Of a DNA stretch of 64,000 nucleotides, positions 1-64,000 are shown one piece after another. The position numbers were made by a program, and so were the translations under genes. The notes beneath the pieces are model-generated. The model did not search any database. It was not told where the DNA came from and saw nothing but the letters and a program-made list of their open reading frames with translations. Numbering within the stretch: the stretch's first letter is position 1; each line of letters begins with the position of its first letter. The stretch covers positions 15,624,001 to 15,688,000 of the forward strand of contig NC_135263.1 of NCBI RefSeq assembly GCF_964204865.1. The letters are read 5' to 3'. This DNA is from Styela clava. Lineage: Eukaryota.

Positions 1-466
1 ACACATACTTCTAGATCTAGAGCACCCTTTCTTGAGTTTGGAGAAAATGAGACCAGAGTTACAGTCTCAGAAAAATAACAAGAATTATATGCCAAATCAT
101 GAGGGATAGGATTCTTGAATCTAGCTAACACCATAATGCACAAAAGTTAGTTAAAACATTTAAACCTGATTTTCTTCAGCACTCATAGTATCACAATCAA
201 GTCCTATGTTCTTCATTGCATCATTGTATATTACATTTTATTCTGAATTTCTGATGTTTGTTCACTTAATCCATTGTAGTAAAAAACATCTGCCACTGAG
301 TTGTCTTAGTGACTATTGTAGTTTGGGATATTCTTCCTTGTCATAAATTCTAATAATGCACATGAATTTGAGACCGGCCAGGGCATATCGCTTTTTTCCA
401 GCCATTGGCATAGCTCGACAAATAATGACAATTCTCTCTTGCTTTATATTATTTTTATTTCCTTAG

Positions 467-4756
<4,290 letters not shown>

Positions 4757-7700
4757 TAAAAACCACTGCTTCATACATTTCCTATTTTCCAGTTAGAATG
4801 TATTTTCTGTCTTACTCATGAAACATATTGTGTGGCTCATATATGGAGAAACAAAAATAATACTCAGTTCTATATGATTTCATGTTACTTACTTCTCAGT
4901 GAATTTCCATTGTCTTGAAACTTAATGTTACCCGAATAGGGCCGGCCCCGTACTTCCCTATGCCCCACACTCATTCTAGGTGTAAATTATTAAATTTGAC
5001 CAATATAAATCATAATCATGTATAAGTCAGCATGTTTATTTGGGCATGCAAGTCTGTTGAAGTAAAATTTTTGTACTTAGTCAAAGGGTAACAAGATGAA
5101 AATGTCCAATTTCTTAGTCGCAGATAGGTCCCACAAAATAAGTTCGGGCTGGCCATGTTCGCAAAGGCTCGTGAGTCGTGATGCAACATATTTTTCAGTG
5201 TTCCATATTTCCGATTCTAGCAATGATGTCAACAATATTGAATATTTTTTTCTGTATTTTTTTGTTTATGTTTGTGTTTTGGTAAAACAATGTTCCAATA
5301 TTGCAAGGTTCATTTTTCTCAGTTAAACGTTATACATGCATATCAGTGGCTAGTCTTTGTAAGACGAAAGGTGTGAATAGGCTCCACATGGAAATGTTAT
5401 TGATACAGACTAGTAATGAATTACATCAATTGTGTCGAACAAGTTACTGAACTGTTTCGAAATGTGTCATCTTCACAAACTAAGTTAAAGTGGAAACGAA
5501 TCTTTGCCCACCCTATTTTCTTACAGCTGAAAATTATTATATGATCACCCTACTAGAAGGTTCAAAAAAATGTCAGGTACTGAATGGAGTTTACACGAGA
5601 TCTAGTGTTATTGTTCTATAGGCAAAGGAAATCTTGAGTGTTGTAGTCAATTGAATCATAATGAGAGATTTCAATAACAATAAAAAAAATAATGCTGGTT
5701 GTGTTGTAGCAAATTGGGAAAACAATAAATTATTCATATCGTATTCATAATTTAAACCAGTTTTGATTATTTAATGTCTCTTTGTGTTACTAGCTGCTAT
5801 CTATTGCAGGTTTTCAATATTTGATGTGACGTTTGATATTTATGTTGTTTATTATAATTGGACCATTGAGATGGGGGTAAATGTTTCATTTAGTAACATC
5901 AAGCATCTCGATTAAAAAAAAAAAAGTTTCTAAAACAATGATTACACACCAGGGTGTGAAACCAATGTACAGTCTGGGCTCCATTTATTTGTTCAAATGC
6001 ATTCATGTCGACAGAAAATAATATAATATATCACCTTTAAGGCTCTCAGTAATTTCGTTTTTTTTATCTGGCTTTTCGATCAGATAGCAACAGCATGCCA
6101 GTGTTTTTGAGTGCATGGTTTAATCATATCTATTTGCATTATGCTCATTGTTATGTTTTTCTCTTAGGAGCTTTGTAATTTACAAAAGTAAAAGAATCAG
6201 ACTTCATACTGCTTGTTTTTTTTAAATATATTTTCCTGTCGGTATTAGTCAAAATGAAAGGACTATTTGGCCGAGAAGTTTTTAAACTGATAATTCTATT
6301 CCATACCCTGTCCTTGGTGGCGGTGGGGTAAATAAACATTTCCAATCTAAATTTTACCAAGAAACGGGTTCTGGGTCATAGGCACTAGGCACACGAAATT
6401 TTGCGATTTTCAATGCCCAGAAAAGCGTTTTTAGACTGTCGTGGGACTCGACAAATCTTATATTGATTACGGTTTTCTTTTCAGTATCTTATATTGCTGC
6501 TTTTCAATCAAAAAATTTAGATAGATCGCGGATTTACTCCATTTGTCTTTAGAACCTCACCGCCGATGAACGTTTAATCGCTCTCACCGAATTCACAATT
6601 CTGTGCAAGTACAAAAATAAAATAAATATCATTGTTACCGTGGCACAAATTTGTGATTTATAGAGAATAAACACCAATGTAAAGGACGTTTACGGCCTAA
6701 ATAACACGCCACGCTGATGAAAACAATCGGCGATTTTAGCAGAGATTTATGCCTGATAAATGGACTGAAGGCGATATTAGAGAGATGAAATTGTTGGCAT
6801 CTAGGGTTAGTGAAGCTCGTGCAATCGGTAGCTCAAAATCCAGGTCAATTGGCGTGTTGACATGCGTATAGTCAAAATTTTATTGTTGCCAGAAACGTTA
6901 TATAAATTTTTTTTTTTTTGTTTATTTCTAAGTACAAGCGAGAAAATATCTTGACACTCGTTTAGTAAATGTGCAAAGAAAATGTCGTTGAGAGCCGGTT
7001 GAGAAGATTTGTATTCAGTGCCACTCCATTCCGCATTCGAATAACTCGGAAGTTTATGTATTTGATTGGTTGTCCAATCGCCATCGTTCTCTACCAATGG
7101 AACTTGAACATCGGGCGTTTTTAGCAGAAGCATTCCGTTTTGGGGAACTCTTTACGATTGGTTTCAGAACAGTTTACTTGGATACCTTCAAATTTTGCAA
7201 TTTACTTGTTGACGATTGTGGTTTATCGTAAATATGGATGATTTTGCGGTAGTCTTTTTTATTATTGATCTTGACCCGAGAGAAGTTTTCTTTGTTGTCT
7301 ACAACCTATCTATGTTCTTTTACTTGGAAAAAGTGGTGAATTTCACCGAAAAAAGAGACACAATGGCTGCATTGAAGGTAAATTCCACCACCTGAATCGC
7401 TGGTGTGACGACAAGTATGTTCCCACCGCTTTGCTCAATTTGCCACTCAGCGACCTACTCACCAAGATATATATCTCAATATCAAATCTACTAACTATAT
7501 AAGAATACTCACGGAATTTGGAGCCTTTACGACCATGTAAGAACGTTTACTATGTATGCGTTTCATTAGAAACCACAATAAGGTCACAATTCGAAACACA
7601 CAAAATTAAAAACCACCAAAAATTTACCTTCATTACATAAACCAAAATCAACTTGCAATAAAGCATGTGTCGGCGACGTTCTTGTTCCTCGAACAGATAT

Positions 7701-7886
7701 TACGTCGCACGACATGTTTTTTAGCCTTAATTAAGTGGTAAATCGTTTTTGTGGTTTAAAATTGTTGAATGAATAGCGCCGTAAGAGCTACTTTTTTCAT
7801 TAATCTTGTTTTCGGTTACTCGACCTGATCCGAACGAATCTTGTATCTCATTTCACTTAAGCTGCCGCTGATCACTGAGTGGAAGT

Positions 7887-10800
7887 ATGATCGTCTTCTG
7901 TGCGCTGTTGGTATTTTGTTTCTTTGAGTTGTCATCTGCTCAGAAAAAAGACTACACTACTGGAGCAGGTATGTCAAAAACTTACAAATGTGTCATTTTT
8001 ACGAATGTGTCATACATCCAAGTAGTTATTTTTTATTATTCTGATATGAATGGGGAAAGTAGCGCTACTAAAAACAATAATTTCCAGGCTTCACAAATTG
8101 GCGTATATACGGCTATTTGAATTCCGTAGTTTTATTGTGTTTATCTTGTTTAAAAATCAATTCTGTATGGTCTTTGCACAAAAAGTATTCTAGGTGTAAC
8201 TAATTTTGTCAAAGTTCGCGACCGCAACGCTCGCATTAGCCTGAAAATTCATGAATTAACCAAATGTTGCACATTAACAATTTTACATTTATGACTAATT
8301 CCTTGCACTCCAATTAGGTACAGACAAAATCAATGACTGTCCAATGTCTTGAACAACACAAAAAAATTTGTGTAAGTAAAAATTCTGCTGTAAATTGAAT
8401 GACATTTGAATTCGTGAAATTTGTTAAAACCTGAATCATATACAGCTTGCGGTTTGTAGCAAAATTTTGGTCCGAATGCATTTGGGATGTAAATTAAGAC
8501 CACCAAGACATTTCAATATAGCCCACAAACCAACTGATAGTCCTCAGATTAAGTGCTGGCATTTTAATGCATTGTGTAATACATTATGTTATAACATGTT
8601 CGTTTCTTATAACCGGTTAGCAATTCGTTGGGTTCACGAAACTGCTACATAAGGAACATTCCTTCCTCTACATCATATTTCCCCCTCCGGCTATCCGTAA
8701 TCTTTTGGCCTCGGCATATGTTGCTTGGAGGCAATTGAGTAACGCGATCGTCGTCGTATTCGTTGGAGTTTTGTCACCTGTCAAACGAGTGTGTCGTATA
8801 AAATTTTTAACGAGATTTCATAGCGGCAATAATCGAAGGTATTGGACTTATCTGACGTGGTGGGGCAACTTCATTTGCACATGGCGAGATTTAAAAGATC
8901 ATCCGACCAGCAAGGTTTGTGTAAAAATATGAGCAATTTTAATTAGTTTTCACCCATATATTATATAAAATTTCGGAGAAAATAACAACCAATCAGGCTT
9001 TTGAAAGAAAGAAATCGTTGCATTGTGTGTGTGCATTGCCGTGTGATTACACAAAGGGCGAATGTGAATAATAATGTTGCCAAAGCAATTTAACATAATA
9101 TTGTTTAGTACCACTTTCGGAAACGATTCCAAGTATGATAACTATTCATTTGCTTTATATATAGATCCTAATAGTATGTCATTTCGATGCATTAGAAATG
9201 ATGTTGCAACTGCAGTAATAAACCACATGTGTGTTCACCACATACAATATTTCCTTTAAGTTTGTTTTCATCACATATATATGATATAGATGTATTTCCT
9301 TTCACTTGGATAACATGGTTAGTTAATAAAGACAGTCTGCTGAAAACCAGTTTAGCTGAAGATAGCTAATGTGTTAAATTAAACATCGTGATGTAGACAT
9401 GTAGATTAGTTGGAATCCATAATTTTGACGGGGTTTATTATCTTTTGAGTAACAGCTGATGCTTATTTGATTCATGCAAAAAATTTTACGTCTGTCGAAC
9501 AACGAGCACCTTGGGCTATGCAATAAAATTGGTCAATGGCTTGTTATCTTTTATGGCTTGCAATAAAGTGTTTCAATCCATAGTGAAAATCTAGTTCTAT
9601 AATAGAGATGGAGATTCGAATAAGTCATGGGTATTGGATATTTCGAATAGTCTAATTTAGTGTGAACGTAGGTCATGTCATTTAGCAGAAAATCTGAGGA
9701 TCAGCTTGCTCACGAAAGACAAGGTAAAACCTAATATATATATATAACAATATACAGATAGTGCAATTCTCCAATAGCATTTAGACATGATTTGGATTTA
9801 ATTGCAGTAACTTGGGATGGTGTGTGTGTATACTTAACGTTGTTGTTTGATTGCGTATCAATGATTCTTAACATTTTTTGATATATTCCTCTCTGCGCCT
9901 ATTTTGGATTTCTGTATTCCTCCTTCGCAACGCATAAAAACCATATTTTTGGACACGTAGTGGACATAACGATCGTTTCAAAATTTTGTTGTTATTGGTA
10001 TTATTATTTGTCTCCGTCAACACGTTTTGAAGAAATCGCTTTTCTCTTCGAATACTGGACCAATGGCTTTGAAATTTCCTGTGGTTAAAGATAAAAATTT
10101 TCTCCAGAAGGCTATTACTTTTTATGTGACTCTACGTGTCCATATATTTGAGCATAGCTCTCTTGTCATTATTAATTGTTCAATTTTAGGCTTTTTTTGT
10201 TGTTGTTACGTGCAACTCGCGTTTCGGGTTTTTCACGGCTGGGATCATGGCCCATAAATATATATATTATGATATATATATGGTATAATATATATTATGA
10301 GGTAACGCTTTGAAATTTCTTCCCCAAATCCTCGAAAATTCCTCTATAGTGAGCAATTTTGCTTAGACTTAGACATATTATGAAGTCTGTGCAAGTGATG
10401 AAATACTAACCATTCGGCTTATGCCTGCATTCAATTCATGGACGCCAGAAATGAAAATTACTTTTTGGATTAGCATTATCCCGAATACGTAGGCCTGAGA
10501 ATAATTTTGTACATTGATGTCCAATATGTCAGAATAGATATGTTCATAGGAATCCCAGCCAAATTGCTTTATGTAACCTTTCCGATTGTGTTAGCATCCT
10601 ATCGAATGATCGTGTATTCGTGAATTGTATCTATCACGCTATATAATACGTAATTTTAGTCTATGAAATCAAGAGCTATCTGTATTGTAGGAAATATTAA
10701 AAAAATAAATGCACTGTAATTCTGCACGGAGGATGTTGACCTCACAAATTATGATGATCAAAAATTAAAGTTAATTGATCGGTAACAAAGTAATACGCTG

Positions 10801-13800
10801 TTAGGGCCATACGAGTCTACGCGGTGAGAAAACCGGTGGTACCAGGTATTATTATCAGGTAGAACAACGAAATGAAGCGCTCAATTATATTCTACACAGA
10901 CTGCCTACGGGTCAAAAACGATTCATTTCTACTGTTAGGAAATACGTGGGTTTATTCTTGAATGTCTACAATTTTATATTATTTGTCACGAAGGAAACAT
11001 GTTACGTGTGACGTTAGGCGACGCTATTCGCAGAAATTTGGATTAATTACAATTTGCAAAAATTGAATGTGAATTTTTTGGCTTTACATAAAATATGTAT
11101 TTCTCTGTTTAGAATGAACTTTATGATGGTTTATTATTTTATACACGTATTTTTGGCGTATTCAATGATTACGAACCATCATGCATTTTGTAGTAGCATT
11201 GTGACGTCACCTTCGTACCAAGCCGCCGTTTATTTTTTATTAATGTCAAAGAGATAATTTGGAATAACAATAAAAAAATTTTCATTCCTTGTTTTAAACA
11301 AAATTTGAGAAAAGTTGATACTTATTCATTTGAATGAAACATGCAGCATTTATATTTATTTTACTTTGTTTTCAGATCAATACGTTCTCACTGTATTTCT
11401 TCCATTGCTTGCTATTGCAATTCTTGCATGTGCCGGAGGATGTTGTTACATGGAACGTCGAAGAAGGCGGAGAAAAAAAAGAAATGGAGGTATATAAAAC
11501 AATATAAATATGTTAAATTTGCCTTAAAGAGTGAGATACGAATGGGTTTGATAAATTTTTAATGTGTAACGTTAGTGACAATATTTCACGCAGTTTTTCC
11601 ATAAATATTAAATCTATACATTTCGCAAAATATGGGTAACAGTGATAATTTTTATGAAAATGTAACAAAACTGACATATTTTAATTGAAAGCATCATCTA
11701 TCAATACTGTAACCATGTTGGCATTATCAGGTATAGATCCTGAAGAACTTCGACAACAGCAAGATTTCGATGACACGGCATCAGTAATAAGCACGGCTTC
11801 TACAAGGAAACGTCATTACCTGAATCCTACACCAACTACAGGTAGGCCCAAATGTTAATGAAATGCTATTATATTAGCGTTTTGTTTTTGCCATACAGAA
11901 ATAAAATGTCACCAATATTCACCAGTTAGTAGCAAGTAGCCAAAATCACACAGTTAATTAAACAAAGCAGTATTGGCGTTATCATGTACATTATCTTCAA
12001 GATTCATATCCAGCCTATATGAAGTAAAATGTTTTCAATGAAATGATTTCTATTTCATTCAAATGTAGTAACCGTGGATATACTTTCCAGGTCGTCTCGT
12101 GAGGGGAGTATCAGTTCGTAGCAATTACTCTACACTCGGAGAACCTCTGTATGAATCGTTCAAGAAAGAAAGGAGTCGCAACTCTACGAGGAATCCTGAT
12201 TATCGCGACGAACGAGGTCACAGGAATCAAGATTTGCCGGATTATGAAGATAGACGTCGACAGCAGAGACCGAATAGTCGTCCTAGCACTGGTTACGGTG
12301 AAAGGCCACTTTCACGCTCTCGTTCGATGGTAGATGTACGATATGGACATGATGACGATTCCGGTAGCCTACGACGTACGAGGTCGTCCACTAACTTGGA
12401 TAAATATAGAAACTCAACAGCTGATTCCGGATATCCAGAGAACCAAAGTCTGGATGAAGCCGATAACATGTATGAGTATTTGAACGGTAGGGCGGGACAA
12501 GAACCACAGGATAATACTTCAAACATAAGATATAATCGGCCGCCTTCTCCGGCACAATCTGACTGGTCGGTACGCACTGCACCTCCACAAACTGGGTACG
12601 ATAATCACATGAAACCGTTGTCTAGCAGGCCGTCTTCGCGGCCCTCTTCAATGGTGGACTTCCCACTTCCACAGGGTGCACGAGAAAGGCGTCCACTTAG
12701 TAGAATGCGGTCTTTGTCACAACCAAATTTAAATGCCATTGGATCTAAAACATACCCGCAAGGAATATTGAAAAAGGGCCCTCCAAGTGATGAGGGAAAA
12801 TATCCAGGAATGTCAAATCAGACTTCAAATTCATCCGACTCGGGTATAAAAGATATTTATGGCGAAATTCCTGATATGACTGGAAGATCATCACGGATGA
12901 GCCAACGTCACATGCTACCAAATATGATGGATGTAAGTAAATATATAGCCTAACACCTGAATATTTTTCGTAACTCCTGTACGTTACTGACTAGTAACTG
13001 TCATATTATATCATTATTTGCTTGTGTAAGCTAAAGTTTACCAAAAAAATCACTATCTTCGAATTATGGTTTTTGACTATGACTAGTTAGTTACTCAGGA
13101 TAATCACACGTGATTCTCGCAGCACAGAGTGGGCAACTTAGGTACCACACGTTATGTGGAACCCGAAAGTTTGCCTCATTTCGTTCAAACTGGTCCAACT
13201 CCATGACTAGTAACTGCCATGCTTAATCATTACAATCCTCGAATTGAAGCTCTTGACTATGACTAGTTACCCAGAATATTCACCAATACTTCTCATAGGA
13301 CAGAGCATGTAAACTAGTTAAGTTTTATGGAACCCACAAGTTTGTCCCATTTCGTTTCAGCCCAAAGGTCTATAGGCCTGCGTGTAAAAAGCTGCTGTGG
13401 TCATGATCGGAACAAAAATATGGGTAAATAATAATGATACACTTTTTATTATTTGCAGGACATGTCAAATTTCAGACCGAGTAGCAGACCCGCATCAGTA
13501 ATGAGCTATGGATCCAACGCAAATCGAAGACAGAGTTATGATCCATATTTCACACCGAACTACGGTAATTATTCTACCGGAATGACGTCACATCACCAAC
13601 ACCGACCACAATCAGTGGGATATAATGAACCTCCTGTATATTCTATTACCGGTAACGGATACCATCAACAACAGATGGGAATGCAAGATATGTATGGGGG
13701 ACATCAGTCACATCATGGTCATAATTACGATCCATATCAGGTATACGGTACTGGATACGGATGGGGTCAGCAAACACATCATCAGGGTCATCGGTACCGG

Positions 13801-13815
13801 GCATCAATGTATTAA
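7887..13815 (+). CDS. Uncharacterised type I single-pass membrane protein, about 501 aa; exons 7887-7968, 11376-11489, 11731-11841, 12091-12932, 13459-13815
   Basis: Signal peptide MIVFCALLVFCFFELSSA, transmembrane VLTVFLPLLAIAILACAGGCCY, polybasic stop-transfer RRRRRRKKR, then a long S/R/Y/P-rich disordered tail. Exon phases 1-1-1-0 join into 1506 nt. An extra exon hidden in the 3.4-kb first intron cannot be excluded. Confidence 0.75.
9930..10260. repeat. Dispersed repeat family; other copies at about 28020-28210, 39230-39500, 39555-39730 and 56740-56835 in the opposite orientation
   Basis: Shared core cgcttttctcttcgaatactggaccaatggctttgaaattt...ggttaaagataaaaattttctccagaaggctattactttt, seen as the reverse complement at the other sites. 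Confidence 0.8.
12985..13360. repeat. Degenerate intronic tandem duplication, unit about 180-190 bp
   Basis: ttgactatgactagtta...ggaaccc.aaagtttg.c.catttcgtt occurs twice; gactagtaactg also recurs. Confidence 0.6.
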
Positions 13816-15131
13816 AATAATTCGGCATCAAACGCCGGAATGTATTACTCGGTTCCATCCAAAACAAAATATTGGAAGCCGACGGCCGCACGTCCGCCAT
13901 TTGCTTGGAAGTGGAGTATGTGGAGAGGCCTGTTCACGAATCCGTACAAAAATGAATTTTTGTTCGGTGTAAGTTTGTCGTACCCTGCTTGCTTTATTGT
14001 GACCTTTGTATAAAGTTTCGATTTATTATTGGCGCAAGCGAGAGTGGTTTTAATAATCAATGTGCAGAGTTTCATCTATCTATTTATTGAATTAAATTTC
14101 CAGTTATATGTTACCAAGCACTTATAGACGTTGAATGCCCTTTTTGTTTCTTATTTTGTACCAGCAAGCAATTTTTATCATTATTTGCATGCCTTACAAA
14201 TCAACTAGAATATATCTGAAGGTTTTTTTTGTTCAATATATTATGCTCAAAAACGCTACTACAATAAAATATTATTACAAAAAGTTGTCTTCAGTTTTAT
14301 GTAATATTAAAAAAATATATATCTTAACTTTCAAACACATGTATCAAGTTTCGAGAAATATGGATCAAGTTAAGCATTATGTTACGAAAGGAGATATGTC
14401 AGTGTTCACTTGCTGGTTTGCTGAACTGTAAAAGAACCAATATGCTCACTTCAATCTTTGGAAAAATAATCAAACATGAGAAATTAACTGTATTATCAGG
14501 GAATATATCTATGCCTCAAATAGACCGCAACTTGTGTGAGTGCGTTGGATCAGTGATACTCAGAATCGACAATATCGACCCCTAGAAGGAGATTCAATGG
14601 GATTTATAAAAAGGAGTGGTAGGAGGTGTATCACGCATTCTCAAAATGTCAGAGTCATCGGCCAAATTGTTTTGTTTATGTGTCTATTGTGAACGTTAAT
14701 AATACCTGATTCATTGGTGATATAATAATAACAAATGTATTGCGTCTTGCTGGATTTGATGTTGTCAGAAGATGTGATAGTTCACAAGATGCGAACTTGT
14801 CTTTGAACTATTTGACATATCAATATTGGCTTGTATTATAAAGATAATATATTATATATATTGTATAATAAAAAAGGGTGTGTCGTTTCTGTTTCTGCAA
14901 ATAGCAACAAAAATCATTTTCTAATTATGAAGAATAGCTTACAAATCGACATAGTAACCCAATTATGTAATCCGATAAACGTAGAATTATCCAACCATAC
15001 AAGAAATCTTTTCGAAATCAAAATAATTATTGAGTACAAATATGCGGAAGGTGACAATTTAAATTTAAATAAAGAAATGACGAATAAATGCGCCAGATAA
15101 CTATTTACCTCATTGTTTTGATAGTGTAAAG

Positions 15132-15387
15132 CAGTGGTTCCCACCATGGGGTCCACAGAGAAGTTGGAGGGGCCACCTAGTTTCATTGTTTGATAAGGCT
15201 ATTCCACAGGGTGTTTCCACTTTGTTGAGCATGAATTGTTTAAACGAAATTGGATTAAAAATTGACTTTGATTGATCTGCCAATCAAAGTAACACTATGA
15301 ATAACACTGGAATGATAAACAGGGGGCCATGACTACCAAAACCCATCCGGATGGGAGCTACGGGATAATAAAGGTTGAGAACCACTG
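15132..15387. mobile_element. hAT (Charlie-like) MITE
   Basis: Ends cagtggttccca / tgagaaccactg; perfect 8-bp TSD gtgtaaag. Confidence 0.9.
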
Positions 15388-15515
15388 GTGTAAAGCTTAA
15401 TATTGAAGATGATAAAAGTGATTTAAAAATCATTGATAAAGTATGTATAAACTAAATTTACGTTCCATATCATTATCTTCTATACAGGTGACATCATCAT
15501 CACGTAAAACATTAA

Positions 15516-18500
15516 TCACGAATTTTTGCTTTGTCTCAATCCTTTAACCTTGTTATCGGCTGCGTCTACCACATGACGTAAAAATCTATATCCCCGGCCC
15601 GAAGAACGTTTTGGAGCTTTGTTTCCCGATCCTTCAGGTAGTAATTCTGAGGCAGATAATTTTTTGGGTGGAGGTTTGTCACGATCTTGTTTTAAAATCT
15701 CCCTGTGAATACGATGTGTTAGTTGTTTTTATTTAATTACAATTAAAGAGTTAAATATATCATTGCGAGTGGGGTTGATGGCGTGATGCACACATGCAGC
15801 CAAAATATACATATACAGCCAACTCATATATATGTATATGCAGTGGCGTATCGAGGGTGTGGCAGCCATGGCTCGTGCCATGGGCGCCGTTTGGACAGGG
15901 GCGCAAAAACGGCGAAATATTTCATTTGTACAATGTTTCAATCAAATAATTTCAAATCGGAAATAATTGAAACTCGTATTTTTACGTAAATAGTAACGTA
16001 CAAGTATCTCAATTCAATAACAGTCGTCAAAAATTGTTAGTCAATGATCAAAGGGGCGCATTTTCAAACTTTGCCATGGGCGCCATTTTACCTAGATACG
16101 CCACTGTGTATATGTGATTAACTGTATATGGTTTGGATGAATGTATATACCTTATGTTTTTGCAAATGTATATTATGTTACAATCATTGTGCTGATTTAT
16201 ACGACTAAATGCTAAACCGTTTAATATGGATTATAAAGTCCAGCCTACGCTATTATCTAAATATGCATTACTTCGCTTTTCTCTTTAGCATCATTTGTGT
16301 TCTCGGATAATTTTTGACAACATCATGCAGATCGTTTTTCTTCAAGATAAACAAGGTAGCAAATCCCGGAGAAAATATGTTTGCAGTTCGTCTGTTTGCT
16401 CCTCCAATGGCAAGAAGACTGAATATAAAATGAAAATGTAAAATATAGAATATGACTTAGAAAGAAACGCACTGCATAACTGTTATAAACTATAGCACAA
16501 AAGCACTAGAATAGCTCTTAAGGGTTTCTTGCCATCCCGTTTCCTAGACATTTACCTGATTTCACCAAATGCTGTTCCAGCTGATAAAGTCGCGAATACT
16601 TGAGCTTTTGTTTCGCCGACAACCTGCACGCAGCCATTACTTATGATATACATTTCTTTCCCGATTTCGCCCTGTGAATTATGATTAGAAGTATTGCCTG
16701 AGTTAATTGGTAGTCGCCGTAGAAACATGACAGATTGCAGCTTGAGTTGTTTATGCTAGTTCAGTGCCCTTACAATACGTACGCATCATCTTAGAAATAT
16801 TTGGGATGTAATAGAATGATGCGTGATTTTCTATAGCCTTGTCCGAGAAAAAAGTTCTATTGAACGAAAGTAACATAATGTAATTTTGAGGATTGAGCAT
16901 CTAATCGCATACATGTACTTAATTGACACGCACGTACAAGTGCAGTAATTAAATCGTTCTTAGTGCCTCTGGCATGACATTATATTTTCAGTTTTGGATC
17001 AGATAGGGTTGCATTTTTGTTAACTTGTCAGGTGTCAAACTAGAATTTACGATTTTTAATTTACCTTCTTACAAATGTAATCTCCTGGAAGATAAAGTAC
17101 TGGACGAAGTTTCAGCACCAAATCGTTTAGTAATTGTTGATCGCACCCTTTGAACAACTGTACTTTGTTTAGAACTGCAATATGTACGTTGATGGCAATG
17201 TCAGCATGCATTTTAACTGGGATCTGACTCAGTAAATGTTCTTCGTCTAAAACCAACAAAAAAAAAAAAAATTGTGAACTATTGGACATAAAATACACGT
17301 TAGTATATATTTGTTGAGAAAACTACGCCAAGCAACCCTTTTCACATAAAAACATCTATCGGCTGTCAATTTCGATTTCGATGACTTAGTATAAAACACA
17401 TTTCACTAAGTGCACAATGGAATTTTCAAATTATAACTGAGAGTAACGACTTACTCACCTAGCCGAAGTAAATATTTTATTAAAGTCAGCAAGCAAGGCA
17501 TAGTGTGTTATTTGAATGGTATACGGGCCCCTACGAGAAACACGAACATAGATAAATGATTAAATACAAATAAAAATAAGCACATATTACCCAATATTTT
17601 TTGAGTTTCCCATGTATATTCAAACCACTGACGAACTTTTTTCTGTACAGATGGTGGAATGTTATTGAGTTCCATGTAATAAATGCAATTATTTTTCTTT
17701 CTTCGATAATCTGCCTGCTCTGCTGAATGTGCTTGAACACAATCTCTAACCTAATTGAAAAAAAAAAAGATAATAAATACTGAAACTGCTTATCTGTTAA
17801 ATTTATATTTTTATAAAAAATTACTGTAAAAACTAACTAACCTGTCCGATGACGATAGAAAATATAAATAAACCCAAGAAAAAATTTGTGCATTGAAAAG
17901 CAAATTCAAAATTTGTCGTTGGATCTCCGACGTTTCCGATCGTAACTGTTGTCAGAAAACCCCAATAAAAACATCTGATGTAGCTATAATTCAATAAAAA
18001 ATAAAATATCGTTAATTTTACATCATACAGTCTCACAATCTGCTGAATGTAAACAATAACAATTATTTTATTTCCACGCACATATGGGTCCCAATATGGT
18101 TTTGTTAGGGTGGATAGCACATATCAGGTTGAAGATGTTTCTAGTATTTCCCATCAAACGATGATTTGAGAATACCATTGAAAGAATCGCGTGTGAAGTA
18201 AATCGCAAATAAGTATAGATCCAAATTGTTAATCTTTGACATTATACACCCTTTACACATCATCAAATAGAAAAGTAAAGGGAAGAAATCTGAGTCAGAA
18301 TTCCATCCGAATCCGAAATCGCGAATCACAAAATTTTGTTTCGAATAGGAGGGAATATTTTCTCGTTTTGTAAAAATAGTTCTAGTACTAATCAACACAG
18401 CCGAAATGGTTTAAATAAATTTAACGATATTTATGCTCATAAAAGTTAAGTTTAGTGACCTGGCTTAGAGACTTGGCCATGTCAACAATAACGTTCTGTA

Positions 18501-21500
18501 TGCATGGGTCTGTTCATTAGAATTGACTGATTAGTATATCAAATGTAAGTGATACGAATGAAGGATTCAACGGCCACTTTCTTGTCAATCGGTGTGATTA
18601 AGATTCGTGTACATAGACTGTGAACGAGGATATCAGTGAATCTCTAGACGAGCTTTTAAATGCCTCGAAACAGTCGTTGTAAAAACGTTAGAAAATAAGC
18701 GATCTGGGCCAGTAGGCCTTGTTTAGAATGAGTGTGGAAATTCTTACTATATATTTTTAAAACCAAAATACTTCTTCACTGATCTTCAAATATTATTTTT
18801 CCTCAAACGATTACTTTTCGAGATTGTATATATATGAATCTTTCAAACAGCTATAGGTCAGTAATAATTTTTTAATATAATTCTAATGAACAATTCTAAG
18901 ACAAAATATATTTACATATTTCCTTCCACTTGTTGATAGCCCCACGGTGTTTGGAATCCTTGATAATACGACACAAAATAATATAAGCATGCATCGATGT
19001 GGATAAAATACAACAGATAACATGTTGTTCTTGCGACTCTGTGCAAAAAAAAATATGTATACATATATTTTGAATGGTGGCGGGCCGCGAAAGGAGTTTT
19101 CAATTAAGTTTAATCTGGTACGTGCAAGTAATTCTATTATCTATGTCTATGACGTCACAATGCCTTAACAGCTAGCTTGTGTGATAAGAAAAACGCATGT
19201 CATAAGATCAATAACCAAAATTTTCGTGCCTGCAACTTCTAAAATGCCTATGTTATATGAAGGTGCGACCCGCGATTTCACCCAGTTATATGTCTGGGTG
19301 TCCCCCTGTATTGAAGGTTGCACATCCCTGATCTATAGCATTCCAGTGTTGGGGAGACGCGAGTCGCCGATTCGCCTTTTTCATAGTCATCTAAAGTTTT
19401 TAAACAAAATGATACGAATTCTGGGTCGACTAACCACCAAAGGGACTTAACTTGAAACTCAAAGATAACTTGGAACGAATTTTTTAAATAAACAAAAAAA
19501 TCTATGTTTAATACATATATATACCACTTCTATTAATGTTGTGTTGAAATAAACAGTTCACAAGTTTATTGTAGTAATAACTTGAAGTAGACTAAGCCAC
19601 GATGATAACGAGGTCAATCTTACCAATACATAACAGAACCGTGGTTTGATTTTCAAAAGATTTGGGTTAACGCAAGGTGAAAATTTTAAGTGTCAATGTG
19701 AGAAATAATTATCTTTTCCCAGTTTTTCATGAATTTCATGTAGGAATTAAAATTTAAAAATCTCATGTGATCTGTGTTTCTACTTAACTCGCAACTCCGA
19801 ATCAAGGACTAATACCTAACATTGTTGCTAGTACCCATCCTATTGAAACCATAGGATGGATTTTTATTACAGCAGCAATAAAAATATTTTATTATAGAAA
19901 CTTCTTTTATTTCTTTAAACTGAACCGAGGCATAGAGTAATCACATTATGCAGCTTACCTGAACACATATGCTTGTTCCAAAACCATTTCAAATTTGCTA
20001 TTGAATCCATCAAACGATTTATACTGAGAACAAGGAAAACGAAGTACTTTTTAAGCAATATTTGTTATATCCAACACAAATACTAATTCACAAATCAATA
20101 ACTCTGATGTGAAAACCGTTCTATATTGGACTAAGCTATGTGCGCGAAGCATGAATATACATACATGTACCCAAGTACTTTACATTTTTCCTAAATCATT
20201 TATTCAGTTCGAGTTAGGTTTGAAAATAATACCAAAGACGTTTCAGAGAAGACATACTTAACCTTGACAGATATAAATTTGCGGATAGCAATATCGATGT
20301 TTCAAAAATGTCGTGTCATACTCGTACCACTTGTCCCAGCTAATTGCACGTGTCACACGTGACCATCACTTTCCCCGCATTTGTCACGCTTACCTCACGT
20401 GTCCCACACTTGTCGGATAGGTGGGGAAAGCGACACATGTGTTGGACTCGACAGGTTTGAGACACCCATGCAATATTTTGATTTCGTGTGCTATATGTTA
20501 ATGCAAATATTGATGATTCTGAATAATTACCATGACAATTCAAGATTTAAATAATTTTGTTTACTTACTTTGAATAAACGATTTAGTCTCAGTACTGGTT
20601 TGAAACCAACAAGAAAATACATAAAGTCTGTGGGTAATATAGAGATTAAATCGAGTCTGAAATCCTTGCTTTTCAAATAATGTTTCATAGTATCTTTCCG
20701 TTCCCTCTGTTAAGATAAAAAAATATTAACATTTTGTAGTTCTGAAGATTAAATAATAGAGAACTACTTTTTCGTCCTACTCACCATAAAATTTCCTCCT
20801 TCAATATATTGACATCTGATTTGAAAGACGATTATATCGAAAAAATTAATTGCATCGGCTATATAGTCAACTATTAGCCACCCTGTTAGATTCTCTTTTG
20901 TTTGATACGGAAATGACATTCTTACTGGAATACTGCAAGCATTATAGGTGAAGCAAACAGCGACCAGAAATTGATAAAACAAAAATACATTGTCTGCAAG
21001 ATAAAGTTATTATATATCAGACAACGAAGTTCGGGAGGGAAAGTTAACATAAAACAAAAAACTTTGTTAAGTTCCTTCTCAGGGTCGCAGCTAATATTTC
21101 GAATAAAACATCCAAGTTTATTTTCGTAACGTAAATTCCAAATGACAAGTAAAAATTGAGACCACGCACTTTTGCTCCAAAGTTGGAAAAATTATACTTA
21201 CAAGTTAATATATAAATGACAAATCATCGCCAACTTGACCCATTCAAGAATATGCCAAACCCATGCAAATCTTTATCAGTTCTACTGATTAGGAATGACT
21301 AGCATTCAATAACAACAATTACTCAGTTAAGTCAAAGAATACTCTACAAAGTGAACTGCTAAGTATGTCTTGGTTTTGCACAAATGCTGTTTCAGTCACC
21401 AGTCTACGAAGCTCATTTCGATACATTAAATATATATATAATTATAAATGTAGCATAGTATGCAGTAAATTTTCAGAGAGTAAAGGTGAAAATAGGAATA

Positions 21501-22272
21501 CCTCCATACGGATCAATTGTAGTTGGGAATCTGTATTTTATAATTCGTCGAAATATATTTTCTTTAACTTTTTTCTGTTCGTTTCTCACTACATCGACGG
21601 TTCCTCTAGAAGCCTCCTCCATTTCTAAATAAATGAAAAATACATCGGGATAATAGTAGAATTGCCAGAATATAAATGAATATATTCTGTTCTCCGTTTT
21701 TTTTGGTTGCTTCCTCGTATACTTTTTTGTTGCTAATATAAACACCCCACAGTGTCAGATATTTATGTGCAGCATTTCCAAATACCATTTTGTAACCGGA
21801 TTTTTATCTTTGTAACCCTCTAAAAACAGAACCCAGTTCATTCGGGTCATATACTTGAGAAAACATCACTTTTGTGTGAAGCGTCCTAGATTACTGGAAC
21901 TTTTGGGTACAATCATACACAAACAGAAGTCTAAATGTTAACTGAATTTTCTTTTTTTTCGTGGATGTAATTAAAAAAATCTGTGGGTTGTGTCACCATG
22001 TAAATATATTTCTAAAATAAAATATCGTTTCTGACTCTAATTCAATTCCATTTATCGACATATGAAAAAATTTAGCTACTAACTAACTGTATGTTGTTAG
22101 CATGTACCGTTGCAAAATTATAAAGTCTACACGAACCCTCTACTAGCTCTTCATCTTCATCTGAAGATACTTCGAATATTTTTCGTCGCATTTCTTCGGC
22201 TCTCTCGGTACATTTTAATTTCCATATTTCGAATTGTTTTTGTGTTATTGTGACAAATTCTTCGTCCTTCAT
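15516..22272 (-). CDS. Cyclic nucleotide-gated cation channel, beta-type subunit (CNGB1/CNGB3-like), about 575 aa; exons 22272-22137, 21624-21502, 20993-20785, 20706-20569, 20023-19959, 19038-18916, 17983-17842, 17750-17591, 17246-17065, 16671-16556, 16418-16272, 15702-15516
   Basis: Contains KCTERAEEMRRKIFEVSSDED and FPTTIDPYG (CNGB-type N-terminal motifs), S4 VLRLNRLFK, pore YIRCFYWGFLTTVTIGNVGDP, C-linker VRQWFEYTWETQKILDE, and CNBD [21 protein letters not shown]...FGEISLLAIGGANRRTANI. All 11 introns are GT-AG and in phase. The true start may lie further upstream. Confidence 0.92.
15841..16106. mobile_element. hAT (Tip100-like) MITE in the last CNG intron
   Basis: TIRs cagtggcgtatc / gatacgccactg; perfect 8-bp TSD tgtatatg. 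Confidence 0.92.
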
Positions 22273-22297
22273 ATTTTTATATGTAGTACACCTTTAC

Positions 22298-22490
22298 GTC
22301 GTGAACTCTCCGTTTCTCTTGGTCTACAAGTTTTCACAGATTCGGGTTAAACTAACAGTATCAATTTTGATATCTATATGCAGTAGCCTATACTTTTATG
22401 TCGTGAACTCTCCGTTTCTCTTGGTCGACAAGTGTTTACAGATTCAGGTTAAACTGACAGTATCGATTGTGATATCTATGTTGATATCTA
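22298..22490. repeat. Tandem duplication, 102-bp unit, about 2 copies, just upstream of the CNG start codon
   Basis: gtcgtgaactctccgtttctcttggtc...gatatctat starts at 22298 and again at 22400. Confidence 0.9.
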
Positions 22491-24434
22491 TATTCATAGA
22501 AATATTATGGAACTATTGAATATGGAATCAAAATTGCCTGACAGTGACACAAAAAAAAATGAAAGATAATTGTGCCTCGCAAATTTCTCAGAATACTTCT
22601 ATTCCGCCGTTCGACATATCTTTTTAACCTAACATACTGTTGATTTCTGATCTAGCAAAATACTGGCTGATAAACTAATATACACGATGCTCCAGGAGAA
22701 TCATTTTCCCCTCTTGGAGCGTTTCGAATAGAAAATACCACTGAAGAAAATCGATTTTTGTGCAAATATTTTTTTGCATCTAAAGAGCATATAGATGTGC
22801 TTGGCCAAGCTTTCCGAATCATCTTATTCCCACATCATATGTGTTGGATTGCTTACAGAGGTCATTTATGGTAAGCACATGAAGATTAAAAGATTACTGT
22901 TTTCTGCAGGCGTAAACACTGCTTGATATTTCATAATCGGCTATTATTGATAATGCAATCGTTTTCAGCACAAGCAGCGGATTATACCTCGAACACTGCT
23001 TTTATGCAGTATATCATGTATGCTTTATGTTCTGCGACACTCACCGGATTACTTGATCCTCGCCACAATTGTAATTTGAATATTTTGCAATTCAGTGAAA
23101 CGTCTTCGTACGTTTGTCATTATTAAAAATCTAGTCGGTGAATATAACAGACACGTTACAACGTTTTTTTATACGATTTTGTAACATGCCCGATTGCACA
23201 AGTGCTTTTTTAGTGAAATTTCCCCTTTCCCCATTCATGTATTGTTTTCAAAATAAAAAATAGTTTGTTTTGTTGCCAATCAATTCTGGTGAATTCTTTT
23301 TTCATATTCCTGCTAGTGTTTGTATTCTTCAAATAATAATAAAATATTCTGAACGACAAATATCAATTACATAGAAAAATAGGAATTTGTTGAAGAATGG
23401 GTCATTACAAATAAGAACTATGTGATGTAAGAAATCTGCAACAATATTGAAAATAACATATTGTGTAATTATAGCTTCAATATTATTATATCACTGACAC
23501 TCTTCTGTTGTAACATTGACGTCAGAATCAAAAAACGTCGTATTGAAATCAATTTTGAGCCGAGAGGCATCATGAGTGTTTGTTTTTATCATCGAGTTAT
23601 GGTACAGCTGGATTACTGGTTTTTGAAACATATTCATGAGTGTTAGTCACAAGTTATGGGCATGTAGGCTGTTAGTACTTTGAGTCGATTAACTAGCGAG
23701 ACAAGAGATAAAAAAAATTAAATAATTATCAACTAGGCGAAGGTTGGAAATGGCAATGTAGAAAACAAAGATCAGATGAATGATTTAGAAATTATTTGAA
23801 TTTAGAAAATGAATAGCGGAATTAATTCGAAACATATATATATATGTAGATGAAAGCATAAAAGTAAATATAAAATTCCCAATTCTCAACGTTAAAATAG
23901 GTATGAGAGTTTAGAAGAAATGTTATGAATATAATATTTATATGAGGCATGATAGTTTTGAATGCTGAACTACCCTTGATTTCAATAATATTAGTGTGGG
24001 TTTTATACTCTATACTTTATACTTATTCATCTTGCAGAAGAGATCGACACTACAGAAAAATTGCTATAGACTGGTAACATTCAACATAACTTTTTGAAAA
24101 TAATGAATTTTAGCACCAACATTGTACATTATGGACGTTTGATACTCCGATTGATCATCATCACACAATTGTTCCGTCTTGCAATAGTTTCTTCATCTAT
24201 TCCCATCTTACAACATCCATGTTCACAAGAATTAGCAAGAGGTTGGTGAATGTTTATAAAAGTTAATTTTAAGGAGGAAAAAAGGAACTTCCTCTCGTGT
24301 AGATCAACGCGGAAATTTGAAACTGTTAACAAAAAATGGATATATATCTATTTTTTATATTTCTCAATAATTTTATTGTACAAACTAATGGTGAAATATT
24401 GTTCACAAGATCTAATCAAAAAGCTTCACTGCAG

Positions 24435-26552
24435 GATTCGGGGATCACATAAATTGGAAAACATATGAAGAAGGAATGGCAGAGGCATTGGATGAAAATA
24501 AACCAATTCTCTTACTAATTCACCAAGAACAATGTCCAGCATGCCACGACTTCGCACCAAAATTTGCTGCCGATGAGTGAGTAGAAACAAAACTAAGATG
24601 TAATAATCGTACCTTCATACTTCATACAAACCAAAATGTCGCGAAATTGAATGAGCTGGAATAATCAATATTTAAAATATCTCAAAAGCATGCCAATGAC
24701 TCCAGATTGAAAGTTTGAAAGCCATATATTGAAACAATGCCAATAACCGCATTATATCGAGTTGTGTTGATCTGGCATAGTTTTTTAAATGCTTAATTGG
24801 TCATAAAACTTTTTAGAAACATAGCTGAATGTTCGAAATATTTCGTCATGATAAATTGTAAAGATGAAGAAGAGCCATCAGGATATACCCCGGACGGAAA
24901 ATACTATCCAAGAATTATATTTCTGAGTAAGTCAAATATTACGGCACGGTGCAGTGAATTATAAGAGAAGCGAATGCAATTTACAATAATTGAAAGTCAA
25001 GATGTTTCGTTCATATAATTTCAATTTTCAAATCAGATTCGAGATTGTGACAAAATGAAAAGTTTTTGAAATTTTGAGTTTTCAAAATAAATCTTCGACA
25101 ATATATTCCAATGGCGATATTTTCTTGATTAAACTAATTTCAGCGGAAATATGTTTATTTTACAGGCCCAAAAGGAGATATAATTCTTGGGATTCGGAAC
25201 GATATGGCAAAAGAGAATTATTTGTACTACTACTTCACTCCAGATGCTGGTAAATATTCCCAATCCTTTCTTAAAAATGATTTGGGATCATTGGCTTGAT
25301 GGCAAATCAGACATTTCTGCATTGTCTATCGCAATGCAAAATAAGGTTAAATAATAGATAGCCTACATTGTATACAGTGAGGGAATTCGAAAATTTATAA
25401 CAGTAGCCATCTCAGACGAGCGGTGTCCATTTGCTGTGATCGTCTATGACAGGGATGTGCAACCTTGGGCCAGATGCAAATAACTGGGTGAAGCCGCGGG
25501 CCGCAGCTAGAAACTATACCTAAGGCTCTGGATACGAAAAATCCAACATACGAAAATTCTTCTCGTAAAAAATATTGCATCGGCTAACGTAAGATTTTCT
25601 ACATACGAAGGCCGGAATTCGAAAACTTTAAAAACGCGTGTAGTGATATTTGTTTATTTTAGGTTAATTTAAATGCAGTGCTTGAAGAAGGGATGTCCAA
25701 TTTGAATTTAATATTCGAATATTGCGACTTTCGCGATCGTTTTTCGTGTTTATAGGAATACCCAATATGGCGCATATATTATAGCGCCGCCGTCCACGTT
25801 TTGATTTAAAACATTTTACAATTATTTCATTTTTTATCGTAACCTAAGACAGACGTGTGCGCGTGGCAATAAATTATCCGCCACTGCATTGTCCCGTTTG
25901 TTTCCCGCGGGTATGTACGACGTGATGTTAGCGAAATTCGGTAAGAAATACGTTTTTATAACTCTGTGTATTTTGCAATAGGATTTTTCTAGCTAGTTTT
26001 GCTAATATGACAGTGGCACCCGGGTACTAGTAACTAGTATAATAGGCTTTGTGACGCGAGGAGATTGGAATTGCTCGCACGTACCAGATTAACTAAACTA
26101 AAAACTCGTATCTCGGGAACACCATTCGAAGTTGGCACTTCTCCGCGGGCCGCCCAATTTTTCTTTGCGGACCGTATTTGGCCTGCAGTTTGTACATCCC
26201 TGGTCTAAGACACAAAATAAAACAGGAACGGACGGACGAACCCCCTTGTGGTATACTGTATATATTATTGCTCCATGTTTTGAGCATAAGTGACCATGGT
26301 TTGCTACTCTTGACCTTTTTTTGGTAATGAATAAAGATAATAACTGTGTTTTTTCTGCAATCTGTATTGAATATCTACAAACATCTTCTATTCACGGAGT
26401 TCACGACACAACACCCCTGAATCCCACAACTGATTATGTGATGTTGAAGCTTCATAATAAGCTTGTTTTCTTTTACAGTTGTTCGTTCAATGGTAAGGGT
26501 TGTCAAATTGTTTTACGAAGTTCAGCACGATGGTGAATACGAAGATTTGTAA
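24435..26552 (+). CDS. TXNDC12 (ERp18)/AGR-family ER thioredoxin; exons 24435-24576, 24817-24926, 25166-25249, 26479-26552; signal-peptide exon not located
   Basis: Spliced translation GFGDHINWKTYEEGMAEALDENKPILLLIHQEQCPACHDFAPKFAADENIAECSKYFVMINCKDEEEPSGYTPDGKYYPRIIFLSPKG...YLYYY...VVRSM...EYEDL*. It matches the family motifs GFGDHI.W, CxxC and PDGxYxPRI.F. Phases are consistent. Absent from the ORF track because the exons are short. Confidence 0.88.
25450..26202. mobile_element. hAT non-autonomous element; related copies at 50948-51291 and about 19060-19331
   Basis: Ends cagggatgtgcaacc / gtttgtacatccctg; 8-bp TSD gtctatga / gtctaaga. Shared subterminal ggcacttctccgcggg and ctcgca.gtacca.att blocks occur in the other copies. 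Confidence 0.8.
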
Positions 26553-29500
26553 TGATGATGGTGGACTGTTTTTGTACTGTTTAAATTCAAAAGTAGGCTT
26601 GAGATTTTAACAATATTAGAACAATTTGAATAGTAACGATCATTTTAGATAAAAAAATTGTAGTTTTTTAGATATTTTCAATTGAGAAGGTCCATATTTG
26701 AAATATATACAAACTATCTCCTTGTAAGAAACTGCTTTTTATTTGTAGATGCGTTTATTTATTTATTATGCCTGATTCATACTACTCCGCAAATTCAAAG
26801 GAAGCAATATTAAAATTCTAACAACGTAAGCTGTTTCATTGCTACTGATTTTAACACGTACAAGAAAAAATCTCGTTGATATTTTTGTGTCTGAGAATTT
26901 ATTTGTATTGTAACATATGATGTGAAGATGCAGAAGTTTTAAAATGCAATACTTCCAGTCATTGTCGAAATGTAAAATATTTTTCGAGGTTTAGAGAGTT
27001 GAAAGATTACTGATATATAAACAAAAACGCGATTACGCAATGTAGAGACACGCGGCTGATTGATTTAATATGTGTATTGATGTATATATATATATCACAT
27101 ATTGGGTAGATTTCAATATATAGGATTTGAATAATGGATATAATTTGAGCTCTATGATTGGGTTCCATGCTCCGCGGAGTAGTGAGGTTTTGCGTGGGTG
27201 CAGAAAAGAAGCACTCCAGCGGCCGAAACGTGGGTCTCAATATATATATTCCCGAAGTAAGGCAATAATAGCGATGAACTTTTTCAAGATTTATAAATGA
27301 CAACCTTATCGGAGTTTCAGTGTATTCTGACAAAGGTTTTCATTATACAACTGGTTAAAACAGACCCGATGCCGAGCCGGGGATCATGGACTCGGAAGAC
27401 CACGGCAATGTAGGGTCAGCGAGTAGTGAGTGACGTTTTCATACTTCCCGCCAACAATAAATAACAGATACAACAACTCCTTTTTTTGTACGTGGTCCGA
27501 CTCACGAAGTAGAAGAACTTGTAAAGCAATAACCCACTTCGTAATTAGGATAGGGTTCATGGGCGAAAGTGCTAATATTATCGAGATATCGGACTAATGT
27601 GAGAATCGGGCTCATTAGAACGAGTATTTATGAGAGGGATAAGACGGTAATATTGCAAACCACTGTCTGTAATTCGCGACTCCGCCGCCCATACTGCCAT
27701 ACAAGAACAAGATCTACGCCTGGATTACACTTCCGAATTTTTTAGCAAGCGATGATTTGAGTCTTCTGCCACATGGTATCCGAACTAAGTCATAGCATTA
27801 GAATAGCAACGTCCAGAGAATCTTTCAGTATCCATAGTTGCGCCATGTTTCAAAATCAGGACAAGGGAGCGATGCACAAATTTATGGACACAAAATAGGT
27901 ACGCAATCTGCCACAGTAGTCTACCGAACCGTGCCACAGCTGACCACCAAAAACAACTTACGCGAAAGAGGAACTGCTACAGGGAGAAGCGCAATAATTA
28001 AATTTGATGATGTCATCGCACACAAAAAACGAACTCCAGAGGCCACAGACATTTTGGAAATAAATGAAAGTAATGGTCTTCTAGCGAAAAATACAATGTT
28101 TAGCCGTTGAAGATTTCAAAGCGATTGGTCCAGTAGTTAATAAGAGCGACTTTTCACAATAAGAAAAGTATTAATAACTTGATCAACAACAACATAATAA
28201 CGAAACGATCAATATGTACAAAAAGGCTGTAATGGGAGTATCGAGACAACGGAAATTTCATAGACTCTAGGATCGATGTCACGAGTGATGCCATTTCTAA
28301 TAATACTGGTTATACAAAGACAAGGGCCTACCTGCCTCGTATATAGCAGCTGGCAGGAGAATTGAACAATTTAAGACACCTGTAACGGACTGGGAAAAAA
28401 CTTCTAACCTAAAAAATTCACTAACAGTGTATGAATTAGAACCAGCAGCTAATTCAGTGGAAGGACAGGCACCAGGACATAAATTTCAGGCGAGCAAAAA
28501 CCGGTTTAATAACTATAAATTAATCTTAACTAAGTCACATTTTATGAACTTGTCCTTATGAAATCCTAATTGGATGCACAGGTAACAAAAAGCATTGAAT
28601 ACCTACAATCTACATCATTCACAAGCGTGCAGAGTGTTAATGTAGGCTAAATATTCACATGTATTCATATAAAGAAAGTATTTAAAAATATACACCCATA
28701 CATCTAAACAAAAAGTGCATGTCAAGAAAAGTGGATGGTATTTCCGAATCAGCTTCATCTCTTGCCCATCCAGGATCAAATATAATTCAGCACATGTTTT
28801 CTGACTAATTGAAATGCACATGTGGAAACAAAAATAAATACAATACAAAGCATGAGTGGTGTGTAAGATTAAACAAGTTTGAATACTTTTTAATCAATAA
28901 AAAGGTTATGAACAATTAGCAAAATGCAATTTTGATTTCTTTAAACGACCAGGCTAAAAGTTTAAGCGCTTCATACCAAAATTATTATTCCAACATTTCT
29001 AACTTTTTAAAAAGCAACAGATATACAACAGAGCTACTGAAACATTTTTGATATGTGATTTACTGTGGGGAGGAACTTGAACAACTTTTCAAGAACACCA
29101 TACTACGAATTGAAGCTAAGAGGTTGAAGGTTAAACTTTGCAGCCTTAGAATGAGAGACGGAGGTGACCAAATCGTCAATTGGGATAAACTCTTACAACA
29201 AGTGCATGCTTGACATTATCTTAACGGAGAAACAATGGCGGTGTTAACTTACATATTACAAATTTGACGCAGAAAATACCATAAAATTTTTAAAAAATAT
29301 TATAATAATATTTGAACTGCAAAATGTGTTAACATCTCAGTTGCCTTTTCTGTCTTACAGACATTATTGATGTGATTTTGAAATTTTGTTATATCCTAAA
29401 CATTTCAGATTAACTTGAGACATTTTGGACATAAATTATTGTTTACTTTTGCAAGTCTATACTATGACAAATAGCAAATTTCACCAAGACAACAATTTAA

Positions 29501-29603
29501 AAATTATCCCACACAACAATAACAATAAATCCTAATCGAATAATTGTGATCCATTTAATAATCTAACATATCTTAAAATTGTATAGTTTATTTTGCGCTG
29601 TTT

Positions 29604-30619
<1,016 letters not shown>

Positions 30620-31539
30620 TTTCATCAATTGGAAATAATAAAATTCTATATAAAAAAAAAATTTACTAAAATATTTTTATCACAAATTCTGTTGAAAATA
30701 AAAAACAAAAGTATCCTCTTATCCTCTTATTATATCTTTTTTACAAGTATGAAGTGAAAAAATATTAGGGTTATAGCTGAAATTTCACTTAGGTGAGGAA
30801 TCTCAACAAATCAAAACTAATTGATTAATTTGATTGATTGTTAGTTCCTGTTGCTAATGATTCATTGGATTTAGCTATCAAAATTTGGATGATATTGGAT
30901 TATTCCACACCCATCTCGCTTGTTCGGAGATCACTATACTTCGACATTTCCTCCATTAGGAACAAGATTATTTTATTATCGAAGCCAAGAAATGTTAAAA
31001 AATCATCTCCTTTCTCAAATTAGTCGAATAAATAGAGAAAATATATTTTTCGAATAATTTTATGAATAAACCCTCTTTCCACATATTTTATACCTATTCC
31101 TGTATTCCAAGACTGTAGCGAAGACATAAAATAAAACCAAATAGCCTATTTCTTTGTATCAATATGCTATATTATTATTTTGTCATTATTTATGTCACTA
31201 TTTATAGCTACGCCTATTACCAGATTATTGAATAAATAAATTCGCCCAGAAATAGCCTAGTCAGGAAGTTGGTTTTCCCTATACAGCTATATCAGTATAT
31301 CCGGATGTCCCTGTATTCTGATAATGTTATTAGAGATATCGGTAGGCAGGTAGGTACCGGTAATACAGTAATAACCAAATATACTACAGTAGTTTTTAAG
31401 GACTAGTTGCCGTTGCATCTATAACCTACAGACCTGAGTCAGTACCGCAGTAATTGCCAGTAGCTTGTCGCTTTGTCTTTCACTAGCGTCACTCGTCATA
31501 TGACTAATCAGTTTTGTTGTTGTTATTGAGTGACGATAA

Positions 31540-31548
31540 TCACGTGAC
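31540..31548. promoter_or_regulatory. CLEAR-type E-box (GTCACGTGA on the minus strand) in the probable GABARAPL2 promoter
   Basis: TCACGTGAC lies in a GC-richer patch about 0.9 kb upstream of the ATG and just upstream of a probable non-coding first exon (about 31500-31434). ATG8-family genes are established TFEB/MiT targets. Confidence 0.5.
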
Positions 31549-31600
31549 GAATCGGGCACGCCCCCATTGTGTCGGATATGCGAAAAGTTGGGAACTACTC

Positions 31601-32100
31601 TGGACCTTTCCCCGAGCATCGTTTTCCTTGTTTACTTCGTGACATTGGCCAATCAGCAAGATGCAAAAAGTGACGTAACAATGTCCCCTTTTCGCATCCG
31701 CTCAGACACTTTTCTCACTCAGACAGATTTTCAAGTGTGGTTGTAAACATTACCTCGTTTTCGCGTTTTTGAACTCTATTCGTTAGTTTTCAGTTGTGTT
31801 TCGGAAACTTAAATATAAATCAGATAATTCAATGATCACTCTGTCTTCCTAGGAGTTTTAATTTGATTGCAGTAATAAAAATTAGTGTAGAAATAGCTGT
31901 GATAGATTAGCCTGAAATTCTTTACCGGAACTTTTAAAAAAAAGATTGTTGTATGCGATGAATCATAATGATGGTTTGTAACACATACCCCATTTTACAG
32001 GCGCCAACTCGCAAAAGCACTCTTAAAATGGCCCCGAAAATTTTGCAATGGTAAAGTATAGAAAGAATTATCCGGGGGTCAAAGGTCGGGGAAAGGTCCA
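31601..32100 (+). mobile_element. About 500-bp MITE with 15-bp TIRs (probably TA-targeting Tc1/mariner type), copy 1
   Basis: TIRs tggacctttccccga / tcggggaaaggtcca, TA on the right flank. The whole element recurs inverted at 37947-38419. Confidence 0.88.
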
Positions 32101-33717
32101 TAATGTTCATTCGTTTGCAGATGACCAATATATTTATTTATTATATTCAGTTTTAGAGTAGCTTTCACCTTCGCAAGTAGCCACCTACTCCGCGGGATTG
32201 AATTCTGATGCTTCCACGTGAGTCTCGTGGGATAATTTTTGACTGATTATTGTCTGCATGACCCCTCGAGGCGGTAAAGCTGACAAGACGTTTTCTCCTT
32301 CAGTTTCCAATAAATTTCCAGCGTGAGAGTGGTTATCACCATTTATCAGATGCATTGACCTGATGTGGATGATGTCGTAACAATCAAGCGGTTACGTGAA
32401 CCAAAGCGTATATATAATAGGCTTATAAAGACGTGAACCACCCTACGACGGCAATGAGACCAGCACTCATCTCATGCATAAATATCCCAATCGGATTTCG
32501 ACCCGCGTGGGTTAATCAGGAGTGCGACGGTATGCGTTTTCTTGTGCTTGCCCTCTGAGATTCAAATCTTGGCTTTACTGCCTCCTCATTTGACATCGTA
32601 TTCCCCATTTCTACCCAACCTTTTCACATAGGCAAATTGTAATCTAACCATGTTTTGTCTTTTTTGTTTTTTCCCACTATTGGTGGCGCAACAGTAAAAC
32701 GATAGTATAAAATTTGGCAGAATAATTTCAATATTCAAAATAAGTGCGTGAGTTCGACCAGGATTGCCTAAAATGACCATGTAAGTGCTCAAGACATTTA
32801 GTTCCTTGTGTTTGTAAAATCCTCCGAAAACTACGCATACATACTAGACCCCAGCTGCTTTTCTAAACTTCCAGATATTGCAAATGTAGTTCAAAACGAT
32901 GCCTTCAGCTAACAATATCGAAGTATAACCGTGATATACCTTTTTTATAAATGAGCTTCCCAGAAGTGCCTAAGCTTTTGTTAAATCAATTTTAGCGTAA
33001 GTAATGTTCGCGTAAATCCTCTTCACCTGGGTGCTGTCATTTTTTAGATTTTAAAAAAGCAGCTGTCGCATGGATCCGGTAAGTCTCATGATAATCATTT
33101 GCATTCAAAACACATATCATCACAGCCATTACGACCAACTCGAATCGCGGTCTCTCAACTAGTAATCAAAATATGACTTATGTTGAAAACGTTTCACCGT
33201 TGATTTATTAAGCGTTATAATGGGAAGGATATAGCCTACCGCGAAATAGATCAATATGTCAATTAATTGACTATTTATTTCATAAATTTTTCATTGAATT
33301 GGGGACATCGAACTCCTGCACATAGTCTTTCTGCGGCAAGTCTCCTGAAACTTCTCCATCATTTCTGCCGTCGGAGGATTCCATGTCGTTTTTGATGACC
33401 AGTGCCACCATATTTACTCGGTTCAGTTGAATAAATTTTTGGACCTACATTGTTTTTAACATGTGTGGGAACAAACTTGCCTAGGGGTCAATTGAGGAGG
33501 TTATTAATGGCAAGTCTCTTTGGAGTCGAAATAAGCCTTGCGGTCTGGGCGCTCTTACCGCTTGGACACAAATCACCGCAGCTCGGTATTTATAATAGGA
33601 CTTGTTGTTGCCGACGAAGTAGGCCGTATCAAACTTCATGATATACCAGTAGTTGATTTCAATATTTTGCATAATGTGGCTCATTGATAGGGCTGGGCAT
33701 TTTTGAATATCTAATGC

Positions 33718-35167
33718 AGTGGTTCCCAACCAGATTTTGGTGAGCCACGAAGAGATTTCATTTTCGAACTTATTCCAAGTGATTCCAATCCCTTGAATTT
33801 CCAAAGAATTGTTCACGGCTCTTGCTAACAAACAGAAACTGCAAATTTGTCGATGTCAACCAAGGTAATAAATTATTGTGCGAAATTTTTCCCAAATTTG
33901 ACCAAGGAATTATTATTTGACTAGTAGAATTGCGATTATTGCCTATTTATTTAATTAATATTTAAACTCAAAATAACATTCAGGATTTACGCAATGACTT
34001 TTCAGGCTTTTTATTCACCATTCAATGTGAAAATAAAACAGACACAATAGGAAAGCAAAAGGTCAACTATCGTTAAATATCCGCATTTCGACGTCAGAAA
34101 TGATAATATTGTTAGCTTAAAGTTGGGACAGTTTATTTATAATCGGTGAAGAGAAAGATCAAAACCGACCTAAAAGATAAAAATCAGAATAAAATCCCGA
34201 ATTCACTCTTTAATAGCCGTCTTTAACATATGTCGCCCATATGAACGCATAGTTCTCCAAGAAATATAAAACCAAACGTTGCGTAAGAATTAGTCCTTGT
34301 AAAAAAGGAGAGGACGGGCGGAAATAGCACACCAACATTAGAATGCCTAGCATTCTGGATGCCCATTGTATTTGTATTGAAAATATCCGATATTCGACAA
34401 TTCGTTAAAAATATTCGATTCGATAAAAATATTCTATTTTGCCCATTCTTGCAATCTCGAACACAGACAGGGTTATTTTTCGCATAGTTTCTGCGGTCTG
34501 AAAAGTCGAATAAGCGTTTCGACATAGTAATGCTACTATCTTTGCCATCAAAGTAGGCTCGGGCCTTGCACGAAATTCATAACGTCGGTGAAAATTGTTC
34601 ACAATAACTTTAAACCTATTTAGTCTTTTTACTCTTTTTTAGCGATAATAACTAATTGTTGTAATGAAATACGGTTTGTTTGCCTTATTCATTTCTTTCC
34701 CTAGTGCCGACAATTACACCGTTGAATGATTTTGGCAATGGGAGAAACATTAAATTGTAACAAAAATGAATTAGGTTGTGCAAAAGTGAGAATACCTGTG
34801 ATAACAATAACGCTACACCCAGGGGAAGGGCGAGAAAAACCAAAGCGTATCGCGTCACGTATTACCCGTGCGGCCGCGCATCTTTTAAAATAATGTGAGG
34901 TGCTCCGGAGGTGGGTCTCGTGTACATTATTGTAAGAAAACAGTTATAATATCGGTAACTATTAACGATTCATTTTAAATACAGGATATGTTATATTAAG
35001 AAGGATAGAATTTCACTTATCTGATCTTCTATGTTTTTTCTTATTTTATTGCTAAATGGCTTCAAGAGTAGGAAATGTTCCTGTTTTGTGTGTGATAGTT
35101 GTGCCGCGAATATTTAAATAACTCAATAATTGTGCCGCGACATAAAAAAAAAGGTTGGGAACCACTG
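33718..35167. mobile_element. Probable hAT (Charlie-like) non-autonomous element containing or nested with other repeats
   Basis: Matching ends cagtggttcccaacc / ggttgggaaccactg. No clean 8-bp TSD, so the pairing of the ends is uncertain. Confidence 0.5.
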
Positions 35168-36055
35168 AATGATTTTAAAATCGAATATTTTTTCGAATCA
35201 AATCTTGAATACTTCGAAGATGTAGTGACTGCTTTATTGCATTGGGCCCTCCAGACATATTATTTGGTGGAAACACGTCATCTATCATTAAGACAGTTCG
35301 CCGAGTGTTCACGCACATTAATTAACATGTTGCATCAATAACTCAATCGGAAGAATAGAGTCATGTCAGAATAGCATTTTAAAAATTAAACATGAATAAA
35401 AAACTGAGGGATTTATCTCGACTCGCCGGCGGACAGAAAAAAAATGGCGACGATTCGAAATTCCCATCTGAACCGATTCCAATAATTTACTATTACCAAG
35501 CTCTACTCATCGGTCTTTCCTTGTGATGTTTTGATTATCTTAGCACTGAAGTGGGCGAGGCATTAAATAATTGCAGAGGCCGCAAATAGGAAGTTCTTGG
35601 ACGGATTTGCGAACAGCTAGCACGAACTAAAAAAAGCAGCATCAATAAAATCCTAAAATTTACTGTCGTCGGTGAAATGCGGTTTCACATGGATTTGTTT
35701 TATATTATACATATATTATAATAACGCACCCCTTTCTCCGCCTAGAACTAGAATGCCCAGAGGTCACCAGCGCTCTTTTGCGCTCTTTCAACTCTTAAAG
35801 TTGAATTTTCTACTATTTAAATATTATATAATTATAAGGGTTAACAAAAATGAATACAGTCAAAAATGAATTACACAGCACCTAATATTTCTTTGAGATT
35901 TTACATAACAAAACAAATAAAATTATTTCTATCAGGACAGTGAAAATAGTAGTACCGCTAAATGTTTGGTTTGTGTGATAAAAACCTTTATAAGATATTT
36001 CTATGAATATTGAACAAAGCATTTCAAAGTATACATAATTTACTGGTGACTTGAA

Positions 36056-36634
36056 CTAATCAGAATACAAAACTTCATGAACAGGATAGTCGAATTCTGA
36101 CACTGGGATTTCATTGCATAATTGCACAGAATAAGCCAAAGCCAATAAATATGGGTGGTATCCATTTTCTTGTAACTTTTTAATGTAATTGTCATAATAT
36201 CCCTTCCCTCTGCCAAGACGTTTCCCATCAGTTGAAAAGCCAAGACCAGGCATTAATATTAGGTCCAAGCCGCCTGTAACCAAGGCATTTGGTCTTGAAT
36301 TATCATTATCTGATGGCTGCTTAATATGCCATGATGTTTCGGGTAGGCTGTTGTAGTCTTCCAAAGATTCCAGTTTTACCATATCCATGGTGTTCCCTAT
36401 ATACTTTGGTATATAAACATCTTTTTTCTGTTGAAATGCTTGTTTCAATATTGCATCAGTCTTAACCTCATCATTCATACTTAAGAATATCGATAACCTC
36501 TTACTGGATACATATTTAGGGTGTTGAAGAACTTGTTTGGTGACATTATTTGACTGCAATAACTTTTCCTCTTCTGTTAGTGAAGAAATTCGCTTTTTAA
36601 TCTCCTTTCTGAGCTGCTTTTTAGCTGCTTGCAT
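36056..36634 (-). CDS. MTHFS: 5-formyltetrahydrofolate cyclo-ligase (methenyltetrahydrofolate synthetase), intronless, 192 aa
   Basis: AKKQLRKE, SKRLSIFLSMNDEV, MDMVKL, LPETSWHIKQP, TGGLDLILMPGLGF, RLGRGKGYYD and EVLY are all present; full length. Confidence 0.96.
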   Translation of the reverse strand: MQAAKKQLRKEIKKRISSLTEEEKLLQSNNVTKQVLQHPKYVSSKRLSIFLSMNDEVKTDAILKQAFQQKKDVYIPKYIGNTMDMVKLESLEDYNSLPETSWHIKQPSDNDNSRPNALVTGGLDLILMPGLGFSTDGKRLGRGKGYYDNYIKKLQENGYHPYLLALAYSVQLCNEIPVSEFDYPVHEVLYSD

Positions 36635-37283
36635 GTTGTTCAGCCAACTGTTGAATCAACTTTTTCCAATGAGCCCTTTTCTTTTTTATATATGAGGCAC
36701 AAACATTATCTAAAATACTGCCATTTTGAAAAGATTCGTTCTTCAAGTAATATTCAAATAAACACTCGGTTATTGCAATTACATACATACCACAGTCATT
36801 ACCATTTGTTTGTTTAGGACATTGCATCTGAGTAATAGTAACACTTGGAAAATCAAATAAAGCAGCAAATTGCTTACATAGCTGGTTAGCAGGTTGTCTA
36901 TTGAAACATGTTGATGAATTAGATAAAGAATCAAAATGAAAAAAACATTTTGACGAAAAGTCGCAAATGATCAGACTCCAATGAATACCACCTGGATAAA
37001 GTGTATTGTTATCATTCAATGGTATGAATGCAAGTTTTTTCGAAGTGAAATTATGTGGCCCTATTATGGCTGAGGCCTCTTCGGTTGTGAGTGTTTTCAA
37101 CAATTGCACCACACTAGGATTCATGAAGGCAACGATGTCTTTAGAGTTTTTGAATTGTTCGACTTCAAAATACTCATAAACGAATCCGATTATCTTATCA
37201 TTCAGCCATTGTGAATCATTCAGAAGTAATAAGTCTGACGTATACAACAAACTGTCTCCGAAACTTAATATTATTTCATCCAT
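36621..37283 (-). CDS. SENP8: NEDD8-specific protease 1 (SENP8/NEDP1/DEN1), intronless, 220 aa from the ATG at 37283
   Basis: ILSFGDSLL..SD, WLNDKIIGFVYEYF, PLNDN...GGIHWSL (catalytic His), FFHFDS (Asp), PKQTNGNDCGMYV (Gln, Cys) and YIKKKRAHWKKLI. The ORF-track start at 37292 is TTG; the first ATG is at 37283. Confidence 0.95.
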   Translation of the reverse strand: MDEIILSFGDSLLYTSDLLLLNDSQWLNDKIIGFVYEYFEVEQFKNSKDIVAFMNPSVVQLLKTLTTEEASAIIGPHNFTSKKLAFIPLNDNNTLYPGGIHWSLIICDFSSKCFFHFDSLSNSSTCFNRQPANQLCKQFAALFDFPSVTITQMQCPKQTNGNDCGMYVIAITECLFEYYLKNESFQNGSILDNVCASYIKKKRAHWKKLIQQLAEQHASS

Positions 37284-37946
37284 AGAAATCAATCAATAGT
37301 ACAGCGTTGTAAACGAAATAGTTTAACAATATAGTCCAAAACTATTGGAATAAAAAACAATTTTGCAAGGCAAGATCCTGAATAAGGCTTGCAAAAGATT
37401 TCATTTTAATATCTAAAACATCATACTTTCATGGGCAGTCAAACATTATTTTTTTAATTACTGCAAATCAACCTGAAAAAATATATAGTAAGTAAAAAAT
37501 ACGGTGCGAATTTTCACTCAAAGTGATTAAAAATGAATTCCGATTCTGGTTGTTACTTGAAATTTTAGTGTAGAAACTACTGCATGAAACAAATATCTGA
37601 GTATACAATGCAATTCTGTCACTAAATTTTCTGCAATTTCGGGGACTAACGTAGTTTTGAACCACAATTCTGACAAGTAGGCCTACTTCTAACTAAGGGG
37701 GAAACCCACTGGCCCCAGAGTAGTCAGAGGTCAGGAGGTGAGAAGGTGGAAGTATGTTAGGTACGAAACTACATGAGACCCAAATACCGGTACAAGTATC
37801 GTGTATCATGAGACAGCTGTATGAAGCCCATGTTCAGATATTGCCCCGCGATTAGAGAGTGAATGAGCAAGAACCCCATCACATCGAGACCCTAACCACA
37901 CAGAAATGTACTTTCCCGGCCTTTGACCCCCACAATATTTTTCCTA

Positions 37947-38419
37947 TAGACCTTTCCCCGACCTTTGACCCCCGGAATGCAAAATTTTCGGAGATATTTT
38001 AAGAGTGCTTTTGCGAGTTGGCGCCTGTAAAATGGGGTATGTGCTTCAAACTATCATTACGATTCATCGCATACAACAATCTGTTTTTTTAGAAGTACCG
38101 ATAATAAATTTTAGCTTAGTCTATCACAAGATTTCTACACTAATTTTTTATTACTGCAATTAAATTAAAACTCCTAGGAAACTTATTCATTGTTCATTGA
38201 ATTATCTGATTTATATTTGAGTTTCCGAAACACAACTGAAAACTAACGGATAGAGTTCAAAAACGCGGTAATGTTTACACCACACTTGACGATCTGTCTG
38301 AGTGAGAAAAGTGTCTGAGCGGATGCGAAAAGGGAGCACTGTTTCGTCACGTTTTGCATTTTGCTGATTGGCCAATGTCACGAAGTAAACAAGGAAATCG
38401 ATGCTCGGGGAAAGGTCCA
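37947..38419 (-). mobile_element. MITE copy 2, inverted relative to 31601-32100
   Basis: Ends tagacctttccccga / tcggggaaaggtcca, TA on the left flank. The interior is the reverse complement of copy 1 with scattered substitutions and small indels. Confidence 0.88.
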
Positions 38420-38989
38420 TGCTCCACCATCGCAAGATTTGATCCTTTCGGGAGTGATACAGCTAGATGTCGCTTGCAAACTGCTTAACAAGTTTAAAAC
38501 AGCCATTTTTATTGAAAATATTCAAATACGTGCCGCTCACTGATTGTCAATTCAAGCCTAGTACCGGTATATCGTAGCTTTTTCTGGACTAATTTTGAGC
38601 TGAACTAAAACTTCCCGGAAGACACAATGGCAATCAGGTTAGTTGATTCACAGCCAACGCTTAAAATCGACAAAAAACAGGCAAACCCACGAAAACGGGG
38701 CGATTTTTGGAAGCATGCTTATATATCCGTCTAAACTAAGCGGTTCAAGAAATTGCAAATGTTACGTCATTGTTACGGAAACAAACAAGGAAAACGATAC
38801 TCGGGGAAACATCCATAGGTACTTTGCTATGCTTGTTTACAACTGCTTGTCTGAGGAAATCTGATTTTGGTCAGAGAGAGAGAGAGATTTATTTTTTGTC
38901 AATCAAAATGAAATAACAGTCATCGTAATATTAACAAGAACAAGACTAAGAACAACAAAACGACCGCTATGTCCAATACGTGTCCAATA

Positions 38990-39140
38990 ATAACGAGAGA
39001 GCTACGCTCAAATGTATGGACACATCTGTTCGCAGTACAGTACGGTTTACCGTACAGTCAGATCACAGTCTACAACAAGAGAGCTACGCCCAAATATATG
39101 GACACGTCTGTTCGCAGTACAGTACTGTTTACCGTACCGT
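38990..39140. repeat. Tandem duplication, unit about 82 bp, followed by a larger duplication (39230-39415 vs 39555-39730)
   Basis: agagagctacgc.caaat.tatggacac.tctgttcgcagtacagtac.gtttaccgtac occurs twice; cgcagaacgtt..tgacgtcat.gcaaacaa.aacaaatctcacagagcta occurs twice. Confidence 0.85.
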
Positions 39141-40610
39141 CGATCAGCGTAAGGAAAAAATTGTAGCAAAGTACCGTAAGGACTTCGTTACGGACGTGAC
39201 ACGTGATCAAAAAGAAGAGGAGTATCGGCTATGCGTCCGCAGAACGTTCGCTGACGTCATGGCAAACAAAAACAAATCTCACAGAGCTAACAGGAATATT
39301 TGAAATAAATAAAAGTAATACGCTTCTGGAGAAAAATTTCATCTTTAACCAGTAAAAATTTCGAAGCAATCGGTCCAGTAATGAAAGAGAAAAGCGTGTT
39401 TTTAGATTTTCCATTAGATGTCCAAAAAGTGTCAAAGAACAACAACAACAACAAGACCAACATAATATTGAAACGATCGTTATGTCCACTACGTGTCCAA
39501 AAATAAATTCACACCAAGCGAAGCAGTACAGTAGGACACAAAGTGGCGTCCGATGCCCGCAGAACGTTTAATGACGTCATAGCAAACAAGAACAAATCTC
39601 ACAGAGCTATCAGATATATTTGAAATAAATAAAAGTAATAGCCTTCTGGAGAAAAATTTCATCTTTAACCACTAAAAATTTCAAAGCAATTGGTCCAGTG
39701 ATCAAAGAGAAAAGCGTTTTTTTAATATTACCATTTCACTATAATTACACTGAACGAATTCAAATAATTTATACTGCATATGTGAATTTATTAGCAGAAA
39801 TGTTTCATTCCATGGCACATGTACACATTGAAGATGTAACTAACGTGACGAAACACTACAAGATTACTTTTGTGTTAGTGTGCAGCAGGACTTTTGGTTT
39901 GCATGGTGCATAATTCTTTATATTAGTAATATCTGAGTTGATAGCATATAATAGAATGGCCAAATCATATCTGAAATCTCGTCCAAACCATGTCTGGTCA
40001 ATTAGCATATTCTTGTGTGGGATTTGCCAGTTGCCATATGCATGGACATGATGGCCAAGGTAGCTGTTTTTCTCGATATAAAAGGTTAATTAGTTTCAAT
40101 TTTGGGTAAGCGAACACGTACTACTTTTTTTTATCAATACCTTCCCTCTTCCCTCTTTTTCGTTTCGATCATTTTATATTTTGCAATATAATTTCAATTT
40201 GTGCAAAATACCATTATTTAAAAGAATGCTTTCATAATTGAAAATAGTAAATTCATGTAAATATTGTACATAGTATAAATCGTGAGAGACATTTATATAT
40301 TGACACGAACCTGTTATTTTTATGCCTATTTAATATAATTGGGTGGCAACTGACTCTGATGACCCCCAAAGGTCGTATCGTTGCCCCCCAGTCATATACC
40401 GAAAACTATTTTTTTGATATTTGTTTATGTGTGCATAAATTGTTTTCTTGGTTTGACAAAATGAAATAAACTCTCTCTCACTCTCTCTCATCTGAAATCT
40501 GTACGCTCCAAACCTGTAGGTTTCGTTTGCTTTCCCAATTCTAAAATCAGTTTTATTCATTTTGTTTTTATCAATTAGTAGAAATAAACTTATACTCTTA
40601 TTATTTGGTG

Positions 40611-40653
40611 GTCACGTGGGGCACTATAGAGCAAATTTGGCTGCAAGATGGCG
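40611..40653 (+). promoter_or_regulatory. Probable ISCU promoter: E-box GTCACGTG (40611-40618) and YY1-type CAAGATGGCG (40644-40653)
   Basis: Housekeeping-promoter motifs at the start of a GC-richer patch 0.9 kb upstream of the ISCU ATG. A candidate donor lies at 40852 and candidate acceptors near 41415 and 41511. Confidence 0.45.
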
Positions 40654-41100
40654 TAATAACAATGCTGTTATGCAACAACCAAAGTGACTATGCAGTCGCG
40701 GCTAGATGAGTAGATGTCTAGCGTAAAACAATGACAGACAGACAAGTTTTGTATGTGTATGCAGACCGATGTGCATGAGGTTCGCTCATCCGACCAGGCA
40801 CCTTCACATAATTCGTGTTCGAATTGTTTTTGTGTACCGTATGTCAGTACGGTATGTCTAGGAGATGTATGATTGAAACGCAAAGCCGTGGTCTTTTTGC
40901 ATTTTGTAGTTGCCATGATACCAAAATACAGTACATTAATAATAATAAATAGGAGAAATTCAATTAAACTATTACCTATTTCAGGATGACCATCAAAATG
41001 TCTGATTTATAGTCTACTTACAGTTTTAGGGGAGAATGGAATTACCTGATTACGGTACTTTCGGACATACATCCTATTTTTATATATTCAGATATTAGTC

Positions 41101-41339
41101 AATTTTGGGGCTCCCGAAGTATGCGAACCAAGATGGCGGACATCGGAATGTAATATGTGTACTAGGTTAGGGTTAGGCCATAATTTTAGGTATAAATACT
41201 ACGGGAGGCTCTTGGCTAGTCTTCGAACTGATAATAGGACTAAAATAAGGAAAATTGGAAAAAAGTTATCGCCTAACCCGAACCTGTTACGTTCCGATGT
41301 CCGCCATCTTGGTTCGCATACTTCGGGAGCACCCAATTT
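41101..41339. mobile_element. MITE with about 50-bp TIRs upstream of the ISCU CDS
   Basis: gctcccgaagtatgcgaaccaagatggcggacatcggaatgtaa and its near-perfect reverse complement ttacgttccgatgtccgccatcttggttcgcatacttcgggagc. Confidence 0.92.
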
Positions 41340-41546
41340 TTTTTAATAGATATAGCCTAGGTTAGAAAATGTGTTGCAAATGTAGACTATAAAGTTGAAA
41401 TGTTTCTTTTTTCAGGAGTGGGTTTTTGATGTTTCTTACTTTTGATTTCTCACTCCAAACTAGGCTTAGATGATGAACTCAGCTAAAGTGAATTGAATTG
41501 TTTTTTTCCAGTTAACATCATATTAAAGTAACATTAATTAGTCATC

Positions 41547-42029
41547 ATGTTAACAACAAAGGCTGTGGTGGCATCAAGACTTGTCGCCCAGGCTCGTCAA
41601 CAATTTCAAAAGACAGCAGCAATTCAGGACAGAGAATACCATAAGAATGTTATTGATCATTATGAGAAGCCGAGAAACGTTGGCACTTTGGACAAGAAAC
41701 TAAAAAATGTTGGTACGGGACTGGTTGGTGCACCTGCTTGTGGTGACGTCATGCGTCTGCAAATTGAAGTTGATGATAATGGAAAAATTACAGATGCGAA
41801 GTTCAAAACATTTGGATGTGGTTCTGCGATTGCCTCAAGCTCGCTTGCTACTGAGTGGATAAAGGGAAAAAGCATTCAGGAAGCTGCAACAATCAAGAAC
41901 ACTCACATCGCAAAAGAGCTTTCACTCCCACCTGTCAAGCTTCATTGTTCTATGTTAGCGGAAGATGCCATACAAGCGGCTCTGAAGGACTATAATATCA
42001 AACAGTCCCCTATGAAACCAAACCAGTAA
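41547..42029 (+). CDS. ISCU: Mitochondrial iron-sulfur cluster scaffold ISCU, intronless CDS, 160 aa
   Basis: Basic presequence, then YHKNVIDHYEKPRNVG, GAPACGDVMRLQI, FKTFGCGSAIASSS and LPPVKLHCSMLAEDAI. Confidence 0.98.
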   Translation: MLTTKAVVASRLVAQARQQFQKTAAIQDREYHKNVIDHYEKPRNVGTLDKKLKNVGTGLVGAPACGDVMRLQIEVDDNGKITDAKFKTFGCGSAIASSSLATEWIKGKSIQEAATIKNTHIAKELSLPPVKLHCSMLAEDAIQAALKDYNIKQSPMKPNQ

Positions 42030-43526
42030 AATGTTGTACATAAAATGGAGTAAAAGTGGGCTATCAAGATTATATATTTTTCATTTGAATTTTTACCAAT
42101 TATATAATACGGTCTTGATAATTACCAAATTAAGCAAAAATTGCCACGATTTATGCTTAACACAAACTAAAGTGCTCAAAAGATATTATTATTGATCTTA
42201 ACCTATGTAGTGACAAAAACATTCATTACTGCCTTTGAAAATTTGTTAGGGTGAGATCGAGCCAAGGCTATATCCCATTTCACTTCTCTTCTCACTCTTA
42301 TTATTGCGTACTTAGGGATAGAGTGTTAAAAAGTAATCACCATTACCTGTCACCACCATTATATTTCTTGTTTGGTTTTTGATATTTTTAGAGCAAGGTG
42401 TTCTTCCCGTGATCATGTATATAGATTTGATTGGTTTTGAACTTCTCTTTAAAATATACTCATTTTATATAAGCCGATGTACATACTCCTTCGATGAAAA
42501 GACTCATCTTCGGATGTTAAAGTTGGGTAGAGTATTACAGTATAATACCCCCAGTAAAGAATAACTGTGTCCTGCAGTTTGAAAGTAACTCATGATGATT
42601 CTGCATGTATTTGAATGCAATTGTTTTGTTTTTCGTAATATATTACTGGTGTCCTCATATGTGTGTAAATTTGTTTTTTCAAATAAGTGGAAAGGTTTAG
42701 CAGAGGTTATACATTATTTGGGATACAGTGATTATAGAATAGGGAGACAACTCTTTTAAGAAAAATTTCCAGCGACCTAGAGAGTTACTGCAATTTTGAG
42801 TAAAAGCCTTGTGGTACATCTGATTAGCTGAGTTTGCCTTAATGATTTATACGCTTCTTGCCAAACAGCAATTTCGCACCTCATTTCTTGGGTTAATCTC
42901 CTTGTCATTCTGTGGGTTGGGGGGAAGATGCAAATCGAAATTAAAAGTGTATACTTACTTTTGAGACAACCTGTATAATAGGAAAAAAGAGCCCTCTCTG
43001 AAGAAAAAATTCCCAATGTTACTGGCACTTCTGTAGTTGTCATTAGTTTATTTCCAATTTGAAACTACTTATTATGATTGATGATATATCAATATTATTT
43101 TCTTATGCCTTTTTTGTATATTATTCGGAAGGATTTTTGTTGAAAAATAATGAAAAGCATTCGTTAGGTGAAAATATAATGATGATGTCAATAAAATTCC
43201 TGACATCTTGCCTTTGCGCCTTTGTTGACGGTGATAACGTGCAGAGGAAGCCAAATAGCTTTTTCATAACTTGGAACGCAACCCACTGAGCGTTCACAGT
43301 ATGGGTGATTTACAAAAATTGTGTGTTTAAACTGTGTTATATGATTATATATTGTATATCGGTATATGGCGGGGGCAGTTGCTTCCTCGTTTATAGTCAA
43401 AACCACACTGTTTGATTGAACTCTGCACATACAAACTTACTACAGTGATGTGTCGCAAATGCGATGTGGCCCAAATTGCTACTATAAATGCTTCCACGTT
43501 CAATGTGAGCAATTCGTACATATAGG

Positions 43527-43696
43527 CAGTGGTGGGATTCAAATTTTTTGTCAGTCGGTTCCTTCACAAAAGTCTTATTTTTCAGCCGGTTCTGTTACAA
43601 ACAAAACATTGACAGTAACCAGTATTGCTAACCGGTTCGCCGATCTCATAAAATTCCGTGAGACGGTTCTTTAGAACCGGCTGAATCCCACCACTG
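43527..43696. mobile_element. hAT MITE, 170 bp
   Basis: Perfect 15-bp TIRs cagtggtgggattca / tgaatcccaccactg; perfect 8-bp TSD catatagg. Confidence 0.95.
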
Positions 43697-45145
43697 CATA
43701 TAGGTAAGTAAACACAAATTTTATAGTATCAGCGTGTGTAATCATATGGTATGCGGTGGTAGCCTAATTCACGAGAATAGCCACGATAAATGTCTCTTGC
43801 ATTTGTCGTCTGCGATTGTCCTTTCTCGAAGGTGATGTCGCTTGTTCCTAGGTAAGTAAAATGTACCTTGTTATATAAATTGATTAATAAAAAACCTAAA
43901 CCCGAAGTCAGATCTCATATCTATGCTGGGTAAGGTATCTAATTCCCAAATATTCATTACATAGTGTCTAAAATACATCCCACATATAATATATTATTTA
44001 CCCCACTTCCACACTTCTGCTATAGGGATCGTTTTTGGCGCAAGTTTTGTTCGGTCGACAGTACGAAAGAGAACGTTATTGGAACATCGCTGAAGGATAA
44101 CAATGCCACCGATACTGTCCAAGCGTGTCTGCGTGTAAATATAGATGACTCAACTATCTTCATCTCCACAACATGCCACAGGTATCCATAGCACAACCTT
44201 TCAAGAAAATTTGACCAAGGTCATGCGCACTCGCTCCAAAAAAGGAGACTGATTGACGAGAGACTTTTGAGCAGCTCCACGAAAACACCGAATTTCTTGG
44301 CAAACAGTTGAGAGCATAACAGTTTGAAAACAGATATTTCCTGACCGAACTTTCAGCTCAATGGAGAGTAAGAAAAATCTTTTATTTTATGATATATTAA
44401 GCATGTGTAATCACGTTGTGTGCACATACATATAAAAACATGGCTAAAAATTCCGCTTGTGATAAAATTGCTGGCCATCAGTTGACAAGTGTTTAAAATT
44501 CATGGTTGCCATTTTTATCAAATGCATAGTCCAAATAAAATTTTAACGATAGTAGCATTCCATCAGGATAAAAAAAAACATTCAAATGGATCTTTCAAAC
44601 TTTCCTAGATCAAAAGGGAATCAATTTAAAGCAATCCCTGCCTTCAAACTCCTGCCTGGCAATACTATGGTGATTAAAAGGAAGATACAAAAGATTTAAT
44701 TTGAAATTTTAAGATGACACCCCCAAGACTTTTATAAATATTCAACCGGCAGAAATAACTTAGAAGTTAGTCGTACAAATTTAAAACAAAACTAAAATCT
44801 GAAGCGACAAACATTCATGATAAGCACACAACCATAACAAAAATGCAAGAAATTAGCATCCAAGCATGATAAACACTTAATCTAAAAAATCACATTGTGT
44901 ACTTGAGCAAACCAACTACCGCACTTTGACAATAAGTAACATAGATATGACTGGTACCAGTAAGCCAATTTTCGAAAAAATGTTAACACAGTAGTTTGTA
45001 GTTGATGTTGTTTCTTGACGCCATTCTCATGCCATATTAGACAAAATTAAACAGCTTTTGATGGGATATGTTTGATTCATATTTTATATGAATCCAGAAT
45101 CCCAAGCTGTAAGTAGCATACTATCAAGTCTGGTCTTGAATCACA

Positions 45146-48100
45146 CTACAGTGTAGGATGTTTACTATCAAGATCAACAGAGTTGTCAAACTTTCGGTTT
45201 TGACCAGGTCCTCGCTTTTGCTGTTGGTGTAATTTCATTATTCGAGAGCATTTTGTGCAACATGTTCCAGTACCAGAGTATAATATCTGTCCCAGAAAAG
45301 AAATTAAGACTGTAAAATAGTATCGTAAATATGGAGATTTGAAATCATTTAGTCTCCTTTTACCAGTGAAAAAAGCTTGACAATGACTTAACAGAAGCCT
45401 ATTACAATCGTGCTTTCAAAGAAAAAAAATGAATATTTTTAATGAATTATAACATGCTGTATTAATTAATCCATATTGTTACCTGACAATTCACAGCCCG
45501 TTGTCTTATGTCTTCTCCTGGGCCTTCCCTAGATGACCAGACTTCAAACTTACTGACTAAAATTCCATGAATATACAAGTCGCTGATGCATGGTGCAGGG
45601 AAACCCATGCACATTTTTGCTTCTGCCAATACACGGAACACCTGTGGAAAAACATCATTTATTAGAGCAATTCACAAAATAACCTCTGAAATGGTTCTGG
45701 GTTAGGATATACGATAGTTCACCTTGCTCAAACTAGAAGAAGTTTTCTCCAAATCTGTAATGCCACCCAGGTCATTGGGATACACTCTTCGTCCAAGAGC
45801 ATGAATGACAACAGTCCAATCATCGTAAATCTTAATTTCCCTCAACGCTCTTTGTCCATTTACAAGCCATTGACCAGAAAATAGAAACCATTCTACAAAT
45901 TTAGCGGATCTTCCTCCATCAATTTCATTGTTTCTTCGATTACTGCAAGATGTGCTGGATGATTTCAGCCAGCCATATCTTTGAGCTGCAAAATTCTATG
46001 AACAAAGTAGTGTTATTTCAATACCAATTTAGGAAAACTTGAAATATCCTTCCATTGCAATATGTTACCATTTCTACTAGTACACAAACATGCACAGAGA
46101 AAACAAGCAAGATTGAACATGAATTGCCTTCATCAAGGCCTATCATATATTTTACCTTTATGCAATTCTACACTATACTGAAAATTTGTATTTTTCTTAC
46201 CTGAAGAGAGTTCCAAGTGATTGGAATATCATTATTATAACTTCCACCCACATCCACATATGCCCTTTTGGTAGCAGTGCTGCTATCAGCCTTTGGAATT
46301 ATCAATGGTTTTTTGATTGAATCAGCAGAATGGCGCCGACCATTGCTCCCAATAACAACAGTTTTACCTTGTAGATTTTTTTGAATTTTCAGTGTTATTA
46401 AAGATTCTGGCTTATAATGTATCGTTTGAGATGTGGGAGGCTTTGACAGAACAGTCTGTATGCTTGTTTTCGTAGCGATTGGTTTGGAAAGGTTTAATAT
46501 TCCCGATGGAGTGGAAAATTCAGATGTAGTTTCAGATTTTCCCATTACAGTCAGTTTCTGTGGCTCAGTCTGAATAACATCAGAGACTTGCACTTCACGT
46601 TTGATACTGAGATCCAAACCATTCGATAAATTAATATCTGTTTTTGTCTGTCCATCTGCTTGATCAGAGTCCAATGTAGCACATAGACGAAGCCTCTTTG
46701 ATGCCCAACAATCATCCCCAGTTGTTTGAAATTCAGTAGATTGTGCAGCATCAGTGTTACTGCTCATAGTGATACTTGCTTGACTGAAAACTATGCCAGA
46801 TGATGGATTCGTTAGCATCTTTCTATTATCAGGATTTTGGCTAGTACAGCTTGCTACGTAATTCTTCAAATTTACATTGAACCTCTTTAACGATCTTGAA
46901 TCGTCTGAATGTTGGGATGTTTTTGCAAAGGGAGCGAAAAGATCACGCTCAAGCTCCATTGGAGCGCCAGTCATTTCACTATTTTCAGGGGGAACTGAAT
47001 TTTTATTATACAACACAATTTGGGTTTTATTGGGTGAGTTCTCATTCATTTGAGGAGAGTTTGAATCTTGGGTCGGAATTACAGTAGGGCTTCGGCTTAT
47101 CACAAGTTTGCTTCCATCCACACGAGATACACTGTGGTAGAAATTAGGTTTCGACTTGAACAAAGAGCTTGGTACCATTGATAAAGGATTGTGAGACATA
47201 TTTGCTCTCTCGTCATTCCAGCTTGACAACTGGCTGCGCATATTGCTATCAAAAATTGAAGTACTGAAAGCTGCAGCAGAACGTCTAAGTGTCGGCATCA
47301 ACATTTTCTTTCCTTCTTCGCTATCACTATCTACATCAATTGGCTTTATATTCAAATAAACCCATTCACGTTTTCCACCTTTAAATGACCTTGAAAATAC
47401 AAACATACTTGTTTTAACGAAATACTTAGATGAAATTACGAAATGGAGACCTCACAAAGAAATTTGAAAACTTTTAGAAAAGGCTGCATAAAATGAGCAG
47501 TGATGTATAAGCAGTTTAAATTTGGCAAATAAAGTCATCGAAATGGAAAATCCAATTCATTTACAATAATATTAATATACACATAATTTTTTACTTACTT
47601 TCTTAGATGCCTAACTGATGGAAAAACATGCTTCATTACTCTTCCAACTTGACTAAGGTATTTGACCATTTCATCTCTACCATGATTATATTGCCTCAAT
47701 AAATCCATGCTCTTCACATAATAACCTGGTTTGAATTTATAATTTTCCTGCAACCTGTTGAATATTATAACCAAATTTTATTATTTGTGCAATCCACATA
47801 TTTTCAGTTGGTATAATGAGTGGCAAATGAATATAAGATTAATTCATGCAATTGCAATCCATGTGGTCAATGTAGGCTCTCGTAATATAAAAAGAATATT
47901 GGTTCGCCACATGGAAGCCAACATTGAATAAAATTTTACAGATGTTATGGATCAAAAATGTGGATATTATCTACATATCATTACATACATATTGCACACC
48001 ATAGTTATAGTAAGTAGCATATCTTAATCGATCTGTGAATCTAGACTTGAATACAGATATGGTCATTTTTGATGACAAGAGTACATGTCTTTGGTTGTTT

Positions 48101-51100
48101 AGATTCTTATACTTACCATTCCATAACTTCACTGTCTCTCTTTTTTTTAGGTTGCAAACCATCATCGGCGATATTTCTGTGGCCCATTTCTAAATATGAT
48201 TGTTCTTTCTTTTCATCTGCATTGAAAAGTTCTTTTATTCCAAAAGATGTGGGTGAATCAGCTTCAGTTTTGATTCCATTGCCCAACAGTTCAAGCAAAA
48301 TGGTGTTGCTTTTCTGTTTGTTCTCTGCATCAACACCTTGACTGTCTTCCTCCATACTTATAGGACTGGGACTGTTTGAATCTTCATAATTTGACATTGG
48401 AGAATCTGAAGCCCTGTAAATTATTTTATATTCCATTATATTATACCAAGGTTGCTTCCACAGGCCAATACGAAGCTATATATCAGGAGTGGGCAAGGTT
48501 TTCTGATCATGTCCCAAACATTTTGTCTACCTAGGCTAGCGGGCCATCTAAGTGTGATGTAAAAAGTTCGAAATGAACGATATTTACAGTGTTCCAAAAG
48601 CAAAAGTGGATAACAATGAGCCTCGTGTCAAAATTGAATTTAACCGCAATCTCACCAAGTTCCTTGGGCTATTTTTTTTTGTGAAACGTGACACTTTGGA
48701 TTTTAGTTTGGTTTTGGCAGTATCAGGTGGGCCAGATTGAATTACCCAACGAGTCTGATTTGGCCAGCGGGCTGTAGTTTGCCCATGTCAGCTATATATA
48801 GATCAGTTTCAAGAGTTTAATTTGCAGTTCAGGATTGTGAAGGTGAACACTCAATCGCTCAGCTGATGCTTTTTTAAGAAATGCTTCAAATATTTGGCAA
48901 CATACCACAAATTAGGTATGTATCTAATCTATGTATTGTGGCAGACTGGCAGCACACAGTTTTTGAACCTATCAGTTTCAAATTTTAGACACAGACAAAC
49001 CAGCAGCGTTAATTTGACTTAATATGACTTCGGATGAATCTCAAAATTCTCACACAAATAAATAAAAAAACAAGACTTCACCTGCAATTGTCATCTACTG
49101 AAAGATCCACTCCAGAAATCCCATTTTCTGTAAACAAATATATTAAGTGATAAACATTCAAATACTCATTCAATATACTTGATTTGAAAATAAGTGAGTT
49201 ATGTTTTTCGAATTATTTAATTCACATGACATTTAACTTCTAAACAGAGGCAAAATCCTATGGTCGAGTGCAGCAAAATAACATATTTTAATAACCTATC
49301 TTAATTTATTATTTTTATTTATCCTCACTTTTTAAATAATTTTCAAAAATAAATTGAGGTTTAAAAACATCAATGATAAACAGATTTACAAATGACAACT
49401 TTCAATTTGTTGATTTTCCTTGCCCATATTACTTAACTTTTAAATGGTTTGAATTATAGTTTCTTATTAATGACTCACAACCAGTTTCACGCACATACCT
49501 GGGCTTTCTACGTCCAATGAAAATTTTTGCTCCTCAAACAGATCAGCTGGTGGATTTTCACGAAGATTAAGATGCCTATAAATCCACAATCTCTTGCTGT
49601 TGACAGTGATCTTTGCACGAGATATATTTGGAAACACTCGTCGTAGAAGCTGACCAACCTGAATTGTATGTGAACTATGATGAGATGGTATAAATTAAAT
49701 GAAAATCAACTAAAAGTGTTTGAAATACATTTTCATTACTATTTAATCAAGTGTCATCTGCCCCCCATTTGTATACACTAGGAATATTTCTATAATTTGT
49801 ATGCATCAATGAATTTGATGTTTTAAATAACTGGGGAAGATAATCATTTAAATGTTGACTTCTACTGTTAACTATTAGGTTTAGTAGTTGCATGCATTTA
49901 CTATCACAAACGATTACTATAAAGAGCGCAAACTGCTACCTGATAATTCTGTAGTCCAGGTGGTGGATCTGGAAGGTCTTTTGTATCAGATTGGTACAAT
50001 AATATAATATCAGATGCAGATATTCTGCCTCCTGGTCTAAGTTGGAAACGGTTTTTCATCCTGAAATTTACAAAAAAATATTTGGAAATGGAGGTCAAAA
50101 TAAGTATTCTTTCTACAGTAAGTAATAAAATTTATAGACGAATAGAATAGCATTGGCTTTCCAATTCAGTTAAACCTACTGTGGAACTTTGTTACAACAT
50201 GATATTTTTCCTGAAACAAAATATTTAGCAGGGAATAGTTTTGCATTCTCTGGTGTACTGATTTATAATGCATACCATATCATCACTTTGGGGTTCAGCA
50301 TTCCGGGTGACGTACTTTTCGGTCTTTTGATTTCCATTGGTGACGTTTTTGGAGTAAATCTACCCAAGGTAGATTTGGAAGCTCGCATTGAATAAACTAA
50401 ACTAGCGCGACTTGATTGCTTAGGCAAGGATGGGCGGAAAGTAGGCAAATGCATTGGTTCTAAATTGGGTTTGTCGGTCGATTTCTGATTTCCATGCTGT
50501 TTGTCGCTGTGGCCGTCGAGTTCAACGCCGTTATCCAATGGGATGAATGTATTGTCCACCGGCTCAAATTTATTACTCTCGTTAAACGCGGAAAATCTTG
50601 CAGTCGGTGTCGCTGTTATAGGTGAATCATGTGACAAAGTTTCCATCTGTGATGTCTGCTGGTTTTCGCATTTTTCAAACAATGTGGCTTCTTGAACTGC
50701 GGCAGATGTTTCGCCGATATCATGAGGATCTGAAGATGGCGAGTCGGCTAGACGGGCTGAATGATCTACGTCGACATCTCCAATAGCATCTGATACAGAA
50801 TTAGCAAATGATCAAAAAAGGATTGTCAGTAGAATCATTTCATACGATAACAATTTTGTTAATTTATGATAGAAATTACACGTTTAGAATCATTGTCGGT
50901 AACGGCGGGGAACAAATTCAATATAGTGGCGTAACAATGGTTCAATACAGGTTTGTGCAACCTTTAATACAGGTGGGCCAGATAAAATATCTGGGTGGAA
51001 CCGCGGGTCGCACCTTCATATAGGCTACCTAGTAGTTTAATTAAGACACAAAAAAATATTGGTTATTGATCTTATGACATGCGTGTTTCGCACAAGCTAG

Positions 51101-52210
51101 CTGTTAAGGCATTGTAAAGTCATAGACATATATAAACATAGGTATAGCTTCGCAACGCAAAAGATTGGAATTACTCGCAGGTACCAAATTGAATTAAATT
51201 AAAAACTTGTTTCGCGGGGCGCACATCATTCAAAATTGGCACTTCTCCGCGGGTCACATTTGGCCCTCGGGCCGCAGGTTGCACACCCCTGGTTTAGTAG
51301 ATAGATATCGGTGATGGCCGGTTGTCGCCCGTTCAATAACCAAATTTCAATATCGTGTCTATGAACTTTGCGTCTTTCGTCTAAAGACACATGGGACATT
51401 CGATCGTGGCTCAAATATCGACCCAATTCAATCCCATCGAGGGTATTGGAGCAAAATGCATAAGCCTAGCACATGATTTCTGTCTTTGTGCGAATGTTAC
51501 ACGTAAATAATTTTCGTTCCGATACCTGGGCTTATTAACAGAGATGGACAGCGCACAATATATTAATTATTATATCGCAAATCAAGTTACTCGTGGAAAA
51601 TATAGACTATAACTTCTAAAAAATGCAGCGTTGAGGTTGCAATTAAATCAAACGTAGCCACAGCAGCGGGCAACAAACCTGTTTTTACAAGTTCAAAACG
51701 AGACATGCGGTATCACGAGCATTAACAAAAAGCGAAATTTACTGTTTTTTTTGTGTAAATCCACACGTCGTGAGTTGCGACCAAATTTTGGGCTCGCCTC
51801 AAGATAAGCTATTGATTACCAAGCAGTGTGAAACTGACCCAAAAGTAATTAGCCAAACTAAAAATATAAGCTTGAATGAGACTCTAATAATTTACTGCAA
51901 ACTATCCGACATTCACGTGAAGCGCGACTGAATGGGTTAATCTTTGCGGTGCTATACGCATAAAAAATTGTAGTTATAATAAAACCAGTACTGCAGTAGA
52001 TTTAGGTCTACGCAATAATTCCTGCACGGAGACAACTTCAATATATCACGTGACTTCGCAAATTATGTAGCGGTTAGTAATACGATGCATAGTCTTTTTC
52101 AGTACACAATTTAAATATTTTTATGAATATTGTGATGAAGAAATGAAATACTCACTGTTGTCTTCGCCTTCAGTAACTTGACGAGGATTTGGATTCTTTA
52201 AACGTGGCAT
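45146..52210 (-). CDS. Uncharacterised nuclear protein, about 1036 aa, with two RFX-like winged-helix domains and a C-terminal Cys-rich domain; exons 52210-52156, 50789-50276, 50060-49940, 49658-49499, 49127-49082, 48413-48117, 47754-47599, 47389-46201, 45995-45723, 45641-45483, 45286-45146
   Basis: Exons join in phase into 3111 nt. Domain 1 reads VMIWMKNRFQ...VGQLLRRVFPNISRAKITVNSKRLWIYRHL and domain 2 reads VMEWLQENYK...VGRVMKHVFPSVRHLRKSFKGGKREWVYLNI. Both follow the RFX-type W-L-x-x-N-Y ... G-x-x-x-x-x-V-F-P ... Y-x-x-I pattern. The last acceptor choice (45286) is the least certain. Confidence 0.8.
48484..48791. mobile_element. hAT MITE
   Basis: Ends caggagtgggcaa / ttgcccatgtcag; perfect 8-bp TSD ctatatat. 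Confidence 0.8.
50948..51291. mobile_element. hAT MITE of the same family as 25450-26202
   Basis: Ends caggtttgtgcaacc / ggttgcacacccctg; degenerate TSD gttcaata / gtttagta. Confidence 0.7.
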
Positions 52211-55200
52211 ACCAAAAGTTATATATATTATTTATTTCTAAGATTATACCATATGCAGGTGTATACTGGTTATCATGAGGCAAAATATAAAATCAAAAAA
52301 GTAAGATTTAGAACAGCATATTGTAACAGGATAACCTCGAAACGCCTGAGACGCACAACGCGAATTCAGAACATGTGGGACAGGAAGGTGTAAGATTGTA
52401 CATAGTGTAACGATGCGCGATTAGGCTAACAGGCAGGGCACCGTCATCCGTGTCTTGGCATAAGTGGCAGCGCATGTGTGCGCAACACACACACAAAATA
52501 GGTGCAAGCCATTCTTCATAATCGACGCAGTCTCGAACGCCGTATGTAGTCATTCGTGGTGCTAGCCGAAAGCCTGGACTGTTGAGCAAAGATTACACCG
52601 AAACCGTGCCCGATTTGATTTCATTTGCTTGGCCGTGTTATCAATACTAGCCATGTGTCATCTTGCTGTGTTGTACGAGTTCCAAATTCAGGCGAATGTG
52701 TGCATAGTCATTATATGACTACCAAAATATGTTGGTAAGCGCAATGGAATATATCCCGACCGAATTCGCCGTCATCTCGTCTATCGCAAGAACATTTTAA
52801 ACATGACCTGATTAATTTCGGAAGTGGTGGTGAATGTCGAAACCATAGCAAATTGACCGCTCATGTGTTGGTTTTTCTAATTTCTGGAATAAAAATAAAG
52901 GCTAACGCCGCCCCGTCCTACGATAAACGTTTTGGGCTTTTTCTAGAATAGTTCAGCGATTCGGAGAGTATAGGAAAAAATAAAAAGGCCAATTTTAAAT
53001 ACAGGTTATCAGAGGATTTTCAATGGCCCGGAAGCGATCATGCGGTAACGGACTCGACGGCCGTTGTCTACGCCGAACTACAAACCACGCTATTGCAAAA
53101 ATACCCAGCGGGGTTGTTTCTTTGTTTACGACTGGAATATCGACCCCTCGTTAGGTCGGCTTGAGCCATTCGTGCTGATATGAGGTCGATCGATTAAATT
53201 AATTACGATTCGCTGGCGCGATTAGTAATTATCACCTGTGAATATTTCGCGCGAAACTTAATTGTGCTATTTCGAAAAGCAAATAGATACTCGATTATTG
53301 CGAGGTTTAAATTTCTCACTGGTCAATGACGGAGACGAAACAACAAACATAGACACATAGAAGTCTGGGGAAATATACATTAAATCATCGCCCCAGAGCA
53401 ACATTTGCTCGATGCTACTCTGTATTATGTCAACATCTCTGCCGTTGTACTGGCGCAGAATATGGCCCTTGAAAACCTTGGTAAATCATGATTCATCTAC
53501 AGTTATCCAGCCAGCCGTCTGACAAATTCCAGACAAATTACTATCTTATGGGTGGTTAAACCATAAAGCACGTACCCGCCTTCGTGACGTTATGAAAATC
53601 CCGCCGTTGCGCCAGAAAATTTCCGCTTTCGCCAGTTTCGCTTAGGGGCAGATTCAAAAGCAAACCAGACAAGCTTTATCTGTCCCATCCGATAAACAAT
53701 ACTTCTAGTGCTGATTACTTATTTACAATGTGTGTCCCAGAGCCTCACAGTTATATTCAATGTTTATCCATTTTTGCCTGATCAATTATACACAAAGTTC
53801 ACCGACGTATTTTCAAAATACCGCCTCGATTTTAACTCTGCCATGCCTGCCCAATAACATTTCTTTCAAAGGTTTTTACCGTGCTTCTGTCTGACAAGGC
53901 AACTATTTTGTTGCCAAAGGCCATCTACGTGTCACCGGATACACGCGACGCCTCAGAGCGCACTCTAAAATGGTACAGTCAACCAGTGTCCCAGACATAT
54001 TCGCTCGCTCCCTTTTTCCCTCGAGTCGTTTATCTTTTGAAATACGATTTAGCATCTCGCAACGACGAAGCCTGGTACTTCACGCGAATCGCGCACAGCT
54101 GTCTCGGCCATCTGGTTCGTGCCTTGAATACAACGGTTTATGCAGTCCAGGCCCTCTTCTCTCCGATATGACGTTCTGTTTTGTGGCTTGGACGAGTGGG
54201 AGAACGTCTGACGTTTCAAAAAGAAACAGACGCGACGAGTTTTGAATCGGTCAGGCCATCAGGTTCTTCGCAAGAGTATGCACATGCAGATCAGTGGTAA
54301 TAAATTATTTTGCCGCTAGAAAGACAAAAATGGTGAACTGTCGTATGGCGTGTAGACATTTATGCTTGCAAACATTCTTTTCAAAAACGTATATTTTCAT
54401 CATCGAACATTATACATAACAAGATTTAGCGTCCAATAAAAAGCGCGACGAAAAAAAAAATTCTCATTTTGGCAAGAAAATATCATGGCAGCGCGGCACA
54501 TACCCGATTTCTGCCACCGTTTGGACTGACATACATTAGGTTTATTATTGAATTTATTGTACTTGAAAATGTAGATCAGTCGGTAATACTAGTTAGAGGT
54601 GTATTTAGTTTCAAATGTTATTTAAAATGTTTTATTTTAGGTTTATTCTTGCGTAGCTTCATTAAAATTATTGGCATATCAAAAGTGATGGACTGCGACA
54701 TTTGTCTCCTCATTCGGAATCCAAAATGGTCACAAGTACACACATACAGCCTTGCGAAGTAAAGGGAATTTAATAATAAATGGGTAACAACTTGAATTTT
54801 ATATTTGTGAATACGTAACTGAACAAAATTTACGTTAAAGGAAACTGATGAAATGAACAACTTGAAATAGTTAACATGCCTCAATTTATAGATGTGTGTA
54901 TATGTAATTAGGTTCACCGTGCAAGGTCCAGCTGAATACTGAATATATATGACTGCTCGTGCTCAGGAATGAAACGTACGCGTTTCCCCCGCAGTGTACA
55001 TGCGGTCACGAATATTGATGACTCGAGCTGAAATACGAGTTGTTGTAACCATGTTATAATAGGTCTGTAGCTCCTTAATGCGGATATGCGAATTGTTCTG
55101 ACGTGCATTAAAAGAGCTCTCGCACAAGGTGGTGACGAGAGGCTCAGTATTATGTTATTATCAATAGTACAAAAGATAGATTTAACGTTTTAAATATATT

Positions 55201-56977
55201 ATCTGTGTGATAATGCTAACGGATATGTACCAGACTTTATGCTTATTTGTATAGCTATAGAAATCATCATCATGAATATCCACATTGGGTATAAACTGCT
55301 GCAGTAAGCTTTAACATCGAAGGGTTCACGTAGATTAGAATTGGGGGAATAGGAATTTCAATGAACACACTTTAACCAACCATGATTGGCCCGTTTATCA
55401 TAGAAACAAGAAATGGTCACCTGTTGGTGTCAAATGCGCGGCTTTGAAGATGGGATGTCACGAAAAACCCTTGTGGTGAATTATATTCTATGTAATTTGT
55501 TAATCAAAACTTTTTTAAAAGTTTTGTCATTCACCGCTTATATAAAGTGGAATTTATTTGTGAGACTCGAATTTTCAAAAGTCATCCCTGCGTAAATCGA
55601 TCACAAATTAGTATGGTCCGCTGATGACGTAGTATTGTGAACTCGTGGGCGTAATTTTTATCAGGTTTGAGGCATCTAGTGCGCTCCTTGTTCTTTTTGG
55701 ACACGGATTGGACCTATGGATCGTTTTGGTATTATGTTGCGCATTTGGCAACTCGCCACGATGAACCCATTGGATACCGCTCCATTACACCGTTTTTCAT
55801 TATCAATTTTACCCTTTCATTTTTTGCTGTTCCGCGAGGCGAGATAATAAGTGTAAGTGTTCCGTGGCCGAAGAAGTTTGGGAAACGCTAATCTATATAG
55901 AATATATACTCAATGTGGGCGGCTCTATGTCCGCTCCTCTGATACTGCAATCAGACCTTTTGTAACATTGTATATAGATTATAGACTATAAAGTATATTG
56001 GAATCAGCCTATATATATATATTATATATCCATATATATTATATTCGAATGCCTAGTCGATGTGTAGTTGCAGAATTCACAGTGACAACATATGAATTCA
56101 TTAGGCATCAAACAATATGAAAACAATGAGTCTAATTTGTTCAACTAACCCTTTCTGATTTTCCCCACAGAAGACTCCACAGCCCAAAACAACAATACCG
56201 GACTCAGTTTGTCAAATCAAGTTTATATTTATTTTTATCATTTTCTGGTCTATGACTTTGAACCAAGCGAGTACACGTTTTTGGATCTCCGCTCTAGGAG
56301 ACCCTTATTCTCAGTTGTTCAATCCGTTTGTTTGTCTGATTTTCGAAGCTGTAGCCTCCAACGGGCTGGATCGATTTATATGAGATTTCACGCGTGGGTT
56401 ATCCTGTTACCTTAGTAATGTGCGTTTTATCGAAAGTCCAGATTGAAGTTTCGTTTCCATGGGCGCAGCGAAAAAACTAGCCGTTCGTTGGAAAATTTAC
56501 GTTTTCCCCGAAACGTATCGCCATTTTCTCGTCAACTAAGTCGAAAATTGAGATTCCAACAAACTTTCGGAGAAGAAAACACTCTTTCGAACGAGTCATC
56601 TCCAGTATTACCACGCACGCAAGGTTGCCGACGATACGCATGGCTCAACGAAGTCAGTCTCAGTAACAAGCTGACTGTGGTACGCTAGCGCAATATGCAA
56701 TTTTGTGTACTCCCGTAGCATGTGAACCAAGATTGCGGACCAAAATTTTAAAACAATTGGTCCAGTATTCGAAGAGAAAAGCGATTCTTTTTCATAACGA
56801 TAAAATTCTATGACAAAGAACAACAACATATTAACAAAACTATCCATAGATCAACTTCCTGTCTAATTTTGAGGTCAAGGTGTAGCAGTTCATGAGAGCT
56901 GGACTGTGTTGTTGATAGCAGCGTGAGCGGGGAAAACATTAGTATACACATGAAGAAATAAAATTGACATGTAGGAG

Positions 56978-57300
56978 CAGTGGCGTAACAACGCAATGTG
57001 GCGCCCCTGGATCTTTTCGCGAAATGCCGCCTCCTCAATACCGTCGTAAAAGCTGAATAAAATTCCACACAACAGAAGAATTAAAGCATTAAATATTAAA
57101 TTTTATCGAAAGTTTCAAATTCAATGTCTAGTTTTAATTGAAGCAAATTCAGAAATTATATCGTCAACGGATAATGTTTCGACTAAATCACTTTCAATGG
57201 GCAGCATTGCTGGCACAGACAGCCTTTGCTGTTCTCTCATAATCGATCTCGAGTAAAATTTTATCAACTTAGGTTTTGACTTCTTTATTCGCAGCTTGTG
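56978..57300 (-). pseudogene. hAT (Tip100/ZMYM1-like) transposon 3' remnant: TIR plus transposase C-terminus
   Basis: Minus-strand translation SKPKLIKFYSRSIMREQQRLSVPAMLPIESDLVETLSVDDIISEFASIKTRH* matches the hAT dimerisation-domain consensus SKLKLIKxYLRSTMxQxRLxxLAxLSIE...DDIIxEFA.xK.R. Terminus cagtggcgta at 56978. Confidence 0.8.
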
Positions 57301-58421
57301 AAAGAAACGGCAACAGTTAGATAAAGCTTGAGACTCATGAATAAATAAGGTGTTGATTTATATAAACGATGTTTGCAAACCACTGCAGGACGTCCAGTGG
57401 TTCTCATCCGGGTGCTCCCTACGGGGGCACGAAGCAGCTCGAGGGGGGCCACGACACAAGATTAATAATTTATTATGAAGCGACTTCGTTTGCATACTTT
57501 CCACGGCAGTTTCATTACCTGAATAGGATTATTCGCGATCACAGGGTGTATTCACTTTCTTGAGCGTGAATTATTTGATCATAATGGAATTTAAAATCTA
57601 CCAATGAAAATAGTTCGCCGGTAAGCCGTCTGGTCTCACCTACAAATGGCCGTTCCACCCGACTGCAAGATAATGAGACGACCACGTCTATAACTCTGTT
57701 TTATTCTGTTCGCCCATATTTATTCTTACCACTTGAGTCACTAGTGAACTACTGTGTAACTTTCTCTTGTAGCTGGTTTGTCAGACTGCCGGCAGTGTAG
57801 ATATTCCTCTGTATATTAGGTTATTATTATAGTGTTTTAATGCCGTAAATCTATGTAATTTTTGTTGTAAAATGATATTAGTAGTGCAGGTTTACTATTT
57901 CTCCAGTTTGGCATAGCTCTGTTCACTAGTTAGCTTGTATTTAACACTTCCGTAACTAGTCTATTTTCGCAGTTTATTTCCTGTGTGATTTCCATATTTC
58001 TATGCGTATTTCCATGTATATTACGTGTTTGTCGGTAAGATAGGATTTGTGTTGTATCTTTAGTGTCATACTAGTTATTCTTATGTATATCTAGGTATGT
58101 TTTACCCGGTTTTTCATATCCCATTATAAGTATATAGTTCATGACTGTGACGTCATAGACCAATTCCGTATCTTGTGTTACGTATGTATCCTACGGTATT
58201 TGTACTGGGTTTTTATTTGTTTATTGTATTTCTTATTGGAGTATTTGGTTGTATTAAGTTCTTACAGGTGTATAATTAATCTAGTTAGTTACTCTGCTGT
58301 GGTTGGAACCGCAAGAAGATTATTTTGTGATCGACATCTATTGCAACTTCAGTGTCCAAGAAGCTGGCAGAAAGAACCTGAGTGGTGATATCAATTTTGG
58401 TACGCCACATATACGAATTTT

Positions 58422-58440
58422 TGGCGAGCACACGCCAGGA
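58422..58440 (+). other. Primer-binding site, tRNA-Arg-like
   Basis: TGGCGAGCacacGCCAGGA lies upstream of gag and resembles the complement of the tRNA-Arg(ACG) 3' end (TGGCGAGCCAGCCAGGAG), with an imperfect middle. Confidence 0.7.
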
Positions 58441-58576
58441 TATATTATTCGACACAAGGAGTATTAAGACTAAGCCGATTAAGTAGGCTTGTCTGTGACG
58501 GATAATATTTGGACAATATTGGACATTTGAGGTTGCCGAATTTTTTTTAATTGCGGTTGCCTGATATCTTGGAAAA

Positions 58577-60160
58577 ATGGTTAAGAGAAGAAAGATTGTA
58601 CCGGCACCAAAGGAAGCAAAGGAGAATGAACTTTTGCATCTGCAAATACAGATATTAAAAGCAAAACTGAAGGAATCAGAAGAAAAACAAGAGGAAATGT
58701 TGGAAAAGCAAGAGGAGACTGACAGTCGTTTGCAACTGATAGACAGTCGTGTGCAACAGATTGGAAGTCAACTAGAATCAGTTGAACTCCAGAATGCGAA
58801 AATTGGCTCATCTTTTGAACATGTTTACAACATGCTGCAAGATATTTCTGGCGTGGTTAAAACAGGAAAAGTTGCTGATTCTGAAGAAACGCAGCCCATG
58901 TCACATGTCCCAGATGTCAGCTTGATCACTTCAACACCCGCAACGGTTGTTCCAAAAGCAGCGCCTGTTCTCAAGCATGATGAAATTTCTGATTTTGGAT
59001 CAGAAGATGGACAGCCAGAAGGGAAGCGGAACGCGTTCTCACAGACATTAGAGGTGAAATTTTTGGAGAATGGTCATGTGAGTAACCTTGCACCTACAAT
59101 TCCTTTTTTGAATGATAATGGTAATGAGGGCACAAATGTCAGAAGGCAACTTAGTACTAGGCCGAAAATGATTACAGTGGCTACACAATCAGCTCCTCCA
59201 GTGAGCGCTAGTAGTGTCTCGAATGCCAATGTCAGCCGTAGTGTTCTCAATAGCACAGCTAATGCTACGATGATGGCAAGAAATGCCAAAAAGCCAATGT
59301 ATTTCGATGGATCCACTGTCATGACATGGCCCAGTTATTTATGCCATTTTGAATTGGTTACCAGTTATAATCAGTGGGATGACGACACTGCAGGATTAGA
59401 ATTGGCTACTTGCATGACAGGTCAAGCTCTAAATGTGTTGAAAGATTTACCAGAAATGAAACGTACTAGCTATCGTGATATTGTGGCTCATTTTAATCAT
59501 TATTTCAAACCTGCCGGAAATGCGAGCTCATATCGTACTACATTTCATTGTCGTAGGATTAAGCCAAATGAAGCGCCACGGGATTATGGTAACAAATTGA
59601 AAGAGCTTGTTATTCTTGCTTACCCAAATCTTGATATTGCTGGTCAAGATGATATTTTGAAATCGCAGTTTCTCGCGGGTTTAACCGATGAAAGCATGAT
59701 CAAACATGTTACCATGCAACAGCCTGATACTTTTGAAAGTGCACTGTCTCTTGCAACGCTGTATTACTCTGTTGATACTAACCACTCTGAGAGAAGAGAC
59801 ATGCCTAAACCTCGCATTGCCGCAGTGAAACAGAGTAACACTGGTGATGCAGCTAATCAGCAAACCGACCTTTTTCAGTTTCTCGAGAGCAGTTTTGAGC
59901 GACTTGTAGCAAAACTGGATGAGATCATAGGATATGTTAAGCCACGCGCTAACAACAATCGCAATTTTGATGGTGTACCACGCAACCCGTGTCCTCGATG
60001 TGGTAAACATGGTCATTGGGGCAGGGATTGCAAGGCATGTTTTAATTGCAAGCAGACTGGTCATCTTAAACGGGATTGTCCACATCTTCAGAATCCCGCT
60101 GATCCTGCAACAGCTGCTTCCTCTTCGACCGCAAATTTAAACGACACTCAGCGGGCTTGA
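58577..60160 (+). CDS. gag: Gag, 527 aa
   Basis: N-terminal coiled coil, capsid-like FDGS...WPSYLCHFE...NQW and QFLAGL, and two CCHC knuckles (CPRCGKHGHWGRDC, CFNCKQTGHLKRDC). Confidence 0.92.
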   Translation: MVKRRKIVPAPKEAKENELLHLQIQILKAKLKESEEKQEEMLEKQEETDSRLQLIDSRVQQIGSQLESVELQNAKIGSSFEHVYNMLQDISGVVKTGKVADSEETQPMSHVPDVSLITSTPATVVPKAAPVLKHDEISDFGSEDGQPEGKRNAFSQTLEVKFLENGHVSNLAPTIPFLNDNGNEGTNVRRQLSTRPKMITVATQSAPPVSASSVSNANVSRSVLNSTANATMMARNAKKPMYFDGSTVMTWPSYLCHFELVTSYNQWDDDTAGLELATCMTGQALNVLKDLPEMKRTSYRDIVAHFNHYFKPAGNASSYRTTFHCRRIKPNEAPRDYGNKLKELVILAYPNLDIAGQDDILKSQFLAGLTDESMIKHVTMQQPDTFESALSLATLYYSVDTNHSERRDMPKPRIAAVKQSNTGDAANQQTDLFQFLESSFERLVAKLDEIIGYVKPRANNNRNFDGVPRNPCPRCGKHGHWGRDCKACFNCKQTGHLKRDCPHLQNPADPATAASSSTANLNDTQRA

Positions 60161-63100
60161 GGTCCTCAGTGTCCGCTGAATTATTACTTGATGACGGACC
60201 AACGAACCAGAATATAGACCTGAATATTTGTTCCTTGCAATATGACAATAGTTGGCATGCGAAGGTACTTGTAAACAATCAACCGTTCAATTTTCTTGTA
60301 GATAGTGGTGCTATGACTACTCTGATCGACATTTCCATCTTTGAGGCTATAGGTGGGAAAGAAGCACATTTAGCACCGCTCGAAGAATCTCTTGTTGCAG
60401 TGGGAGGACATGATTTATCACCACTGGGTACATTGGAAGTTGATTTGTCTATTGATTCTTTTGCATCGCGACGCACGGTTGTTGTTGCCAACCTAGGTAT
60501 GTCTAATGGTATTTTGGGCATGGACTATCTCCGAGAACATGATTGCGTTCTTTACTTATCATCTGGACACATGATGATAGAGGGTCATGAAATCAAACTG
60601 TTTACTGAAAAGTCTGTACCGTGTTGTCGTGTAACGGTTCGAGAAGATATTACTATACCGCCATATTCTAAGGTTGTTATCCCTGCACAACTTAGTCGTC
60701 CTTGGACGAAAAGCAATTTGTCTGACGTTGCTGCTCTTGTTGAACCGCTGAATTCTTCTTTCCTTGCTGATGGCGTTCAGCTGATTTCTTCTGTAGTGGA
60801 TCCAGGAAAGTCCACTGTTCCTGTTCTAGCGGTGAACCAAAAAGGCAGACAACTTAAGATCAGGGCTGGATCTTTGCTTGGTATTGCACATCCTCAACTT
60901 GTAGCACAAATTCAAGTTGACGAATCCGATAATCGGGTTATAGCTTCTGAATTACCAGAACATCTACATGACATGGTCAATTCCGTTGAGGATCTAACCC
61001 CGAGTCAACGTGAGCAGTTGGTCAACTTGATTTGTGAATTCCATGATGTATTTGTAGGGCCAGATGGTGAACTTGGCCGTACTTCAGCAGCAAAGCATAG
61101 GATCATCACAACCACACCACAGCCGATTCGGCAGGCTCCTCGTCGAATGGGGTGGGCGCGTAGGAAGATAGCCGAAGAAGCTGTTGATAATATGCTGGCT
61201 CAGGGTGTCATAGAACCCAGCGATTCCCCATATTCTTCTCCCAATGTCCTAGTTCCCAAAAAGGATGGTTCTACCAGATTTTGCGTGGATTTTAGATTGC
61301 TCAATGACGTCACATACAAGGACGCATATCCCTTGCCGCGTATTGAGGATATCATTGAGTCCTTAAACGGAGCACAATGGTTCTCAACTCTTGATCTCGC
61401 TAGCGGATATTGGCAAGTGGAGGTTGATCCTGCAGACCGTGAAAAGACAGCATTCAGCATCCCAGGCCGTGGTCATTTTCACTTTGTAGTGATGCCTTTC
61501 GGTTTGGCGAATGCTCCCGCAACATTCGAACGGATGATGGACAATATCCTTGGTGATCTCCTGTGGAACGGGTGTTTCAATTTCCTTGATGATGTTTTGG
61601 CTCATGGTAGTGATTTCTCAATGGCACTCTCAAATCTTCGGGAAGTTTTTATAAGACTTCGCCGTGCCGGTTTACGCTTGAAGCCCTCGAAATGTAAACT
61701 TTTCCGTCGGAGCACCTCTTATCTTGGTTATCTTATTTCATCTGACGGTGTCTGTTGCGACCCTGGAAATGTTGCGGCTATTAAAGAATGGAAAACGCCA
61801 AATTCTGTCAGCGATATTCGTAGTTTTCTAGGCACAGCGAACTACTACCGGAAGTTTGTTCAAGATTATTCAACAATTGCTGGACCTCTTATTCGATTGA
61901 CCAGGAAGAATATTTCCTTTGTATGGAGTACTGAATGTCAAGAGGCTTTTGAAACTTTGAAGCATTGTCTGACATCTGCCCCAATTCTTAGCTTTCCGAG
62001 GACAATCGGCGAATTTGTATTGGATACTGATGCCAGTGGTTTTGGGATTGGTGCAGTGTTATCTCAAGTTCAGGACGACAATGAACGTGTACTTTCTTAT
62101 GCCAGTAAGACTATGTCCAAGTCTCAACGTAGATACTGTGCTACACACCGGGAACTATTAGCTGTGGTGTGGGCTGTTCGTCATTGCAGTCATTTTCTTC
62201 TCGGGAGACCGTTCAGAATTCGCACAGATCATGCTGCTCTGAAATGGTTGATCAATTTTCGTGAACCTCAAGGAATGTTAGCAAGATGGATATTAACACT
62301 TGGTGCTTATGACTTTAAGATTGAACACAGACCGGGCGTGAAACATGGCAATGCTGATGGATTGTCACGCCAAGTTCGCAAATGCAAACGAGAAGATTGT
62401 TCTGATTGTGGTACCAATGGTGATGTGGCTGTGAGCAATGTTATTGTAAGTGCAATATCAAAACGGCCCGGTCAATCATCGTCAGACTGTTCCGATTGTA
62501 ATTGGCTAGATACCTACACAGATGAACAAATTAAATCTTGGCAAAGTGAAGATCCAGATATTTCTGCTGTTTTGAAATGGAAACAACTTACTGCTCAGAA
62601 ACCTGACATTCAAGAATACATGCCTGAATCAACAGTGACCAAACGTTTGATGTCACAATGGGATTTGATTTTTGTAGATAATGGACTTCTCTATCGTCGT
62701 TGGATTCCTGATTGTAAATCGGAGGAATCGCATATCCAATTGATTGTTCCATCAAATTTGAGGCAGGATTTGTTCCATAAGCTACATTCTTTGCGCACTG
62801 CAGGTCATCTTGGTGCTAATCGAACTTTCAAGAGTATAAGGCGCAGATTTTATTGGCCTGGTTTCAAAAGGGACATTCTGAAATGGTGCAAATTTTGCAA
62901 GTCTTGTGCTTCAACAAAGATGCTTTACGGAAGAAGACAGGGAGATTTGAAACAACTTATATCTGAAGCTCCTATGGAAAGGATTGCCATTGATTTTCTT
63001 GGACCATTGCCTGTAACTGAAAATGGGAATGAACACATTTTGGTTTTGTCGGACTATTTCTCTAAATGGGTGGAATGTTTTGCTTTACCAAATCAGCGAG

Positions 63101-64000
63101 CTGACACCACTGCTGATGCATTGGTTACTCAATTCTTTTCGAGATTTGGGGTACCAAGAATTCTCCACTCAGATCAAGGAAGAGACTTTGAATCAAAATT
63201 ATTTTCAGAAATGTGTCAATTGTACGGGATTCAAAAGACTCGAACAACTCCATATCATCCTCGTTCAGATGGACAAGTTGAACGTTTCAACAGGACCATA
63301 CAGCAGATGTTGAAAGCTTTTGTAAATGAGAATCGAAATGATTGGGACGACCATCTCCCATATCTTTGTATGGCATATCGCTCCACTGTACATGATAGTA
63401 CAGGATATTCACCGAACAAGTTAATGCTTGGACGAGAAATCGAGATACCTGTTGATGTTATGTTTGGCAAACCAGAGTCATCAACTCATCCTTGTTACAC
63501 TGAGTTTGTCGAATGGTTTTCCTGTGCAACGAAAAAAGCTTTTCTTCATGCTAGGCAACATCTAAATGCTGCTGCAACCAGACAAAAGCGAAATTTTGAT
63601 CTGGGTGTAAAACCACTTACTTTCCAGAGAGATGAATTGGTGTGGTATTATTATCCACCAAAGCATCGCAAGCTGAGTATTCCTTGGATTGGGCCTTATC
63701 GAATTGTGGACTGTTTACCTAATCACTTGTATAGGATTCAGAAGAATTCGGGAACACGTTCTCGAATCGTGCATGTTGACAAACTGAGACCTTACCTTCA
63801 TGAAGATGAAGAAGACAACGACATTGACTTAACCGGATTTGACATTTTACCTGATGTGGAACCTATTATGGAAAATAATGAGCAGGCTGCTCATGATATT
63901 TTTGATGAATTACCTTTCTCTTCAAGGCCAGACACTGTACCAGAAGAAGTTACAGTTGATGCGAACTCTGATAATGGCCAACGTACTAGGCGAAGGCCTA
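60136..64000 (+). CDS. pol: Pol polyprotein (protease, RT, RNase H, integrase with GPY/F) in the -1 frame relative to gag; open to the window end
   Basis: FLVDSGA and GILGMDYL (protease); RFCVDFRLLN, LDLASGYWQV, MPFGLANAPATF and FLDD (RT); VLDTDASG, TDHAALKW and HGNADGLSR (RNase H); H...GHLG...CKSC, IAIDFLGPLP, SDQGRDF, GQVERFNRT and WIGPYRI (integrase). No stop codon was seen on manual translation. Missing from the ORF track because it has no stop within the window. Confidence 0.95.

What the first reader, a model, noticed from the sequence alone, without database searches (positions are those of the whole stretch)
36056..37283. SENP8 and MTHFS form an overlapping same-strand bicistron (14-nt CDS overlap) in an animal genome
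Seen: on the minus strand the junction reads ...ttgattcaacAG ttggctgaacaac ATG CAA GCA GC TAA aaag.... The MTHFS ATG (36634) lies inside the last codons of SENP8, in the +1 frame, and the SENP8 TAA is at 36623-36621. Both ORFs are intact, intronless and full length. There is no intergenic space for a poly(A) site or promoter. Established: tunicate operons are normally resolved by SL trans-splicing between non-overlapping genes, and human SENP8 and MTHFS are separate genes, both on chromosome 15q. Inference: MTHFS needs a special route to expression. (a) Trans-splicing or alternative cis-splicing to the AG at 36649-36648, 13 nt before the ATG, would cut off the SENP8 C-terminal codons and stop, making the two mRNAs mutually exclusive products of one pre-mRNA. 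(b) Termination-reinitiation at the overlapping stop/start. (c) An antizyme-like +1 shift at AGC-UAA, which would give an in-frame deneddylase-folate ligase fusion. (d) A promoter internal to SENP8. Routes (a) to (c) would couple NEDD8 processing to folate metabolism.
Basis: partly seen in the sequence, partly recalled or inferred. Interest (0 to 1): 0.85.

Follow-up and report, generated by a model that had tools for sequence, protein, structure and literature searches.

The report
Overlapping SENP8-MTHFS sea-squirt operon pair
Two unrelated housekeeping genes (a NEDD8 protease and a folate enzyme) lie head-to-tail and share 14 coding bases, most likely as a sea-squirt operon squeezed so tight that one primary RNA can yield only one of the two messages; how the second gene is expressed was not seen directly.

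Summary
On the minus strand an intronless SENP8 ORF (37283-36621, 220 aa) and an intronless MTHFS ORF (36634-36056, 192 aa) overlap by 14 nt. An AG lies 13 nt before the MTHFS ATG. Contigs from four runs show no indel at the junction. Both genes are the only full copies in the genome.

Probable RNA contigs from three studies cover both ORFs, two of them as one gapless piece. The three closest SENP8 homologs sit on Logan contigs of 1472, 4779 and 1848 nt. These are the same lengths as the contigs of three of the closest MTHFS homologs. The linkage is therefore old. The overlap itself looks derived, because the SENP8 tail here is 3-5 residues longer than in relatives.

My best reading (about 0.5) is a Ciona-type, intercistron-less, spliced-leader operon pushed to a negative spacing. 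Every usable acceptor lies before the SENP8 stop, so the two mRNAs must overlap and exclude each other per transcript.

Leaky scanning fits poorly (18 intervening ATGs). Reinitiation and a +1 frameshift fusion have no support. The scan has noted similar tight pairs elsewhere in this genome. I rate it a new variant of a known kind, of moderate interest.

The parts
36621..37283 (-). SENP8 (deneddylase, Peptidase_C48) coding sequence, single exon, 220 aa plus TAA
   Evidence: Catalytic His101, Asp118 and Cys164, and Gln158, are invariant in the alignment with 6 homologs. Named hits are 'sentrin-specific protease 8'. It is the only full copy in the genome.
36056..36634 (-). MTHFS (5-formyltetrahydrofolate cyclo-ligase) coding sequence, single exon, 192 aa plus TAG
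   Evidence: N-terminal M1, K5, L8, R9, K10 and K13 are invariant in 11 relatives, so ATG 36634 is the true start. An in-frame TGA lies at 36658-36656, just upstream. It is the only full copy in the genome.
36621..36634 (-). 14-nt overlap of the two coding sequences. It encodes the conserved MTHFS residues M-Q-A-A-(K) and the non-conserved SENP8 tail (H)-A-S-S-stop.
36648..36649 (-). Candidate splice acceptor AG for the MTHFS mRNA, 13 nt before its ATG and 25 nt before the SENP8 stop. The pyrimidine tract is weak (6 of the 18 preceding bases).
   Evidence: Sequence only. No spliced-leader junction was seen in the contigs.
37342..37343 (-). AG after a T-rich tract, 58 nt before the SENP8 ATG. 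It is a candidate acceptor or 5' boundary of the mature SENP8 RNA. A 12-nt insertion polymorphism sits exactly here.
   Evidence: The X1 and X3 contigs end at 37331 and 37342, with zero depth at 37374-37519. The X9 contig runs on to 37474 and carries the insertion. The DNA contig also breaks at 37342, so that end may only reflect the polymorphism.
35859..36055 (-). 3' untranslated region of MTHFS up to the end of the main X1 contig. Weaker or longer coverage continues to about 34940.
   Evidence: tables 2 and 8.

Best explanation
SENP8 and MTHFS form a two-gene tunicate operon, transcribed from one promoter upstream of SENP8 as a primary RNA of about 1.5 kb. SENP8 is translated from RNA that keeps the junction. 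Its 3' end must lie beyond 36621, either inside MTHFS or at the MTHFS poly(A) site. MTHFS is translated from RNA whose 5' part, all of SENP8 up to an acceptor in its last 30 nt, has been replaced by the spliced leader. The most likely acceptor is AG 36649-36648.

Every acceptor that keeps the MTHFS ATG lies upstream of the SENP8 stop. The two mature mRNAs therefore overlap in genomic coordinates, and each primary transcript can give only one of them. The weak acceptor would set the ratio.

Shown: the ORFs, the overlap, their integrity, coverage by probable RNA contigs, and conserved linkage. Inferred: co-transcription, spliced-leader addition, the acceptor used, and mutual exclusivity.
For: (1) Anatomy is confirmed and there is no assembly indel.
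(2) Runs X1, X3 and X9 behave as RNA. Their depth is zero in the flanks 37520-37665 and 38542-38687, which the DNA run X10 covers. Single contigs 35859-37331 (X1) and 35630-37342 (X3) span both ORFs.
(3) The three SENP8 homologs most like ours (64, 47 and 45% identity) each sit on one Logan contig, of 1472, 4779 and 1848 nt. MTHFS homologs at 77, 64 and 70% identity sit on contigs of exactly those lengths. In the 1472-nt contig only about 230 nt remain for untranslated regions plus spacer.
(4) Ciona operons have no intercistronic DNA, are resolved by the spliced leader, are enriched in single-exon genes, and were proposed to give upstream or downstream mRNA exclusively per transcript (PMC1488885; PMC2760879).
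(5) The genome has a GH6 domain match over the Pfam cut-off. From my own knowledge, among animals this occurs only in tunicate cellulose synthase.
(6) Leaky scanning on a dicistronic mRNA fits poorly: 18 ATGs lie between the two starts, against 13.1 +/- 2.7 in codon shuffles.
Against: No spliced-leader junction, 5' end or 3' end was observed. All runs were contigs, where short leader tips are lost. The Ciona leader pattern is not enriched in this genome, so the leader of this species was not identified here. The acceptor at 36648 has a poor pyrimidine tract. A contig across two overlapping genes does not prove one transcript. The Ciona rule, poly(A) on the G of the acceptor AG, would here give a SENP8 mRNA without a stop codon, so a further unproven departure is needed.
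Confidence: 0.5

Rival explanations
1. Independent internal promoter: MTHFS has its own transcription start inside the SENP8 coding sequence, giving an ordinary capped monocistronic mRNA. The two genes merely overlap.
For: Nothing in the contig data excludes it. The candidate acceptor is weak. Some relatives have MTHFS on contigs of about 900 nt, too short to hold both genes (P0012 at 912, P0019 at 904). That fits monocistronic MTHFS mRNAs of any origin.
Against: Tight linkage is kept in at least three relatives whose SENP8 has diverged to 45-64% identity. Operons of single-exon genes are the common tunicate solution. No separate coverage step at the junction was seen in X1 or X3, though contig depth is uninformative.
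Confidence: 0.2
2. Alternative cis-splicing: a short 5' leader exon upstream of, or within, the SENP8 5' region is spliced to AG 36648, skipping SENP8, as with the alternative first exons of human MOCS2.
For: The AG lies 13 nt before the ATG. X9 RNA extends upstream to 37474, so a longer 5' region is transcribed.
Against: No joint skipping the SENP8 body is listed in three RNA runs, although the joint table is truncated and contigs drop rare forms (table 5). GT sites in the 58-nt leader are poor donors (output).
Confidence: 0.1
3. Translational coupling on one dicistronic mRNA: ribosomes that finish SENP8 at UAA 36623-36621 move back 11 nt and reinitiate at AUG 36634, or enter internally.
For: Stop and start lie within 14 nt. 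Contigs are compatible with an abundant dicistronic RNA.
Against: The upstream ORF is 220 codons long. From my own knowledge, reinitiation after long ORFs needs a TURBS-like element. No UGGGA motif lies in the 120 nt upstream. The 181 nt around the junction fold no better than shuffles (z +0.63). In the closest relatives the SENP8 C-termini differ, so the ours-type overlap is not conserved as a coupling device would be.
Confidence: 0.07
4. Programmed +1 frameshift at AGC-UAA, giving a SENP8-MTHFS fusion protein.
For: The +1 frame after AGC continues into MTHFS from its fifth codon.
Against: There is no stimulatory structure. The best 150 MTHFS representatives are at most 315 aa, and the long ones carry no C48 domain. 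The MTHFS initiator Met and N-terminus are conserved as a free N-terminus in 11 relatives. The relatives' SENP8 ends are incompatible with the same shift site.
Confidence: 0.02

Closest known systems
Ciona intestinalis intercistron-less operons resolved by the spliced leader (Satou et al. 2006, PMC1488885; Satou et al. 2008, PMC2760879)
   Same: Same-strand housekeeping genes with no intergenic DNA. Single-exon genes, especially the first one. Functionally unrelated partners. Per-transcript mutual exclusivity was already proposed there.
   Different: In Ciona the two mRNAs abut exactly, with poly(A) on the G of the acceptor AG, and the coding sequences do not overlap. Here the coding sequences overlap by 14 nt, so abutting mRNAs are impossible unless SENP8 loses its stop codon. 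Spliced-leader use at this locus is unproven.
Caenorhabditis SL1-type operons (no intercistronic sequence), as discussed in PMC1488885
   Same: The upstream 3' end and the downstream trans-splice site coincide, so maturation of one mRNA precludes the other.
   Different: They are nematode operons and no coding overlap is described for them in the papers read here. The upstream genes carry AAUAAA, whereas no AATAAA lies near this junction.
Human MOCS2 (MOCS2A/MOCS2B overlapping ORFs on one locus); from my own knowledge, not checked here
   Same: Two proteins are made from overlapping same-strand ORFs. The solution there is alternative 5' exons that give two mRNAs.
   Different: The MOCS2 products are two subunits of one enzyme, and the mechanism is cis-splicing in a vertebrate. 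Here the partners are unrelated and the organism has operons.
Other tight or overlapping same-strand pairs noted by this scan in the same genome (LYRM7-CINP 23-nt overlap, VMA21-SNX25 9-nt spacer, ADAT2 in GLO1 with ATGA, EHHADH TAATG)
   Same: Same genome, same theme of operon-like units with a vanishing or negative spacer.
   Different: They involve different genes. Several involve shared exons or introns, whereas this pair is two complete intronless ORFs. Those notes are unchecked by me.

Membership tests
SENP8/DEN1 (Peptidase_C48) | Full-length C48 catalytic domain with His-Asp-Cys triad, about 210-220 aa, orthology to SENP8 | tested here: met
   Pfam PF02902 at E 3e-19. H101, D118 and C164 are invariant. 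Named homologs are 'sentrin-specific protease 8' at 36-42% identity over 95-98% of the length.
MTHFS (5-formyltetrahydrofolate cyclo-ligase) | Full-length PF01812 domain with conserved N-terminal K/R motif and GxGKGYYD motif | tested here: met
   Pfam at E 4e-53 covering profile positions 1-185 of 186. 50-77% identity to animal MTHFS. Invariant columns are listed.
Ciona-type spliced-leader operon | Same-strand neighbours with less than 100 nt, typically 0, between them | tested here: met
   Coding-sequence spacing is -14 nt.
Ciona-type spliced-leader operon | Downstream mRNA begins with the spliced leader joined at an acceptor AG at the boundary | tested here: inconclusive
   An AG lies at 36649-36648. 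No leader-bearing loose end is listed in the contigs of 3 RNA runs, but leader tips are lost in contigs and the table is truncated. The species' leader was not identified.
Ciona-type spliced-leader operon | Upstream mRNA is polyadenylated on the G of that acceptor, so the two mRNAs abut without overlap | tested here: not met
   By sequence logic, every AG before ATG 36634 lies upstream of the SENP8 stop at 36623-36621. An abutting SENP8 mRNA would have no stop codon, so the pair can only be a variant of the type.
Ciona-type spliced-leader operon | A dicistronic precursor RNA exists | tested here: inconclusive
   Single contigs of probable RNA runs span both ORFs (X1 1473 nt, X3 1708 nt). Overlapping mRNAs would assemble the same way.
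Ciona-type spliced-leader operon | The organism is a tunicate that trans-splices | tested here: inconclusive
   A GH6 domain match over the cut-off in the own genome points to a tunicate. Earlier scan notes report spliced-leader RNA gene arrays and name Styela clava. My own leader pattern searches were blank.
Termination-reinitiation (TURBS type) | Stop and start within a few nt, plus an upstream 18S-complementary UGGGA motif and structure | tested here: not met
   Stop and start are 11 nt apart, but there is no UGGGA in the 120 nt upstream and no significant fold.
Antizyme-like +1 frameshift | Conserved shift site, a stimulatory 3' structure, and a fusion as the conserved product | tested here: not met
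   No structure. No fusion among the 150 best MTHFS representatives. The junction is not conserved in relatives.

The most novel reading that the evidence does not exclude
The pair is expressed from one mature dicistronic mRNA by translational coupling: ribosomes terminating SENP8 reinitiate 11 nt upstream at the MTHFS AUG, or a small fraction shifts +1 to make a fusion. That would be a cellular animal example of stop-start coupled translation of two full-size enzymes.
Probability: 0.07. Interest if true: 0.8.

Novelty: new variant of a known kind. Interest (0 to 1): 0.42.

Why it matters
In Ciona operons the upstream poly(A) site and the downstream trans-splice site are the same nucleotide, and how one cut serves both mRNAs is still unresolved. 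A pair whose coding sequences overlap removes the ambiguity. If both proteins are made, the two mRNAs must overlap and each primary transcript must choose one fate. The locus is therefore a natural test case. It could show whether upstream 3'-end formation in tunicate operons can be uncoupled from the acceptor, and how the SENP8:MTHFS ratio is set. It does not, on present evidence, indicate any functional link between neddylation and folate metabolism.

Tried and rejected
One length match (912 nt, P0154 and P0012) and one at 1188 nt are too short to hold both genes and are coincidences.
- **Leader pattern searches.** The Ciona spliced leader plus GT and its 3' part were searched in the own genome and were not enriched over controls. 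Inspected hits on C13 and C6 were relics or unrelated repeats. The leader of this species stays unidentified here.
- **Metagenome scan with the MTHFS alignment** found only distant eukaryotic or bacterial genes. The eukaryotic contigs L019, L020, L028 and L098 have no SENP8 match anywhere; L019 includes 3 kb upstream of its MTHFS.
- **MTHFS fragment on contig C16** is an internal piece of about 180 nt at 80% identity. It does not reach the junction, so it says nothing about mRNA ends.
- **Polymorphisms in the RNA runs** were 5 synonymous and 5 non-synonymous among the listed sites. That is too few, and the table too truncated, for a selection test.
- **The X9 contig break at 36595/36597** looked at first like a poly(A) branch. 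The non-overlapping ends fit a SNP bubble at 36596 better.
- **The hypothetical +1 fusion** was not searched as a joined sequence. Its two parts were searched apart.

Full report
**Observation.** The minus strand of 35700-37700 and the mechanical ORF list show two uninterrupted ORFs.
- One runs from ATG 37283 to TAA 36623-36621 (220 aa).
- The other runs from ATG 36634 to TAG 36058-36056 (192 aa).
- They share 36634-36621, 14 nt, with the second ORF in the +1 frame of the first.
- An AG lies at 36649-36648, 13 nt before the second ATG.

Pfam assigns the first ORF to Peptidase_C48 (E 3e-19) and the second to the 5-formyltetrahydrofolate cyclo-ligase family (E 4e-53, whole profile).

**Are the genes real and are the starts and stops right?**
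- The C48 protein has the invariant His, Asp and Cys, and a Gln, in an alignment with six homologs.
- Its named relatives are 'sentrin-specific protease 8' of about 210-220 aa.
- In an alignment of MTHFS with ten relatives, the initiator Met and K5, L8, R9, K10 and K13 are invariant.
- An in-frame TGA sits eight codons upstream of that Met, and the next Met is residue 53. ATG 36634 is therefore the start.
- Typical SENP8 C-termini end at ...L-A/S-x-K. The tail here (…LAEQHASS) is 3-5 residues longer and not conserved.
- The overlap therefore encodes conserved MTHFS residues in one frame and a free-riding SENP8 tail in the other.
- Both genes are the only full copies in the 377-Mb genome. The other C48 hits are repeated ORFs at 28-31% identity. 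The only other MTHFS hit is an internal fragment of about 180 nt.

**Assembly error?** Contigs of four public runs were laid on 34600-38950.
- X1 has one contig, 35859-37331, with 0 gaps.
- X9 has a contig, 36597-37474, whose only indel is a 12-nt insertion at 37341.
- The DNA run X10 has a contig, 35185-37342, with 0 other letters and 2 put-in letters that the tables do not place.
- None of the listed differences lies in 36597-36695, although the difference tables are truncated (44 and 13 rows not shown).
- The overlap is real, in three studies.

**Expression.**
- X1, X3 and X9 are only guessed to be RNA. They do behave like RNA: contig totals are small (55-79 Mb) and depth is zero in flanks that the DNA run covers (37520-37665 and 38542-38687).
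- In X1 and X3 one contig spans both ORFs. Coverage stops at 37331 and 37342, next to an AG (37343-37342) that follows a T-rich tract.
- X9 reads on to 37474. The end at 37342 coincides with a 12-nt insertion polymorphism that also breaks the DNA contig, so it is not a proven 5' end.
- Downstream, the main X1 contig ends at 35859, about 200 nt past the MTHFS stop.
- The tool warns that a contig across two genes is not one transcript. With overlapping genes this caveat is strong.
- No spliced-leader loose end and no joint into 36647 is listed. Leader tips are lost in contigs, and both tables are truncated.

**Relatives.**
- The three SENP8 homologs most similar to ours are P0002 (64%), P0138 (47%) and P0140 (45%). 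Each occurs on a single Logan contig, of 1472, 4779 and 1848 nt.
- MTHFS homologs P0009 (77%), P0013 (64%) and P0010 (70%) occur on single contigs of exactly the same three lengths.
- I take this as co-location in three other species. In the 1472-nt contig the two ORFs leave only about 230 nt for everything else.
- Two other length matches (912 and 1188 nt) cannot hold both genes and are chance.
- In amphioxus hybrid assemblies the two genes lie on contigs of different lengths.
- A marine eukaryotic contig with MTHFS has no SENP8 within 3 kb upstream. The linkage therefore looks lineage-specific.
- The relatives' SENP8 ends (…AAKSQ, …IAKR, …SKKH) cannot be read from the MTHFS start in the way ours is.
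- For the closest relative, the only overlap compatible with both protein ends is a 4-nt ATGA at an upstream Met called by the gene finder. Otherwise there is a short spacer.
- The 14-nt overlap is therefore probably a recent derivation of an older tight pair. That could not be confirmed without the DNA.

**What kind of unit?**
- In Ciona about a fifth of genes lie in operons. The genes abut with no intercistronic DNA, and poly(A) of the upstream mRNA is added to the G of the acceptor AG used for the downstream mRNA.
- Single-exon genes are over-represented there, and the authors proposed that a given transcript can yield only one of the two mRNAs (PMC1488885; PMC2760879; PMC7986045).
- The present genome has a GH6 domain match over the Pfam cut-off. 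From my own knowledge, among animals this is a tunicate trait.
- Earlier notes of this scan name Styela clava or a close relative. They also report spliced-leader gene arrays and other tight or overlapping pairs. I treat these as leads.
- A tunicate operon is therefore the most economical reading.

**The twist.**
- Every AG that keeps ATG 36634 lies before the SENP8 stop.
- If the Ciona rule were followed at 36648, the SENP8 mRNA would end ...CAA-CAG-poly(A) without a stop codon.
- So either the SENP8 3' end forms further downstream (within MTHFS, or at the MTHFS poly(A) site, meaning SENP8 is read from the dicistronic RNA), or expression works differently.
- This is the one respect in which the pair departs from the known type, and it is why I call it a new variant.

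**Alternatives tested.**
- *Leaky scanning.* 18 ATGs lie between the two starts, more than the 13.1 +/- 2.7 in codon shuffles. This route is very unlikely.
- *Termination-reinitiation.* The upstream ORF is long, there is no UGGGA motif, and the 181 nt around the junction fold no better than shuffles (z +0.63).
- *+1 frameshift fusion.* There is again no structure. An exhaustive HMMER search of 1.84 billion representatives found no MTHFS relative longer than 315 aa among the best 150, and the long ones have no C48 domain.
- *Internal promoter or cis-splice from a 5' leader exon.* Neither can be excluded with contigs.

**Verdict.** My confidence that this is a spliced-leader operon with overlapping, mutually exclusive mRNAs is about 0.5. 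The remainder is spread over an internal promoter (0.2), cis-splicing (0.1), translational coupling (0.07) and frameshift (0.02). No functional coupling of neddylation and folate metabolism is indicated. The pair is a useful natural test of how intercistron-less operons are resolved. Its interest is moderate, and similar cases have already been noted in this genome.

Noticed in passing
window 41547-42029 (+): Intronless 160-aa ISCU/NifU-type iron-sulfur scaffold ORF (Pfam NifU_N, E 6e-53), about 4 kb upstream of the pair on the opposite strand.
   Followed up: partly
window 37666-38541: High-copy repeats lie directly upstream of the SENP8 5' region. Summed contig depth in the DNA run reaches 10^4 to 4x10^5, against about 60 for unique sequence, with many loose ends at 37749, 37781 and 38420.
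   Followed up: no
window 37341/37342: A 12-nt insertion polymorphism sits exactly at the AG that precedes the SENP8 leader. It is present in the X9 contig and probably heterozygous in the DNA run, where contigs break there.
   Followed up: partly
G000 C5, C8, C13 and C17 (e.g. L004, L005, L006): At least ten further C48-domain matches at 28-31% identity to SENP8 residues 22-174, eight of them in open frames of 234-513 aa and several in inverted pairs a few kb apart. They may be transposon-borne Ulp1-like proteases.
   Followed up: no
L002 1454-1630 (G000 C16 near 10759322): A fragment of about 180 nt at 80% identity to the middle of MTHFS (window 36520-36348), a decayed partial copy.
   Followed up: yes
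L015 (G000 C13:22154697-22154733, minus strand): Two copies of TTTGAATAAG followed by GTAAA, 25 nt apart, resembling the 3' end of the ascidian spliced leader plus its donor.
   Followed up: partly
window 38992-39146: An 82-nt unit repeated 1.9 times in tandem (90% match).
   Followed up: no
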